Positions 1 to 64,000 are shown, counted from the stretch's first letter. The stretch: 64,000 bases of DNA from Myxococcota bacterium (GCA_965250285.1 OZ252299.1:2208001-2272000), one strand, 5' to 3'. The notes: generated from the letters alone by a model not told the origin. A program made the numbers and translations.

Positions 1-723
1 GGCGACGACGTGCGCCTCTTCGAGATCGGCAAGGGGTACGTGCCCGAGGACGGCAACGACCGCGGCGAGCCGCGCGAGCGCCACCTGCTCGGCCTCGTCT
101 GGGCGACGCCCCGACCCGGCCAGCATGCATCGTTCGACGAGAACCGCTTCGCCCAGCTCTACGGTGTCGTGAGCGAGCTGATCGCCCATCTCGGGTACGA
201 GGCGCCGAGCTGGACCGTGGCCGAGCAGGCGCCGGCCTGGGCGCACCCCGGCAAGCGCCTCGAGGCGCGATTCGACGGCGTCGACGAGGCCCTCGCGCTG
301 GTCGCCGACCTCGATCCCGGAGCCGCGGCGGCGCTCGGCCTCTCGGGTGAGCTCGCGAGTGACGTCGCGGTGGCCGAGATCTCCCTCGACGCGCTGCTCG
401 CGGGGCCAAAACGGAGCGCGCGCTACACGCCCCTGCCCAAGTTCCCGGGCATCAAGGTCGATGTCGCCGTCGCGCTCGACGAGGCGACACCTTCACAGGC
501 GGTGGTCGACGCGATCGAGGCTTCGGGCAAGGGCATCGTCGCCTCCGTCGAGCTCTTCGACCTCTACCGTGGAGATGCGCTCGGCGAAGGTCGCAAGAGC
601 CTGGCCTACCATGTGATACTGCAGTCGGGGAGCAAGACGCTCAGCGAGAAGGACGAGCAGAAGTTCCTCAAGCGATTCGACCAGGCGGTGCAGAAGCTCG
701 GCGGCGAGCTGCGCAGCGGCTGA
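1..723 (+). CDS. pheT: Phenylalanine--tRNA ligase beta subunit, C-terminal part (truncated by window start)
   Basis: RLFEIG motif and C-terminal FDX-ACB domain (FPGIKVDVAV...VELFDLYRGDALGEGRKSLAYHVILQSGSKTLSE...LGGELR). Confidence 0.93.
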   Translation, partial: GDDVRLFEIGKGYVPEDGNDRGEPRERHLLGLVWATPRPGQHASFDENRFAQLYGVVSELIAHLGYEAPSWTVAEQAPAWAHPGKRLEARFDGVDEALALVADLDPGAAAALGLSGELASDVAVAEISLDALLAGPKRSARYTPLPKFPGIKVDVAVALDEATPSQAVVDAIEASGKGIVASVELFDLYRGDALGEGRKSLAYHVILQSGSKTLSEKDEQKFLKRFDQAVQKLGGELRSG

Positions 724-765
724 GCGCCCTCCATGCCCATTTGCGTGGAGGTATGAGACCTGGCA

Positions 766-2895
766 ATGCGGCTGCGCTGGCTCCTCGCGAACACGCTCAC
801 GTGCATCACCCTGGCGCCCCTGGGCGCGGCGGCCCACGAGCCTTCCGATGAGATCGAGACGGTCGAGGTGCGCGCCCCGCGCGTGCAGACGGCCACCTCG
901 AGCTTCACGATTCCGGCGACCGACTTCGAGCTGCGCGCACTCGAGAGCGGCGGCCAGATGCTCGAGGCGATCCCGAACGTGCTGACTGCCCAGCACACGG
1001 GCGGCGGCAAGGCCGAGCAGATCTTCGTGCGCGGCTTCGACGCCGATCACGGGACCGACATCGCCGTCTACTTCGACGACGTGCCGATCAACCTCCGAAG
1101 CCACGCCCACGGGCAGGGCTACCTCGACCTCCACTTCGTCACGAAGGAGACCATCGCGCGCCTCGAGGGCGGCAAGGGCCCCTATCAGGCGCGGTACGGC
1201 GACTTCGCGACGGCGGCCTACGTCGACTACGTTCCCTTCGACACGCTCGACTCGTCGTTCGTCCTGTTCGAGGGCGGATCATTCGAGACGCTCCGAGCGG
1301 TCGGGGGACTCTCGAGCGGCGGGGGCGTGCTCGAGCGCGACGGCCCGGCCCAGGGCTTCATCACGTTCGAGGCGTATCACACCGATGGGCCGTTCCTGAA
1401 CGACGAAGACCTGTGGCGCTACTCGGCCTTCGCGCGCGGTCACGTCGACGTGAACCGCGACCTGACGCTCTCGGGTCATCTGCTCGGCTACTACGGCGAG
1501 TGGAACGCATCCGGGCTGATTCCGCAGCGCTTGATCGACGACGGCACCGTCGACCGCTTCGGCTCCCTCGACCCGACCGAAGGCGGACGCACCTGGCGCG
1601 TACAGGCGAAGGCCCAGGCCGACTGGACGCCCAATGAATCGACCCACATGCGCGGCAACGCCTACATCGCCTGGTACGACCTCGAGCTCTACTCGAACTT
1701 CACGTACAACCTCGAAACGGTGCCCCCGCTGAGTGACGGCATCGTGCAGCGCGACGACGACCGCATTCAAGTGGGCGGGCGATTCGAGGTCGATCACGCC
1801 CCCGACCGGACCTGGCGGCCGAAGTTCGGAGCCGGGCTCGAGTGGCGGCTCGACCACGTCGACGTCGTCCTCGCGACCCAGACGCGTCGAACCGACACCG
1901 GCTGCCAACGCTCGGGCGTGGCCGACCCGAACGCGGCGTGCAGCGACGAGACGATCCGACAGAGCTCGGCCGAACCCTACATCGACGCCGGCATCGAGCC
2001 GCTGCCCTGGCTGAACCTCGATGCCGGCCTGCGCATGGCCTGGCATCGATTCAACGAGGTCGGGGATGGCGCCACCCAGGGCCGCGGCACGCAGGACGAG
2101 GTGGTCTGGCTCCCGAAGGCCAACCTGGTCCTCACGCCGTTTGCCGAGGACGGCGCCTGGCCGAGCTCGATCGACGCGCTCGAGTCGGTGGAGGTCTTCG
2201 GCAACTTCGGCATCGGTTACCACTCGAACGACGCGCGCACCGCGCTCGACGACCCCGGCGCCGACCTGCTGCCGCTCGCGACCGGAGCCGAAGGCGGTGT
2301 ACGCGTTCGACTCACCGACCGGATCGAAGTGGGCCTCGACTACTGGTGGCTGAAGCTCGACCAGGAGCTCGCGTTCGTCGGCGACGAAGGCACCACCGAA
2401 GCCTCGGGCGAAACGCGACGTCGAGGCATCGAAGCCGTCGCGAACATCTGGATCGTCGACTGGCTGTACCTGCGCGGTGACGTCGGCTACACGCGCGCAC
2501 GCTTCGCCGACGGCGACGCCCCGGTGGCGCAGGCGCCGCGACTTATCGCGCGGGCGGCGACGGGCGTGCGCTGGGAGGGGCTCTCGGCCGAGCTCGGCCT
2601 GCGCCATCTCGGCGAGCGCTACGGCACCGAGGACATCGAGGGTCCGCGCCTGTCGGGCTACACGGTGCTCGACCTGGCCGCGCGCTACCGCTGGCGGTTC
2701 CTCGACATCGGGGTGGCGATCGAGAACCTCACGAACACCGACTGGAGCAGCTCGGAGTTCTACTACGCGTCGTGTACGAGTGCCGACCAGAGTGCGGGCC
2801 GCTGCACCATGGGCAGCGGCGTCGGCGTCGACGATCGCAACCTCTCGCCCGGCAACCCGATCGGCGCGCGCGCGTGGGTGACCGCGCGGTTCTGA
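766..2895 (+). CDS. TonB-dependent outer-membrane receptor (His-rich plug, possible Ni/Co/metal uptake type)
   Basis: Signal peptide; TonB-box-like ETVEVRA; plug motif QHTGGGKAEQIFVRGFDADHGTD...PINLRSHAHGQGYLDL; C-terminal ENLTN and terminal F. Confidence 0.9.
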   Translation: MRLRWLLANTLTCITLAPLGAAAHEPSDEIETVEVRAPRVQTATSSFTIPATDFELRALESGGQMLEAIPNVLTAQHTGGGKAEQIFVRGFDADHGTDIAVYFDDVPINLRSHAHGQGYLDLHFVTKETIARLEGGKGPYQARYGDFATAAYVDYVPFDTLDSSFVLFEGGSFETLRAVGGLSSGGGVLERDGPAQGFITFEAYHTDGPFLNDEDLWRYSAFARGHVDVNRDLTLSGHLLGYYGEWNASGLIPQRLIDDGTVDRFGSLDPTEGGRTWRVQAKAQADWTPNESTHMRGNAYIAWYDLELYSNFTYNLETVPPLSDGIVQRDDDRIQVGGRFEVDHAPDRTWRPKFGAGLEWRLDHVDVVLATQTRRTDTGCQRSGVADPNAACSDETIRQSSAEPYIDAGIEPLPWLNLDAGLRMAWHRFNEVGDGATQGRGTQDEVVWLPKANLVLTPFAEDGAWPSSIDALESVEVFGNFGIGYHSNDARTALDDPGADLLPLATGAEGGVRVRLTDRIEVGLDYWWLKLDQELAFVGDEGTTEASGETRRRGIEAVANIWIVDWLYLRGDVGYTRARFADGDAPVAQAPRLIARAATGVRWEGLSAELGLRHLGERYGTEDIEGPRLSGYTVLDLAARYRWRFLDIGVAIENLTNTDWSSSEFYYASCTSADQSAGRCTMGSGVGVDDRNLSPGNPIGARAWVTARF

Positions 2896-2916
2896 GCGCC
2901 TCCACCCGACCGGACG

Positions 2917-3450
2917 CTAGGCGGCGGCGATGCTCCGCACCCGCTGGTGCTTGTTCTTGACGGCGAAGTCGGCCACGTGTGAAGCGCACCAGGCGTTGGG
3001 CTTGACCAGCACCGGGAACCCGCTGCCCGCGACCATGCCAGCGAGCTGCTTCACGTAGTCGCTCGAGTCGTAGCGGGTGTCGGGGTTGGCGTCGACGTGC
3101 ACCCAGATCTGCTCGTTCTCGGCTGGCAGACCGAGGCGATCGTTCATCTCGATCGCGAGCTCGAGGCTGTACCAGGTCTCATACGAAAGCTTCTCGTAGA
3201 GCGAGATCTCCTTGCGCTCGTGTCGCCGGGTGTAGAACACGCGACCGCCCTTGCCCGGGTTCAGCACACACGCGACGGTGACGAACTCCATCCGGTGCGC
3301 CGACTTCTGGGCATCGGTGCCGATGTGCACGATGTGCCCGAGGTCGAGCAGCCGCCCGACCGAATCCATCAGGTCGAGGGTCTCGGCGCCGGAGAGGGTC
3401 CACCAGCGTGCGTCTGCAATGTTGCCTGCCTTCATCCCCGGTCTGGCCAT
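2917..3450 (-). CDS. Ribonuclease H-like YkuK/DUF458 family protein
   Basis: Motifs HIGTDAQ, PGKGGRVFY, ETWYSLELA, VHVDAN, VKPNAWCASHVAD; ATG at 3450 preceded by a GGAGG RBS, so the longer 3603 start is unlikely. Confidence 0.8.
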   Translation of the reverse strand: MARPGMKAGNIADARWWTLSGAETLDLMDSVGRLLDLGHIVHIGTDAQKSAHRMEFVTVACVLNPGKGGRVFYTRRHERKEISLYEKLSYETWYSLELAIEMNDRLGLPAENEQIWVHVDANPDTRYDSSDYVKQLAGMVAGSGFPVLVKPNAWCASHVADFAVKNKHQRVRSIAAA

Positions 3451-3488
3451 TGGTCCTCCCCTTCGGCTCGCCACCGAGCCGGGCCCCA

Positions 3489-3525
3489 GAAACAACGAAC
3501 CCCCGTACCGGCTTGGGCACGGGGG
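3489..3525 (-). terminator. Intrinsic terminator/attenuator-like hairpin in the leader of the YkuK-like gene
   Basis: Minus strand CCCCCGTGCC-CAAGCC-GGTACGGGGG followed by TTCGTTGTTTCT, about 40 nt before the start codon. Confidence 0.6.
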
Positions 3526-3823
3526 CGCGTGAAGATTCGATCGGTGGTGATGTCGCAGACCCGCCTCGATCTCGAAGGCGACTGCGCTGGCTGGGTCGGA
3601 CACGGCCAGCTCGAGTGTCTCGCGCTCGCTCGGGCCTCCGGCGCGCGCAGCGGCGCGTCCGTCGCCGCGCGCCCTCTTCTTGGGTGCCGCGGCGTGGGTC
3701 GCGCAAGCATCATCGCCGGCTCTTGGCCGTGCATGGCTCGATGCGCCCTCCGCCGAGCGACGCGGCCGACTGCCGGATCCGACTCGATCGAGTCGGTGGG
3801 GAGCCGGGCGTCGTTCGGGCCTG

Positions 3824-3853
3824 AGGGTAAAGGCCCCGGGCGAACGACGTCAA
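3824..3853 (-). promoter_or_regulatory. Putative sigma70-like promoter (TTGACG-N18-TACCCT) framed by an inverted repeat
   Basis: -35 at 3853-3848 and -10 at 3829-3824; arms CGTCGTTCG (3809-3817) and CGAACGACG (3841-3849). Confidence 0.4.
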
Positions 3854-3900
3854 GACCGGCTTTCGGGGCACGCGCGGGCGCCCGCATCGGCAGCCTGGAC

Positions 3901-3934
3901 GAAAAGAGGCCCCCGTCCTCACGGATCGGGGGCC
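3901..3934 (-). terminator. Rho-independent terminator of the MaoC-like gene
   Basis: Minus strand GGCCCCCG-atccgtgagga-CGGGGGCC followed by TCTTTTC, about 40 nt after the stop at 3976. Confidence 0.7.
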
Positions 3935-3975
3935 CCGGGGTCTCGACGTGCGGTCGCGGTCCGGCCGCGCCCGTC

Positions 3976-4812
3976 TCAGGCGAAGGTCATCTCGCCAGCG
4001 TCGATCACGACGACGCCGTCCTGGTTCTTCGTCTGATAAGCGCAGGCATTGCCGTCGACCCACATGCTGACCGTAAGCTCGTCGCCGGGCATGACCGGCT
4101 TGCTGAAGCGGCCGTACATCGACTTGAACCGGCTCGGGTCGCCGCCGCACAAGGTGTGCAGCAGGGCCCGACCCGTGAAGCCGTAGGTGCACAGGCCATG
4201 GAGGATCGGCTTGTCGAAACCGCCCATCTGCGCGAACGAAGGATCGGAGTGCAGCGGGTTGCGATCGCCCGACAGGCGATAGGTGAGCGCCTGGTCTTCG
4301 CGCGTCGCGTACGTCACCTGGTGGTCGGCCGCTCGGTCGGGCGGAGCGAACTTGCCCGACGGGCCGCGCTCACCCCCGAAGCCGCCCTCGCCTCGCAGGA
4401 AGACCGACATCATCACCTTCATGAGGGGCTTGCCGGTGGCGACGAGCGTCGACTCGCTCTCGAGCTCGACGACCGCACCACTGCCCTTGTCCCACATCGC
4501 GGCGATGCGCCCGACGCTCTCGATCTCGCCCTCGGGCGGAATCTCGTCCAAGAGCTCGATGCGCTCCTCACCGTGCACGAGCAGCGCGGGGTTGAAGCTG
4601 CCGATCTTGTTCATCGGCACGCCGCCGCCGCCGAGAATCACGGCCATGGTCGGCAGCACGCGCTGCGGCGTGTCCTTGGTGTTCTCGGTCGTGAAGGCGA
4701 GCTCGCTCGTACCGGCGCCGACGCCCACGGCGTAGAGCAGCGCGTCCTTCGAGGTCCAGGATCGCTTGACGGGTTCGCCGGTCGCGCCGACGGCGCTGGG
4801 ATCGACGGGCAT
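3976..4812 (-). CDS. MaoC/MFE-2-type double hot-dog (R)-enoyl-CoA hydratase/dehydratase
   Basis: Hydratase-2 motif YRLSGDRNPLHSDP...PILHGLCTYG; ATG at 4812 (MPVDPSAVG) with RBS-like AGAGAGGA. Confidence 0.92.
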   Translation of the reverse strand: MPVDPSAVGATGEPVKRSWTSKDALLYAVGVGAGTSELAFTTENTKDTPQRVLPTMAVILGGGGVPMNKIGSFNPALLVHGEERIELLDEIPPEGEIESVGRIAAMWDKGSGAVVELESESTLVATGKPLMKVMMSVFLRGEGGFGGERGPSGKFAPPDRAADHQVTYATREDQALTYRLSGDRNPLHSDPSFAQMGGFDKPILHGLCTYGFTGRALLHTLCGGDPSRFKSMYGRFSKPVMPGDELTVSMWVDGNACAYQTKNQDGVVVIDAGEMTFA

Positions 4813-4984
4813 GGGGAGTCCTCTCTGTGTTTGCTCGGGTGCTTCGAGTCGAAGTTGGCTTCCGGCCGCGTTGCCCACGCCGGTCTCCGTCGCGCGCTGC
4901 GCGACCGGAGCCGCGACAGAGTGGCAGATTCGCGCGGACGAGGCGAGCGCAGAGACAATTGCAGCGGAGCGGATCCGAGGCCCC

Positions 4985-5020
4985 TTGCGCAGATCGGAAA
5001 TCTCGGCATATGATCGGAAA
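4985..5020 (+). promoter_or_regulatory. Putative sigma70 promoter (TTGCGC-N18-TATGAT) overlapped by direct repeat GATCGGAAA x2
   Basis: -35 at 4985-4990, -10 at 5009-5014; repeats at 4992-5000 and 5012-5020. Confidence 0.5.
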
Positions 5021-5061
5021 CCAGCTCGGATCCCTCGACCGAGCGACACCGGGAGCCCGCG

Positions 5062-6084
5062 ATGTCCACCGACTTCCAGCGCGGTCTGATCCTCACCGCG
5101 TCGACCGCGCGCGAGAAGGTCGACCTCGGCGTGCGCGCCGAAGCCGCGGGCTTCGACAGCGTCTTCAACGTCGAGTTCTTCAATCAGCACGCGTTCCCTG
5201 TGCTCGGCGCCCTCGCCCAGGCGACCTCGCGCGTGCGCCTCGGCACCGGGATCGCGAGCGCATTCGTGCGCTCCCCGCTGCTCCACGCCACGGCTGCGAT
5301 GGACATCCACGAGCTGTCGGATGGCCGCATGGTGCTGGGTCTCGGCAGCGGTACGTCGCGTATGAACGAAGAGTGGTTCGGCGTGCCGTTCTCGAGACCC
5401 GCCGCGCGCATGCAGGAGGTCGTGCGGCTGCTGCGCGCCGCCTTCGATGCGGCGTCGGGCCTCGGCTTTCGATTCGAGGGCGAATTCTTCGACCTGAAGA
5501 TCCCGGTCTATACCCGGCCGGCGCTGCCCGAGGCACCGATCGACCTTTGGGTAGCCGGTGTGAACGAGCGCATGGTCGGCGCGGCCGGCTCGGTGGCCGA
5601 TGCGCTCGTCGGGCACCCGATCGCCCCGCGCGACTGGCACCGCGACAAGACCCTTCCGGGGCTGCGCGCCGCCGAGGAGGCGGCCGGCCGCAACGCAGGG
5701 GCCTGCCGGCTGGTGCCCTACGTGCTCACCTCGATCAACGAGGATCGGGCCCAGGCGATCCACGACGCCAAGTGTCAGATCGGCTTCTACTACACGGTGT
5801 CGGTCTACCGCACGATCCTCGAACACGAGGGTCTGGCGCACGTTGCCGACGCGTGCCGCGCCGCCCTCCCCAGCTTCGACGTGAAGGCCATGGCCGAGGC
5901 GATTCCGGACGACCTCGTCGAGCGCATTGCGATTGCCTGCCCCCCCGATGAGGCCGTCGATCGACTGGCGCAGTGGAGCGACCTGACCGACGAAGTGTTG
6001 CTCTACGCACCCCAGGTCGGCGTCGCACCGGGCCGCGTGCGCGACAACCTCGACGCGATGCTCGATCTCTTCGGCCGAGCCTGA
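5062..6084 (+). CDS. LLM-class flavin/F420-dependent oxidoreductase
   Basis: AEAAGFDSV, TSRVRLGTGIA...RSP, LSDGRMVLGLGSG motifs. Confidence 0.88.
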   Translation: MSTDFQRGLILTASTAREKVDLGVRAEAAGFDSVFNVEFFNQHAFPVLGALAQATSRVRLGTGIASAFVRSPLLHATAAMDIHELSDGRMVLGLGSGTSRMNEEWFGVPFSRPAARMQEVVRLLRAAFDAASGLGFRFEGEFFDLKIPVYTRPALPEAPIDLWVAGVNERMVGAAGSVADALVGHPIAPRDWHRDKTLPGLRAAEEAAGRNAGACRLVPYVLTSINEDRAQAIHDAKCQIGFYYTVSVYRTILEHEGLAHVADACRAALPSFDVKAMAEAIPDDLVERIAIACPPDEAVDRLAQWSDLTDEVLLYAPQVGVAPGRVRDNLDAMLDLFGRA

Positions 6085-6114
6085 GGCGCGCACGCCCAAC
6101 CCGGAGCCCCGATC

Positions 6115-7209
6115 ATGCCTCCCAAGACCAGCCTCGCGATGGTGCACACGGCGCCGCGTCAGCTCGAAGCCCGCAGCCTGCCCGTGCCCCCGATCAGCGA
6201 CGACACCGCGCTGCTGCGCATCGAGGCCTGCGGCATCTGCGGGAGTGACTACGAGCAGTACGAGGGCATGCTGCGCACGCCCATGCCCGCCGTGCCCGGC
6301 CACGAGCCCCTCGGCATCATCGAGGCGATCGGCGACGGCGCCGCGCGACGCTGGGGCGTCGACGTCGGGGATCGCGTCGCCGTCGAGACCATGGTCGCGT
6401 GCCACGCCTGCTCGACCTGCCTCGGCGGGGCGTACCACCTGTGCGGGCGCAAGAAGATCTACTCGTACGTCCCGCTCAACGTCGAGCCGGGCCTCTGGGG
6501 CGCGTACGCCGAGTACATGGTGCTCGACGGGGGCAGCGTCGTACACAAGATCGACCCCACGTTGCCGGTCGAGCACGCGGTAATGTTCAACCCGCTGGGC
6601 GCCGGCTTTCGCTGGGGCGTCGAGATGCCCGGCACGAGTCCGGGCGATACGGTCGCGATCCTCGGGCCCGGCCAGCGTGGGCTCTCGTGCGTCGTCGCAT
6701 GCAAGCACGCGGGCGCCGAGCAGGTGTTCGTCACCGGGCTGTCCGCAGATGCCCGCAAGCTCGAACTCGCGCGCCGGTTCGGTGCAGATGCCACGATCGA
6801 CGTCGACCACGAAGACCCGGTGCAGCGCATCCGCGAGCTCACCGACGGCCGGGGCGTCGACATCGTCGTGGACGTCTCGTCGTATGCCACGGCGCCGGTC
6901 GTCCAGGCCATCGACATGGTCCGGCCCGGCGGGACGGTGGTGCTCGCCGGGGTAAAGGGCTTCAAGCCGATCCCCGATCTCGTCTCGGACAAGATCGTCG
7001 TCAAAGAGGTGCAGATTCGCGGCGCGATCGGCGTGACGTCGTCGGGCTATCGGTCGGCGATCCGCATGCTCGAGGCGCGCTCGACGCCGCTCGTCGAGAT
7101 GCACACGCACAAGTTCGACCTGAGCGAGGCCGAGCTGGCCATTCGGACCCTCGCGCGCGAGATCGAGGGCGACGAGTCGATCCACTCGTGCCTGATCCCG
7201 GGCGCCTGA
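6115..7209 (+). CDS. Zinc-dependent alcohol dehydrogenase (MDR family)
   Basis: CGICGSD, PGHE, CxxCxxC(x7)C structural Zn site, GPGQRG. Confidence 0.92.
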   Translation: MPPKTSLAMVHTAPRQLEARSLPVPPISDDTALLRIEACGICGSDYEQYEGMLRTPMPAVPGHEPLGIIEAIGDGAARRWGVDVGDRVAVETMVACHACSTCLGGAYHLCGRKKIYSYVPLNVEPGLWGAYAEYMVLDGGSVVHKIDPTLPVEHAVMFNPLGAGFRWGVEMPGTSPGDTVAILGPGQRGLSCVVACKHAGAEQVFVTGLSADARKLELARRFGADATIDVDHEDPVQRIRELTDGRGVDIVVDVSSYATAPVVQAIDMVRPGGTVVLAGVKGFKPIPDLVSDKIVVKEVQIRGAIGVTSSGYRSAIRMLEARSTPLVEMHTHKFDLSEAELAIRTLAREIEGDESIHSCLIPGA

Positions 7210-7242
7210 ACGCACGCCCCACCCTGTTTCGAATCCATTCGG

Positions 7243-8103
7243 ATGAGGAGAACCGCCTTGGACACCATCCAGACCTGGGTAGAGAACTCGGGCTACGGCC
7301 GCTCGCTCGGCGTGCTCGTCGAAGACGCGAGCCCGGAGCGCTGGCGCTTCAAGCTGCCCTACGACGACCGCAACTCGAACCCCGGCCAGGCACTGCACGG
7401 CGGATGCGCCGCGTCGCTCGGCCTGATCGGCGCGCAGGCGGTTGCGCGCGCGAACCTGACCGAGGCGGCCGGGGGCTATCACACCGCCGGGCTTCAGGTC
7501 AGCTATCTCGCCGCGGCGATCGGCGAAGACGTGTTCGCCACGGCCACTTTGCTGCGCCGCGGCAAGGCCGTCTGCTTCGTCGAGGTCGACGTCGAGACCG
7601 CCGAAGGCAAATCGATCGCCCACACGACCTCGATGGTGCGCGGCCGCTTCGACACCGACGTGCCGGCGCTGCCCGAGACCAGCGGCGACGCCGCTGAGAG
7701 CGACCCGGGCCCGATGGGTCCGCACGTCGGCAAGATGCCATTCATGGGCGGGCGCGGAATTCGCGTCGAGCACATGCAGGGCGGGTGCGCGCGCATCGTG
7801 ATGCCGAGCAAGCCCGAGAACCTCGACGGCGACGGCGGCGTCCACGAAGGCGCCGTCCTCGCGCTGCTCGACACGACGGGCGCGATGGCCGCGTGGGCAG
7901 TCGACGGCCCCGGTCCCTACAAGGCGTCGACCCCGACGCTGCAGGCACAGATTCTGACACCGCCGCCCGATGCCGATCTCATCGCCTACGGCACGACCCG
8001 GTTTCGCGACGTCGACGCCTACTGGGCCGACGTCGACGTGGCCGATGCGCGCGACGGCCGCGTGGTCGCGCGCGGCACCGTGCAGTACCGGATCGTGCAG
8101 TGA
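7243..8103 (+). CDS. Tandem PaaI-type hot-dog thioesterase
   Basis: Two PaaI halves: NPGQALHGG and DGGVHEGAVLALLD. Confidence 0.85.
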   Translation: MRRTALDTIQTWVENSGYGRSLGVLVEDASPERWRFKLPYDDRNSNPGQALHGGCAASLGLIGAQAVARANLTEAAGGYHTAGLQVSYLAAAIGEDVFATATLLRRGKAVCFVEVDVETAEGKSIAHTTSMVRGRFDTDVPALPETSGDAAESDPGPMGPHVGKMPFMGGRGIRVEHMQGGCARIVMPSKPENLDGDGGVHEGAVLALLDTTGAMAAWAVDGPGPYKASTPTLQAQILTPPPDADLIAYGTTRFRDVDAYWADVDVADARDGRVVARGTVQYRIVQ

Positions 8104-8164
8104 GCGCGGGCCCGTCTCGACGCGAGTCGGCGTCCGCATGGGTGCGGGCCTCTGATCCGCTTGC

Positions 8165-8794
8165 GTGGCATCGATGAGCGTCGCTGCGGTCGACGTCGAG
8201 GACGAGATCGCGCAGGTCGCCCGGCGCATCCGGCGTCGGCGCGAGCAGGAGCGCCTCACCCTCGGCGAGCTCGCCGAGCGCAGCGGCGTGGCGCCAAGCA
8301 CGATCCAGAAGGTCGAGACCGGGCAGATGACGCCCAGCGTCGCGGTGCTGCTCAAGATCGCCCGCGGGCTCGGGCGCTCGGTGTCGGACTTCATCCGCGA
8401 CGACGAGCCGGCACGCGCGCTGGTCCACCTGCGCAGCGAGGACCGGCCGCGGATCGGACCGCGCGACGGCACCGCATTCGAACGCGTGAGCGGCGACGTC
8501 CCCGACCCGAAGCTCGAGATGTGGCGCGTCCACGTCGAGCCCGGCTCGGTGGGGCCGAAGCGACCGATTCAGTATCAGGGCGAGGCCCTGATCGTGTGCG
8601 AGCGGGGGCGCCCCACGCTCCTCGTCGGCGAGCACGAAGTCGTGCTCGGCACGGGCGACTCGCTCCACTTCGACGCGGAGGCCGGCATGACCTGGCGAAA
8701 CGACGGGACGCGTCCCGCCATTTTCACCGTCACCGGCACGCTGCCCGAAAAGCTGCGCGCGTCGCTCCAGGCCCGGGGCCGCCGACGGGGCTGA
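8165..8794 (+). CDS. XRE-family HTH + cupin transcriptional regulator (PuuR/SutR-like)
   Basis: LTLGELAERSGVAPSTIQKVETGQMTPSV HTH; C-terminal cupin LGTGDSLHFDA. Confidence 0.9.
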   Translation: MASMSVAAVDVEDEIAQVARRIRRRREQERLTLGELAERSGVAPSTIQKVETGQMTPSVAVLLKIARGLGRSVSDFIRDDEPARALVHLRSEDRPRIGPRDGTAFERVSGDVPDPKLEMWRVHVEPGSVGPKRPIQYQGEALIVCERGRPTLLVGEHEVVLGTGDSLHFDAEAGMTWRNDGTRPAIFTVTGTLPEKLRASLQARGRRRG

Positions 8795-8842
8795 GCGCGT
8801 CAATCGGGGCCGGGGCGGGCCGTCGGCGGGGCTGAGCCCCTT

Positions 8843-9637
8843 CTAGCCGAGCCCCATCAGCTCGTTCAGCCCGAAGCGGTGTCCGGCGGTGAAGCCCCCG
8901 TCGATCACGAGCGAGTGCCCCGAGACGAACGAGGCTTCGTCGCTCGCGAGGAAGAGCGCCCCATTCGCGATCTCGACCGGCTGCCCGAAGCGCCCGAGCT
9001 GGTGCGCCGCCGCGATGCCGTCGGCGATGTGCCCGACGCCTTCGAGCCCGAACACGCTGTGCAGAAGCGGCGTCTCGATGAAGCCGGGGCAGATCGCGTT
9101 CACTCGGATGCCCTTGCGGCCGTAGTCCATCGCCATGTTCTTGGTGAGCAGGACGACGCCGCCCTTGCTCGCGTTGTAGACGCTGCCGCCTTCGAACCCT
9201 TCGATGCCCTCGACACTGGCGACGTTGATGATGCTGCCGCGCTCCTGCTCGAGCATCGACGGCAGGACCGCCCTGCAGGCGAGATAGGTGCCCTTGAGGT
9301 TGATGTCCATGCACTGGTCCCAGCCGTCGACTTCGAGCAGGTGCACGGGCCCGCCGCCAGCGACGCCGGCCGCGTTCATCAACACATCGATCTGCCCGAA
9401 TCGATCGAGGGTCTCCTGCGCGAGCGCCTGGAGCGCTGCCTCGTCTCGCACGTCGCCCTTGACGAAGTGGTGCCCCGATGCGATTCCGGTCGCCTTCGGC
9501 CAGTCGTCCCCGACCGGATCCCCGAGATCGAACCCGACGATCGTGGCGCCCTCCTCGGCGAAACGCAGCGCCGAAGCCGCGCCGATGCCCGATGCCGCGC
9601 CCGTCACGATGCACACCTTACCTTCGAGTCGTGCCAT
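8843..9637 (-). CDS. Short-chain dehydrogenase/reductase
   Basis: TGAASGIG, NAAG, YNASK. Confidence 0.93.
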   Translation of the reverse strand: MARLEGKVCIVTGAASGIGAASALRFAEEGATIVGFDLGDPVGDDWPKATGIASGHHFVKGDVRDEAALQALAQETLDRFGQIDVLMNAAGVAGGGPVHLLEVDGWDQCMDINLKGTYLACRAVLPSMLEQERGSIINVASVEGIEGFEGGSVYNASKGGVVLLTKNMAMDYGRKGIRVNAICPGFIETPLLHSVFGLEGVGHIADGIAAAHQLGRFGQPVEIANGALFLASDEASFVSGHSLVIDGGFTAGHRFGLNELMGLG

Positions 9638-9742
9638 GTCGTCTCTCTCTTTCTGTGTGGTCTTCCGTGTGGTCGGCGCGCTCGCGAACGCGCCGTGTGT
9701 TGGACCGACGGTCGTCGGCGCGCGTCTCGGCCGCGCCGCCGT

Positions 9743-10660
9743 TCAGTCCCGAAACCGCGGCATCACGTGCTCGCCGAAGCGCTGAAGCGAGTCGCACTCG
9801 AGCTCGTGCGAGCGTGTGCCGGGGCGAACAATACCGAGGAGCACGTCGACCCCCTGACTGCAGTACGCCTCGACGCGCTCGCCGCACTGCTCGGGTGAGC
9901 CGACGATGGCCGACTCGGCGTCGGCGTCGGACGCCCCGGCATCCGCACTGGCCCCGCCGCACAAGAGCGGCGTCGCCACGGCGAAGGGGCCGTGGGCACC
10001 GTCGCTCGAAGCCGCTCGGTACGCCGAGATCTCACCCGCGAGCGCCCCGGGTGCCCCGGGCGCAAGGTGCATGAAGCCAAGCCCGAGCGCTCCTGCGCGC
10101 GTCGCCGCCTCGGCGTCGGCTCCGGCCATCCAGATCGGGGGATGCGGGTCCTGCATCGGCTTCGGGAAGACGCTGCGCGCCGGCATCGTGAAGTGATCGG
10201 AAGACCAGCTGAACTCGTCGTCTGACCACATCGCGGGCAGCATCCGCAGCGCCTCGTCCCACTGGGCCTGCAGTTCGCCGGCGTCGACGCCGAGCTCGGC
10301 GAGCTCGTCCGCCGAGGGAAAGAGCCCGGTCCCGAGTTCGAAGCGACCGCGGCTCATGATGTCGAGCACCGCCGCCATTTCGGCGACGCGCACCGGATGC
10401 ATGTACTTGAACGGCAGCACACGGACACCATGACCGATGCGAATGCGCTCGGTGTGTTGCGCGACCGCCGCGAGCCAGATCTCGGGCGCACTCGCCACGC
10501 GCAGCGGATCCCCGAAGCATTGCTCGACCGACCAGACACAATCGAAGCCCAGCGACTCGGCGAGCTTCACCTGCTCGATCGCCGACCAGAGCGCAGCGTG
10601 CGCCGCCCCCGCCCCCCCGCCTCGCGTAGGCTCGATCTCGTAGAGCAGGCCGAACTTCAC
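9743..10660 (-). CDS. LLM-class flavin-dependent oxidoreductase (short, divergent)
   Basis: MKFGL, AESLGFD, HPVRVAEMAAVLDIMSRGRFELG, PKPMQDPHPP. Confidence 0.85.
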   Translation of the reverse strand: MKFGLLYEIEPTRGGGAGAAHAALWSAIEQVKLAESLGFDCVWSVEQCFGDPLRVASAPEIWLAAVAQHTERIRIGHGVRVLPFKYMHPVRVAEMAAVLDIMSRGRFELGTGLFPSADELAELGVDAGELQAQWDEALRMLPAMWSDDEFSWSSDHFTMPARSVFPKPMQDPHPPIWMAGADAEAATRAGALGLGFMHLAPGAPGALAGEISAYRAASSDGAHGPFAVATPLLCGGASADAGASDADAESAIVGSPEQCGERVEAYCSQGVDVLLGIVRPGTRSHELECDSLQRFGEHVMPRFRD

Positions 10661-11532
10661 GTCGCGTCGCCGCCCGACTGATCAGGGGTTGCGAACGTGG
10701 GGTTGCGCCTGAGTCGGATGTCTTCGAGGCGCGTCTCGCAGGCGGCGACCCACGGATCGCCAGGGTCGGGCAGCAGCCAGAACTGCTCGTCGCGGATGCC
10801 GCGCTCGACGCGCAGCGCCATCTCGCCCGGGTCGAGCCCCTGATTCACCGCGCTCGCGATCGCGTTCTCGACGACGAGGCGCTCGGGCGGTGCATCCTCT
10901 TCGTCGGCCCGCTTCAGGTGAGGCGGGCGATTGCGTCCCGAGCGCCCAATGCCCGTCTTGATCAGCTCGGGACACAGCACCGAGACACCGATCGGCGGCG
11001 ACTGACCCTGAAGCTCGAGATAGAGCGTCTCGCTGATCGCCACGACCGCGTGCTTGCTCATGTGATAGGCCCCCGACAGCGGCGCGTTGGTCAGCCCCGC
11101 CATCGATGCCGTGTTCACGATGTGCCCGCCTTGCCCCTGCTCGATGAGCATCGGCACGAAGGTGCGAATGCCGTGGATCACACCCCACACGTTGACCCCG
11201 AAGACCCACTCGTAATCGCTCACGGGCTTGGCCCAGCTCTGACCGCCGGCGAACACGCCCGCGTTGTTGCAGACGACGTGCACCGCGCCGAATGCATCGC
11301 GCGCACGTTCGGCGAGCTCGCTGACCGAGTCAGCCTGGCTGACGTCGGTGACGACCCCGATCGCCTCGCCGCCCTGCGCGTCGAGCTCACCGACGGCGTC
11401 GCGCAGCGCGTCGGGCTCGACGTCGGCGAGGACGACGCGCATGCCGAGTTCGCTGAAACGCCGCGACAGCGCCCGGCCAATGCCGCTCGCCCCGCCTGTC
11501 ACCACCGCCACGCGCCCTTCGAAGTCCTGCAC
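10657..11532 (-). CDS. Short-chain dehydrogenase/reductase
   Basis: GTG start (VQDFEGRVAVVTGGASGIG), CNNAGV, YHMSK. Confidence 0.92.
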   Translation of the reverse strand: MQDFEGRVAVVTGGASGIGRALSRRFSELGMRVVLADVEPDALRDAVGELDAQGGEAIGVVTDVSQADSVSELAERARDAFGAVHVVCNNAGVFAGGQSWAKPVSDYEWVFGVNVWGVIHGIRTFVPMLIEQGQGGHIVNTASMAGLTNAPLSGAYHMSKHAVVAISETLYLELQGQSPPIGVSVLCPELIKTGIGRSGRNRPPHLKRADEEDAPPERLVVENAIASAVNQGLDPGEMALRVERGIRDEQFWLLPDPGDPWVAACETRLEDIRLRRNPTFATPDQSGGDAT

Positions 11533-11712
11533 CCTGCGATCCTTTCTGCGAACATCCTCTGGAGCCCGCTCTGCCCCGCCCGGTCGGCGAGCATAGAGAG
11601 AACGGCGCCGCGGGATCAAGCGCCTCGACCGCGGCCCACGGTCGGGCCCGATGCAGCCGGGGCCACGCGCGACGTGCGCGCCCGGTGCCGCCCCGATGTG
11701 AGGAGAACCGAG

Positions 11713-13398
11713 TTGAGTGTCCAGGAAGAAATTCGCGCGCAGCTGACCGGCCCCGGCGGTCCATTCGAGCTCGTCGAAGAAAGCGTCCTCGGTGAGACGA
11801 TGCAGGTGTTCAAGAACCGAGAGAGCTCCCTGCGCGAGCTGCTGGCGAACTCGGCCGCCCACGGCGACAAGCTCTACATGGTGTACGGCGATCGCCGCAT
11901 CACGTATACCGAGCACCTTCGGCTCGTCGCCTCGGTCGCACGCGCGCTGAGCGAGAAGTACGGCATCGGCCCAGGCGACCGCGTCGCGATCCTCGCAGCG
12001 AATCGCCCCGAGTGGGTGATCACGTTCTGGGCCACCGTCAGCCTGGGCGGCATCGTCAGCGCGTGGAACGGGCTATGGACCCCCGATGAGATCGAGCATG
12101 CGCTCGCGCTCAGCGAGCCGAAGCTGATCGTCGGCGACCGGCGGCGCATCGCCCGCATGGAGGGCCTCGCACACGACGTGCCCGTGATCACAATGGAGGA
12201 CGACTTCGCCGAGCTCGAGGCGTGGGCGCCCGACGCGCCGCTGCCGGACGTGCCGATCGAAGAGGACGCACCGTGCCTGATCCTCTTCACGAGCGGTACG
12301 ACGGGGCGGCCCAAGGGCGCGGTCGTTTCGCACCGCGCGATCGTCGGCTTCGTGAAGACCCAGACGTACCACGGCCTCGAGCGGATGATGGTCGGCATGA
12401 AGCTCCATCCACCCGAGGCAGGCAGCACACCGCCGCCGGTCGATCTGTGCGCGATGGTGACGACACCGCTCTTTCACCTTTCGGGCCTGTACGCCATCGC
12501 CGTGATGATGCTCGTGCAGGGCGCGAAGACCGTGTACCGCGAGGGGCGCTTCGACCCGGTCGACGTGATGCGCCTGATCGAGAAAGAGAAGGTCTCGATG
12601 TGGTCGGCGCTCGGCGCCGCTGCTCCGCAGGTGCTCGCCCACCCCGACTTCGGCAAGTACGACCTCTCGAGCCTCCGCAACATCGGCTTCGGCGGTGCGC
12701 CGACGAGCCCCGCGCTGCTCGAGCGCCTGAAGAAGGAGATCCCCCACGCCGGCGGCGGGCTCGGCATGGGCTACGGCCTGAGCGAGTCGGGCGGCATGGG
12801 CGCGGCGATCGGCGGGTTCGAGCTCGATGCCCGACCGACGTCGACCGGCCGCGCGCAGCTCGCGCACCAGATCGAGATTCGGGACGACGAGGGCAAGCCC
12901 CTGCCGACGGGCGTCGACGGCCGCATCTTCATGCGCAGCCCCTATCTGATGCTCGAGTACTGGCGCAACCCCGATGCCACCGCCGAGACGATCCTTCCGG
13001 GCCGCTGGCTCGACACGGGTGACGTCGGGCGTCTCGACGAAGAGGGCTACCTCTACATCAACTCGCGCGCGCGTGACATGATCCTGCGTTCGGGCGAGAA
13101 CGTGTATCCCGTCGAGATCGAACACCGCCTTCATGCGCACCCGCAGGTCGTCGAGTGCGCGGTCGTCGGCGAGGATCATCCCGACCTGGGCCAGGAAGTG
13201 AAGGCCATCGTCGTCCCCGAGCCCGGCACGTCCCCGACCGAAGCCGAACTCGGCGCGTGGGTCGGCGAGACTCTCGCCAAGTACAAGGTGCCGACGATCT
13301 GGGAGATGCGCAGCGACCCGCTCCCCCGCAATGCCGCGGGCAAGGTCTTGAAGAAGGTGCTCACGGGCGAAGCCGAGGCCGGTCTGATCGACGAGTAG
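11713..13398 (+). CDS. Long-chain acyl-CoA synthetase (class I adenylate-forming)
   Basis: FTSGTTGRPKG, GYGLSE, TGD, GENVYP, PRNAAGK; TTG start after AGGAGA. Confidence 0.93.
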   Translation: MSVQEEIRAQLTGPGGPFELVEESVLGETMQVFKNRESSLRELLANSAAHGDKLYMVYGDRRITYTEHLRLVASVARALSEKYGIGPGDRVAILAANRPEWVITFWATVSLGGIVSAWNGLWTPDEIEHALALSEPKLIVGDRRRIARMEGLAHDVPVITMEDDFAELEAWAPDAPLPDVPIEEDAPCLILFTSGTTGRPKGAVVSHRAIVGFVKTQTYHGLERMMVGMKLHPPEAGSTPPPVDLCAMVTTPLFHLSGLYAIAVMMLVQGAKTVYREGRFDPVDVMRLIEKEKVSMWSALGAAAPQVLAHPDFGKYDLSSLRNIGFGGAPTSPALLERLKKEIPHAGGGLGMGYGLSESGGMGAAIGGFELDARPTSTGRAQLAHQIEIRDDEGKPLPTGVDGRIFMRSPYLMLEYWRNPDATAETILPGRWLDTGDVGRLDEEGYLYINSRARDMILRSGENVYPVEIEHRLHAHPQVVECAVVGEDHPDLGQEVKAIVVPEPGTSPTEAELGAWVGETLAKYKVPTIWEMRSDPLPRNAAGKVLKKVLTGEAEAGLIDE

Positions 13399-13430
13399 CC
13401 AAGCCGCCCCGACCCACATAGTGCAGCGAC

Positions 13431-15821
13431 CTACCCCAACTCGGGGGCGGTTCCGATCACGGCATCGGCTTCGAGCGCGTCGAGCTCGGCTGCGCTCAGG
13501 CCGAGTCGTTCGGCGAGCACTTCGCGCGCATGCTGCCCAACGGTCGGCGCCGGGCGTCGAATCCAGCGTTCGACCCCGTCGAGTCGAAACGGGACCGTCG
13601 GTGTCGCGTGGGTGCCCACGACCGGGTGGTCAATCTCTTCGAAGAAGCCGCGCGCGGCGATCTGCGGCTGCCGACTCGCTCGCCTCGCGTCGACGACGCG
13701 CCCCACCGGCACCCCGGCCGCACCGAGGCGCTCGAGCGCAACGCCGAGGGGGGTCTGCGCCGCCCAGGCGCGCAGCCCAGCGTCGAGCGCATCGTGAACG
13801 GTGCGCCGACCTTCGAGGGTCGCGAGGGCCGCGTCGGCTTCCCAGTCCGCTCGCCCGAGCACCGTGCAGAGCGCGCGCCACTGCGCGTTCGTCGCGACGC
13901 TGATCGCGAGCCAGTCCTCCTCGCCCGGCCGACTCCCCGCCGCGGCGTACAGCCCCTGCGGCGCCGCCTCGGGGCTTCGGTTGCCCTGCCGCTCGAGACG
14001 TCGGCCATGGGCCGTCCACTCGATCACCTGCTCGGCCGCTGCGTTGAGCGCGCCCTCGACCATGGTCACTTCGACGAGCTGCCCGACGCCGGTCCGTTCG
14101 CGTTCGCCGAGCGCGACCAGCAGCGCCCAGGCGGCGTGCATGCCGGCGAGCGGGTCGCACGGGCCGCGCTGGATGCGCGGCTGATCATCGGCATGCCCCG
14201 TGACCCACGCCATCCCCGACAGCTGCTCCATCGTCTGCGCGAAGCCCGTATGATCTCGCCAGGGCCCGTCGAGCCCGAAGGCCGGCATCCTGACCATGAT
14301 CGTCGACCGCGAGTCGGCATGCAGCGTGTCCCAGTCGAGCCCGAACCCCTCGAGCACCCGGGGCGTGAAGTTCTCGACGACCGCGTCGGCATCGGCGATG
14401 AGCTGCCTGGCGAGTCGCACCCCGCGCGCATCGGTCAGGTTCAGCGTGATCCCCCGCTTGTTCGCGTTGGCGGCCAGGAAGAACGCGCTGTACTCCCACC
14501 AGGCGTCGGCGCGGCCGCGCATCATGCCGCCGGTCGTGCGCATGCCGTCGATGCGCTGCACGGCCTCGACGTGCACCACGTCGGCACCGAGGGTCGCGAG
14601 CATGTGCGTCGCCGAAGGCCCGGCCCACCAGGCGGTCATGTCGACGACGCGAAGCCCTTCGAGGGGCAGGCCGGCCCGACCCGTCGGGCGCGGCTCGGCG
14701 GGCCGAGAAGGCTGCATCCATGGATCGCCGTCGAGCTCGCCGAGGGCGGGCGCGGGTCGCCCCGTTCGCGGGCGCACGCCTCCGATGGCGTAAGGCGGAC
14801 GTGGATGGGTGAAGGCATCGGTGGCGTCGCGCACGAAGACACCGCGCGCCTGCAGATGGGCGTGGTCGAGCACGGTCTCACCATTGCAGACCGGCGCCAC
14901 CGGGATGCGCAGCAGACTCGCCGCATCGATGACCTCTGAAGTCGTGTGGCGCGACGTCCACGCCCGCACGATCGCCGACCACTCGTCGATGCGCGCCATG
15001 CGGGTCGGCACCTGGAACAGCGCTGCGTCCTCGCGCAGATCGGGACGCTCGATCATCAGCAGGAAGTCGGAGAACTGCTGATGCGAATTGGTACAGAAGC
15101 CGACGTAGCCATCCCGCGTGGGCTCGATCGAAGGTGTCTCGAGCGATTGCCCACGCCCGGGCGGCTCACTCAGGCCGAAGGCCTCGGCCGCGAGGCTGAA
15201 GAACAGGTCGCCGAAGTTGCTCGCGCCGTAGCACGCGACCTCGAGCAGAGAGAAGTCGATCCAGCGCCCGGGCGCGCCCGCCCGCGCCGCCCGCACCGCG
15301 GCGAGTGCCGGAACGGCCGCGAAGGGACCGGCCAGCCACTCGACGACGCGTCCACCCGCCTGAAACGGCTCGGCACCGGGCGCGCCGCGACTCGCGATGC
15401 TGCCCGATTCGGCCTGCAATACGAACTCGGTCGCTGGACGGTGGGCGTGCGGACCGGACCGACCCCACGGCGTGATCGAGAGCACGACCAGCCGGGGCTG
15501 CGCGCGGCGCAGCCCCTCGAGATCGAGCCCTTCGATGGTCGCGTCCTCGACGAGCAGGTCGAACGCACCGGCCCCTCGCTCGACGGCGCCGCGGCGATCC
15601 GCGGACGCGACCGACCGCTTGCCTGCGTGCAAGAATCGGAAGAGAGGCGCGTCGCCTTCCGCGGTGAGAGACCCGGTCGCCGACCACCGGCGCATCGGGT
15701 CGCCCGCCGGCAGCTCGAGCTTGACGACCTCGGCGCCCGCGTCGACGAAGAGCTTGGTGGCGTATGCGCCGGCGATGCCGGTAGTCGCATCGAGCACACG
15801 CATGCCCGCGAGCCAATCCAT
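13431..15821 (-). CDS. Two-domain family III (CaiB/BaiF) CoA-transferase
   Basis: Two CaiB units (LAGMRVLD...; LEGLRVVDMTAWWAGP...ANANKR); start placed at ATG 15821. Confidence 0.9.
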   Translation of the reverse strand: MDWLAGMRVLDATTGIAGAYATKLFVDAGAEVVKLELPAGDPMRRWSATGSLTAEGDAPLFRFLHAGKRSVASADRRGAVERGAGAFDLLVEDATIEGLDLEGLRRAQPRLVVLSITPWGRSGPHAHRPATEFVLQAESGSIASRGAPGAEPFQAGGRVVEWLAGPFAAVPALAAVRAARAGAPGRWIDFSLLEVACYGASNFGDLFFSLAAEAFGLSEPPGRGQSLETPSIEPTRDGYVGFCTNSHQQFSDFLLMIERPDLREDAALFQVPTRMARIDEWSAIVRAWTSRHTTSEVIDAASLLRIPVAPVCNGETVLDHAHLQARGVFVRDATDAFTHPRPPYAIGGVRPRTGRPAPALGELDGDPWMQPSRPAEPRPTGRAGLPLEGLRVVDMTAWWAGPSATHMLATLGADVVHVEAVQRIDGMRTTGGMMRGRADAWWEYSAFFLAANANKRGITLNLTDARGVRLARQLIADADAVVENFTPRVLEGFGLDWDTLHADSRSTIMVRMPAFGLDGPWRDHTGFAQTMEQLSGMAWVTGHADDQPRIQRGPCDPLAGMHAAWALLVALGERERTGVGQLVEVTMVEGALNAAAEQVIEWTAHGRRLERQGNRSPEAAPQGLYAAAGSRPGEEDWLAISVATNAQWRALCTVLGRADWEADAALATLEGRRTVHDALDAGLRAWAAQTPLGVALERLGAAGVPVGRVVDARRASRQPQIAARGFFEEIDHPVVGTHATPTVPFRLDGVERWIRRPAPTVGQHAREVLAERLGLSAAELDALEADAVIGTAPELG

Positions 15822-15939
15822 CGCGCGATCTCCTGGCGCAGCGCCGCGTCCCATCGCGAAGCGAACAGCTATTCTCACACACTCGTCTCGCCCCATCACG
15901 ACGCGCCGCCTCGAGTGTGCGCTTCGCGGAGTCGCTGAC

Positions 15940-18342
15940 TTGACCGACCTCGCCCCGCCGCCCCTCTCTGGCCTGCGCGTCCTCGAGATCGCCCGCGACA
16001 TCAGCGGCCCCTATGCGGGCAAGCTGCTGATCGATGCCGGCGCCGAGGTCATCAAGATCGAGCCGCCGGCGGGCGACCCGATGCGTCGCTTCACGTCGTC
16101 GGGCCATGCGCTCGCCGAGAACGAGGACAGCGCGCTCTTTCAATACCTGAACGCGTCGAAGCAGAGCGTGGTGCTCGACCTCGAGACCGAGGCGGGTCGG
16201 GCCGACCTGATGCGCCTGGTCGAGACCAGCGACCTGCTGATCGAAGATCTCGGCCCCGGACGCCTCGCCGAGCTCGGCCTCGCCGAAGCGATTGCGGCAG
16301 CTCGGCCCAAACTGTCGATCCTCTCGCTGTCGCCGTGGGGCGCAGAAGGTCCGCAGGCACATCGACCGGCGACCGAGTTCACACAGCAGGCAGCGGCCGG
16401 TTCAGTCGCCTATCGCGGCTTGCCCGACCGCTTCCCCCTGGCCGCCGGCGGGCGCCTCGGCGAGTGGGCGTTCGGCGCATTCGTCGCCGTCGGGGCGCTG
16501 ATCAGCACGCTGATGACGCGCGGGTCGGGCCGCGGGGCCGTCGTCGACGCGTCGCGCTTCGAAGCGATGCTGCTCTGCCTGACCGTCTACCACGACCTCG
16601 AAGGCCAGTTCAATGAAGGACCGACCCCGCGCTCGATCGAGATTCCGTCGATCGAACGCGCGCAGGATGGCTGGGTCGGCTTCTGTACGGTGACCGGCCA
16701 GCAATGGGTCGACCTCTGTACGCTGATGGGGCGGAGCGACGTCGGCGACGATCACGACTATCTCGTGGCGCAGAAGCGCATGGAGGACATGCCGTTCATC
16801 AAGAGCGTCATCGAGGGCTGGACCCTCGAGCACACGATCGACGAGATCCTCGAGCTGTGCGCGGCGTTCCGCATCCCCGCCTCGCCGATCGGCAACGGCC
16901 AGACCCTGCTCGACAACGAGCACCTCGTCGCGCGGGACGTCTTCGTCGATGCGCCGGGGGGTTTCAAGCAGCCGCGGCCGCCGTATCGCATCGAGCGAAG
17001 CCAGCAGAGGCCCCTCGGCGCCGCGCCGAAGCTCGGGGCCGATGAGGTCGACGCGCTGGTCGCGAGCGCCCGGCCCTCGCCCGCCGCGTCGGGGACCGGT
17101 GAGAACACCAGAGCTCGACCGCTCGAAGGCCTCAAGGTCGTCGACATGACGGCGTTCTGGGCCGGACCGCTCGCCACGTGCTTCCTCGCCGACATGGGCG
17201 CCGACGTCGTGAAGGTCGAGTCGATTCAGCGCCCAGATGGCATGCGCTTCGCGGGGGCAGTCCCCAACGACGAGATGTGGGAGTGGGCGCACGTCTTTCA
17301 CGGCGCCAACCCGGGCAAGCGAGATGTGACGCTCAAGCTCGACGACGAGCGCGGGTTCGCGTTGGTCAAGCAGCTGATCGAAGGCGCCGACGTCCTCATC
17401 GAGAACTACTCGGCCCGGGTGCTCGAGAACTTCGGGCTCGACTGGCCGAGCGTCCACGCGATGAACCCGAACCTGATCATGGTGCGCATGCCGGCGTTCG
17501 GGCTCGATGGCCCGTGGCGCGATCGCCCGGGCTTCGCGATGACCGTCGAGCAGATGAGCGGACTCGCGTGGATGACCGGGTACGAAGACATGCCGCTCGT
17601 GCCGCGCGGCTCGTGTGATCCGATCGGCGGCATGCACACGGTCTTTGCCCTGCTGCTCGCCCTCGAAGAGCGCGCGCGGGACGGCGCCGGTCGCCTCGTC
17701 GAGGTGCCGCTCGTCGAGGTCGCGATCAACATCGCGGCCGAGCAAGTGCTCGAGTACTCGGCGTACGGCGCGCTGCTGGTGCGCGAAGAGAACCGCAGCC
17801 CCGTGGCGGCACCGCAGGGTGTGTACGGCGGACCCGAGGATGCAGACAGCATCGCCCTCGCGGTGACAAGCGACGCGCAGTGGCGCGCCCTCGGCGAGGT
17901 CGCCGGGTCACCCGCCTGGGCGACCGATGCGCGCTTCGCCACGCACGCGGGTCGACGCACGCACCACGTCGACCTCGACGCCGCCCTCGACGCCTGGGTG
18001 AGATCGAAAGACGCGGCGAACGAGCGAGGCGAGCTGCTCGACCGACTGCACGCAGCCGGCATCGCAGCCGAGCCCGTGATCAACGCGAGACGCCTGATGC
18101 CGCATCCGCAGCTCGTCGCGCGCGGCTTCTATCAGGAGCTCGATCACCCGCGGACGGGCCCGACCCGCTATCCGACCTGGCCGCTCGCCTGGTCGACCTT
18201 GCCCCGAGCGCTGCACGCGAGCCCCCCGCCCTGCCTCGGGCAGCACAACGAAGCGGTGCTGAGGGAGTTGGGGCTCGACGAAGAGACCATCGAGGCGCTC
18301 CGACAGGATCAGGTGATCGGCAACCGGCCGAGCTTCATGTGA
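15940..18342 (+). CDS. Two-domain family III (CaiB/BaiF) CoA-transferase
   Basis: LSGLRVLE...YLNASK and LEGLKVVDMTAFWAGP...ANPGKR; start placed at TTG 15940 (approximate). Confidence 0.9.
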   Translation: MTDLAPPPLSGLRVLEIARDISGPYAGKLLIDAGAEVIKIEPPAGDPMRRFTSSGHALAENEDSALFQYLNASKQSVVLDLETEAGRADLMRLVETSDLLIEDLGPGRLAELGLAEAIAAARPKLSILSLSPWGAEGPQAHRPATEFTQQAAAGSVAYRGLPDRFPLAAGGRLGEWAFGAFVAVGALISTLMTRGSGRGAVVDASRFEAMLLCLTVYHDLEGQFNEGPTPRSIEIPSIERAQDGWVGFCTVTGQQWVDLCTLMGRSDVGDDHDYLVAQKRMEDMPFIKSVIEGWTLEHTIDEILELCAAFRIPASPIGNGQTLLDNEHLVARDVFVDAPGGFKQPRPPYRIERSQQRPLGAAPKLGADEVDALVASARPSPAASGTGENTRARPLEGLKVVDMTAFWAGPLATCFLADMGADVVKVESIQRPDGMRFAGAVPNDEMWEWAHVFHGANPGKRDVTLKLDDERGFALVKQLIEGADVLIENYSARVLENFGLDWPSVHAMNPNLIMVRMPAFGLDGPWRDRPGFAMTVEQMSGLAWMTGYEDMPLVPRGSCDPIGGMHTVFALLLALEERARDGAGRLVEVPLVEVAINIAAEQVLEYSAYGALLVREENRSPVAAPQGVYGGPEDADSIALAVTSDAQWRALGEVAGSPAWATDARFATHAGRRTHHVDLDAALDAWVRSKDAANERGELLDRLHAAGIAAEPVINARRLMPHPQLVARGFYQELDHPRTGPTRYPTWPLAWSTLPRALHASPPPCLGQHNEAVLRELGLDEETIEALRQDQVIGNRPSFM

Positions 18343-18474
18343 GCCCGAGCGCGCGCTCCAGATTGCGTCCGATCCGCCGCGAACTGAGCCCGAGCGCGCG
18401 CTTCAGATTGCGTCCGATCCGCCGCGAACTGAGCCCGAGCGCGCGCTTCAGATTGCGTCCGATACGCCGCGAAC
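18340..18474. repeat. 45-bp tandem repeat x3 spanning the junction of two convergent genes
   Basis: Units TGAGCCCGAGCGCGCGCTYCAGATTGCGTCCGATMCGCCGCGAAC at 18340, 18385 and 18430; no spacers. Confidence 0.95.
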
Positions 18475-19326
18475 GAAGAGCGGCTCGATGCCGAAGCCGG
18501 CGACGTCCGACTGCATCACCGCATCGTCCGGCGCGGGCGCCGCGTTCGTGGCCGCTTCGAGCGTGATTCGAAGCAGGCGCCCATCCGAAGACGTATTCAG
18601 GAACGCATCGGGTCGCGCGAGCACCCAGTGGACCGCGCGGCGGATCGCGTCCTCGTCCTGAATCGGTTCGTACCACGAGAAGCGCGGCCCATCGTCGCTC
18701 TGCCAGCGGCCCCGCGCGAGCGCCTTGATCGTTTGAAGGGCCACGCCGCGATCGCTGCACGCCGTCGCGAGTCGGTCGAAATCGTCCCGGTACTCGGGCT
18801 GAGCCATCATCGTGAAGTTGTACGGCGCGAGCACCGAGTCGAACGGAAACGCGTCGAGGCTGCGCAGGTGCATCATGGGCGCGAAGGTCCCGTGACCGGT
18901 CACGCCGAGGTGTCGGACCAGCCCCTCCTCCTGCGCGCGAGCGAGCGATTCGACCGCTCCGCCCGCTCCGAAGGCAGTCTGCCAGTCGGGCTCCTCGACG
19001 AGATTGTGGAGCTGGATCAGGTCGACCTGGTCGACGCCCATGCGCTCGAGCGAGCGCTCGAGGCTCGCGCGGGCCGCAGCGCCTTCGCGTTCGCCGGTCT
19101 TCGTCGCGAGGAATACGGCGTCGCGGTGATCTGCGAGGAACGGACGGAGCCGCAGCTCGGACTCGCCGTACGACGCGGCCGTGTCGATGTGGTTGATCCC
19201 GAATTCGAGCAGAGTGTCGAAGACGGTCTGTGCGCGCGTCTCCGACATCGCCGCCAGTGCGGCCGCGCCGAAGAGAATGCGCGTGCTCTCGTGTCCGGTG
19301 CGCCCGAAGGCCATGCGCTCGATCAT
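18448..19326 (-). CDS. Aldo/keto reductase
   Basis: GINHIDTAASYG, LATK, SLERMGVDQVDLIQLH, GLVRHLGVTGH. Confidence 0.92.
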   Translation of the reverse strand: MIERMAFGRTGHESTRILFGAAALAAMSETRAQTVFDTLLEFGINHIDTAASYGESELRLRPFLADHRDAVFLATKTGEREGAAARASLERSLERMGVDQVDLIQLHNLVEEPDWQTAFGAGGAVESLARAQEEGLVRHLGVTGHGTFAPMMHLRSLDAFPFDSVLAPYNFTMMAQPEYRDDFDRLATACSDRGVALQTIKALARGRWQSDDGPRFSWYEPIQDEDAIRRAVHWVLARPDAFLNTSSDGRLLRITLEAATNAAPAPDDAVMQSDVAGFGIEPLFVRGVSDAI

Positions 19327-19516
19327 GGCGCCAGCCTACACCAGCGCCGCGCGGACGTGGGCCTCGACGAGGGCGTTGCGCTCTCGGCGACCCACTCCAG
19401 GGCGCAAAGTCGATCCACTCCCTGCGCGGATCGACACGGCGCGCCGCCTCGATCGACGGCTATGCTGCGCAAGCGCCCGGCGGGCGCGAATCCCCTCGAT
19501 CCCATCCGGAGTCCCC

Positions 19517-20422
19517 ATGTCCTACGAGCAGATCAGCTACGCCGTCGAGAACGGGCGCGCGCGCCTGAGCCTCAATCGACCCGACAAGCGCAACGCGCTC
19601 TCGGACAAGCTCCTCGACGAGCTCGAACACGCCCTGTGGGAGGCGGACGATGATCGCGACGTGCACTGTGTGATCCTGAAGGGCGCGGGCAAGGCGTTCT
19701 GCGCGGGGTACGACCTCGACCCGAGCAACTACCAACGAAAAGACGATGGCATCAAGCGCCGGACGGGCGCCACGATCGACGACGACATGTGGATGCTCGA
19801 ACGTCGGCAGCGCCGGATGCGCGCGATCTGGGAGATGCACAAGCCGGTGATCGCCCAGGTGCACGGTCACTGCCTCGCCGGCGGCACCGACCTCGCCTTC
19901 TATTGTGATGTGGTGATCGCGGCCGACGACGCCAACATCGGCTTCCCCCCGGCGCGCAATCTCGGCGCGCTGCCCAATCAGATGTGGGTCTACAACTGCG
20001 GCCCGCAGTGGGCGAAGCGCCTGCTGCTCACCGGCGACACGATCAGCGGCGCGGATGCAGCCGAGATCGGGCTCGTCCTCAAATCGGTCCCGCCCGACAT
20101 GCTCGAGGCCGAGGTCGAGGGCCTCGCCGACCGAATGGCCCTGATCGACCCCGACCTGCTCTCGGCCAACAAGCGGATCGTGAACGCGGGGGTCGACCTG
20201 ATGGGCGCGACCGTGCTGCAGCGGCTGGCGGCCGAGAACGACGCCCGCGGCCACCGTGCCCCGGGCACGAAGGCGTACTTCAAGGCCGTCGCCGAGCACG
20301 GGCTCAAGGGCGCGTTCAAGGAGCGCGACGCCAAGTTCGGGGATGGTCGGGTTCGAGTGCGTGGGCCCGAGGTGCGGGACGCAGAGGGACGGCTCCTGCC
20401 CTGGCCGCCCGAAGACGCCTGA
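19517..20422 (+). CDS. Crotonase/enoyl-CoA hydratase family protein
   Basis: LNRPDKRNAL, FCAGYDL, KPVIAQVHGHCLAGG; ATG at 19517. Confidence 0.92.
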   Translation: MSYEQISYAVENGRARLSLNRPDKRNALSDKLLDELEHALWEADDDRDVHCVILKGAGKAFCAGYDLDPSNYQRKDDGIKRRTGATIDDDMWMLERRQRRMRAIWEMHKPVIAQVHGHCLAGGTDLAFYCDVVIAADDANIGFPPARNLGALPNQMWVYNCGPQWAKRLLLTGDTISGADAAEIGLVLKSVPPDMLEAEVEGLADRMALIDPDLLSANKRIVNAGVDLMGATVLQRLAAENDARGHRAPGTKAYFKAVAEHGLKGAFKERDAKFGDGRVRVRGPEVRDAEGRLLPWPPEDA

Positions 20423-20461
20423 ACGCGCGCCCTCCCCCACGACGACGCTACCCTCGGCGCG

Positions 20462-21439
20462 ATGTCGACGAGCGAGCGAATCATCGAAGCGGTCCGACGC
20501 ACAAATGCCCTCGGCCTCTGCCTCTGCGTGTGGGCGCTGGGGATGGCGCTCTCTGCAGAACCGGCCCGGGCCGCGAGCCAACGTGTGCAGCAAGCGTACG
20601 CCGAGTACGTCGAACGACGTCAGGCGGACCAGCTCGCCGAAGCGCTCGGCCCGGCCAAACGGGCATACGACTACGCGCAGCAGGATCTCGGCGTCGACGA
20701 CGATCGCCTCGCGCTGACGGCGGCCGCCCTCGGTGCGCTCCTGCTCGACCTCGATCGCCCGGTCGACGCACTTCGCCCGCTGACGCATGCCCGCGAGCTC
20801 TACGATCATCAGCGCGGGCCCACGTCGGCGAAGTCGCGCACGATGCAGCGCCGAATCGCCGAGGCGAACCAGCGACTCGGACGCTACGAGGCGGCCGAGA
20901 AGACCTACCTCGATCTCATCGAACGCGCGAAGGGCGCCGAAGGTAACCCGACGGCCGAGCTCGCGGGTCTCTACTCGCGACTGCAGACACTGGCCGAGGA
21001 GGCCGGCGCGCTGCCGCGCTGTCGACGCTATGGCCTCGAGTCGATGAAGCTGTACCGCGCCTCCCGCGGCCCCGAGAGCCTGCCCGAAGGGCTCGTTGCC
21101 ATTCGCGTCGCCAACGCCATGTTCGAGTCGGGCGACATCGGCACCGGCCTCGACATGCTCGAATACGGAACGCCGATTCTCGAGAAGCGGCTCGAGGCGG
21201 GAGACCCCCAGCTCACCACGCTCTACGAGTTCGTCGTCGAGGTGTACGGGCAGATCGGTGATACGCAACGCGAGCGTCGGTATCGCGTGCGCCTCAAGAA
21301 GAACCAGAAGAAGGAGGCGGAGTTCGCGCGCAAGCGCGACGCGCAGCGAAGCGCCGGTGCGTCTTCGAACGAAGCGTCGGGCGCCGACGCCGAACCTGGC
21401 GATGTGATCGATGGGGACGCGAGCGGGCCGCCTGGTTGA
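20462..21439 (+). CDS. Exported tetratricopeptide-repeat protein
   Basis: Signal-peptide-like N-terminus; helical repeats such as IAEANQRLGRYEAAEKTY. Confidence 0.65.
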   Translation: MSTSERIIEAVRRTNALGLCLCVWALGMALSAEPARAASQRVQQAYAEYVERRQADQLAEALGPAKRAYDYAQQDLGVDDDRLALTAAALGALLLDLDRPVDALRPLTHARELYDHQRGPTSAKSRTMQRRIAEANQRLGRYEAAEKTYLDLIERAKGAEGNPTAELAGLYSRLQTLAEEAGALPRCRRYGLESMKLYRASRGPESLPEGLVAIRVANAMFESGDIGTGLDMLEYGTPILEKRLEAGDPQLTTLYEFVVEVYGQIGDTQRERRYRVRLKKNQKKEAEFARKRDAQRSAGASSNEASGADAEPGDVIDGDASGPPG

Positions 21440-21520
21440 TCCCGATCACCGCTCGGGGACGAGGGGCTGCGGTATGCTCCCGCGTCGCGTCGAACCCGGC
21501 CGGGTTCGTCCGGAGGACCG

Positions 21521-24500
21521 ATGCTGCACTTACGCCGCCGTCGCGAGCGCCCCGCCGCGTCGGCTCGCACCCGACCCGGCCCGCATTCGCGCCGCCGCCC
21601 CTCTGCCACGCTCGCACTCGGCCTCTCGGCCCTGACGCTGCTCGTGGGCCTCGACGCGCGCGCGGCCAACTTCATCGTCTTCAATCAGACCGACGATCTC
21701 GTCGTCGCGCCCGATGGCTCGCTGCGTCAGGCCGTGCGCGAGCTCGATCTGATCGGTGACGTCGACGAAAACTCGATCTTCTTCGACCTGCCCACGAACG
21801 TGCCCGTGCTGCTCGAAGGCGCGCTCCCCGACATCACGCGCAACGTCGAGATCATCTCCGATCCGCTCTTCGGCGGCACGGTGAGCAAGGCCGACCCCGA
21901 GCTCGCGTTCGACATTCTGCGCGTGGCGACGGGCACGACGATCCTCGACGGCGTCGTCCTCGAAGACGGCCCGATCACGGTCGGCATCGACGGGTCGGGC
22001 GGCACCGATCCGACCGAGGCGAGCGAGGCTCGGGTCGGCTTCCGGTACGCCGAGGGGACGCTCGTCGAGTTCGATCAGACGATCACGGGGCTCGGCGGCG
22101 TGATCAAGGAGGGGCTCGGCGAGCTCGTCCTGAGCGGCGAGAACGACTTCGAGGCCGGCCTCTTCGTGACCGAAGGCAGCGTCGTCGTCGATGCGCAGTC
22201 GCTCCCCGGCGACGCCACGGTCGAAGACGGCGGCCTGCTCGTCTTCTCGAACTTCGACCGAGATCCCGACTCGGACGACCAACTCGAAGACGAGATCTAC
22301 GCAGGCGAAGTCAACGGCGAAGGTTCGGTCCGCAAGATCGGCTTCCACGACCTCGAGCTGACCGGCGTCGGCCTGCTGCAGACGGGAGGCACCGAGATTC
22401 TCGAGGGCTCCATCACCGCGACCCCCGCCCAGTTTCCCGGCGATGCGACGATCGGAGCCGATGCGAACCTCGTGCTCGACGTGGCGGGGGACGAGACGTG
22501 GGCCGGCAACGCCGATGGCGAGGGCGCGATCGCCAAGGGCGGGGCCGGCCGCCTGACCCTCGAAGGCACGCACACCAACACGCTCGGCATCTTCGTCGGT
22601 CAGGGCAGCGTGCGCGGCGCGGCGGCCAACCTCCCCCCGCGCGTCGAGCTCGCCGACGTCGGGACCACCCTCGAGATCGATCAACCGACGTCGGGCCAGT
22701 TCGACGGCGTGATCACCGGCAGTGGTCCGGTCGAGAAGCACGGCGCCGGCACGCTCACCCTCGCTGGCCAGAACGACTACACGGGCGGCACGACCATTCT
22801 CCAGGGGCGACTGCGCGGGGGCCTCGCTTCGATCCCGGGCGACGTCGTCGTCGATCCGGCGCTCGACGGCACGAGCACGCTCGAGCTCGTCATCGACGAC
22901 ACGCGCACCGCGACCGGCACCTACTCGGGCACCGGCGCGCTGGTCAAGAGCGGCAGCGGCCGCCTCGTCTTCGACAGCATTCAGCCGCTGCAGGGCGCGA
23001 TCACGGTCGAGTCGGGCGCGCTCGAGCTGACGTCGACCGGTCGAATCGACGGCAGCGTGGGGGGCATCGGCATCGCGCGCGGCGGCGAGCTGACGGGCGA
23101 AGGTCAGGCGACGGGCGATCTGGCCGTGAGCGGTCGCGTGCGGCCTGGCTCGGGTCTCGGGACGAGCCTCACCGCCGCAGGCAACGCGACGTTCGACGTC
23201 GACTCGGTCCTCGACGTCGAAGTGCAGTACGACGTCGGCGTCGGCAATCAGTCGAGCCTGCTCGTCGGCGGCACGACCACGCTCGAGGGCGGCACCGTCG
23301 ACGTCGAGGTTCAGCCCGGCGACTACGGCACAGCCCGCGCGTTCGCGGTGCTCTCGAGCGGAGCGATCGTCGAGACCGCGCCCGTTCAGCTCACACCCGT
23401 CTACGCGTTCGTCGACGTGACGGCGGCCACCGTCGGCAACGTGCTCGAGGTGAGCGTCGTCGAGAACGGCGCGAACGCGGTCACCTTCGCGCAGACCGAG
23501 AACCAGTTTCAGGTCGCCAGCGCACTCGACCAGCTGGTCGCGACCGATTCGCTCGACGACGACGTGCAGCGCAGCCTGGTCTCGGTGACCGTCGAAGACC
23601 TGCCCCGCGTGCTCGATGAGATGGGCGCCGCCTCGCTGTCGGTGATGTTCACGCAGCGCATCGAGAGCGGGCGCCGGTTCTCCCGGGCCGTGGCACGCCG
23701 CTTCACGGCCGCTCGCTACGAGGATTCACAGCCGAAGCCGCTGCGACGCGCGCCCAGGCCTGTGCGGCGGCCGTCACCCCCGCCCGAAGATCGCGTGCCC
23801 ACCGACCGACTCCACGGCCCCGATCGCATGGGTGCCGACGCGCCGTCGCCGTCGCCCGCCCCCGCTCCCGAAACGCTTGAAGGATCGTCGTCGCCCGACG
23901 TCGTCGAAGAGTCGGCGCCGTCTTCGGGCGAACCCACCGCGGTCGAAGAAGCGGCGCCGTCATCGGGCGAACCCACCGCGGTCGAGAAAGCGGCGCCGTC
24001 GGCGCTCGATCCGCCGCCCGTCGAAGCTGGACCGGCCCACCGCGCCAAGCCGATCGGCGGGTCGCAGGCCGGGCTGGCACTGTGGGGCGACGTCTTCGGC
24101 GTGTTCGGCAAGATCGACGGCGGCGTCGAGAGCGAAGACGTGAAGACGCGACTCTACGGCTTCACCCTCGGCGCCGACTATCGATTTCAGGAGGGGGGGC
24201 TGCTGCCCGAGGGCCACGGTCTGCGCGTCGGGGGCGCCGTCGACTACGGGCGCGCTGCTCCGCGCGGCGAACGGGGTCGAACCGAGACGAAGGCCAACCT
24301 CTTCCTCGTCGGCGGCCACGTGTCGTGGACCCGTGGCCCCCTCTACGCCGGCCTCGTCGGGCGCTACGGCTACATGAATGGCGAGAGCAGCCGGCGCATC
24401 GTCTTCGGCGACATCGACTCGACCGCCCTCGGCGACTTCGACGGCCAGGAGGGAGGTCTCTACACCGAGGTCGGCGCGCGCTTCGACGTCGGTCGCAACG

Positions 24501-24922
24501 TGATCCTGCAGCCGCGCGCCGGCGTCGAGTGGTCGAGACTGTCCCAGTCGGCGTTCACCGAGACGGGCGCGCCCGGTCTGAACCTCGACGTCGACTCACA
24601 GACGATCGACTCGATCCGCCCCTTCGTCATCGCGAACATCGCGGCCGAGATGACGCTCTACGACCGGTTTGGGATCGAGCCCGAGCTGCGCATCGGCTGG
24701 GGCACCGAGCTCGGCGACATCGACCGACTGATCGATGCCCGGCTCGAGGGCGTCGGCTTCTCGTCGATTGGCGCCGAGACGGCTCGCAACGAAGCCCTGA
24801 TCGGGGCGGGCTACACGATGCGGGTCACGCGCGGCGTCGCGATCTCGCTCGAGTACGACGCCCGCCTCGGCTCGAAGATCGCGTCGCACTCGATCGCGGC
24901 GGGGCTCCACATGCTCTGGTAG
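21521..24922 (+). CDS. Type Va autotransporter with passenger-associated (PATR) repeats and Pro/Ser/Glu-rich linker
   Basis: Repeats like VEKHGAGTLTLAGQNDYTGGTTILQGRL; C-terminal beta-barrel (GFTLGADYR, SAFTETGAPGLNL) ending in W; start uncertain. Confidence 0.88.
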   Translation: MLHLRRRRERPAASARTRPGPHSRRRPSATLALGLSALTLLVGLDARAANFIVFNQTDDLVVAPDGSLRQAVRELDLIGDVDENSIFFDLPTNVPVLLEGALPDITRNVEIISDPLFGGTVSKADPELAFDILRVATGTTILDGVVLEDGPITVGIDGSGGTDPTEASEARVGFRYAEGTLVEFDQTITGLGGVIKEGLGELVLSGENDFEAGLFVTEGSVVVDAQSLPGDATVEDGGLLVFSNFDRDPDSDDQLEDEIYAGEVNGEGSVRKIGFHDLELTGVGLLQTGGTEILEGSITATPAQFPGDATIGADANLVLDVAGDETWAGNADGEGAIAKGGAGRLTLEGTHTNTLGIFVGQGSVRGAAANLPPRVELADVGTTLEIDQPTSGQFDGVITGSGPVEKHGAGTLTLAGQNDYTGGTTILQGRLRGGLASIPGDVVVDPALDGTSTLELVIDDTRTATGTYSGTGALVKSGSGRLVFDSIQPLQGAITVESGALELTSTGRIDGSVGGIGIARGGELTGEGQATGDLAVSGRVRPGSGLGTSLTAAGNATFDVDSVLDVEVQYDVGVGNQSSLLVGGTTTLEGGTVDVEVQPGDYGTARAFAVLSSGAIVETAPVQLTPVYAFVDVTAATVGNVLEVSVVENGANAVTFAQTENQFQVASALDQLVATDSLDDDVQRSLVSVTVEDLPRVLDEMGAASLSVMFTQRIESGRRFSRAVARRFTAARYEDSQPKPLRRAPRPVRRPSPPPEDRVPTDRLHGPDRMGADAPSPSPAPAPETLEGSSSPDVVEESAPSSGEPTAVEEAAPSSGEPTAVEKAAPSALDPPPVEAGPAHRAKPIGGSQAGLALWGDVFGVFGKIDGGVESEDVKTRLYGFTLGADYRFQEGGLLPEGHGLRVGGAVDYGRAAPRGERGRTETKANLFLVGGHVSWTRGPLYAGLVGRYGYMNGESSRRIVFGDIDSTALGDFDGQEGGLYTEVGARFDVGRNVILQPRAGVEWSRLSQSAFTETGAPGLNLDVDSQTIDSIRPFVIANIAAEMTLYDRFGIEPELRIGWGTELGDIDRLIDARLEGVGFSSIGAETARNEALIGAGYTMRVTRGVAISLEYDARLGSKIASHSIAAGLHMLW
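23903..24000 (+). repeat. 39-bp in-frame tandem repeat x2.5 (VEEAAPSSGEPTA) in the autotransporter linker
   Basis: Units start at 23903, 23942 and 23981. Confidence 0.9.
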
Positions 24923-24939
24923 CGGGCCCCCGGCCCGTC

Positions 24940-26166
24940 CTACGCGTAGCGCGCGCGCAGCGCGTCGGCGCCGAGCCCGGTGACGCCTTCGAGCGCCGTC
25001 AGCAGATCAGCCTCGTCGAGGTCGCTGGTCTCGAGCCGCCCCTGCAGCGCGCGCGCCGTCTCGAAGGCCTGGGTGGCGGTGTCGAGCATCCGCACGCGCG
25101 TCTTGCCGGTCTCGGGGTCGAGGATGTCATCGAATGGGATCGGCACGATGCGGGTGCCCTGCCGCGTGATCATGACGTTGCTCGCACCGTCGAGCATCGC
25201 CCGCACCGCACCGGCACCCAGATCGCGCGTGTACTCCTGGTCGAACGCACTCGGTGCTGCGCAGCGCAGCTCGTACCCGATGTCCTTCGTCACCATCGTC
25301 GTACCGAGGCCCACTTCAGCGAGCCCCAGCTGCACCTGATCCCGTACGAGCTTGCCAAGCGGCAGCTCGGCCAATCGAATGTGATTGTGTTCGTCGCGCG
25401 GCAGATCGGGGAAGTCCTCGAGGTCGGCCGCGTCGAGCAGCTCGCCGATGCCCTCGGCCAGCACCACGAGGCCATGGGGCTCGCCCTCGGCCGCGCGCTT
25501 GACGATCGCGCCCTCGATGATCCGTGCGAGCTCGGCCAATCGGATGCGACCCGAAGGAAACTCTTCTCGCACGATCGAAACCGTCGCGCCGGCGGCCTTG
25601 CCCGAGCCGAGAGCGAGGTGCCCGGCGTGGCGTCCCATCAACACCGTGAGGTACCAGCGCCGGGTCGTGCGGGCGTCTTCGAGCAGCGACGCGAGGATCG
25701 TCGCAGCGGTCGCGCGCGCGGTCTCGTAACCGAACGTCGGGATGTCGTTCGGCAGCGGCAGGTCGTTGTCGATCGTCTTCGGAACGTGCGCGACCTTGAC
25801 TCGACCGTCGGCCGCTTCGCCGACACAGCGCGCGCTGTAACAGGTGTCGTCGCCGCCGATCGAGATGAGGTGGTCGACGCCGAGGGCTCCGAGCGACTGC
25901 ACGACGCGTTCGAGGTTCGCGGGATCCTTCGTCGGATTGGCGCGCGACGTGTAGAGGATCGATCCCCCCTGCTGGTGGATGCGAGCCACGTCTTCGGCGT
26001 GCAGCGGAGAGGCGTGCGCAGTCTCGCCGGCCATCAGCCACCGGAACCCCTCGCGGATCCCGATCACGTCGTGCCCGCGCGCGCGGGCCATGAGCGTCGC
26101 GGCGGCGATCACGCCATTGATGCCAGGTGCGGGGCCGCCGCCCACCAGAATGCCGAACGTTGCCAA
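24940..26166 (-). CDS. pfp: 6-phosphofructokinase, probably PPi-dependent
   Basis: GGGPAPGIN, IGGDDT and PKTIDND (PPi-type Asp/Lys signature), MGR, GYELR; TTG start with GGGAGAG RBS. Confidence 0.88.
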   Translation of the reverse strand: MATFGILVGGGPAPGINGVIAAATLMARARGHDVIGIREGFRWLMAGETAHASPLHAEDVARIHQQGGSILYTSRANPTKDPANLERVVQSLGALGVDHLISIGGDDTCYSARCVGEAADGRVKVAHVPKTIDNDLPLPNDIPTFGYETARATAATILASLLEDARTTRRWYLTVLMGRHAGHLALGSGKAAGATVSIVREEFPSGRIRLAELARIIEGAIVKRAAEGEPHGLVVLAEGIGELLDAADLEDFPDLPRDEHNHIRLAELPLGKLVRDQVQLGLAEVGLGTTMVTKDIGYELRCAAPSAFDQEYTRDLGAGAVRAMLDGASNVMITRQGTRIVPIPFDDILDPETGKTRVRMLDTATQAFETARALQGRLETSDLDEADLLTALEGVTGLGADALRARYA

Positions 26167-26310
26167 GCCTGCTCTCCCGTCGTGATGCGATTCGAGCGCG
26201 CGGTCCCGCCGCGCGGGACCGGGAGTGTGAGTCGCCGCCCCATCCACCGCAAGGCAGTCGTCGACCCGAGCGATCGGCGTACCATGAGGCGCGAGCCGCG
26301 CGACGCCGCG

Positions 26311-27567
26311 CTACTCGAGCGTCGCGTACTCCGTCGACCGGTCGGCCGCCCGCTCGCCTCGCACCTCGGCGACCGAATCGCGCAGCGCCTCGAGGTAGTC
26401 GTCGATCACCCCGGTATTGCTGTTGCTGACCGTCGAGTGCAGCGAGTCGGGCGGCGCCTGTCGATCGTGGTACCAGCCGCGCGCCAGCAGGGCGTCGCCC
26501 ACGGCGAACGCGTCGACCGGCGCCCCGACACAGTCGGGGTCGTCGCTCATGGCGACGAGGTGGTATCGGGGATCGCCGAGCACGCGCACGCCGTCGATCT
26601 CGGCGATGCCGGCCCGCAGTCGATCGGCGTTCTCGAGCGTCTGCCGCGTGAGCGCGCAGTACCCTTCCATACCGAGATGCTGGATCACGGCCCAGGCGGT
26701 CGCCATGGGCAGCCCTGACCGCGTGCCCTGCAGGTTCGGAGACGCGTAGAAGCCGCCGAGCCAATCCTCGAACACGAACGTCTGATGGCGACGCAGCGCC
26801 TTGTTTCGGTGCAGGATCACCGACACGCCCTTCGGTGCGTAGCCGAGCTTGTGGATGTCGGCCGAGATCGAGTGCACGCCCTCGACCCGAAAATCCCACG
26901 GCGGCACGTCATGCCCGAGCTGCTCGACAAAGGGCAGCACGAAGCCACCCATGCACGCGTCGACGTGGCAGTTGGCGCCGACGGTCGCCGCCAGCTCGGC
27001 GATCGCGGGGATCGGATCGACGACGCCCTGCGGATACTGGGGGGCGCTGCCGACGCAGAGGATCGTGTTCTCGTTCACGTGCGCGGCCATCGCGTCGACG
27101 TCGGCCCGCCAATCCGGCAGCACCTTCGTCTTGCGCACGGTGATGCCGAAGAGATGCGCCGCCTTGTGGAAGGCCGCATGCGCGCTGTCGGCCACGACCA
27201 TCTCGGGCGCGCTGATCCCCCGCTCGTCAAGGCCGCGCTCGCGGGCCGCGAGCACGGCGCACAGGATCGACTCGGTCCCGCCGCTCGTCAGAAAGCCGGC
27301 CACGTCGGGCGGGCCGCTGAGCAACGCCGCCGTCCACCCGACCACCTCGCTCTGGATCTGACCGAGTGAGGGGAACGCCTTGGTATTGAGCGCGTTCTCG
27401 TGCAGGTACAGGGCCGCAGCCCGCGAGGCCACCTCGTGCACCGACGGTCCGCCGTCGTAGATCATCCCGAAGACGCGACCATCACTCCATTGCAGGTCGT
27501 TCGCGCGCTTCTCGTCGAGCTCGGCGATGACGTCGTCGACCGGGCGGGGCTTCGAAGGAAACTCCAT
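26311..27567 (-). CDS. PLP-dependent group II decarboxylase family, sphingosine-1-phosphate lyase-like
   Basis: TSGGTESI, SAPQYPQG, HVDACMGGF, SISADIHKLGYAPKG, GTRSG. Confidence 0.85.
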   Translation of the reverse strand: MEFPSKPRPVDDVIAELDEKRANDLQWSDGRVFGMIYDGGPSVHEVASRAAALYLHENALNTKAFPSLGQIQSEVVGWTAALLSGPPDVAGFLTSGGTESILCAVLAARERGLDERGISAPEMVVADSAHAAFHKAAHLFGITVRKTKVLPDWRADVDAMAAHVNENTILCVGSAPQYPQGVVDPIPAIAELAATVGANCHVDACMGGFVLPFVEQLGHDVPPWDFRVEGVHSISADIHKLGYAPKGVSVILHRNKALRRHQTFVFEDWLGGFYASPNLQGTRSGLPMATAWAVIQHLGMEGYCALTRQTLENADRLRAGIAEIDGVRVLGDPRYHLVAMSDDPDCVGAPVDAFAVGDALLARGWYHDRQAPPDSLHSTVSNSNTGVIDDYLEALRDSVAEVRGERAADRSTEYATLE

Positions 27568-27611
27568 TCAGCGTCTCTCCCAGAGCGGTGCGGATCGAGT
27601 CACGGCACCGG

Positions 27612-28817
27612 CTAGCCGATCGCGCCGCTCTCGCGGAGCTTTGCGATCTCTTCGGGCGTACGACCGAGCTCGGCCAACACCGCCTCGGTGTCCTGCCCGT
27701 GTTCGGGCGCCATGTGGCGGTGCTCGATCTGCGAGCGCCCGAAGTCGACCGGCGTCGCCGGCAGCATGGAGGTGGACGGACCGTCGGGAATCTCGGCGAA
27801 TCCGCCCGCCGCGAACACCTGCTCGTCCGCGAGGATCTCCTCGGACGTCTGCACCGGCGCCCACCAGAGATCGTCTTCGGCGTCGAAGATCGCGCCCCAT
27901 TCGGCGCGCGTCTTCGTCTTGAAGATCGCGTCGATCTCGCCGATCAGCTCCGACGCGTTCTGGGCGCGCGCCATCGGCGTGCCGTACGTCTCGCTGTCGA
28001 TCCACTCGGGGTGCCCGAGAGCGCGGCAGAGCGGAGGCCAGTGACGCTCGCCCTCGAGGCCCACGATCCAGAACCAGTGACCCGCGCTGTCCTGGTAGCT
28101 GTTGATCGCGGGGTTCGGCATCGCCGCGCGGTTCGCCTTCTGGATCGGTGCACCGAGCCGCAGCGCGAAGGCGAGGTCGAAGCTCAGCGTGTAGAGCCCC
28201 TCGCGCAGGAGCGACGTCGAGACGAGCTGACCCCGGCCGGTGCGGGCCCGCTCGACGAGCGCGGCCGACACCGCGCCGGCCAGCGCGAGCCCGGTGTTGT
28301 GGTCCCCCATGCCGCCGCGCTGAAACGGCGGCGGCTGATCGGGATAGCGCAGCGCCTCGGCGACGCCGGCCCGCGCCCAGAACGCGGCGATGTCGTACGC
28401 CGCCCGGTCGGCCTCGGGCCCATCGAGCCCGTACCCCGTGATCACGCCGTACACGAGCTTCGGATAGCGCTCGAGGAGTGAGCCGTGGTCGAGGCCGAGC
28501 CGCGCGAGTCCGGCGGGCCTCACGTTCGTCACGAAGACGTCGGCCTCGGCGAGCAGGTCGTGCACCACCGCCAGCCCTCCTTCGGTGCGTGCGTCGACGA
28601 TGACGCTCCGCTTGTTGCGGTTGTCCATCTCGAAGGGCGGGTTGAAGGGCAGATCGGCGCCGTACATCTTGCTGAAGCTGCGCGCCGGGTCGCCCATACC
28701 GGGGGGCTCGACCTTGACGACGTCGGCGCCCCAGTCGGCGAGGATGCCGCCGGCAGCCGGCGCCGCGACCCACACCCCCATCTCCACGACCTTGATGCCT
28801 TCGAGCGGTCCTGCCAT
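27612..28817 (-). CDS. Family III (CaiB/BaiF) CoA-transferase
   Basis: PLEGIKVVE, DWGADVVKVEPP, NRNKRS, GMGD. Confidence 0.92.
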   Translation of the reverse strand: MAGPLEGIKVVEMGVWVAAPAAGGILADWGADVVKVEPPGMGDPARSFSKMYGADLPFNPPFEMDNRNKRSVIVDARTEGGLAVVHDLLAEADVFVTNVRPAGLARLGLDHGSLLERYPKLVYGVITGYGLDGPEADRAAYDIAAFWARAGVAEALRYPDQPPPFQRGGMGDHNTGLALAGAVSAALVERARTGRGQLVSTSLLREGLYTLSFDLAFALRLGAPIQKANRAAMPNPAINSYQDSAGHWFWIVGLEGERHWPPLCRALGHPEWIDSETYGTPMARAQNASELIGEIDAIFKTKTRAEWGAIFDAEDDLWWAPVQTSEEILADEQVFAAGGFAEIPDGPSTSMLPATPVDFGRSQIEHRHMAPEHGQDTEAVLAELGRTPEEIAKLRESGAIG

Positions 28818-28853
28818 CGATTGCTCCTTCTTCGCGTCCGGTGTCGAGTGTAG

Positions 28854-29888
28854 TCAGTCTTCGATCGCGTCGATCAGACCGAGCGAGAGCGCTTCGGTCG
28901 CGTCGATCGTCCCACCGATCAGCGCCAGTTTCGCCGTCGCATGGCGGCCGATGCGCCGAGGCAGGCTGGCCGTGCCCCCGGCGCCGGGCACGAGCCCCAT
29001 CGAGAGCTCGGGCAGACCGAAGCGTGCATCCGGCGCGGCCGAAACGAAGCCGGCGAACGCGGGCAGCTCGACGCCGGCACCGAGACAGGCGCCATGCACG
29101 CGCACGCGCAGCCGGTCGGCCAGCTCGGCGAAGCGCCGCGCCGGGCTGCGGGTGGTGCGGATCAGGTGCGCGTTCGCGGTGTCCGAGAACGCACCGAACT
29201 CGTCGAGATCGCCGCCGCTGCAGAACGAGGCGCCGCGTCCACAGACGTGCACCGTCTCGATCGCGTCGTCGAAGCGCGCGACGTCGAGCGCCTCGCAGAG
29301 CGCGTCGCGCAGAGAAAGCGAGAGCGCATTGTGTCGGTCGGGTCGATTCAGCTCGAGGCACAGCGTCGCCCCGTCGCGCGACGCGACGACCGCGCCTTCG
29401 GGCGGATCCGGCGGAATCGCCCGCACCGGCCGCTCGGCGCGCCAGCGCGTGAACTCGGGCCCGCCCTGCAGGGTCGAGTACGCGAGCGACTCGGCGACGA
29501 GGTCTTCTTCGACGCTGCGCGCGAGGGAGCCCCGCAGCAGCTGCACGAGCGCGGTCGACGCGATCGGATTCGAAGCGAGCGTCGCGCGCACCGCCTCGAG
29601 CTCGGCCGCGCTCGTCACGCTCAGGTCGAAGGCGCGCAGGGGCGCCGTCCACTCAGCGGCGCCCTCCCCCTGCACCAGCGCCACGGTGACGCAGGCGAGC
29701 GAAGGCAGTCGGTCGAGTCCGAGGCGAGCCCGAGCGGCGTCGAGCCGGGGCGTCGGCCCACCTTCGAGGGGCCAATCGACGACGAGCAGCGGCGCGCCGT
29801 TCGCCGTGGCGAAGCGCTCGTGGGCGTCGGGGGATGCGAGCGCGTCCAGCGCTTCACCGAGCGAGAAGATCTCGGGCTCGGCGCCCAA
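28854..29888 (-). CDS. Enoyl-CoA hydratase/isomerase family protein with N-terminal extension
   Basis: LNRPDRHNAL, FCSGGDL, GACLGAGVEL, LPELSMGLVPGAGGT. Confidence 0.85.
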   Translation of the reverse strand: MGAEPEIFSLGEALDALASPDAHERFATANGAPLLVVDWPLEGGPTPRLDAARARLGLDRLPSLACVTVALVQGEGAAEWTAPLRAFDLSVTSAAELEAVRATLASNPIASTALVQLLRGSLARSVEEDLVAESLAYSTLQGGPEFTRWRAERPVRAIPPDPPEGAVVASRDGATLCLELNRPDRHNALSLSLRDALCEALDVARFDDAIETVHVCGRGASFCSGGDLDEFGAFSDTANAHLIRTTRSPARRFAELADRLRVRVHGACLGAGVELPAFAGFVSAAPDARFGLPELSMGLVPGAGGTASLPRRIGRHATAKLALIGGTIDATEALSLGLIDAIED

Positions 29889-29892
29889 GCGC

Positions 29893-31410
29893 TCAGCCGG
29901 AGGACGCGATGAGATCGGCGCGCACCTTGCGGCGCAGCAGCTTGCCGGTCTCGTTGTAGGGCAGCTCGTCGACGAACTCGATGCGCTCGGGCACGCGCGA
30001 AGAGCGCAGACGATCCTTCACCCACTGCTGCAGCTCGGCCACGGTCGGCGGCGGCGCGTCGCCGGCGTGCACCACGTGCGCAGCGACGGCTTCGCCCCAC
30101 TGTTCGTCGGGCACGCCGACCACGGCAGCATCACCGATGCCCGGGTGCTCGAGCATCACGTCTTCGATCTCGCCAGGCGACATGTTCTCGCCGCCGCGCA
30201 CGATGATGTCGTCGACCCGTCCTTCGAGGAAGAGATAGCCGTCGGCGTCGAGCGAGCCCCCATCGCGGGTCGGGAACCAGCCCTCGTCGTCGAGCAGCGT
30301 GCCCTTGCCGAGGTACTCGCCCGACACCTGCTCCCCACGCACGAAGATCTCGCCGCGTTCGTTCGGCCCGAGCGCATTGCCCTCGCCGTCCCGGATCTCG
30401 ACCTCGACGGTCGGCAGCGGCTGCCCCACCGACACGAGGCGACGGCGCACCGCCGGGTCGTCGCTCGCCATCGCGGCGCGGTGGTCGTCGGGGCCGAGCA
30501 GCGAAATCGTCGAGCTCGTCTCGGTCAGCCCGTACGCGTTGGTGAAATGCGTATCGGGGAAGAGCGTCATGGCCCGCTCGATCACGGCTTGCGGCATCTT
30601 GCCGCCGCCGTAGGCGATCGCACCGACGGGCGGCCCTTCGCCGGGCGCCGCGCCCGAGAGCGCATCATCGACGATGCGCTGCAGCATCGTCGGCACGACG
30701 AAGGCGTTCGTCACCCGCTCGCTGCGCGCCAGCTCGACCCAGTGGCCGGCGTCGAAGTTCGCGAGCTGCACGATGCGGCGGCCCGAGTAGATCGAGCTCG
30801 CGAGCGCCGCCATGCCGGCGATGTGATACGGAGGCACCGAGACGAGCGTCGCTTCGGCCTCGTCGGCCGCGCCGTACTCGACCGTCGTCAAGATGTACGA
30901 CACGAGATGCTTGTGCCGCAGCACGGCCGCCTTGGGCGGGCCCGTCGTGCCGCTCGTGAAGAGCAGGATCGCGATCTCGTCGGGATCCATGCCCCACGCA
31001 TCGGGCTCGGGCGGCCCTTCGGCCTGCTGCGCGTGCACCAGGAAGTCGTCGCGCGAGATCACCTCGATGCCCGGACGACCCGAGAGTTCGTCGACGCGCT
31101 CGGGCGACACGACGACGATCGCCGGCGTGATGCGCTCGAACAGGTTGTCGAGCTCCTCGCCGGTCAGCCGGTAGTTGAGCGGCACGAAGGGGACACCCGC
31201 ACAGCCCGCCGCGAAGAGCGCGACGGGCAGGGCCGGCGTACTCACGTCGAGCATCGCGAGGTGCTTCGCGTCGGAGCTCTTCACCCGGTCGGCCGCAGCG
31301 CCGGCCGCCTCGAAGAGCTGCTGATAGGTGAGCGCGACGTCCTCGTTCTGGACGGCGCGGCGATCCCCGAAACCCGAGGCCGCCATCTCGAGCAGCATCA
31401 TCACGTTCAT
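29893..31410 (-). CDS. Acyl-CoA synthetase (AMP-binding)
   Basis: FTSGTTGPPK, AYGLTE, TRD, GGEN, TGKLLR. Confidence 0.92.
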   Translation of the reverse strand: MNVMMLLEMAASGFGDRRAVQNEDVALTYQQLFEAAGAAADRVKSSDAKHLAMLDVSTPALPVALFAAGCAGVPFVPLNYRLTGEELDNLFERITPAIVVVSPERVDELSGRPGIEVISRDDFLVHAQQAEGPPEPDAWGMDPDEIAILLFTSGTTGPPKAAVLRHKHLVSYILTTVEYGAADEAEATLVSVPPYHIAGMAALASSIYSGRRIVQLANFDAGHWVELARSERVTNAFVVPTMLQRIVDDALSGAAPGEGPPVGAIAYGGGKMPQAVIERAMTLFPDTHFTNAYGLTETSSTISLLGPDDHRAAMASDDPAVRRRLVSVGQPLPTVEVEIRDGEGNALGPNERGEIFVRGEQVSGEYLGKGTLLDDEGWFPTRDGGSLDADGYLFLEGRVDDIIVRGGENMSPGEIEDVMLEHPGIGDAAVVGVPDEQWGEAVAAHVVHAGDAPPPTVAELQQWVKDRLRSSRVPERIEFVDELPYNETGKLLRRKVRADLIASSG

Positions 31411-31438
31411 CGGTCGGACTCTCTCGCGTTCGGTCGGA

Positions 31439-31750
31439 TCAGTCGGACGAAGGAAGCGGCTTCGCGCCCTTCACCTCGAGCACGGTATCGCCCACCGACA
31501 GCGAACCATCGCCGGGCTTCGAGACGAGCAGCTCGAGGTCGCCGGCCTCGTTGACATAGCGCTTGCCCATCTGCGTGCCGGCATCGTGGGGCGCAGCCGG
31601 ACTCGCCGACTCATCACGCTGCTCGGTGATCGGGAGGAGCGCCTCGCCCCCGCATCGCGCATCCACGTCGTCCTTGGGAGCCGCCACCACCATCACCTCG
31701 GTGGCGCACACGGCGCTTCGAAGACGCGTGCCGGGCTTGAGAACCGCCAT
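31439..31750 (-). CDS. Small conserved-looking protein with a two-fold desulforedoxin/zinc-ribbon-like repeat
   Basis: GTRLRSAVCATEVMVV...CGGE and GKRYVNEAGDLELLVSKPGDG; GGAGG upstream; same strand as and just before the ligase. Confidence 0.75.
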   Translation of the reverse strand: MAVLKPGTRLRSAVCATEVMVVAAPKDDVDARCGGEALLPITEQRDESASPAAPHDAGTQMGKRYVNEAGDLELLVSKPGDGSLSVGDTVLEVKGAKPLPSSD

Positions 31751-31776
31751 CGATCGAATCCTCCAATGGGTTCGCT

Positions 31777-33408
31777 GTGTCGTTCGGGTCGACCCGGCAC
31801 CGAAGGGCGCTCGGGCAGGGCCTCGAGAGACCTGCGATCATAGCCACATCGCCGACCGTGAGTCACGAATCGAAGCGGTTCGACGCCCGACCCCCGCGCC
31901 GCCGATCGCGAAGAATTCGCAGCGATGCGCGCGTTCGGCCGTCGCCGGAGAGAGCACGCCTCGTGTCGCCTCGTTCCATCGAAAATGCGCCGCATGGCCG
32001 CTCGACTGCGTCGCGTCATGCGGCCCGGCTGCTGGCCGATCTCGGCCTGCGCGGCCTCGCCGTCCCGGCCCCCTACGCCGCGACCGCGCATCCCGACGAA
32101 GACTGGATGAGGTCGGGTTGTCGCGGCGTGTCGCCCGATCCGCCGGCGCCGGTCGCCGCCTGCACGAAGGGCGCGTGGGCCGCACTCAACGCGCTCTCGC
32201 CGCGGCTGGGCGAGCTCGGCGTCGATCCATGCACCTTCCTGGGTGAGCGGGTTGCCCTGGGCGCGGTGGGCCGCGCCGGCCGGGCAACAGCGGGCGGTGC
32301 TGGCCGGCTCGTCCGCGCGCGCGATGGCTGGCTCGCGGTGCAGCTGCCGCGGCCCGACGACGTCGCGGCTCTGCCCGCCTGGCTCGAGTGCGATGCGGCC
32401 CTCGCCACCCAGCCCGACCCGCTCGACCGGATCGCACCCGTCGTGGCGACGCGCCGGCGCGACGCGCTCGTGGAGCGTGCGCGTCTGCTGGGCCTCGCCG
32501 TGGCCGCCGTCGCCGATCGCCGAGGCGAGGAGCGAGTGCCCTGGGTGGTGCGCACGCCGCCTTCGCGTGGCGACGCCCCGAGACGCTCGGGGTCACGGCT
32601 TCGGGTGCTCGACCTGTCGACGCTCTGGGCTGGGCCGCTCTGTGGACGCGTGCTCGGGTGGACCGGCGCCGATGTCGTGAAGGTCGAGCACGCCGGCCGC
32701 GTCGATGGCGCGCGCCTCGGCCCGCGTGCGTTCTTCGATGCGATGAACGGTGAGAAGTCGATGTGCGCGGCTGACCCGACGACGCGCGCCGGCGCCGACG
32801 CGCTGCGGGCGCTCATCGGTGCGGCCGACGTCGTCGTCGAGAGCGCGCGCCCTCGCGCGCTCGCGCAGCTCGGGCTCGACGCGCAGGCCTGCGTCGATGC
32901 ACGCCCGGGCCTCGTGTGGGTTTCGATCACGGGCTACGGCCGCCCGGCGCCCCGCGGTGACTGGGTCGCGTTCGGGGACGACGCCGCCGTGGCGGCGGGC
33001 CTGTTCGCGGTCGACGCGACCGGTGCCCCGCTCTTCGTCGGAGACGCGCTCGCCGATCCGCTGGCCGGGCTGCACGCGGCCGTCGCGGCGCTCGCGGGCG
33101 TGCGGCTCGGCGGCGGCCTCTTCGACGTGCCGCTCTACGGCGTCGCCCGACTCTGCCGCGAGACACCCGTCGCCGAGGCCCCGAGACCGCCCTCGGCCTC
33201 TGTCGACGACGGTTCGAGCCCGATCGCGGCGCCCCCCTCCCCTGCCTCTGTGGCTTCGAGCCCGGACGCGACGCCCGCAACGGGCGCGCACCTCGGGCCG
33301 GTGTCGGGCCCCGCCCGTGCGGTGGGCGCCGACACCGACGCCGTGTTCGAGCGTTGGCTGGCCGGCGCGACCCGGCCCCGCGCGCGCATGGCCGCACCGG
33401 CGTGTTGA
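31777..33408 (+). CDS. Family III CoA-transferase-like protein (true start probably about 32000-32110)
   Basis: RARDGWLAV, LRVLDLSTLWAGP, GADVVKVE, SITGYGR, GDALADPLAG. Confidence 0.8.
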   Translation: MSFGSTRHRRALGQGLERPAIIATSPTVSHESKRFDARPPRRRSRRIRSDARVRPSPERARLVSPRSIENAPHGRSTASRHAARLLADLGLRGLAVPAPYAATAHPDEDWMRSGCRGVSPDPPAPVAACTKGAWAALNALSPRLGELGVDPCTFLGERVALGAVGRAGRATAGGAGRLVRARDGWLAVQLPRPDDVAALPAWLECDAALATQPDPLDRIAPVVATRRRDALVERARLLGLAVAAVADRRGEERVPWVVRTPPSRGDAPRRSGSRLRVLDLSTLWAGPLCGRVLGWTGADVVKVEHAGRVDGARLGPRAFFDAMNGEKSMCAADPTTRAGADALRALIGAADVVVESARPRALAQLGLDAQACVDARPGLVWVSITGYGRPAPRGDWVAFGDDAAVAAGLFAVDATGAPLFVGDALADPLAGLHAAVAALAGVRLGGGLFDVPLYGVARLCRETPVAEAPRPPSASVDDGSSPIAAPPSPASVASSPDATPATGAHLGPVSGPARAVGADTDAVFERWLAGATRPRARMAAPAC

Positions 33409-34817
33409 TCGTCGATGCCGAGATCGACGGCCGCCCCGGCATACGGGTGCGGATCGAAGACGATCGCGTCGACGCCATCGCGCCGAACCTGTCTGCGCGT
33501 GCGGGCGAGCGCGTCTTCGATGCTCGGGGCGGCGCGCTCCTGCCGGGCCTGCACGATCACCACATCCACCTGCAGGCCACGGCACGCGCAGCCACGTCCA
33601 TCGACTGCGGACCGCCCGCGGTCGAGAACGAGTCGCAGCTCGTCGCCGCGCTGGGCCGCGCGGCGTCGAGCGCACCGCCGAACGAGACGCTGCGCGGCAT
33701 CGGCTACCACGAGTCGGTGGCGGGCGACCTCGACGCGGCCCGACTCGATCGCTGGGTGAGCGATCGCCCGCTGCGCGTGCAACACCGCACCGGCGCGCTG
33801 TGGATGTTCAATCGCGCGGCGCTCGCGCGGCTGGACGCCCCCGTCGACACGTGGCCCGAGGGCGCCGAGCGCGACGCGCGCGGCCGCCCGACCGGACGCT
33901 TCCATCGGCTCGACGACTGGCTGCGCGAGCAGCTTGGGGGTGCGAAGCGTCCCGACCTCGCCCCGCTGTCTCGCGCGCTCGCGGCGCATGGCATCACCGG
34001 CGTGACCGACACGACACCAACGCTCGACGACGACGACGCGGCGTACGTGCGCGACGCGATCGAGCGCGGTGCGCTCATGCAGCGCGCGGTGCTGATGGGC
34101 TGCGAGAGGCTGTCGAAGATCGATCACGCCCGAATCGAACGCGGACCGCTCAAGATCATCCTCGACGAGCCGGCCCTGCCCGACCTCGACGCGCTGGCCG
34201 AACGCATGGCGCGTGCGCATGCCGCCGGGCGGCCCGTCGCCGTGCACTGCGTCACCCGCGCCGAGCTCGCGCTCGCCTACGGCGCATTCGAAGCGGCGCG
34301 GCCGATCGCGGGCGACCGCATCGAACACGCGAGCGTCGCGCCCCCGGCCTGGGTCGAGCTGATCGCGGGCACACCGATCACGGTCGTGACCCAACCGAAC
34401 TTCGTCTACGAACGCGGCGACCGGTATCTCGAAGACGTCGACCCGGACGATCGGCCATGGCTCTACCGCGGGCGCGGCTGGCTCGAAGCCGGCGTGCCCC
34501 TCGCGGCCGGCAGCGACGCCCCATACGGCGGCATCGATCCGTGGCGCGCCATGGCCGCGGCCGGTTCGCGACAGACCCGGGCGGGCCAGAGCCTGAGCTC
34601 GGCGGAGGCGCTCTCGCCCGAAGAATCACTCGCGCTCTTCACGAGCGATCCGCTCGAACCTGGCGTGAAACAAAGGAGAATCGAGGTCGGAGCCCGCGCT
34701 GACCTCGTCGCCCTCGACGCGCCCTGGCGCACCGCCCGAACGGCGCTGGCGACTGAGCGGGTCGCGCTGACCGTCGCGGGTGGTCGCATCGTGCACGCGC
34801 GGTCGGACGCCGTCTAG
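33402..34817 (+). CDS. Amidohydrolase (YtcJ/amidohydro_3-like)
   Basis: PGLHDHHIH, VAVHCV, RIEHAS, AGSDAP; GTG start overlaps the upstream stop. Confidence 0.88.
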   Translation: MLIVDAEIDGRPGIRVRIEDDRVDAIAPNLSARAGERVFDARGGALLPGLHDHHIHLQATARAATSIDCGPPAVENESQLVAALGRAASSAPPNETLRGIGYHESVAGDLDAARLDRWVSDRPLRVQHRTGALWMFNRAALARLDAPVDTWPEGAERDARGRPTGRFHRLDDWLREQLGGAKRPDLAPLSRALAAHGITGVTDTTPTLDDDDAAYVRDAIERGALMQRAVLMGCERLSKIDHARIERGPLKIILDEPALPDLDALAERMARAHAAGRPVAVHCVTRAELALAYGAFEAARPIAGDRIEHASVAPPAWVELIAGTPITVVTQPNFVYERGDRYLEDVDPDDRPWLYRGRGWLEAGVPLAAGSDAPYGGIDPWRAMAAAGSRQTRAGQSLSSAEALSPEESLALFTSDPLEPGVKQRRIEVGARADLVALDAPWRTARTALATERVALTVAGGRIVHARSDAV

Positions 34818-35620
34818 AGCATGCCCTGCTTGTCGCCGACGTCGATCCCGGCGGCATAGGCGAAGTCGACGATCAGGTTCACGCCGCTCACGAATCGGGC
34901 GGCCCGGCTGTTCAGGAAGACGAGCGGCTCGGCCATCTCTTCGGGTGTGGCGTCCCGGCCGATCGGCGCACGGAAGTGCTCGTCGATGAACGCCTTCGAC
35001 ACCTGGGCATGGAAGTCGGGGAGCATCGGCGTTTCGGTCGGCGCGGGCGACAGACAGTTCACGCGAATCGCCCGTTCGACGAGCTGATGCGCGCGGCGCT
35101 TCGTGTAGCCAATGATCGCCTGCTTCGAGAAGAGGTAGCCGTTCGCGATGTCGGGATGCTCAGCGCACCACTTCGACGCGGCGTCGAAGTCGTCGATGTC
35201 GAGGAGCGTGCGCACGTTGTCGAGGTTCTTCTGCCAACCGAGTCCGGCGTTCGACGTGATGCTCGCGATCGCGCCCCCGTCCTCGAGCATCGGCAAGACC
35301 CGCTCGGTGAAGTGACGCAGGCCCACGAAGTTGACGAGCATCGTCTGGTGGTTGTCGAACTTGGGCGGCCCCGGCACGCCGGCGCAGTTGAAGAGCGCAT
35401 CGTAGCGACCGCTCAGCTGAGCCGATGCCGCTTCGATCGACGCGCGATCACCGAGGTCGACCTGAATCGACACCGCGTGCGGAGCGCTGACCGGCGCGAC
35501 ATCGAGCACCGTGGTCTCGGCGCCGAGATTCGAGAGCGTACGGGCCACCGCCTCGCCCATGCCCGACGCTGCGCCGGTCACCACGACCCGCTGTCCCTCG
35601 TAGCCCCATAGGTCCGACAT
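34814..35620 (-). CDS. SDR, 3-alpha-HSD/coniferyl-alcohol dehydrogenase-like
   Basis: MSDLWGYEGQRVVVTGAASGMG, FNCAG, YLFSK; GGAGG RBS. Confidence 0.88.
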   Translation of the reverse strand: MSDLWGYEGQRVVVTGAASGMGEAVARTLSNLGAETTVLDVAPVSAPHAVSIQVDLGDRASIEAASAQLSGRYDALFNCAGVPGPPKFDNHQTMLVNFVGLRHFTERVLPMLEDGGAIASITSNAGLGWQKNLDNVRTLLDIDDFDAASKWCAEHPDIANGYLFSKQAIIGYTKRRAHQLVERAIRVNCLSPAPTETPMLPDFHAQVSKAFIDEHFRAPIGRDATPEEMAEPLVFLNSRAARFVSGVNLIVDFAYAAGIDVGDKQGML

Positions 35621-35755
35621 GCCTGCCTCCCTCGACGGCCTGTGCTCGAGCGCCGGTCGGTCGACGCGCCGCATCGCCCACCCGCGCGCGCATGCGCCGC
35701 CTGGCGTTCCGCGCTTCTTCGAAGTGGAAAGCCTAAGGGAGCGGCGCGCTTTCGT

Positions 35756-35810
35756 GCAATGAATTCGTTGCCCGTTCGGTCGCAATGCCAATCCCAGATG
35801 AATTCGTCTC
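35756..35810. promoter_or_regulatory. Twin near-palindromic sites (ATGAATTCGT x2, 39 bp apart)
   Basis: GCAATGAATTCGTTGC at 35756-35771 and AGATGAATTCGTCT at 35796-35809, in an AT-richer divergent intergenic region. Confidence 0.45.
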
Positions 35811-36058
35811 GGATCAGACACTCGCGCCCCAATGTTCCATCGCGATTCGTTTCGCATTCGGAACGCGATGCATACGTTGGGTGGGCTCGCATCGGATGGC
35901 AGGACGGCGGCAGCCCCTGGCTCCAAGTGGCCCCTGGATGGCGCTCTCTTCCGATGCGAGCGCCGCCCCGAACCGTCTCGTGTCGCACCGACACGCGACG
36001 GCCCGGCCCGAAGCGCGTCGCTTCGCAGCACGACGCGCGTGAACGAGAGGGCTTCTGC

Positions 36059-37000
36059 GTGATCGTCCAATCCTTCTACAACAAGCGACTCCGCCGCTAC
36101 GCCCACCTGGTCGTGTGCCCCGAGACCGGTGCGGCCGCAGTGATCGACCCGGTCAGCGAGGACGCCGACGCGTACGCAGAGGCGGCCCGGTCGAGCGAGG
36201 CCCGACTGGCCTTCGCGCTCCAGACCGCGGCACGCCCGGCTGACCCGGCCGCACTGCGCACGCTCGAGGATCGCTTCGGCACCGTGACGCGCGCCCCGGC
36301 GCGCCATCCGCGGCAGCCGGACAACACCGGACTCGTCGCCGTCGGCGATGCGTTCGAGCTCGGCGCCCTGCCGGTTCGCGTCGTCTCGAACACGCCGCCA
36401 GCGGGACCCGACGTCGCGTACCGCATCGACGACACGCTCTTCACCGGCTGGACGCTCGTGAAGGGTGATCTGTCTCGCGAAGCCGGTCCGATCGACGCCG
36501 ACGAGCTCATCGCACGCGCGCGCAACGACCTCGGCGCGCTCGTCTCGGCGCGCAAGCTCACGCGCAAGGAGACGGCGCTCGCCGAGAACTATCTCACGTT
36601 GCTCGAAGAGCTCGGTCGACCGCCGAGCGCACGTGAGCTCGCGAACGTCGAAGCGGGTCTCGATCGGGGGGCCGTGCACGTGCTGATCCACGGCATGCGT
36701 CGCAAGCAGGTCGCGCTCGGGCAGGTCCCGATCCTGCTCCACGGCCAGATGCACAAGTGGCTCAAGGGCCTGCAGGGCGAGCCCGAATACACGGCGCACG
36801 AGCGCCGATTCCTCGCCGAGTATCTGGGCTTCGTCGAGGAGCACGGACGCGTGCCGACCGGCCCCGAGATCAAGACGCGACTGCCCGAGGGCACGACGAT
36901 CCAGTGGGTGCGCAAACGCGTGCACACGATCCGCCGCAAGCAGGCCGCCTTCGGCCGCGCACCGATCCTCATGGGTCGCGAGCGACGCCAGCCCCGGTAG
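36059..37000 (+). CDS. Putative regulator: degenerate MBL (ETHE1/GloB-like) domain + two LexA-like HTH repeats
   Basis: GTG start; AAVIDPV, ALQT lacking HxHxDH, TLFTGWTL; repeats LTRKE...EELGRPPSARELA and YTAHE...EEHGRVPTGPEI. Confidence 0.7.
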   Translation: MIVQSFYNKRLRRYAHLVVCPETGAAAVIDPVSEDADAYAEAARSSEARLAFALQTAARPADPAALRTLEDRFGTVTRAPARHPRQPDNTGLVAVGDAFELGALPVRVVSNTPPAGPDVAYRIDDTLFTGWTLVKGDLSREAGPIDADELIARARNDLGALVSARKLTRKETALAENYLTLLEELGRPPSARELANVEAGLDRGAVHVLIHGMRRKQVALGQVPILLHGQMHKWLKGLQGEPEYTAHERRFLAEYLGFVEEHGRVPTGPEIKTRLPEGTTIQWVRKRVHTIRRKQAAFGRAPILMGRERRQPR

Positions 37001-37235
37001 CCCGCGCCCCCGCGGCTCTCCTCGACTCGGCCCCCGCGGCCGGGCGAACCAGACGGGCGCGCGTGTCGTCCCAACCCCCTGACGCCCCAACCGAATCTCG
37101 AATCGGTGGCCGTGGCAGCGCGCTCGGGCGCACGCCTATACTCCCGCCACCCCCTGAGACCGCGAGCCGGCCCGCGATCGGCCTGACAGGCCGCGCCGCG
37201 ATCCCGCGCCGCGATCAGGAGACCATCCACAGCTC

Positions 37236-38279
37236 ATGCGTGATCTCGAGCGCCAGAAGCCGGGCGCCCCCGCCATGCGCACGCGCCGATTCGGAACGCA
37301 GCGACCGACGCTCGTTCTCGGGCTGCTGCTCGCCTGCCTGGCGATGGCCTGCCCACAGGGCGTCGACGTGACACCGCCGGCCGGGGCCGCGGAGGACCCC
37401 GACGTCGATCGCGACGCGATCGTGGCGATGGCGCGGCTCGAGCCGGCCAGCGCGGTGATCGAGGTCGGCGCCGCGATCGACGACGTGGTGCTCGAGATGC
37501 AGGTGCAGGAGGGCGAGTCGGTCGAGTCGGGCCAGGCGCTCGCCGTGCTCGCGAGTCATCCGCTGCGCCAGGCCGAGCTCGAGGCGGCCGAGATCGAGCT
37601 CGAGCGCGTGTCGCTCGCGCCCTACGACGTGGCTGCCCAGCAGGCCCGCGTGCGCGCCGCCAAGGCGAGTCTCGATCACGCGCGCAACGAGGTGTCGAGC
37701 CAGGAGAATCTGTCGGGCAAGGGCTTCAGCGCGGGGCGCGAATTTCGCGACGCCGAGCTGCGGGTGACCCAGGCCGAAGAGACCCTGAAGGAAACCCAGG
37801 CCGAGCTCGAGCGTCTCGAAGGGGGCGTCGCCCTCGACCAGCGCACGGCCGAGAACAGCGTGGAGCAAGCCCGGCAGCGCCTCGAACAGACGATCGTGCG
37901 TGCGCCGATCTCGGGCCAGCTGTTGCGGATCCCGATCCGCGAGGGCGAACGCGTGAAGGGTCGACCCGTCGTGCAGATCGGCGATACCGCCACGATGTTC
38001 GCGGTGGCCGAGGTGCATGCGAACGACGTGCGGCTCGTTGCGCCCGGCCAGACCGCCGTCTTCTCGAGCCCGGCCCTGCCCTCCGACGTCACGGGCGTCG
38101 TCGACGACGTCGGCGCGATCATCTTCAACAACGCCATCGGCGGTGAAGATCCCCGTGCACCCAAGGGCCTGCGGGTCGTGCGCGTGCGGGTGCGACTCGA
38201 CGAAGACCCGCTCGCGCAGCAGCTCACCAACCTCGAGGGCCAGGTCCGCATCGACCTCAGGTCCGCGCCGGCCCAGTGA
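37236..38279 (+). CDS. DevB-like membrane fusion protein (HlyD family), possible lipoprotein
   Basis: ARLEPAS, VQEGESVESGQAL lipoyl-like half, IVRAPISG, MFAVAEVHAND, RVVRVRVRL; alternative ATG at 37275. Confidence 0.85.
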   Translation: MRDLERQKPGAPAMRTRRFGTQRPTLVLGLLLACLAMACPQGVDVTPPAGAAEDPDVDRDAIVAMARLEPASAVIEVGAAIDDVVLEMQVQEGESVESGQALAVLASHPLRQAELEAAEIELERVSLAPYDVAAQQARVRAAKASLDHARNEVSSQENLSGKGFSAGREFRDAELRVTQAEETLKETQAELERLEGGVALDQRTAENSVEQARQRLEQTIVRAPISGQLLRIPIREGERVKGRPVVQIGDTATMFAVAEVHANDVRLVAPGQTAVFSSPALPSDVTGVVDDVGAIIFNNAIGGEDPRAPKGLRVVRVRVRLDEDPLAQQLTNLEGQVRIDLRSAPAQ

Positions 38280-39463
38280 ACGACGTCGAACCCGGCCCGC
38301 CGCGGGCCAGACGCGCCCAGCGCCCCGTGCCGTTCGCGCTGCGGCTCGTCCTGCACCAGAAACGACGCACGGCAGTCGCAGCGGCCGGCATCGGCTTTGC
38401 GATCCTCGTGATCTTCATGCAGCTGGGGTTCTTCGGGGCCGTAGAGAACACGGCCCTGGCCATCTCGTCACGGTTTCGCGCCGATCTCGTCCTGGTCTCG
38501 CCGCGCTTCGCGCGCCTCGCCGATGCCGGTACGATCGACGCGGCGCGCCTCTACCAGGCGCAGGCCATCGACTCGGTCGAGGCGGCGATTCCCGTGTTCT
38601 TCAGGTACGTGAATTGGCGCGTGCCCGAGACGATGCAGCGCTGCCGCCTCTTCGCCGTGGGCTTTCCGCTCGACTCGAACGGGGGCGAGCCGCCGCTCGA
38701 TCCGGGTGTCGAGGCCGTCGATCTCGACCGGCTCCGCAGCCAGGGGGCGGTCTTCCTCGACCGCCAGAGTCAGGCGAAGTGTCGGCCGGTCGATCCGGCG
38801 GGCCGCGTCGAGGCGCGCAACAAGGCCGCGCAGGTCGTGGGTGAGATCGACGTCGGTGTCGGCTTCCTCGCCGACGGTGCCCTGTTGATGAGCGACGACT
38901 CGTTCCTGCAGTTCTTCGTGACCCATCCCTCGAACCGCCCCCACCTGGGCTTGCTGCGCCTTCGAGAGGGGGCCGACGTCGACGAGGCAAAGGCAGCGCT
39001 GATCGAGTCATTGCCGACCGATGTCCGTGTGCTCGACGCCGACGAGATCGACGAGATGCAGCGCAGACACTGGGTCGAACACACCGCCGTCGGCAACATC
39101 TTCACGATGGGGAGCTTCGCCGGCTTCATGGTCGGGGTGGTGGTGCTCTACCAGATTCTCTCGACCGACATCCGAAACCAACTGCCCTACTACGCAACGC
39201 TCAAGGCGATGGGCTACCCCAACCGTCGCCTCTATGGCTACGTATTCAGACAGGCCTGGATCTTCGCCGGGCTCGGGTTCGTTCCCTCGCTGGTCATGAG
39301 CTCGGCGCTCTTTCCGGTGATCCATTCGCTGACGCGCCTGCCGGTCTTCATGACGGTGGGCCTCGCGCTCTTCATCGGCACGCTCTCGGCCGTGATGTGC
39401 ACGCTCGCGGCGGCGATCAGCTTGCGCAAGCTCGCCAACGCCGACCCGGCCGAGCTCTTCTAG
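38276..39463 (+). CDS. DevC-like ABC permease (FtsX/MacB type)
   Basis: GIGFAILVIFMQLGF, LYQILSTDI...YATLKAMGY, ends DPAELF. Confidence 0.9.
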   Translation: MNDVEPGPPRARRAQRPVPFALRLVLHQKRRTAVAAAGIGFAILVIFMQLGFFGAVENTALAISSRFRADLVLVSPRFARLADAGTIDAARLYQAQAIDSVEAAIPVFFRYVNWRVPETMQRCRLFAVGFPLDSNGGEPPLDPGVEAVDLDRLRSQGAVFLDRQSQAKCRPVDPAGRVEARNKAAQVVGEIDVGVGFLADGALLMSDDSFLQFFVTHPSNRPHLGLLRLREGADVDEAKAALIESLPTDVRVLDADEIDEMQRRHWVEHTAVGNIFTMGSFAGFMVGVVVLYQILSTDIRNQLPYYATLKAMGYPNRRLYGYVFRQAWIFAGLGFVPSLVMSSALFPVIHSLTRLPVFMTVGLALFIGTLSAVMCTLAAAISLRKLANADPAELF

Positions 39464-40602
39464 TGAGCGCGTTTCGAGCGGCAGTCCTGTTCGCGACCCG
39501 GCTCATGCGGCATGAACGCGCGCGGCTCGTCGCCTCCGTGGGCGGCGTGACCTTCGCGTTGCTGCTGATGCTGTTGCAGCTCGGCTTCCGCAACGCGCTG
39601 CTCGACAGCGGGATGGAGCTGCTGCGCCAGATGGATGCCGACGTGCTCGTCGTCCACGAAGAGAAGAAGCCCTTCCTCAAGCGCGACCGGATCGCGCGCG
39701 AGCGGCTCTACCAGGCCCGCTCGGTCGACGGCGTCGAACGGGCAGCTCCGATCTGGATGGAGCGCCTGTTCTGGAAGAACCCCGTGACGGGCGTGGAGCG
39801 CGGCGTGCGCGCGATCGCCTTCGACCCCGACCAGCCGGTCTTCCTGAACGACGCGGTCGCGTCGCAGGTCGACCTCATTCGGCCGCGCGGCACGGTGCTC
39901 ATCGACGCGCGCTCCCGTCCGACCCTGGGCGCGCTCGAGCCCGGCCAGGTGACGGTGCAACAACGACGGGTCGACGTCGTCGGCGTCTTCGACCTCGGCT
40001 CCGACTTCGAGATCGACGGCAACCTCATCCTCTCCGAGGAGACCTACAACGAGCTGACCGGCTCGAGGGGCCAGACGATCGAGGCGGTGCTGATCCACGT
40101 CGAACCCGGTGCCGATCCCGAGATCGTCGCCGCCGACCTGCGCGATGCCCTGCCGGGCGACGTCGAGGTCTTCACCAAGGCCGCGATCGAGGCGCGCGAC
40201 CTCGAGTACTGGGAGACGGGCACCCCTGTCAGCGTGATCCTGCTCGTCGGTGTCTCGCTGGGCTTCGCGGTGGGTGTCGTCATCTGTTATCAGATCCTCT
40301 ACACGGACGTCCTCGACCACCTCGCCGAGTTCGCCACGCTCAAGGCGATGGGCTACGGCACGTGGTTCTTCAGGCTCGTCGTGCTCTGGGAGGCATGGTT
40401 GCTCTCGATGGTCGGCTTCGTGCCCGGCATTCTGCTCGGCTGGCTGATGATGCTGCTGCTCGGTGCGCTCTCGGGCCTGCCGGCCGGCTTTGATCTGGGC
40501 GACGTGATTCGCGTCGGCCTGCTCTCGGTGACCATGTGCAGCTTCGCGGGCGCCCTCGCCCTGCGGCGCGTCGAGCAGCTCGATCCGGCGGAGCTCTTCT
40601 AG
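39463..40602 (+). CDS. Second DevC-like ABC permease
   Basis: GVTFALLLMLLQLGF, CYQILYTDV...FATLKAMGY, ends DPAELF; TAGTG translational coupling. Confidence 0.9.
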   Translation: MSAFRAAVLFATRLMRHERARLVASVGGVTFALLLMLLQLGFRNALLDSGMELLRQMDADVLVVHEEKKPFLKRDRIARERLYQARSVDGVERAAPIWMERLFWKNPVTGVERGVRAIAFDPDQPVFLNDAVASQVDLIRPRGTVLIDARSRPTLGALEPGQVTVQQRRVDVVGVFDLGSDFEIDGNLILSEETYNELTGSRGQTIEAVLIHVEPGADPEIVAADLRDALPGDVEVFTKAAIEARDLEYWETGTPVSVILLVGVSLGFAVGVVICYQILYTDVLDHLAEFATLKAMGYGTWFFRLVVLWEAWLLSMVGFVPGILLGWLMMLLLGALSGLPAGFDLGDVIRVGLLSVTMCSFAGALALRRVEQLDPAELF

Positions 40603-41309
40603 TGGCGGCCGAAGGCATTCACATTCGCGGCCTCGACTATGCCTTCGGGCTCGGGGAGGCCTCGAAGCAGGTCCTGTTCGACATCGATCTCGACGTGGCA
40701 CCCGGCGAGTTCGTCATCATGACGGGGCCATCGGGCTCGGGGAAGACCACGCTGCTCGGCCTCGTCGGCGCGCTGCGTCGCCCTCAAGCGGGAGAGCTGC
40801 GCGTGGGGGGGCGTGACCTCACGCGACTCGACGGTCGCGAGCTCGAAGCGTATCGATCCCACCTCGGCTTCATCTTTCAGCTGCACAACCTGTTTCCGGC
40901 GCTCACCGCCGAGCAGAGCGTGCAGATGGCCGCCGACCTGCGCCCCGACATCGAGCGGGACGCCCACGAACGCATCGTCAGCTTGCTGTCGCGACTTGGG
41001 CTCGGTGAGCGACTCGACTACAAGCCCGAGCGCCTGTCGGGCGGCCAGCGACAGCGTGTCGCCATCGCGCGCGCCCTCGTCCATCATCCCGAGGTGGTGC
41101 TCGCGGACGAGCCGACGGCCGCGCTCGATGGAGCGAACACCGAGATCGTGCTCGACCTCTTCCGCGAGCGCGCCGCGCAGGACGGGACGACGGTGCTGAT
41201 GGTCACGCAGGATGCGCGCGTCTTCGACGCGGCCGACCGGTTGGTGAACCTGGTCGACGGACGCGTCGAATCGGACGTGCGCACGAACGGGGACGCGCGC
41301 CATGGATGA
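40602..41309 (+). CDS. DevA-like ABC ATP-binding protein
   Basis: GPSGSGKTT, LSGGQRQR, LADEPTAALD; H-loop reads VTQD. Confidence 0.92.
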   Translation: MAAEGIHIRGLDYAFGLGEASKQVLFDIDLDVAPGEFVIMTGPSGSGKTTLLGLVGALRRPQAGELRVGGRDLTRLDGRELEAYRSHLGFIFQLHNLFPALTAEQSVQMAADLRPDIERDAHERIVSLLSRLGLGERLDYKPERLSGGQRQRVAIARALVHHPEVVLADEPTAALDGANTEIVLDLFRERAAQDGTTVLMVTQDARVFDAADRLVNLVDGRVESDVRTNGDARHG

Positions 41310-42861
41310 GCGCACCGTCCTCGCCATCGACCTCGGCACGTCTCACGTGAAGGCCGCCCTCGTTCGCGACAACGGCCACATCGCAGCGTGCGCAACGCGA
41401 ACCATCGACGTGCTCTACCCCAAGCCCGGCTGGGCCGAGCAGGACCCGGAAGGCTGGTGGCAGGCGATCACGAGCGCGACCCAGGAGCTCTGGGCCGGCG
41501 GAGCCGATCGCGCGAATTCGGTGCAGGCCGTCGTCTTCACCTGCCAGATGTTCGGTGTGCTGCCGATCGACGCCGACGGCAAACCACTCGGCAACGCGAT
41601 GATCTGGCTCGACACGCGCTCGGCCGAGCAGGCCCGCGCGATGACGAACGGCTTCCCCAAGGTCGCGGGCTATGGCCTGTGGCGGATGCTCAAGTGGCTC
41701 CGACTGACCAACGGCGCGCCGAACCTCGCAGGGCGAGACACGATCTCGAAGTACATGTGGCTGCGCGAGAATCGCCCCGACGTCTGGAGTCGTACGCACA
41801 AGCTGCTCGACGTGAAGGACTACCTCGTCTACCGCTGCACCGGTCGCACCGTGTGCACCTACGACGCAGCGAGCGGGGGCTGGCTCTTCGATACGCACAA
41901 GGATCGCCTGCACTGGTCGGAGCCGATCCTGCGCATGCTCGACTTCGACGTGTCGAAGCTCCCCGAGGTGGTGAAGTCGACCGAGATCGTGGGAGAGCTC
42001 GAAGGCCAGGCCGCAACCGACCTCGGGCTGCGCTCGGGGGTCCCCGTCGCCGGTGGCGCCGGCGACGTGCTCTCGTGCGCCGTGGGATCGGGGGCGGTAC
42101 GCGACGGCGCGGCCCATGCGTGCCTCGGCACCAGCTCATGGGTCGCCGCCCACGCCGACGACCGAGCCGTGAATCCGTTGGCCGCGACCGGCACGCTCTG
42201 CGCGGCCGAGTACCGCAAGTACATCGTGATCGCGACACAGGAAACCGCCGGCGCCTCGCTCGAGTGGGCGCGCGACACGATCCTGGGCGGAGCCGACGCG
42301 GCCCCCTTCGACCGTTTGAACGCCCTCGCCGAAGCCGCGCCCGCCGGCTCGGGCGGCGTGTACTTCTTGCCCTGGATGATGGGGGAGCGCGTTCCGATCG
42401 ACGACGCCCACATGCGTGGGGGCTTCGTGAACCTCGCCCTCGATACGGAGACGAGTCACCTCGTGCGCGCGATCTACGAGGGGGTGGCCTACAACACGCG
42501 CTGGGCCAAGGGGATCGTCGAAGGGCTGATCAAGCAGCCGATCACATCGCTTCGCATCGCGGGCGGCGGCTCGCAGAGCGACGTCTGGTGCCAGATCATG
42601 GCCGACGTGCTGCAAGCGCGCGTCGAGCGCGTCGTCGAGCCCCAGTTCAGCGGGGTGCGGGGCGCGGCGCTGATGGCGCGACGCGCCCTCGGCGAATACG
42701 GCAGCCTCGAAGAGACCGAGTCGCTGATCGAGGTCGAACGCACCTTCGAGCCCGACGGCGCGATCGAAGCGCTTCACACCGAGCGCTTCGATCGCTTCAC
42801 CCGCTTCTTCAAGACGGCGCGCCCGTGGTATCGGCGAACGAACGCCCACCTCGACGACTAG
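41302..42861 (+). CDS. FGGY-family carbohydrate kinase (xylulokinase-like)
   Basis: LAIDLGTS, WAEQDP, IWLDTR, GAGD, LGTSSW, GERVP, RAIYEGVA, GGGSQS. Confidence 0.9.
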   Translation: MDERTVLAIDLGTSHVKAALVRDNGHIAACATRTIDVLYPKPGWAEQDPEGWWQAITSATQELWAGGADRANSVQAVVFTCQMFGVLPIDADGKPLGNAMIWLDTRSAEQARAMTNGFPKVAGYGLWRMLKWLRLTNGAPNLAGRDTISKYMWLRENRPDVWSRTHKLLDVKDYLVYRCTGRTVCTYDAASGGWLFDTHKDRLHWSEPILRMLDFDVSKLPEVVKSTEIVGELEGQAATDLGLRSGVPVAGGAGDVLSCAVGSGAVRDGAAHACLGTSSWVAAHADDRAVNPLAATGTLCAAEYRKYIVIATQETAGASLEWARDTILGGADAAPFDRLNALAEAAPAGSGGVYFLPWMMGERVPIDDAHMRGGFVNLALDTETSHLVRAIYEGVAYNTRWAKGIVEGLIKQPITSLRIAGGGSQSDVWCQIMADVLQARVERVVEPQFSGVRGAALMARRALGEYGSLEETESLIEVERTFEPDGAIEALHTERFDRFTRFFKTARPWYRRTNAHLDD

Positions 42862-43766
42862 ACCTGCCCGATCAGCACCAGGTAGTAGTAGAAGACCGGC
42901 GCCAGGAACGAGAACGCGTCGTAGAGGTCGAGCACGCCGCCCTGGGTCGGGATGACATCGCCGTAGTCCTTGACGCCTGCCCGGCGTTTGAGACGAGACG
43001 CGAAGAGATCGCCTGCCGTCCCCGCCGCCGCGACCAGCACACCCGAGCCTGCGACCTGCCACCAGGTGAAGTGCGGCACCGCGAACCACAGCGCGAACGC
43101 GATGCCGATCGTGCACAGGATGCCGCCGACCACGCCTTCGACGGTCTTGTTCGGGCTGAGCTTCGGGAAGATCTTGCGCTTGCCGATCGAGCTGCCGATC
43201 AAATACGCCGCCGAGTCGTTGACCTCGGACAAGCCGTAGTAGACGACGACGTAGCCGAAGCCGGCATCCATGCGCCCGATCTCGGTATAGAACGCGAGAC
43301 AGACGAACGGATAGATGACGCCGAAGCACGTCCGCTTGAGCCGAAAGACCGTGCCGTCCCGGTCGTTGCCCGCGGCGAATCGAAGGGCCTGATACACGAG
43401 CACGAGGCCGGGCAGGAGCCACGGCACGAGCCCCGGCCAGACCCAGCCCGCGAGCATGCAGACGAGACCGGTCGCGATGCCGCCGACCTTGAACGGCCGG
43501 TCGCCCCCGGCTTCGAACGTGCCGTACAGCTCCGACGTGGTGATGCATCCGAGCAGCACCGCCGCACCGAGCAGCCAACCACCGCCGAGGTACGCAGGCG
43601 CGAACGCGAAGGCGAGCATGCCGGCTTCGACCGCGAATCGGGTGCCCATGCGACTCTGGCTCTGGGATCGGCCCCGCAGCGCCATCTGCAGCAGGATGCC
43701 CGCGCCGGCGACCGCGAAGATCACGCCCAGCGTCCAGAGCAGCTTGATCGCGATCTCTTCTTTCAA
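42858..43766 (-). CDS. Phosphatidate cytidylyltransferase (CdsA/YnbB family)
   Basis: NDSAAYLIG, LSPNKTVEG, GDLFASRLKRRAGVKDYG..IPTQGGVLD; TTG start at 43766. Confidence 0.88.
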   Translation of the reverse strand: MKEEIAIKLLWTLGVIFAVAGAGILLQMALRGRSQSQSRMGTRFAVEAGMLAFAFAPAYLGGGWLLGAAVLLGCITTSELYGTFEAGGDRPFKVGGIATGLVCMLAGWVWPGLVPWLLPGLVLVYQALRFAAGNDRDGTVFRLKRTCFGVIYPFVCLAFYTEIGRMDAGFGYVVVYYGLSEVNDSAAYLIGSSIGKRKIFPKLSPNKTVEGVVGGILCTIGIAFALWFAVPHFTWWQVAGSGVLVAAAGTAGDLFASRLKRRAGVKDYGDVIPTQGGVLDLYDAFSFLAPVFYYYLVLIGQV

Positions 43767-43912
43767 CGTGGCCCCCCGGCGCCCCACCCCGCGCCGCGCT
43801 CGCAACGTAGCAACCCACCCCGGATGGCGGCAGAGCGATCGGCGCAGCGGTACTCTCCCGCGCGATCCAATCCACGCACCGCACGCACCCCCGGCGTGCA
43901 TCGGAGCGCCGC

Positions 43913-44545
43913 TTGATCGACGAGATGTTCAAGGATCAGATGGATCGCTTCTGGGATCACTTCGGGCGAGTGGTCGCGAAGACCGGCCTCACGCCGAACA
44001 TGGTGACGGGCGCGGGCATCGTGCTCTGCGCCGCGAACGCCCTGGCGTTTCCGTGGCACCAGAACTTCGTCGTCTTCGGCCTGCTCGTCGCCGCCATCGA
44101 GCTGCTCGACAACGTCGACGGCGCCGTCGCGCGCGTGACCGAGACCAGCACGCTCTACGGCTCGTACCTCGACGCCGTCACCGATCGGTACAAGGACTTC
44201 TTCATCCTCTTCTCGATCGCGTGGGTGACCGGCGCATGGGTGCCGTGCATGCTCGCGATCGCCGGCTCGATGATCACGAGCTACAACGCCGCTCGAGCAG
44301 CGCAGCTCGGCGCCCAGGACGACGGCGGCCAGGGCGGCCTGCCCGACCTCTTCGAGCGCCTCGAACGGATCGCGACGATCTGCGTGGGCGTGGTCTTCAC
44401 CGGCTTCCTCCCGAACGATCTCTTCTTCGGCCACGATCTGCTCTGGGCGGTGCTCTGGCTGGTCGCGATCCTCACGCACGTCACGGCCGTACAGCGCTTC
44501 GTGCGCCGCGGGCGCGTGTTGAGGCGCTTCGACGGCCCGTCCTGA
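43913..44545 (+). CDS. CDP-alcohol phosphatidyltransferase
   Basis: TPNMVT; DNVDGAVAR...GSYLDAVTD (DxxDGxxAR...GxxxDxxxD). Confidence 0.92.
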   Translation: MIDEMFKDQMDRFWDHFGRVVAKTGLTPNMVTGAGIVLCAANALAFPWHQNFVVFGLLVAAIELLDNVDGAVARVTETSTLYGSYLDAVTDRYKDFFILFSIAWVTGAWVPCMLAIAGSMITSYNAARAAQLGAQDDGGQGGLPDLFERLERIATICVGVVFTGFLPNDLFFGHDLLWAVLWLVAILTHVTAVQRFVRRGRVLRRFDGPS

Positions 44546-44580
44546 GGCCGAGCCAGAGGCGAGAGGCGGGGCGGTGGGCC

Positions 44581-46227
44581 CTACAGCTGACCGCCGATCG
44601 CGGCTTCGAGGAACGCGATGTTGCTCGCGTACTCGGTGATCGCCGCGAGCAGGTCGCTCTCGGAGCGGATCAGCTCTTCGTTCGCGTTCACGACCTGGAG
44701 GTTGCTGGCGAGCCCCATCTCGAAGCGCCCGAGCGCGACTTCGCGCTTCTTGCGGGCGCTCTCGACGGCGTGCGAGAGGCTCTCGATGCGCCCGAGATTC
44801 TCGCGCAGGCGAATCTCGAACTCGCGCACCTCGAGTTCGATATCGCGCTGGGTGCGAAACAGCTCGGTCTGCGCGACGGAGCGCACCCCCTCGGCTTCGC
44901 GGTAGCGTGCGCGGGGGGCCCGGTTGCCGATCGGCATGCGAAAGCTCAGCCCGGCGTCCCAGTTGTAGCTGGCCCAGTCGAAGCCGGGCTGGAACGTCCC
45001 GTTCACACCGAGTTCGGGCAGCTTGCCGTTGCCAGCGACGCGCTTCGCGAGCTCGGCTTGTCGAAGCTCTGCGCGCTTCTGCAGCAGCTCGGGACGGTTG
45101 CGCATGGCGCGTGCGATCCAGTTGCTCAGGTCGACGGGAACCGGCTCGAAGGGGATGGCACGCTCGGCGGCGAGGATCTCGATGCCGACGGGTAGACCGA
45201 TCACACGTCGCAGCTCGTTTCGACGCACGCGCCGCTCGGCGTTCGCGGTCGTCAGCCGGGCTTCGGCGGTTGCCGTCCGCACATCGGCGCTGAAGACATC
45301 GACCTTGCTCACCTGGCCCGCGTCGAAGAGCGCGTCAGAGGCCTCGACCAGCTCGTTGGCCCGTTCGAGTGCGCGTTCGGCCACGTCGACCTGCTGATTT
45401 GCGCGGATGACGTTGTAGTACGCGGCCTTCACCCGCGCCTTCACGGTGAGCATCGCCGTCGCGAGCATCGCTTGATTGATCTCGGCGCCGTACTCCGAGT
45501 CGATGATCTGGCTTCGAGCCACGAAGACACGCCCGCCGCGCAGCAGCGGCTGGAACACCTCGATCGAGAGCCCCGCGAGCTCGTTGCTGTTCACGAAGTT
45601 CTGCTGCTGGTCGGCCTGCTCGTTCTCCGCCGTCTTCTCGCGTTCGTAGCCCGCCCCCAGGCGCACGAAGCCGCCCGTGGGCACCTCCTGCTCCAGGAAG
45701 AGCAACGCACGCTGACGGGAGCGCGTCTCGTCGGGGCGGCCCCCCGAGCGCGCGCGGCTCCAGCCGTCGGCCTCGCCGGACGCGCCGAACGTGGGGTGGA
45801 AGCGCGCCTTCTGCTCGGCGACACCGGCCTCGCCGATGTCGACGCCGACCTGGGTCACCTGCACGTCGAGGTTGTTCACGAGCGCGAGCTGCAGGCACTC
45901 CTCCAGCGTCAGCTCGCGCACCTCGACGTCGGCCCGCTCGTCGATGGGCGCGGCGGCGGCGATGATCGCGCGCAGCTGACTCAGATCGAGCTGCTCGACG
46001 TTTTCGACCTCGAGCACGCTCGGCCCCGAGCGCGGCAGCGGCAGCGGTCGATCGAGCTCTTCGGCCGCGTCCCCTTCGGGCTCGGGCAGCCCGACCGGGG
46101 TGCCGGCCGCGCGGGCCGGATGCGCGGCGAGCGTCGTCGCGGCGGCGCAGGCAAGCGCCGCAGCGAGCGCGATGCACGCGCGGGTTCGCGTCCGTATTCG
46201 GCCCATGTGTCTAGAAGACCGTCCCAT
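44581..46227 (-). CDS. TolC-family outer-membrane efflux protein
   Basis: Signal peptide, LTLEECLQLALVNNLD, FQPLLRG, AMRNRPEL, RFEMGL. Confidence 0.9.
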   Translation of the reverse strand: MGRSSRHMGRIRTRTRACIALAAALACAAATTLAAHPARAAGTPVGLPEPEGDAAEELDRPLPLPRSGPSVLEVENVEQLDLSQLRAIIAAAAPIDERADVEVRELTLEECLQLALVNNLDVQVTQVGVDIGEAGVAEQKARFHPTFGASGEADGWSRARSGGRPDETRSRQRALLFLEQEVPTGGFVRLGAGYEREKTAENEQADQQQNFVNSNELAGLSIEVFQPLLRGGRVFVARSQIIDSEYGAEINQAMLATAMLTVKARVKAAYYNVIRANQQVDVAERALERANELVEASDALFDAGQVSKVDVFSADVRTATAEARLTTANAERRVRRNELRRVIGLPVGIEILAAERAIPFEPVPVDLSNWIARAMRNRPELLQKRAELRQAELAKRVAGNGKLPELGVNGTFQPGFDWASYNWDAGLSFRMPIGNRAPRARYREAEGVRSVAQTELFRTQRDIELEVREFEIRLRENLGRIESLSHAVESARKKREVALGRFEMGLASNLQVVNANEELIRSESDLLAAITEYASNIAFLEAAIGGQL

Positions 46228-46462
46228 GCCCCTGCACGAAACCGGCGATCGGCTTCGAGTTCCCCCTGGAGGCGACCGGGCCCAACGAGCCCCACATGCG
46301 GCGCAGGCACCGCGGACAGGACACGTCGAACAGCCGACGGATCGTCGCGCGGGCAGAGGCTAACACAGGCGCATTCCGCGTCGGGCGCGAGGGGCCTGGC
46401 GCTATGCTGCGAGCGGCATCCTTTCGTCTCGGTTGCCGCCGAGGCCATCGCTCGGAGCCCCC

Positions 46463-47716
46463 ATGACCGCGACGTTCTTCGCTCTCTCGATGCTCGGCGC
46501 GCTGCTGACGCTGAACGTGCACTTTCCCGTGCGCCGCGGGGGGCTCGCGATCCCCAGCTTCTTTCTCGGCTGGCTCGTCGGCGACCTCGCCGTGTTTCAC
46601 ATCGCCCTGCAGGCCATCGTCACGCTCTTCTTCGTCTCGGCCGGTGTCCTCGAGCACGGGCTCGGTCAGGCGGCGCTCGCGATCACCCTCGCATCATGGG
46701 TCGGCCTCGCATGGGCATGGCCGATCTCGTTGCGCGCAGGGCCCATCGCGCAGGCCGCGCTCGACGAGAGCATCGGTGGCGTCGACTCGGCCAAGCTGAC
46801 CAGCGACGAACGCGAGGGCCTGACCCACGAGCCGGGCTGGACGCGCGCGCTGCGTCCATTCTCGTTTCGGACACCGGGCGTGAAGGTGGTGCGCAACCTC
46901 GCCTATCACGACGTCGACGCCAAGCGTCACCGTCTCGACCTGTACCTGCCCGAGCGCGATGTCGAGCGGGCGCCGGTCCTGCTGCAGATCCACGGCGGGG
47001 CGTGGATGATCGGCGAGAAGCGCGAACAGGCGCTGCCTCTGATGTATCACATGGCCTCCCATGGGTGGATCTGCGTCGCCATCAACTACCGGCTCTCGCC
47101 GAAACACGCGTGGCCGGCGCATGTCGAAGACTGCAAGCGCGCCACCGCCTGGGTGAAGCAGCACATCGCTGAATACGGCGGCGATCCCGACTTCGTCTGC
47201 GTGACCGGCGGCTCGGCCGGCGGCCATCTCTCCTCTCTGGTCGCGCTCACCGCGAACGACCCGGCGTGGCAGCCGGGCTTCGAGGACGTCGACACGAGCT
47301 TCGCCGCCGCCGTGCCCTTCTATGGCGTCTACGACTGGACGAACGAGATGGGCTTGCAGGTGAACGAGTCGAAGGGGTTCATCGAGCGCCTCGTCGTGAA
47401 GGAGCCGTTCGAGGGCAACGAAGACGTGTTCAGGGCCGCATCACCGATGCACCGGATCCATGCGGACGCCCCTCCGTTCTTCGTGCTGCACGGCGATGCC
47501 GACTCGCTCTGTGCCGTCGAGGAAGCGCGGGGCTTCGTCGCCAAGCTGCGCGAGACATCGAAGGCCCCCGTCGCGTATGCCGAGATCCCGGGGGCGCAGC
47601 ACGCCTTCGAGATCTTCCATACGCCCCGCACGGTCGGCGTCGTGCCCGCGGTCGAGCGGTTCCTGTCTCAGGTTCACGGGGCCGCACGGGCGCGGCGACG
47701 CGGCGAAGCGGCCTGA
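46463..47716 (+). CDS. Membrane-anchored alpha/beta-hydrolase esterase/lipase (HSL-like)
   Basis: N-terminal TM segments; HGGAW, GGSAGG, HGDAD, AQHAF. Confidence 0.88.
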   Translation: MTATFFALSMLGALLTLNVHFPVRRGGLAIPSFFLGWLVGDLAVFHIALQAIVTLFFVSAGVLEHGLGQAALAITLASWVGLAWAWPISLRAGPIAQAALDESIGGVDSAKLTSDEREGLTHEPGWTRALRPFSFRTPGVKVVRNLAYHDVDAKRHRLDLYLPERDVERAPVLLQIHGGAWMIGEKREQALPLMYHMASHGWICVAINYRLSPKHAWPAHVEDCKRATAWVKQHIAEYGGDPDFVCVTGGSAGGHLSSLVALTANDPAWQPGFEDVDTSFAAAVPFYGVYDWTNEMGLQVNESKGFIERLVVKEPFEGNEDVFRAASPMHRIHADAPPFFVLHGDADSLCAVEEARGFVAKLRETSKAPVAYAEIPGAQHAFEIFHTPRTVGVVPAVERFLSQVHGAARARRRGEAA

Positions 47717-47719
47717 CCC

Positions 47720-48601
47720 GTGGCGACGCCGCCGGAGCGCGAGCGCATCCAGCGAGAGACTCAGCTCGCGCGGGCCCGCAACGTGCACCTCGGGATCCTG
47801 CGCACCGAGCTGCGGGGTCGATCCTACGAACGCTTCTTTCGCTGGGAGCTCGACGACCTGCCGCCGCACGTCGAGGCTGCGGTCGCGCAGGGCGAAGCCG
47901 ATGCGGCCGACGCGCTGCCCTTCGCCGACGCACACCGGCTGCTGGAGCCGGGTCCACTCGCGCTCGAGACCGGTCACACGCGCATGCGAGACGGCACCGT
48001 GTTCGTCGCCGTCTCGACCGAGTTTCCCGGCGCGACGCCCGAGATGATCGACTGGTGGTTCGCCTGGCACGGCGAAGAGACTGATCGCTACAAGCTCTGG
48101 CACCCCCAGGCACATCTGTTCACGCAATGGCGCTACGCGCGCGGCGCGACGCCGGGGCTCTCCGACAAGGCGAAGTACATCGGCAACACCTCGTGGGTCG
48201 ACGAGTACGTGGGCCCCGAAATCAGCCGTCTGGCGATCCGGTTCCGGCCGCCGGGCGAGCTCGGGCTCGACGAGGCGCGCTTCGACGAAGCGGGCGTCGG
48301 GACCGCGGTGTGCGCGCGTGTCGGCTTCAGCGATCGGCCACTCGACGCCGGCCATCTCATCCACCTGATGCGACGCACCGAGAACGGCTGCGAGATGCGC
48401 AGTCGCTTCTGGATCGGCGATCCGCACCTCCGCTTCCTACCCGAGGGCAACCCGCTCGATCGCGCACTCGCGACACCGACGGCGCGTGGCCTCATGCTGC
48501 CGAGACGCATGGGCCACCACCTGCTGATTCACTGCGCCGAAGAGATGAACCACCTGGCGCGGTTTCTGCCCGAGCTCTACGCGCAGGAGACGGGCCAGTA
48601 G
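47720..48601 (+). CDS. PhlG-like (2,4-diacetylphloroglucinol hydrolase family) protein
   Basis: TPEMIDWWFAWH, RYKLWHPQAH, VDEY, EMRSRFW, HCAEEMNHLARFLPELY. Confidence 0.82.
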   Translation: MATPPERERIQRETQLARARNVHLGILRTELRGRSYERFFRWELDDLPPHVEAAVAQGEADAADALPFADAHRLLEPGPLALETGHTRMRDGTVFVAVSTEFPGATPEMIDWWFAWHGEETDRYKLWHPQAHLFTQWRYARGATPGLSDKAKYIGNTSWVDEYVGPEISRLAIRFRPPGELGLDEARFDEAGVGTAVCARVGFSDRPLDAGHLIHLMRRTENGCEMRSRFWIGDPHLRFLPEGNPLDRALATPTARGLMLPRRMGHHLLIHCAEEMNHLARFLPELYAQETGQ

Positions 48602-48676
48602 CGCGGCCGCCCGAAGCTCTCGGCGCCACCGTCCGCTCCACCCGAAGCCCTCACTCGGCGCCCCGACGCGCGGGGG

Positions 48677-49597
48677 TCACCGGGCCAGCCAGCCCGCGTC
48701 GATCCAGCGCGCGAGCCAGCCTGCCGCGAGCGCGGCGGGCTCTTCGACCGCCGCGTCGCCCAGGCGCTCGTCGAGCCACAGACCCAGATCGCCGAACGTC
48801 TCGCCACCGGCGACGATTCGAGCCAGCGCTTCGGCCTCCAGTGCATCGACACTGCGAAACACGGCTCGCTCGCGCTCGCGCCAGACGATCAGCGTCTGGG
48901 GCTCGCTTCGCCGGTTGGGCGCTGCCGCATCGCCCCGACGCTGGGCGGTCACCATCTCACCGACCGACCAGCTGAAGGTGAGACGCGCGAACGCCGGCAC
49001 GACCTCGAGCGCGATCTCCGACCAGGCTTCGGGCGCGACCCGGGCGAGGTCGGCGCGCTGCAGTGGCGTCGCGTCGGGGGCATCGAAGACGTCGGCGAAG
49101 GCCCACTCGAGGCGCGCGATGTCATCTACACCCGGGAAGCGCTCACGCGCGAATGCGGCCACGGGATGCTCGGTCAGAAAGTCGGCAAAGGCGTGGCCGA
49201 GGTCTCGCAGGCTCGGCGAGCTCGACGGATGGGCGACGAGGTAGGCCGTCACCAGATCGTGAAAAGCCGCCTCGCCGCAGAGCCAGGCGACGGTCGGATA
49301 GTCGCCCTCGAGCACCTCGAGCAGCCGCGCGAAGTAGGCCTGGGCGTAGACGTCGAGCCGCGCAGGCGCCGCGAGTCGATCGTCGCTGCGCACGGTGCCG
49401 GCGAGGGCGGCGGCGGGATCGGACCAGGCGTCGAGCCAACCCGGCACGCCGGGCCGTCCTTCGAGCGCCGGCTGTACGCCGGTGGGTGCCGTCACCAGCG
49501 CGCGCAGCAGACGCTGCATCTCGACGAGCGATTCGGGCGGCGCAGCGGCGACCGGGGCGCGAGAGGAGACGTGGGCGTCGCCGGGTTCGGTGCTCAT
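48677..49597 (-). CDS. DUF2063 (BufC/HvfC-like) MNIO partner protein
   Basis: RLDVYAQAYFARL..L..DYP, HPSSSPSL..LG..FADFL, DIARLEWA; ATGA overlap with the DUF692 gene. Confidence 0.85.
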   Translation of the reverse strand: MSTEPGDAHVSSRAPVAAAPPESLVEMQRLLRALVTAPTGVQPALEGRPGVPGWLDAWSDPAAALAGTVRSDDRLAAPARLDVYAQAYFARLLEVLEGDYPTVAWLCGEAAFHDLVTAYLVAHPSSSPSLRDLGHAFADFLTEHPVAAFARERFPGVDDIARLEWAFADVFDAPDATPLQRADLARVAPEAWSEIALEVVPAFARLTFSWSVGEMVTAQRRGDAAAPNRRSEPQTLIVWRERERAVFRSVDALEAEALARIVAGGETFGDLGLWLDERLGDAAVEEPAALAAGWLARWIDAGWLAR

Positions 49598-50475
49598 GCG
49601 GCCGCCTCTGCGCACGCGCTCGCCATGAGGCGGCGCGCACGCTGAGCCTCTTCGATCAGGCGATCCAAGGTCGGAAGCTGGTCGTCCCATTCGATCAGGG
49701 TCGAGACGGGGCCAGTCCGCCGGATGACGCGCTCGTAGAGCCGCCACACCTCGTCGCGGACGGGGTGATCGTGGGTATCGATGAGCAGCGGCCCGCTCTC
49801 GGAGTGGCCCGCGAGGTGAATCTGAAAGATGCGCTCGGGTGGGATCGCGTCGAGGTACGTCTCTGCGTCGAAGCCGTGATTGTGCGCGCTCACGAATACG
49901 TTGTTGACGTCGAGGAGCACGCCGCAGTCGGCCCGCTCGGCGAGCGTGGCGATGAACTGCCACTCGTCGAGCTCGTCTTCTTCGAACGAGAGATACGAAG
50001 ACACGTTCTCGACCGCGATGCGGCGGCCGAGTCGATCCTGCACGCGACCGATGCGATCGGCGAGCCAGGCGAGCACGGCTTCGCTCGCGGGGAGCGGCAT
50101 CAGGTCGTGCAGGTGGGCCCCGCCGACGCCCGTCCAGCACAGGTGATCCGAGAGCCAGGCGGGCTCGACACGCTGGGCGAGCGATGCCAATCGGTCGAGA
50201 TAGTCGTCGTCGAGCGGATCGGTCGATCCGAGATTCATGGACACGCCGTGCATCACGACCGGTCGCTCGGCACGCACATCGTCGAGCAGGCGCCCGGGTC
50301 GCCCGCCGCGCACCATGAAGTTCTCTGAGATGACTTCGAGGAAGTCGATCTCGAGATCGCCCGCGCGCGCTCGTCGCAGCACGTCGTCATAGTGCGGCAC
50401 GCGCAGCCCGATGCCGACGCCCAAAGCGGGCGCCTCGACAGGACGTGCGGGGCGGGGTGTCGGAGGCGGCGGCAT
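49594..50475 (-). CDS. DUF692 multinuclear non-heme iron oxidative enzyme (MNIO, BufB/HvfB-like)
   Basis: GIGLRVPH, EVISENF, HGVSM, SDHLCW, HDLMPLP, AVENVSSY, LLDVNN, IHLAGH, IDTHD, LIEWD; start approximate. Confidence 0.93.
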   Translation of the reverse strand: MPPPPTPRPARPVEAPALGVGIGLRVPHYDDVLRRARAGDLEIDFLEVISENFMVRGGRPGRLLDDVRAERPVVMHGVSMNLGSTDPLDDDYLDRLASLAQRVEPAWLSDHLCWTGVGGAHLHDLMPLPASEAVLAWLADRIGRVQDRLGRRIAVENVSSYLSFEEDELDEWQFIATLAERADCGVLLDVNNVFVSAHNHGFDAETYLDAIPPERIFQIHLAGHSESGPLLIDTHDHPVRDEVWRLYERVIRRTGPVSTLIEWDDQLPTLDRLIEEAQRARRLMASACAEAAA

Positions 50476-50555
50476 GGACAGACCCGGGTCGGACACCGTG
50501 AACGCACGCCGTCGCGAACGGAGCCGCATCGGCCCCGCCCGCGACGACCGTGGGC

Positions 50556-50816
50556 TCACTTCTCGGCGAGCGTGCCGCCGGCGGCCTCACACTCTTCGGG
50601 CGTCAGGTAGACCCAGCCCTTGCCCTTGCAGCTGTTCTGACCGCCGCAGTCGTGGCTCGCGGTGTGGCATTCGCCCTGACCCTTGCAGGCGTTGCCGCCG
50701 TCGCACTTCACCTTGCCTTCGCTGGTGCCGCCGTGCTCGTCGGCGGCAGCGGTGCCAGCGGCCCCGAGCGCAAACAGCGCCGCGGCGGCCGAAGCGATGA
50801 CGGTCTTCTTGTCCAT
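50556..50816 (-). CDS. Cys-rich secreted RiPP precursor (bufferin BufA2-type)
   Basis: Sec-type signal peptide, then two C-x-G-x-N-x-C-K-G-x-G units (CDGGNACKGQG, CGGQNSCKGKG) and EECEAAGG; GAGGAG RBS. Confidence 0.88.
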   Translation of the reverse strand: MDKKTVIASAAAALFALGAAGTAAADEHGGTSEGKVKCDGGNACKGQGECHTASHDCGGQNSCKGKGWVYLTPEECEAAGGTLAEK

Positions 50817-50857
50817 TCGGTCGTCTCCTCAATCGGGCGGCCGCGCCGCCCCGTTGG

Positions 50858-50948
50858 GTCGAAGGGCAGGCACGCCCTCGAATCCCGTTTTGGTCGAGGG
50901 GAAGCCATCCCCCCGCCCTTCATCTCCGTCGAGGGCAGGCAGACCCTC
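50858..50948 (-). repeat. Three degenerate hairpin units with 35-nt period in the precursor leader
   Basis: Plus-strand GTCGA(A)GGG starts at 50858, 50893 and 50928; each unit folds as a GGG/CCC stem with a UG(C/G)CU loop on the mRNA strand. Confidence 0.55.
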
Positions 50949-51053
50949 TCGTGGCGTGGCCCGGTGGCTCGCGGCTGACCTGGAGCGCACACGAAGCAGC
51001 CCGGCCCAGCCGTGACCGCGATCACCCGCCCCCCTCGCCGGCTCGTCACCGTG

Positions 51054-51079
51054 TACGTCACGGCGCCCGGTTGGTTTCA
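51054..51079 (-). promoter_or_regulatory. ECF-sigma-type promoter TGAAAC-N16-CGTA for the bufferin-like operon
   Basis: Exact motif on the minus strand about 240 nt upstream of the precursor ATG. Confidence 0.55.
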
Positions 51080-51289
51080 GCGAACCGAGATTTCTCGGCC
51101 CGCCGAAGCCCGTTCACGCCGCGCTCGATAGATTCGTCCAGCTCGCAGCGCGACGCACCGCTCCGGGCGGAGTGATATGCTGCACCCCGACGGCGTGCCG
51201 CCGAAACGAAGGGCTCGCATGGGCCTACGGGGCGGCCCAGCACTGTGCCGACTGGGGCTCAGCACCCGCATCATCCCGGAGAGCCACCG

Positions 51290-52144
51290 ATGAGCGACAC
51301 CCCCTTCGAAGTCCGCCCTCTCGCCGGCTCGATCGGTGCCGAGATTCGCGGCATCGATGTCTCGCGTGCCGTCGATCCGACCCTCGCCGAGAAGCTCCAG
51401 AGCCTGCTGGTCGATCACGGCGTGCTCGTGCTGCGCGATCAGGACATCACGCGCGAGCAGCATCTGGCCTTTGCGCGCACGCTCGGTGAGCCCGATCGGC
51501 ACCCGATCGCCCAGGGCCTCGACGAGATGCCCGACATGATCCGCGTCCACAAGCCGGCCGGCGAGGCCGCGTTCTTCGGGACGAGCTGGCATACCGACAA
51601 CACGTTCTTCGAGGAACCGAGCGCGGTCACGGTGCTGCACGGCGTGACAATTCCGCCCTACGGTGGCGACACGCTCTACGCGTCGACGGAGCGCGCCTGG
51701 GAAGGGCTCTCCGAGCCGCTGAAGCAGTTTCTGCGCCCACTGCAGGCGCGACACAGCGCACAACCCGCCTTCGACCCGCGCGTCGTCGGGGAGGAGAAGT
51801 ACCAGGGCGAAGCGTCGATCAAGTATGAGATGAGCGACGCCGTGTTCGCCGAGGTGACGCATCCCGTCGTGCGCACGCACCCCATCTCGGGACGCCTGTC
51901 GATCTTCGTGAACCCGATGTTCACCACCGGAATCGTCGGCCTCGAGCAGCACGAGAGCGACGCGATCCTTCAGATGCTCTACGCCCACGCGACCCGTCCC
52001 GAGTACACGTGCCGGGTGCGTTGGGAGACGAACAGCCTCGTGCTCTGGGACAACCGGCAGACCCAGCACTACGCCATCGACGACTACTCGAATCATGAGC
52101 GGCTCATGTATCGGGTCACGCTGCGAGGTGAGCGACCCGCGTGA
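51290..52144 (+). CDS. TauD/TfdA-family Fe(II)/2-oxoglutarate dioxygenase
   Basis: IGAEIRGID, WHTD, GGDT, HPVVRTHP, WDNRQTQH, MYRVT. Confidence 0.93.
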   Translation: MSDTPFEVRPLAGSIGAEIRGIDVSRAVDPTLAEKLQSLLVDHGVLVLRDQDITREQHLAFARTLGEPDRHPIAQGLDEMPDMIRVHKPAGEAAFFGTSWHTDNTFFEEPSAVTVLHGVTIPPYGGDTLYASTERAWEGLSEPLKQFLRPLQARHSAQPAFDPRVVGEEKYQGEASIKYEMSDAVFAEVTHPVVRTHPISGRLSIFVNPMFTTGIVGLEQHESDAILQMLYAHATRPEYTCRVRWETNSLVLWDNRQTQHYAIDDYSNHERLMYRVTLRGERPA

Positions 52145-53679
52145 ACCCGCCGACCGCGGTGCCCGAGAGGACACGGGGGCACGTGCGGCCCGCTCGGGCC
52201 GCGCGCGGCGTCTGTGCGGCGTGCGTCGGTGCGGTGCTGCTCGCGCTGGGCCCCGCCCTGCCCGTTCGCGCTCAGACCGAAGACCCGCTCGGCCCGCTCT
52301 TTCCACCCGTCGAGAATCCGATCGACGCGGCGACGACCACCGAACCACCGATCGAGCCCGTCCAGCCGATCGAGGACGAGGTCGCCGACAACGAGGCCGG
52401 CGCGGATGTCGTGCGACGCGCCCTCGAGACGCCCTCGTCCGAGCCGAGCGGCGAGGCGCCGATCGAGGCGAGCCAGCCCAGCGCCGCGGACGAGACGACA
52501 TCGCCGCCCGAGGACGGCATCGCCGAGCCCGTGGTTCCGCTCGATGCCGAAGCCACGGCCGACGCTGCAGCGGACACCGAAGCAGCGACCCAGGCCGAGC
52601 ACGATCAGCTGAGCGAGTCGCGCGATGCGCTCGAAGGCGTCGAAGAGAGCGCCGCGGACGAGAACATCGAGATCCAGATCCCCGAGCCGTGCACGGGCCC
52701 CTGGGACTGGGTGCAGTACTCGTCGGGCGAGTGGCTGCGCGGCGAGTTCAAGCGCATGCGGAAGAAGCGCTTCGAGATGCGCAGCACGCGATTCGACCGG
52801 CGCACCACCGACTGGAAGCACATTCGAGCGTTCTGCTTCGCCGAGAGCACCCGCTTCATCCTCTACGACCACACGGTGCTGGTCGGCAAGGGCACGCTCG
52901 AGAAGGGCGTGCTGACCGTCGTCGGCGACGACATCACCCAGGAGGCTCGGCGCGGAGACATCTGGGCGATCCTCCCGGGCGCGCCCCGCGAGATCAATCG
53001 CTGGCGAAGCAAGGTCACGGTCGGCATCGACACGTCGACGGGCAACACCGACACCGCGGGCGTGACCGGCACGGCGTCGATCGACCGCGAAGACCCGAGC
53101 ACCCACTTCCACGTCGACTACACGGGCACGTTCAACGCCACCGATGGCGAGACGATCGCGGCACGGCACCGCGTGAACCAGGCGATGAACGTCTACTTCA
53201 CCCGTCGGCTCTACGCGTCGCTGCCCTTCGTCGACTACACGTCCGACCGGTTCCAGAATCTGCAGAATCGGGTGGTGCCAGGGCTCAGCCTCGGCTGGAA
53301 GTTCTTCGACGACGACACCATCGAGTGGAGCGTCGACGGTGGCCTCGCCTATCAGTTCACCCAGTACGTCTCGGTGGCCGCCGACCAGAACCTCACCGAG
53401 AACGACTGGGGCCCACGCATCTCATCCTCACTCGACTGGACGATCGTCAAGAATCTCGATCTGGTGGTCGACCACAACACGGTGATCCTGCGCCGCGACT
53501 CGGGTCAGACGAACTTTCACACGAAAGCCGCGCTCAGCTACGAGATCACCGATCTGCTCTTCATCGAGCTGAGCGTGACCCACGACCGCATTCGCGACCC
53601 ACGCGAGAACGCCGACGGCACGACGCCCGAAAAGGACGACCTGCGGTACGTGTTCTCGCTCGGCCTCAACTTCGACTAG
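52141..53679 (+). CDS. DUF481/YdiY-like outer-membrane beta-barrel with long acidic N-terminal extension
   Basis: Signal peptide; GIDTSTGNTD, SDRFQNL..R, GLSLGW, terminal FSLGLNFD. Confidence 0.72.
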   Translation: MNPPTAVPERTRGHVRPARAARGVCAACVGAVLLALGPALPVRAQTEDPLGPLFPPVENPIDAATTTEPPIEPVQPIEDEVADNEAGADVVRRALETPSSEPSGEAPIEASQPSAADETTSPPEDGIAEPVVPLDAEATADAAADTEAATQAEHDQLSESRDALEGVEESAADENIEIQIPEPCTGPWDWVQYSSGEWLRGEFKRMRKKRFEMRSTRFDRRTTDWKHIRAFCFAESTRFILYDHTVLVGKGTLEKGVLTVVGDDITQEARRGDIWAILPGAPREINRWRSKVTVGIDTSTGNTDTAGVTGTASIDREDPSTHFHVDYTGTFNATDGETIAARHRVNQAMNVYFTRRLYASLPFVDYTSDRFQNLQNRVVPGLSLGWKFFDDDTIEWSVDGGLAYQFTQYVSVAADQNLTENDWGPRISSSLDWTIVKNLDLVVDHNTVILRRDSGQTNFHTKAALSYEITDLLFIELSVTHDRIRDPRENADGTTPEKDDLRYVFSLGLNFD

Positions 53680-53700
53680 CGCGCTCGACCGCGCGCAGCC

Positions 53701-54240
53701 TCATGCGGTCAGCTTGGCGAGCAGCTCGTCCGCGACGCGTTCGGCGATCACGACCATCTCGTCGTCGGTGCGGTCCTGGATCGGGTGCTCGACGTAGACC
53801 GCGTCGGGCTCACCGCCCAGCGCGCGGGCCTGCACCTCGGCCCCGTCCTCGAACTCGACCGTGGCGACGAACGCCGAAGGGATGCCTCGCGACTCGAGAT
53901 CCAACGTGTCGTGCACACTGCACGACGTGCAGCTGCCTCAATCGGCGAGGGCTTCGATCACCGCGTCACAACGGGTCGCGATCTCCTGGCGCAGATCGGC
54001 CGGCGCAGGCTTGGTGAACGTCGGCTTGCGGTAGCGGACCACGTCGGCCCCATGCTCGCGCAGGCGCGCCTCGAGACGGTCGAGGAAGACGTCGCCCCGG
54101 GGCTTCGAGATGTCGAGCAGGCCGACGGTGCGGCCCTCGAACCCATCGAGCCGGGCGGCCCGCGGTCGGCCGTCGGGGGCGAGTTCGCCGGTCGGGTCGA
54201 GCAGCAGGCGCTCGCTGCGCGGGTCGATCGTTTCGCTCAT
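53701..54240 (-). CDS. UGSC-type selenoprotein (in-frame UGA = Sec at codon 101; 179 aa)
   Basis: ORFs 53938-54240 and 53701-53916 are in frame; read-through gives ...EALAD-U-GSCTSCSVHDTLDLESRGIP...; SECIS-like hairpin follows. Confidence 0.88.
53908..53926 (-). other. Bacterial SECIS-like stem-loop
   Basis: GUCGUGCA-GUG-UGCACGAC, a perfect 8-bp stem with a GU-starting loop, after an 11-nt spacer from the UGA. Confidence 0.7.
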
Positions 54241-54304
54241 GATCGCTCCTCGGCTGCGGCCGTGCGGGACGGCCCTCGGGTGGACACGGTCGAGGCGGCC
54301 GCCT

Positions 54305-55750
54305 TCACGGCCGAATCTCGCGCGTGACGGGCTGACTGCCGATCTCGCCGTTCGCCCACCCGCCGATCATCGCAGAGAAGAGCCCCGCACCGCCACCGCA
54401 GTGCACGACGAGCAGCCCCTCCGGACGAAACTTCGGCAACATCGCGTCCTTCACGTGCTCGGGGGCCCCTTCGGCGATGCCCCCCGCACCCCGCACGAGC
54501 TCGGCACCCGGGATCAGCAGCAGCTCGTGGAGCCGCTTCTTGAGGTCGTCCTTCGACCAGCCCGCGTCGCGGAACACGCGCGAGTGATCGGGGGCCACGG
54601 CGAGGATGCAGTCGAAGGCCATGATCAGCTTCGGGTGATGCAGCGTGCGCAGGTTGACGGCGAAGCTTCGCGCGAGGCTCTCGGGGTCTCGCGAGAGCTG
54701 ATCGACGATGCTCCGCGGGCCCTCGCCCGGAAACACCGTCACGGTGTCGACGCCCGGCTCGTAGCCGTAGTCGGCCGAGAGCGGCGTCCACGGCGACGCC
54801 TCTTCGTCTTCGGCAAAGCAGAACGAGAGCTTGCCCGGGTTGCCGAACGTCGCGCGATCGACCTCGCCCGGCCGACCGCCGCCGACGTTGCGCACGACGA
54901 GTTGCAGGGCCCGGCCGATCGTCGAGTTCGCGCGGTTGCCCTGCCCGAATACGTTGCCAGCGGCGTTCATCCCGATCCGCCGGCGCACGCCTCCGTTCAC
55001 GATCACGACCGGCGACACGGGCATCGTCGTCGCCAAGAGACCGTGCATGTTGAAAGCGTCGGTGCAGACGGCCTCGACGGCGGCGAGCACGACCGGCAGA
55101 TACTCGGGCAGGCAGCCCGCCATCACGGCGTTGACCGCGACCTTCTCGACCGTGCACGGCGCGAGGTCGGGCGGCACCACCGCGACCACCTCGTCGGGCT
55201 TGCGCAACGTGCCCGCGAGCATGCGCGCGACCCGCGAGCGCGTCGGTGGCACGAGCGGCAGGCCATCGCTCCAGCCGCGCGCGAACATGGCCTCGATCGG
55301 ATCCTCCTGTTCGCCGAGCTCGACGGGCCGCGATGCGAGCGAAAGGCCACCGAAGCGCACGGCGAGCTCGGGGGCGAGTTCGGGATCGACTGAACGCGAG
55401 CCACAGCCCGGCCGCTGCTCGGGCAGCCCTGCCCCGAGGCCTTCGAGCCCGGTGACCGCCTCCCACTCGCCGCGATGCCAGCCGATGGCCCGCTCGGCCT
55501 CGCGGCCGCCCGAGCGGCGCACGATCGTGGGCACGGCCTCGATGCCGCTGCGCCACGAATGCTCGAGCTCGCGGTCGTCGACGACGTCACCCGCCGCAGG
55601 AAAGCTCGGATCGTCCTGGGTGAACACGACGAGGCCAGAGCGCTCCCCGATCTCGGCGAGCACCGGCTCGACGAGCTCGCAGGTCGGGCAATCGCGTTTC
55701 ACGAAGGCGACCAGCCCTTCGTCGGGCAGCGTCGCTGCGGTGCGGGCCAT
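54305..55750 (-). CDS. Thioredoxin-like (CPTC) domain fused to an uncharacterised 'DGLPxxPPT' domain; UGSC partner
   Basis: FVKRDCPTC...IEAVPT; PGCGS; GWSDGLPLVPPT, TVEKVAVNAVMAGC.PEY, RANSTIGRA, GNPGK. Confidence 0.8.
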   Translation of the reverse strand: MARTAATLPDEGLVAFVKRDCPTCELVEPVLAEIGERSGLVVFTQDDPSFPAAGDVVDDRELEHSWRSGIEAVPTIVRRSGGREAERAIGWHRGEWEAVTGLEGLGAGLPEQRPGCGSRSVDPELAPELAVRFGGLSLASRPVELGEQEDPIEAMFARGWSDGLPLVPPTRSRVARMLAGTLRKPDEVVAVVPPDLAPCTVEKVAVNAVMAGCLPEYLPVVLAAVEAVCTDAFNMHGLLATTMPVSPVVIVNGGVRRRIGMNAAGNVFGQGNRANSTIGRALQLVVRNVGGGRPGEVDRATFGNPGKLSFCFAEDEEASPWTPLSADYGYEPGVDTVTVFPGEGPRSIVDQLSRDPESLARSFAVNLRTLHHPKLIMAFDCILAVAPDHSRVFRDAGWSKDDLKKRLHELLLIPGAELVRGAGGIAEGAPEHVKDAMLPKFRPEGLLVVHCGGGAGLFSAMIGGWANGEIGSQPVTREIRP

Positions 55751-55968
55751 GGCACGCCTCCTTCGAAGTCGGACGGGCGCTCGCGCCCGTGCCTCGAGCG
55801 TCGCCCACGGCGCGCGCGCGCGCCAACGGCGCTTCGCGCGGGCCGTCTCGATGCACCGTCACCGCGCGTCATCACCCGGGTCACGACGCCGGTCACGACC
55901 ACGACCCGCGCAGGGCTCGGCCGGCTAGACTGCAGGCCCGAACCGATGCCCGCTCACCCGAGGTCCCG

Positions 55969-57150
55969 ATGCCCGCGATCGACTATCCCGTCTTCGACGC
56001 CGACAACCACTACTACGAAGCCCAGGACGCCTTCACCCGACACCTCGACCCCCGCGTGGGCGGCCGCACCGTGCAGTGGTGCGAGATCGAAGGTCGGCGC
56101 TACCACGTCGTCGGGGGCCGCGTGAGTCGGGCCGTCGCGAACCCGACGTTCGACCCGATCGCGAAGCCCGGGTGCATGTGTGACTACTTCCGAGGCAATC
56201 CGAACGGCCGCAATCCGATCGAGTTCCTCCGCGACCGCGAGCCGATTCGCGCCGAGTACCTCGACCGCGACGCCCGCGTGAAGGTGCTGACCGAGCAGGG
56301 CCTCGAGGCAATCTGGCTCTTCCCGACCCTCGGCGTGCTCTACGAAGAGCTGCTCAAGGAAGACCCCGAAGCGATCACCTGGACGTTCAGGGCGTTCAAC
56401 CAGTGGCTGCACGAAGACTGGGGCTTCGACTACCAAGAGAAGATCTTCGCCGCGCCCTACCTCTCGCTGGCCGACCTCGACTGGGCCGTCCGGGAGCTCG
56501 AGTGGTGCCTCGAGCACGGCGCCCGGCTCATCTGCATCCGCCCCTCGGCGGTCTACTCGCCGATGGGATCGAATTCGCCCGCAGACCCGGTCTTCGACCC
56601 CTTCTGGGCCCGGGTCAACGAGGCCGGCATCACGGTGGTCGTTCACGCGGGCGACTCGGGCTACAGCAGCCAGGGCTACGCCGACGACCGCTTCGGCGCC
56701 ACGTTCGGCGGGGGCTACGGCCCCTCGGTCAAGACGTGGGCGATCGAGCGCGCGTGCCAGGACTTCCTCGCCACGCTGATGTTCGACCGACTCTTCGAGC
56801 GCTTCCCGCGCGTGCGGGTCGCGGCGATCGAGAACGGCTCCGAGTACCTGCCCGATCTGTTCCGCAAGCTCGAATCGAGCGCGAAGCGCATGCCGGGCTA
56901 CTACGCGGAGCACCCGGTCGAGCTCTTCAAGCGCAACGTCTGGATCAACCCGTTCTGGGAGGACGACGTACGCGAGGTGGTCGACCAGATGGGCCCCGAC
57001 CGCGTGATCTTCGGCTCCGACTGGCCGCACATCGAGGGCATGCCCCGGCCGCTCGACTTCCTCGACGAGCTCGACGGCTTCAGCGACGCCGAGGTGCAGC
57101 GCATCATGCGCGACAACGCGCGCGAGCTGAACACGCCCATCTCGGGTTGA
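55969..57150 (+). CDS. Amidohydrolase family protein (amidohydro_2)
   Basis: FDADNHYYE, LFPTLG, VVVHAG, IENG, FGSDWPH. Confidence 0.9.
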   Translation: MPAIDYPVFDADNHYYEAQDAFTRHLDPRVGGRTVQWCEIEGRRYHVVGGRVSRAVANPTFDPIAKPGCMCDYFRGNPNGRNPIEFLRDREPIRAEYLDRDARVKVLTEQGLEAIWLFPTLGVLYEELLKEDPEAITWTFRAFNQWLHEDWGFDYQEKIFAAPYLSLADLDWAVRELEWCLEHGARLICIRPSAVYSPMGSNSPADPVFDPFWARVNEAGITVVVHAGDSGYSSQGYADDRFGATFGGGYGPSVKTWAIERACQDFLATLMFDRLFERFPRVRVAAIENGSEYLPDLFRKLESSAKRMPGYYAEHPVELFKRNVWINPFWEDDVREVVDQMGPDRVIFGSDWPHIEGMPRPLDFLDELDGFSDAEVQRIMRDNARELNTPISG

Positions 57151-57238
57151 GATGCCCGCGCATCGATCGATCTGGCCGGCACCGTGCGGCACCGACCCGA
57201 TCACCGGGCGGCCCGCCGAGCCCGGGAGCGCCAGCTGA

Positions 57239-59479
57239 ATGAAGTGGCTCGCAGCGCTCGGTGCAGTGGCGTTGTGCGCGGTCATCGGCTTCGCTGCGTG
57301 TGGGGGCGGGGACCTGCCGCCGGGCGAGATCGCGGGCGACAAGCGCGATGCAGCGCTCGACGGCCAACGTGCCCGAGGCCAGGCCGAGGCGCGCGAGGCC
57401 ATGGGTGAGCCCGGTGGTCAGATCCTCTTCGGAGATCTGCACGTCCATACGCAGTACTCGATCGATGCCTATCTCTACGCCCTTCCGATCTTCTCGACCG
57501 GCGACGGCGGCCACCCACCCGCCGACGCCTGCGACTACGCGCGCCACTGCTCGGCCCTCGACTTCTTCTCGCTGAACGACCACGCCGAGGGCATCACGCC
57601 CGAGCGCTGGCAGGCGACCATCGAGAGCCTGCGCGAGTGCGACGCGCGCGCCGGCGACCCAGACGACCCCGACATCGTCCCCTTCCTCGGCTGGGAGTGG
57701 ACGCAGGTCGGCACGACCCCGGAGACGCATTTCGGCCACAAGAACGTGGTGCTGCGCGGCCTCGAAGACGACGCGATCACGGCGCGCCCGATCGCATATC
57801 GACCCGCCGAGGACATGGACCGCGCCCCGAATCCCCTCGCGCTGCGGACGGGCGAGGCGCTCGCTCGGCTGGCGGGCCAGCCCTACGCCGACTTCCTGTG
57901 GTGGCTCGGCCGGCTGCTCGCGATGCCGGCCTGTTCGACGGACACACCCAGCCCCGACCTCCCGACCGACTGCCTCGAGAGCGCCACGACCCCGGCCGAT
58001 CTCTTTCGCAAGCTCGACGAGTGGGGTGTCGACAGCCTGGTGATCCCGCACGGCCTCGCCTGGGGGATTCACGCGCCACCGGGTGCGCGCCTCGACGTGC
58101 AGCTCGAGCCCGGGCAGCACGACGGTTCGCGTCAGACGCTGCTCGAGGTGTTCTCGGGCCATGGCAACAGCGAGGTGTACCGCGAAGCGCTGCGTCGAAC
58201 CGATGCGGGGTCGGGGGACGAGGTCTGTCCCGCGCCGACCGCAGACGTGCTGCCGTGCTGTTGGCAAGCGGGTGAGCTCATGCGCGCGCGCTGCGGTGAC
58301 CTGCCAGCCGACCAGTGCGAAGCGAAGGTCGAGGCGGCACGTCGCAACGCCTTGGCCGCCGGGACCAAGCCCTATGGCGTCGTCCCCGACGCGGGCGTCG
58401 AGGAGTGGCTCGACTGCGACCAGTGCCGGGACTGCTTCAAGCCGGCCTACACGCTGCGCCCGGCGATGACGGCCCAGTACGCCCTCGCCATCGAGCAGGA
58501 GCCCGAAGACGGCGGCGAAGTCGGCACCGACCCACGCTTTCGCTTCGGCTTCATCGCATCGAGCGACACCCACAGCGCCCGCGCCGGCACCGGCTTCAAG
58601 CAGGTGCGTCGACTCGAGTCGACCGACTCGCGCGGCCTCGCCGACACCGCGCTCGTGCGGCGCATCGCCGGCGTCGACGCGCCGCCGCCGCCGATCGACG
58701 AACGCCCCGCCGTCGTCCGGCCCAACCCGCGCAGCTTCGATGCGCTCTTCGATACCGAACGCACCTCGAGCTTTCTCTACCCCGGTGGCCTCGTCGCCGT
58801 CCACGCTGACGGTCGTAGCCGGGACGCCATCTGGCGGGCACTCGAGCGTCGCCACGTCTACGGCACGAGCGGCCCCCGAATCCTGCTCTGGTTCGACCTG
58901 GTCGACGAGCGCGGCGCCCGCACGCCGATGGGTGGCAGCGCCGTGCGCAATGCACCCCCGACCTTCGAGGTGAAGGCAGTCGGTGCGTTCGAGCAGCGTC
59001 CCGGCTGCCCTGACCGGGCCGGTGCGGGGCTGAGCCGGGCCGCGCTCGAGGCGCTCTGCTACGGCGAGTGTGATCATCCCGGCGACGTGCGCATCCCGAT
59101 CGAGGCGATCGAGATCGTGCGCATCCGGCCACAGACCGCCTCGGGCGAGCCGCTTCAGGATCGCATCGAGGACCCCTGGAGACGCTTCGAGTGCGAGCCG
59201 GACCCGGCCGGGTGCCGCGTTCGCTTTCGTGACGACGCGTTCGCATCGGCCGGGGGCGACGTGGTGTACTACGCGCGCGCGCTCCAGCGACCGACTCCCG
59301 CCATCAACGGTGCCGGCGCGCGCGTGCGCTTCGACGACGCAGGCCGCGCCGTCTCCGCACGGCCCTGCCTGGCTGGCATCGGGGGCGACGCCGGCGACGA
59401 TTGTCTTGCACCCGTTTCGGAGCGCGCCTGGTCATCTCCGATCTTCGTCGATCGGATGCGGGGAGACGGGCGCCCCTGA
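57239..59479 (+). CDS. DUF3604 (PHP-like metallo-domain) protein, likely lipoprotein
   Basis: Lipobox-like FAAC; FGDLHVHTQYSID, LNDHAE, GWEWT, IPH, SSDTH, YGTSGPRI, YYARALQ, ERAWSSPI. Confidence 0.85.
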   Translation: MKWLAALGAVALCAVIGFAACGGGDLPPGEIAGDKRDAALDGQRARGQAEAREAMGEPGGQILFGDLHVHTQYSIDAYLYALPIFSTGDGGHPPADACDYARHCSALDFFSLNDHAEGITPERWQATIESLRECDARAGDPDDPDIVPFLGWEWTQVGTTPETHFGHKNVVLRGLEDDAITARPIAYRPAEDMDRAPNPLALRTGEALARLAGQPYADFLWWLGRLLAMPACSTDTPSPDLPTDCLESATTPADLFRKLDEWGVDSLVIPHGLAWGIHAPPGARLDVQLEPGQHDGSRQTLLEVFSGHGNSEVYREALRRTDAGSGDEVCPAPTADVLPCCWQAGELMRARCGDLPADQCEAKVEAARRNALAAGTKPYGVVPDAGVEEWLDCDQCRDCFKPAYTLRPAMTAQYALAIEQEPEDGGEVGTDPRFRFGFIASSDTHSARAGTGFKQVRRLESTDSRGLADTALVRRIAGVDAPPPPIDERPAVVRPNPRSFDALFDTERTSSFLYPGGLVAVHADGRSRDAIWRALERRHVYGTSGPRILLWFDLVDERGARTPMGGSAVRNAPPTFEVKAVGAFEQRPGCPDRAGAGLSRAALEALCYGECDHPGDVRIPIEAIEIVRIRPQTASGEPLQDRIEDPWRRFECEPDPAGCRVRFRDDAFASAGGDVVYYARALQRPTPAINGAGARVRFDDAGRAVSARPCLAGIGGDAGDDCLAPVSERAWSSPIFVDRMRGDGRP

Positions 59480-59605
59480 TCGCGAGGCACCGGCCGTTCG
59501 CGCGTGTGCGGGTGTCTTCCGCCTCGGCACCGCGCACGATCGTGCACAGCCCTGTGCTACACCGCGGTTCGATGCGGGCCTGCCCCGCCTTCGGAGGATT
59601 CGCCC

Positions 59606-60151
59606 GTGCCTTCGCCCCGCCCGCGACTGAACCGGCTCTTCTCGACTTCGGCCCGCGCCACGCTGGCGATTGGTCTGCTCGTCGCTGCGATCGGGGTCGG
59701 ATGCGCCGGCCGTCTGTCCGGGGTCGTCGACTTCGATGCGGACACCGACTTCGACTCGAAGCGCACGCTCGCCTTCTACGAAGATGCGTTCCCCCTCGAA
59801 CGCAAGCAGACCGAGACACGCCAGCTGATTCGCGCGGCCATCGAGCAGAACCTGCGCAGCCGCGGCTACGGCTTCGGCCGCGCCGGCGAAGCCGATCTCT
59901 TGATCGTCTACCACGTGGGCAACCGCGCCAAGGTCCACTTCGGCGGCACAATGACGTCGGGCGAGCGCGAAGCGAGCCTGTCCATCGCCTTTCAGGATCC
60001 CGTCACCCGTCGCAGCGTTTGGTACGGCACGGTCGAGCAGACCTGGAGCGGCGAGGCCGACGTCGCTGAGCGCGTCGACACGGCGGTCACGACCCTGCTC
60101 GCGAACTTCCCGCCCGAAGGCGACGGCGGCGAGGTGCGCATCCGCGAGTAG
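59606..60151 (+). CDS. DUF4136-like lipoprotein
   Basis: GGAGGA RBS, lipobox GVGC, DFDADTDF, IEQNLRSRGY, ADLLIVY, VWYG, LANFPP. Confidence 0.78.
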   Translation: MPSPRPRLNRLFSTSARATLAIGLLVAAIGVGCAGRLSGVVDFDADTDFDSKRTLAFYEDAFPLERKQTETRQLIRAAIEQNLRSRGYGFGRAGEADLLIVYHVGNRAKVHFGGTMTSGEREASLSIAFQDPVTRRSVWYGTVEQTWSGEADVAERVDTAVTTLLANFPPEGDGGEVRIRE

Positions 60152-60332
60152 TGTGCGGCAGCTGCGTCTCGACGTGTAAGCGCTTGATTTCGATTCGGAA
60201 TACGCGCAAGTGACACCGCGACGCCCAATCGGCGCAACACGCTGCGCTCTGTCGAACCACTCACCCCAGTCGAGTCGATCCGCGGCTCGCTCGAGCCGCC
60301 GGGCGCGGGTGCCCACGCAGGGAGAGACCAAC

Positions 60333-60893
60333 GTGATTCGAACGACCATCGTGTGCGTCGCGGCGACCCTCGCCGTGGCCGGCCTCGCCGTCGCGCAGGC
60401 GACCATCGAGCCGGCACCGCTGACCGGATTCCACTTCGTCGGCTTCTCGACCGGCACCGTGCTCGGCGACGCCGGCGTGCAGGGCATGAAGGCCCAGTGT
60501 CAGGCCGACTGGCCTTCGAGCCGCATGTGTTCGTCGCAGGAGATCACCGACGGGATCTGGACGAACGGCGAGACCAGCCTCGAGCAGGCCTGGGTGCGCG
60601 CGTCGGCGCAGCCGGGGGGCTTCACGGGTCTCACCGACGTCAGCGGCTTGCAGGAAGTCGCCAACGACATGACCTGCGCTGGCTGGGAGCGAGCCGACGA
60701 GTTCACGTGGGGCCTCACCGTCGACAATCAGGGCACGTTCCGCACGCGCCCGTGTGACGTCGCCCGCCCGGTCGCGTGCTGCCAGTACGGCACCCTCGTC
60801 CCCGAGCCCGACCAGACCTCGATGTGGGCGGCCGGCATCGTGCTCCTCGGTGCGCTTCGACGCCACCGCGACGGCGCCCGGCGCGAAGGCTGA
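60333..60893 (+). CDS. Secreted Cys-rich PEP-CTERM protein (DUF1554/endostatin-like domain)
   Basis: Signal peptide; CQADW..SRMC, TCAGW, CDVARPVACC; C-terminal VPEP + TM + RRHR. Confidence 0.78.
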   Translation: MIRTTIVCVAATLAVAGLAVAQATIEPAPLTGFHFVGFSTGTVLGDAGVQGMKAQCQADWPSSRMCSSQEITDGIWTNGETSLEQAWVRASAQPGGFTGLTDVSGLQEVANDMTCAGWERADEFTWGLTVDNQGTFRTRPCDVARPVACCQYGTLVPEPDQTSMWAAGIVLLGALRRHRDGARREG

Positions 60894-61178
60894 TCCAGGC
60901 GCGACGCGTGCGGCCGGAGCATGCGCCCGGCCCCGGCACGAGACGAGAAGGGGCGAAGCGAATCGGCATCGCAAGCCCCAGCGAGCGCACCCACGGCACC
61001 CGAGGTCACGGGAAGCGCCAACTTGTGTCGGATGGACGCATCCCCGTCGTGCGATCTTGTGTCGGATGAGCGCTTTCGACCGCGTGGCTGCACCGCGGCA
61101 CGAGCGGCGCGACTAGACTCGCGCGCTCGACGTCCAACCCCTGCACGAGCAGAGCCGAACTGCGAACGGAGCCGCCCC

Positions 61179-62186
61179 ATGGCCGAATCGACGAATCGAC
61201 GCGTGATCCTCAAGGCGCGTCCGAAGAGTCTCCCGACCGATGAGCACTTCGAGCTGGTCGAAGAGCCGCTCGGCCCTCTGGCCGACGATCACGCGCGCGT
61301 GCATGTCGAAGCGATCTCGATCGACCCGGCCATGCGGGCGTGGGTCGACGAAGAGAACTACCTCGCCCCCCTCGCCCTGGGAGAGACGATGCGGGGCCTC
61401 GCCGTGGGCAAGGTCGTCGAGAGCAAGACCGACCGGCTTGCCCCAGGCGACTGGGTGCAGGGGCCGCTCGGCGTGCAGACGTACACCGACCTGCCGCCCT
61501 TTCTGCTCAAGCGCATCGATCCCGACGAGAAGGTGTCGCCCTCGGCCTGGGTCGGCGCACTCGGCCTGACGGCCGGCTTCACCGCCTATTTCGGCCTACT
61601 CGAGTGCGGGCCCTTCGAGCCGGGCGAAACGGTGGTGATGTCGGCCGCCGCGGGTGCCGTCGGCTCGATCGCCGGGCAGATCGCGCGCATCAAGGGCGCC
61701 CGGGTGATCGGCATCGCAGGCGGCCCCGAGAAGTGCGAGTACGTCACGAACGAGCTCGGCTTCGACGCCTGTATCGACTACAAGAATCAGGACGTGCACG
61801 CCGAGATGCGTCGTCTATGCCCCGACGGTATCGACGTCTACTTCGACAACGTGGGCGGACAGATGCTCGACGACGCACTGGACAACCTCGCTCAGGGTGC
61901 GCGGGTCGTGCTCTGCGGCGCCATCACCCAGTACAACCAGCGCGACGACATCCATGGCCCCAAGATGTACCTGCGGATCGCCGAGCGAAACGCGCGCATG
62001 GAGGGCTTCACGGCCGACCGCTTCGGCCCCCGTTTCGCCGAGGCCGAGGCCGAGCTGCGGGGCTGGGTCTCGTCAGGCGAGCTGGTGGTGCGAGAGCACG
62101 TGGTCGACGGCATCGAACACTTCGTCGATACGCTGCGCCTGCTCTTCGTCGGCAACCACATCGGCAAGGTCTTGCTCGCCCCCTGA
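61179..62186 (+). CDS. NADP-dependent alkenal/enone reductase (PTGR/CurA-like MDR)
   Basis: ISIDPAMRAW, TAYFGL, SAAAGAVGS, GIAGGPEK, YFDNVGG, LCGAITQYN. Confidence 0.92.
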   Translation: MAESTNRRVILKARPKSLPTDEHFELVEEPLGPLADDHARVHVEAISIDPAMRAWVDEENYLAPLALGETMRGLAVGKVVESKTDRLAPGDWVQGPLGVQTYTDLPPFLLKRIDPDEKVSPSAWVGALGLTAGFTAYFGLLECGPFEPGETVVMSAAAGAVGSIAGQIARIKGARVIGIAGGPEKCEYVTNELGFDACIDYKNQDVHAEMRRLCPDGIDVYFDNVGGQMLDDALDNLAQGARVVLCGAITQYNQRDDIHGPKMYLRIAERNARMEGFTADRFGPRFAEAEAELRGWVSSGELVVREHVVDGIEHFVDTLRLLFVGNHIGKVLLAP

Positions 62187-62253
62187 TCGCGTCGCCGGCC
62201 GAGCCGGCGCGACCATCCATGGCGCGAGACGCCCGACACCGCTGGAGATCCAG

Positions 62254-63021
62254 ATGACCGCAGACGAACTCTTCGACCTCTCCGATGACGTCGCCGTCGT
62301 GACCGGCGCGGGGCGCGGCATCGGCGAGGGCATCGCTCACGTGCTGGCGTCGGCCGGCGCGGCCGTCGTCCTCGCCGCTCGGCGCGGCGACGAGGTCGAG
62401 CGCGTCGCCGAAGACATTCGAAAACAGGGCGGACGCGCGCTGGCCTGCCCCACCGACGTCACCGACGACGCGGCGGTCGAGGCGCTCGCCCGCGCTGCCA
62501 TCGACACCTTCGGCCGACTGAGCATCTGGGTCAACAACGCGGGCGGATCCCCCGTGCAGGGCAAGCTCGCCGAGATCTCTCGCGCCGACTGGGACGCCGC
62601 GATCGGCCTGAACCTGACGTCGGTCTGGTCGTGCATCAAGATCGCCAGCCAGCACATGGAGACCGGCAGCATCATCAACATCTCTTCGCTCGCCGCCCAT
62701 GGCGCCGCGCCTGGCAGCGGACACTACGGGGCTGCGAAGGCCGGCATGAACTCGCTCACGCAGACCTACGGCCGCGAGCTTGCGCCCAAGATCCGCGTGA
62801 ACGGCATCTCGCCGGGTGCGATCCCCACCGAGATCATGATGCAGGCGACCGGACTCACCGAAGACACGGTGCACCATCTCGTGAAGGGCGCGCGCATCGC
62901 GATGGGTCGGCTCGGAACACCCGAGGACATCGGGGCCGCGACGCTCTTTCTGGCCGCGAAGGCTTCGAGCTGGATCACCGGTCAGACGCTCGTCGTGACC
63001 GGCGACATGCCGATGGGCTAG
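62254..63021 (+). CDS. Short-chain dehydrogenase/reductase
   Basis: TGAGRGIG, VNNAGG, YGAAK, WITGQ. Confidence 0.92.
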   Translation: MTADELFDLSDDVAVVTGAGRGIGEGIAHVLASAGAAVVLAARRGDEVERVAEDIRKQGGRALACPTDVTDDAAVEALARAAIDTFGRLSIWVNNAGGSPVQGKLAEISRADWDAAIGLNLTSVWSCIKIASQHMETGSIINISSLAAHGAAPGSGHYGAAKAGMNSLTQTYGRELAPKIRVNGISPGAIPTEIMMQATGLTEDTVHHLVKGARIAMGRLGTPEDIGAATLFLAAKASSWITGQTLVVTGDMPMG

Positions 63022-63037
63022 CGGCCCACGTCGGCGA

Positions 63038-63613
63038 TCACGCTCTCCGGGACCGGTGCAGCTCGGGGTCGACGCGCGCAGCCATGGCTTCGACGTCGAG
63101 CGCTCGATCGACGAAGCGCGCGATCTCGGTCGCGGCCACCCGCGGATCCCGCAGCAGACGGCGATGCGGAATCGGCTGCCAACGCACGTTCGGCTGTGCC
63201 GCCAGCCAGTGCCGCGCGTCGTCGAGCTGACGGCGCATGGCATCGATCAAGCGCGCATCGCCCTCCACGTCTCGCTCGCCCTCGGTGCGTTCGAGCATCG
63301 CGCGCTGCGAAGCGGCGACCTCGCCCAGATCGCGCTCGATCATCAACACGTCGTACCTGTGGCGCGGAGGCAGCTTCGGCAGCAGCGCGTGGATCACCTT
63401 GACCGCTCGCCCGGGCGCGCGGTCGACCCATGCATCGTCGCGGGCCGTCGCCTTCACCGCCTCGAGCTCGTAGTAGCCGCGCGGATTGCTCGCATCGGCG
63501 GGACGATGATCGTCGACGAGCACCGGGATACCGCCCGCCTCGAGCATGCTCATGACCAGAGATGTGCCCGAACGCGGCAGCCCCGACACGACGACGATCG
63601 ATGCGTCGCTCAC
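63038..63613 (-). CDS. Sulfotransferase-like P-loop protein
   Basis: VVSGLPRSGTS (PAPS-binding), NPRGYYE, ERDLGEVAASQ. Confidence 0.8.
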   Translation of the reverse strand: MSDASIVVVSGLPRSGTSLVMSMLEAGGIPVLVDDHRPADASNPRGYYELEAVKATARDDAWVDRAPGRAVKVIHALLPKLPPRHRYDVLMIERDLGEVAASQRAMLERTEGERDVEGDARLIDAMRRQLDDARHWLAAQPNVRWQPIPHRRLLRDPRVAATEIARFVDRALDVEAMAARVDPELHRSRRA

Positions 63614-63812
63614 GAGGGTGACTCGCGCCCGGCGTGCGGGGCTGCACGCGACGCGTCCCTACGATTCCGTTCGGATTGCACGGCTTCGAGTCTCGACGCG
63701 AAGGACCCCGAAGAACGTCGGGACGATCGAGAACGGCCTTCGCATCGCATTCGCAAACGGATAAGATGCCGAGCCGTCCCTGTCCACCCCGCGCCCCAAC
63801 CCACAGAGGCCC

Positions 63813-64000
63813 ATGCAGCGTCGCGGCCCCCTGCCCCCTCGTCGCACCGCGGTCATCGTGCTCATCGCGTGGCTCGCATTCGCCGCGAGTGCGGGCGTCG
63901 CGCGCGCCGAATGCAGCACCGCCGGCCTGCCGGACGGGCGGCTCGTCGCCGAATTGCAGACGTCGCTCGGCGAGATCTGTATCGAGCTGCTCGACGCCTA
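63813..64000 (+). CDS. Exported cyclophilin-type peptidyl-prolyl isomerase, N-terminus (truncated by window end)
   Basis: MQRRG...signal peptide...LVAELQTSLGEICIELLDA resembles the first strands of cyclophilin. Confidence 0.55.
   Translation, partial: MQRRGPLPPRRTAVIVLIAWLAFAASAGVARAECSTAGLPDGRLVAELQTSLGEICIELLDA

Follow-up and report, generated by a model that had tools for sequence, protein, structure and literature searches.

Two genes of interest lie on the minus strand of the window, by which we mean the whole 64,000-nucleotide stretch of DNA that was analyzed. The first in the direction of transcription (54305..55750) was identified by ORF reading and encodes a protein of 481 aa, P0001, made of a thioredoxin-like domain, a linker, and a large domain named DGLP here (model pLDDT 96, pTM 0.91). 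The second (53701..54240) encodes P0002, a 179-aa protein assigned to the UGSC selenoproteins by its matches to NF041046 and PF24696 (model pLDDT 94, with Cys replacing Sec). As described in the initial annotation, the two genes are on the same strand and separated by 64 bp (54241..54304), a gap in which a GAGGAG ribosome-binding-like run can be read; Shine-Dalgarno-like purine runs are found at both gene starts (GAAGGAGG and GAGGAG). The closest relatives of P0001 are from Myxococcota/Deltaproteobacteria MAGs. The genome carrying the window encodes a tRNA-Sec (62.6 bits for a cut-off of 47) and SelA (E 8e-130), as well as a second pair, lacking the thioredoxin domain, at C1:3021546-3019995.

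A Pfam search identified the direct neighbors as a convergent DUF481 gene, a divergent Amidohydro_2 gene, TauD, and DUF3604. The pair had been placed among acyl-CoA genes, which did not prove to be local, as the CoA-transferase III, enoyl-CoA hydratase, and AMP-binding genes are about 20 kb or more away.

Anatomy of the two proteins

All the sequence elements initially described in P0001 were recovered. The model places residues 1-103 (55442..55750, minus strand) in a thioredoxin fold (VIA Z 9.6, rmsd 2.8 A, 103 aligned); a phmmer comparison of this domain with thioredoxins gave only E-values of 0.3-0.8. Its CPTC motif at residues 21-24 (C21 and C24; 55679..55690) sits between strand 12-17 and helix 22-26 and is present in 117 of 119 close homologs. 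The linker contains RPGCGS, in which Cys116 is encoded by TGT (55403..55405); GCG[SA] is found in all 119 close homologs, and the model shows an ordered linker (block pLDDT 88-97) and no swinging arm. The linker goes with the thioredoxin domain; none was seen in ten thioredoxin-less copies (L025, L028, L029, L032, L284, L285, L288, L290, L291, and L293). The DGLP domain follows at approximately residues 151-481 (340 aa; 54308..55300) and carries the conserved residues D162, C213, T242, N275, R280, C311, E314, and H389. The motifs GWSDGLPLVPPT, NAVMAGC, and RANSTIGRA are present, and their conservation was confirmed in 80 diverse alignment rows: D162 in 75/75, C213 in 73/78 (Ala in 5 of the 78), N275 and R280 both in 80/80, C311 in 74/80, and E314 in 79/80.

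P0002 reads through a single in-frame TGA at codon 101 (U101), in the context ALAD-U-GSCTSCSVHD, and scores above the curated cut-offs of NF041046 (152 vs 125 bits) and PF24696 (153 vs 25 bits). The U-G-S-C-T-S-C motif (53920..53940, minus strand; TGA at 53940-53938, followed by C104 and C107) has TGA in 55 of 55 motif matches. A SECIS-like hairpin (53908..53926), whose stem of 8 bp begins 11 nt past the TGA, was predicted from the minimum-energy fold and from synonymous-site conservation. Its stability is at the level of shuffled sequences (z 0.06 and -0.99), and its synonymous sites are nearly fixed among 55 homologs (T at +23 in 55/55, G at +17 in 54/55); this near-fixation is better evidence for a SECIS than the fold energy. 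By its in-frame UGA, its hairpin, and the Sec machinery of the genome, the UGSC protein of the window is likely a selenoprotein.

In the model of P0002, helices alternate with five strands, and residue 101 lies after strand 93-99 and ahead of helix 102-117. The top 50 VIA matches and the listed Foldseek rows are flavodoxin/Rossmann-like and generic (best Z 11.7), with no thioredoxin among them; the top matches, which include chain 8s7v_H of the methyl-coenzyme M reductase activation complex (Z 11.6), represent a generic alpha/beta fold and are tied with LacI-type domains. Searches against PDB sequences returned only 3-hydroxyacyl-CoA dehydrogenases, with E-values of 0.03-0.15. UGSC is thus predicted from the model to be flavodoxin-like rather than thioredoxin-like. 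It had also been proposed that the CGS of the linker echoes the UGS of the partner. This is probably not homology, as the CGS follows a thioredoxin domain, while the UGS caps a helix in a flavodoxin-like domain.

A near-obligate partner with a possibly new fold

The initial annotation presented the pair as an uncharacterized system. It is better charted than this: UGSC already figures among the catalogued families, and a fusion with the DGLP domain was published in 2008. UGSC was listed as a selenoprotein without assigned function (PMC1976440), then described as a major GOS selenoprotein, "likely" of thioredoxin fold and fused to a domain called "Unknown_1" (Zhang and Gladyshev 2008, PMC2398784), with 255 sequences in 37 GOS samples (Table 2 of that paper). 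The 2026 inventory of PMC13188914, which comprises 119 families, still has it as uncharacterized. On sequence grounds, the DGLP domain is Unknown_1: AVNAVMAGCLPEY in P0001 fits the A[VI]NxVMAGCxPEY block, with its conserved Cys, in the alignment of Unknown_1 shown in PMC2398784 (Fig. S1A), and fused sequences with WTDGLP or WSDGLP occur in the Dataset S1 of the same paper. Hyphomonas neptunium is reported to have both UGSC and this domain (PMC2398784, Fig. S1A; PMC1976440). The text passages and supplements seen of PMC2398784 give neither a function for UGSC nor a linker Sec. The locus of the window differs from that account in having UGSC and Unknown_1 in separate genes and a partner with an additional thioredoxin domain and redox linker, and in the predicted flavodoxin/Rossmann-like, not thioredoxin-like, fold of UGSC. 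Since UGSC was known and its link to the partner already published, the locus is one more member of a real, conserved system. What is new here is the likely linker Sec in two clades (see below), the one-to-one match in copy number, and a proposed correction of the fold and homology of UGSC.

Co-occurrence of the two families, which the initial annotation had proposed to check, was observed in the window's own phylum: the DGLP profile and PF24696 matched the same 20 of 151 genomes, and the other 131 had neither. These genomes are kin and not independent samples. Both families were present in 32 copies, with equal numbers in each genome (7/7, 4/4, 3/3, 2/2), and this one-to-one correspondence is a result added by this study; matching paralog numbers (7/7, 4/4, 3/3) are hard to obtain by descent of a single operon. 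The genes were adjacent for 30 of the 32 copies, the exceptions occurring in 2 of the 20 genomes, both of the same genus, where the genes lie on separate contigs. Among 80 loci fetched with the DGLP domain, UGSC was found in 71, and 3 of the other 9 end at a contig edge. The two genes therefore form a near-obligate pair.

Fusions of the two families were also found, in both orders. Among 150 listed representatives, UGSC precedes DGLP in P0237, P0241, P0247, P0229, and P0264, while DGLP precedes UGSC in P0138, P0208, P0217, and P0243, which end just before the Sec position; tandem DGLP proteins are present as well. The equivalent of C104 is missing in P0241 (CGASSSW) and P0247 (CGTSTSM), and the Sec/Cys itself is missing in P0229 and P0264. 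Two proteins are fused to candidate electron donors, namely, a ferredoxin-thioredoxin reductase beta-DGLP fusion (P0146) and a DGLP-thioredoxin-reductase-like fusion (P0268), each in a cluster of 1-2 members, and these could be chimeras. The N-terminal domains of distant DGLP fusions match AhpC-TSA/Redoxin.

The ortholog fused to thioredoxin occurs throughout the lineage, mostly as a single copy. Many pairs lack a thioredoxin domain, and up to 7-9 divergent paralogs are found per genome. Around DGLP in 82 loci, UGSC is the only gene family to recur from one lineage to another, the commonest other neighbor being a luciferase-like monooxygenase (20/82); selA, selB, and selD lie beside the pair in 9, 8, and 7 of these loci, respectively. 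The thioredoxin-less paralogs have amidohydrolases, TauD, luciferase-like monooxygenases, CoA-transferases, P450s, and MFS transporters as neighbors, with regulators of the MarR/TetR/IclR types nearby. One operon with a thioredoxin-less paralog is common to L001 and L144. Catabolic neighbors are weak evidence for a catabolic role because these genomes are rich in such genes, and no pathway is indicated, since the neighbors are not conserved beyond a lineage.

DGLP forms a large family (5398 clusters at 50% identity, E ≤ 0.001) without match in Pfam, NCBIfam, or PDB sequences, which makes it a structural target in its own right. P0001 has no Pfam match, the domain showed no consistent match (no Pfam or NCBIfam family was hit by more than 1 of 55 members), and its profiles matched no PDB sequence at E ≤ 10. 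Both VIA searches with the whole P0001 model were filled by thioredoxins, so that the DGLP domain was barely probed. The best Foldseek match of the whole model was the fumarate hydratase alpha 7xky_A (E 5.9e-4, TM 0.23/0.34, rmsd 14.5 A), with further class I fumarases at ranks 8-28, and in an alignment with 30 fumarase sequences the AGCxP of the domain falls on their AACPP stretch. Homology with class I fumarases (PF05681) was not backed by profile comparisons (HHalign E 0.14 and 0.065), nor was an internal duplication of the domain supported (E 0.17). Atlas feature matches were unnamed clusters in 29 of 30 cases, with no usable named match. The fold of the DGLP domain is possibly new.

A likely selenocysteine codon in the linker of homologs

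The initial annotation raised the question of whether homologs have UGA at the position of the linker Cys. This is the case in metagenome sequences and in one genome. We scanned metagenomes with the pattern L-P-x-x-[RK]-P-G-TGA-G-S-x-[ST]-x-[DE]-P, the Cys version of which recovers 46 of 80 known loci, and obtained at least 120 matches with TGA at the linker. Among the 120 matches listed, DGLP follows the TGA in frame in 110, and a thioredoxin-like domain also precedes it in 108; in the other 12, one domain is missing in frame, 3 of them being chance-like and the rest cut or frameshifted. Sixty of the listed matches reach a normal stop, and 41 of these 60 show a UGSC gene within the 1.5-kb flank, with TGA in all 41.

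The sequence 3' of the linker TGA can form a hairpin. Four stem pairs are kept in 98-100% of 97 distinct Sec sequences compared with 57-78% of 77 Cys-form sequences, and the loop Pro codon is CCC in 95/97 and 30/77, respectively. For the five-pair hairpin in 51 loci, 98.3% of cells are paired, a value not reached in any of 500 shuffles, while slid controls gave 19-51%; it should be noted that four columns are fixed by the search pattern and that the sole two-sided change coincides with an amino-acid change between two clades. The energy of the hairpin is barely under that of synonymous resamplings (mean z -0.57 vs -0.28 for the Cys forms).

In a tree built from the DGLP domain only (76 rows, after near-copies above 85% and one motif-less row were dropped), the TGA forms fall into two clades among Cys forms, one of which adjoins sequences from Acidimicrobiia MAGs. 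A single origin of the linker TGA was rejected (AU p 4e-6, 30 chosen rows), and the tree is compatible both with two gains and with one gain followed by losses. One genome of the class Acidimicrobiia (G449) has a linker TGA together with a UGSC TGA, SelA, and tRNA-Sec. In contrast, Cys was encoded by all 76 linker codons found in a set of 84 genome loci that had been selected for their resemblance to the clade of the window. A class-level search matched 117 of 301 genomes, 74 of the matches lying outside those listed; among 4 full-length TGA-flagged and 12 shortened matches, the linker TGA was found only in G449, and three TGAs proved to be ordinary stop codons. Among 401 genomes of a second phylum, there were 6 with a match, none of which had a linker TGA. 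The Sec form is therefore a minority among the sampled genomes.

From these sequence patterns, the linker TGA of the two other clades likely encodes selenocysteine, and the Sec form of the thioredoxin-DGLP protein is likely a family missed by selenoproteome lists. Eight linker-Sec proteins had no match at E ≤ 0.05 among the selenoprotein models of NCBIfam 20.0, including thioredoxin-fold families. The family is absent from the list of 119 selenoprotein families (PMC13188914), as is PGUGS[LR] from Dataset S1 of PMC2398784, and GUGS is absent from four deep-Sep supplements. The 12 PGUGS strings among those shown in Dataset S1 belong to a different, DPGUGSC-containing thioredoxin-like protein. 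Several families in Table 1 of PMC13188914 (UGC-containing TlpA, VPGUxxT, HUIPC, and hypothetical protein DG) share a thioredoxin fold and a redox Cys/Sec with P0001 homologs; here, however, the CxxC stays Cys, and the Sec position is about 92 residues past it, in PG-U-GS before the DGLP domain. Cys/Sec pairs are reported to mark catalytic redox cysteines (PMC2673044, seen in part), a rule by which C116 is implicated as such a residue. In the lineages with a linker UGA, gene callers probably split the partner gene in two.

A putative relay related to glycine and proline reductases

A likeness to the selenoproteins of glycine and proline reductases had been suggested, and a weak but consistent sequence relationship with selenoprotein B was indeed found. 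At E ≤ 0.05, 38 of 64 UGSC rows match TIGR01917 (GrdB; best E 6.7e-6), and the related models GrdF, GrdH, and PrdB are matched by 38, 9, and 1 of these rows. A profile-profile comparison of UGSC with 30 PrdB-like proteins from the surveyed genomes scored 32.7, whereas 40 column-shuffled controls did not exceed 21.0, and aligned the Sec of the two families; the HHalign probability was 46%, and a search with the UGSC HMM returned no PrdB-like sequence below E 5.8. Membership of P0002 in selenoprotein B (TIGR01917, TIGR04483, PF07355) was rejected, with 14.8 bits vs 602 for TIGR01917 and no PF07355 match. We read UGSC as distantly homologous, by sequence, to the Sec-bearing part of GrdB/PrdB, and not as a member of that family.

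The sections seen of two papers provide the points of comparison: GrdB has a UxxCxxC motif, and its partner GrdA is a selenoprotein reduced by thioredoxin (PMC13188914, section 7), while in PrdB the Sec attacks a substrate carbon, after which an electron carrier restores it (PMC11229817). UGSC has the UxxCxxC motif in common with GrdB/GrdF/GrdH and PrdB, and both types of system combine a small Sec subunit with a large partner and have thioredoxin as the likely donor. In contrast, UGSC lacks the N-terminal part of GrdB, the DGLP partner has no sequence relationship with PrdA/GrdE (models of these pyruvoyl-forming partners in Pfam or NCBIfam found no match at E ≤ 0.1 among 55 DGLP proteins), and no GrdA/GrdC-type gene recurs near the pair in 82 loci. 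The hosts also differ, being MAGs of Myxococcota, Actinomycetota, and Alphaproteobacteria here and amino-acid-fermenting clostridia for Grd/Prd. As DGLP resembles neither PrdA/GrdE nor any other family, substrate activation must differ.

We consider it probable that the pair is a relay in which electrons pass from the thioredoxin domain to the linker Cys/Sec and then to the UGSC Sec, driving a reductive bond cleavage. This grouping is based on an anatomy that maps onto the Grd/Prd plan, with UGSC as the nucleophile, DGLP as the substrate-holding subunit, and the thioredoxin domain and linker as the reductant. Beyond the observed gene anatomy, pairing, fusions, TGA with hairpin at both sites, and predicted folds of UGSC and the thioredoxin domain, we infer the following catalytic steps. 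Sec101 of UGSC, at the helix start after strand 3, would be the nucleophile by analogy with the aligned Sec of PrdB/GrdB, and C104 would resolve its adduct to give a selenenyl-sulfide. The DGLP domain would replace the pyruvoyl subunit PrdA/GrdE and provide the substrate pocket and acid/base groups (D162, N275, R280, and E314, with C213 and C311 mostly kept). Electrons might flow from NADPH or ferredoxin through thioredoxin reductase to CPTC, then to C116/U and UGSC, the linker residue taking the shuttle role played by GrdA, while the thioredoxin-less copies may use a free thiol as reductant. As part of heterotrophic catabolism, such a relay would most likely use two electrons to cleave a carbon-heteroatom (or S-O/N-O) bond in a small organic substrate, whose class we can only guess. 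It speaks against the relay that some fusions lack C104 or the UGSC Sec/Cys, that thioredoxin-less pairs are numerous, and that no pathway signal emerged.

The same observations could be accommodated by a selenol-dependent transferase or lyase without net substrate reduction. In such an enzyme, the Sec of UGSC would act covalently as a nucleophile (in alkyl, acyl, sulfur, or epoxide transfer), and the thioredoxin and linker would serve only to keep it reduced. That thioredoxin-less pairs are common, that C104 can be missing, and that paralogs lie among hydrolases, CoA-transferases, and oxygenases would all agree with such an enzyme. We nevertheless find it unlikely, as the repeated exchange of the linker Cys for Sec suggests a redox step that limits turnover, not an occasional repair, and the fusions to reductases point the same way. 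An antioxidant or repair reductase acting on a peroxide, a sulfoxide, or an oxidized low-molecular-weight thiol, Msr- or peroxiredoxin-like in purpose and not catabolic, would fit the mostly single-copy, lineage-wide thioredoxin-fused ortholog, the adjoining sel genes, and the AhpC-TSA/Redoxin matches of the distant fusions. This also seems improbable to us: the 7-9 divergent paralogs that a genome can have in catabolic clusters with regulators and transporters fit substrate-specific enzymes, and invariant polar residues in a partner of 340 aa hint at a defined pocket.

The fumarase matches of the whole P0001 model and the AGCxP/AACPP alignment, together with 8s7v_H among the tied top matches of UGSC, would fit an enzyme in which C213, C311, and either C116/Sec or the UGSC Sec/Cys bind a metal or Fe-S cluster, as in class I fumarate hydratase alpha. 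However, the structural match is poor and the profile E-values are not significant, C213 is replaced by Ala in some rows, C116 is missing in thioredoxin-less copies, and the UGSC matches are generic. We therefore regard a metal or Fe-S enzyme as very unlikely.

Returning to the thioredoxin-fed relay, we hold it quite possible, although short of probable, that a PrdB-derived Sec nucleophile and a large subunit of possibly new fold, supplied by thioredoxin through a second Sec that evolved at least twice, perform a new reductive bond-cleaving chemistry. If so, the thioredoxin-DGLP protein would represent a selenoprotein family missing from the lists, and the two genes would encode a relay of two selenoproteins. 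UGSC is among the most abundant aquatic selenoproteins (from the part seen of PMC2398784), and no function has been attached to it since 2007. It now has a fixed partner, a second redox residue whose position is located, a revised predicted fold class, and a link to GrdB/PrdB, which together make its function a defined reconstitution problem. The pair would then be related to the Stickland selenoenzyme reductases, very widespread and undescribed, and found in bacteria that are not fermentative, with a role in the breakdown of organic matter.

Domain architectures of DGLP and UGSC proteins

Six proteins of ~710-740 aa (P0134, P0140, P0148, P0155, P0196, and P0220) carry two DGLP domains in tandem, an arrangement that suggests that the domain acts as a dimer. 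Two others, P0229 and P0264, are fusions of the selenoprotein family UGSC with DGLP, and the Sec/Cys and CxxC-like residues have been lost from their UGSC domain. The representatives P0132, P0187, and P0263 are annotated as starting partway through the thioredoxin-like domain, past the expected CxxC site; some of them may be truncated at a UxxC codon.

In G092 and G147, two genomes of one genus, the thioredoxin-DGLP and UGSC genes are found at separate loci (L156-L159), with a NUDIX NADH pyrophosphatase gene near UGSC in both. At L147 (G097:C12), UGSC lies immediately upstream of a DGLP match that contains one in-frame TAG, and this DGLP copy is possibly broken or fused.

PrdB-like genes of the genome and further genes of the window

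The genome G000 contains three PrdB-like genes with an in-frame TGA within V/L-U-P-x-C-x-[RQ] motifs (L083, L084, and L085, at G000:C1:3706134, 120896, and 3939078, respectively); no adjacent PrdA-like gene was noticed. PF07355 matches were detected in 21/151 genomes, 16 of which are among the 20 that carry the UGSC/DGLP pair, and the TGA was present in all PrdB-like loci examined (31/31).

The window encodes an autotransporter with passenger-associated repeats (21521-24919, +) and a DAPG hydrolase PhiG-domain protein (47720-48601, +) adjoining a BD-FAE esterase. A three-gene RiPP-like cluster (48677-50816, -) comprises a Cys-rich 86-aa precursor with a signal-like N-terminus (50556-50816, -), an MbnB/TglH/ChrH (DUF692) enzyme (49594-50559, -), and, on the same strand, a DUF2063 protein; it resembles clusters of the bufferin type.

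A shared operon core

Loci L001 (4042-13819, -) and L144 (4118-10899, +) share an operon core that encodes MarR, an Amidohydro_3 deacylase-like protein, DGLP, UGSC, TauD, a cupin-like protein, and Amidohydro_2, with an MFS transporter gene close by. The UGSC of L001 reads U-G-S-C-T-S-W and lacks the third Cys. This operon offers the best lead towards a substrate.
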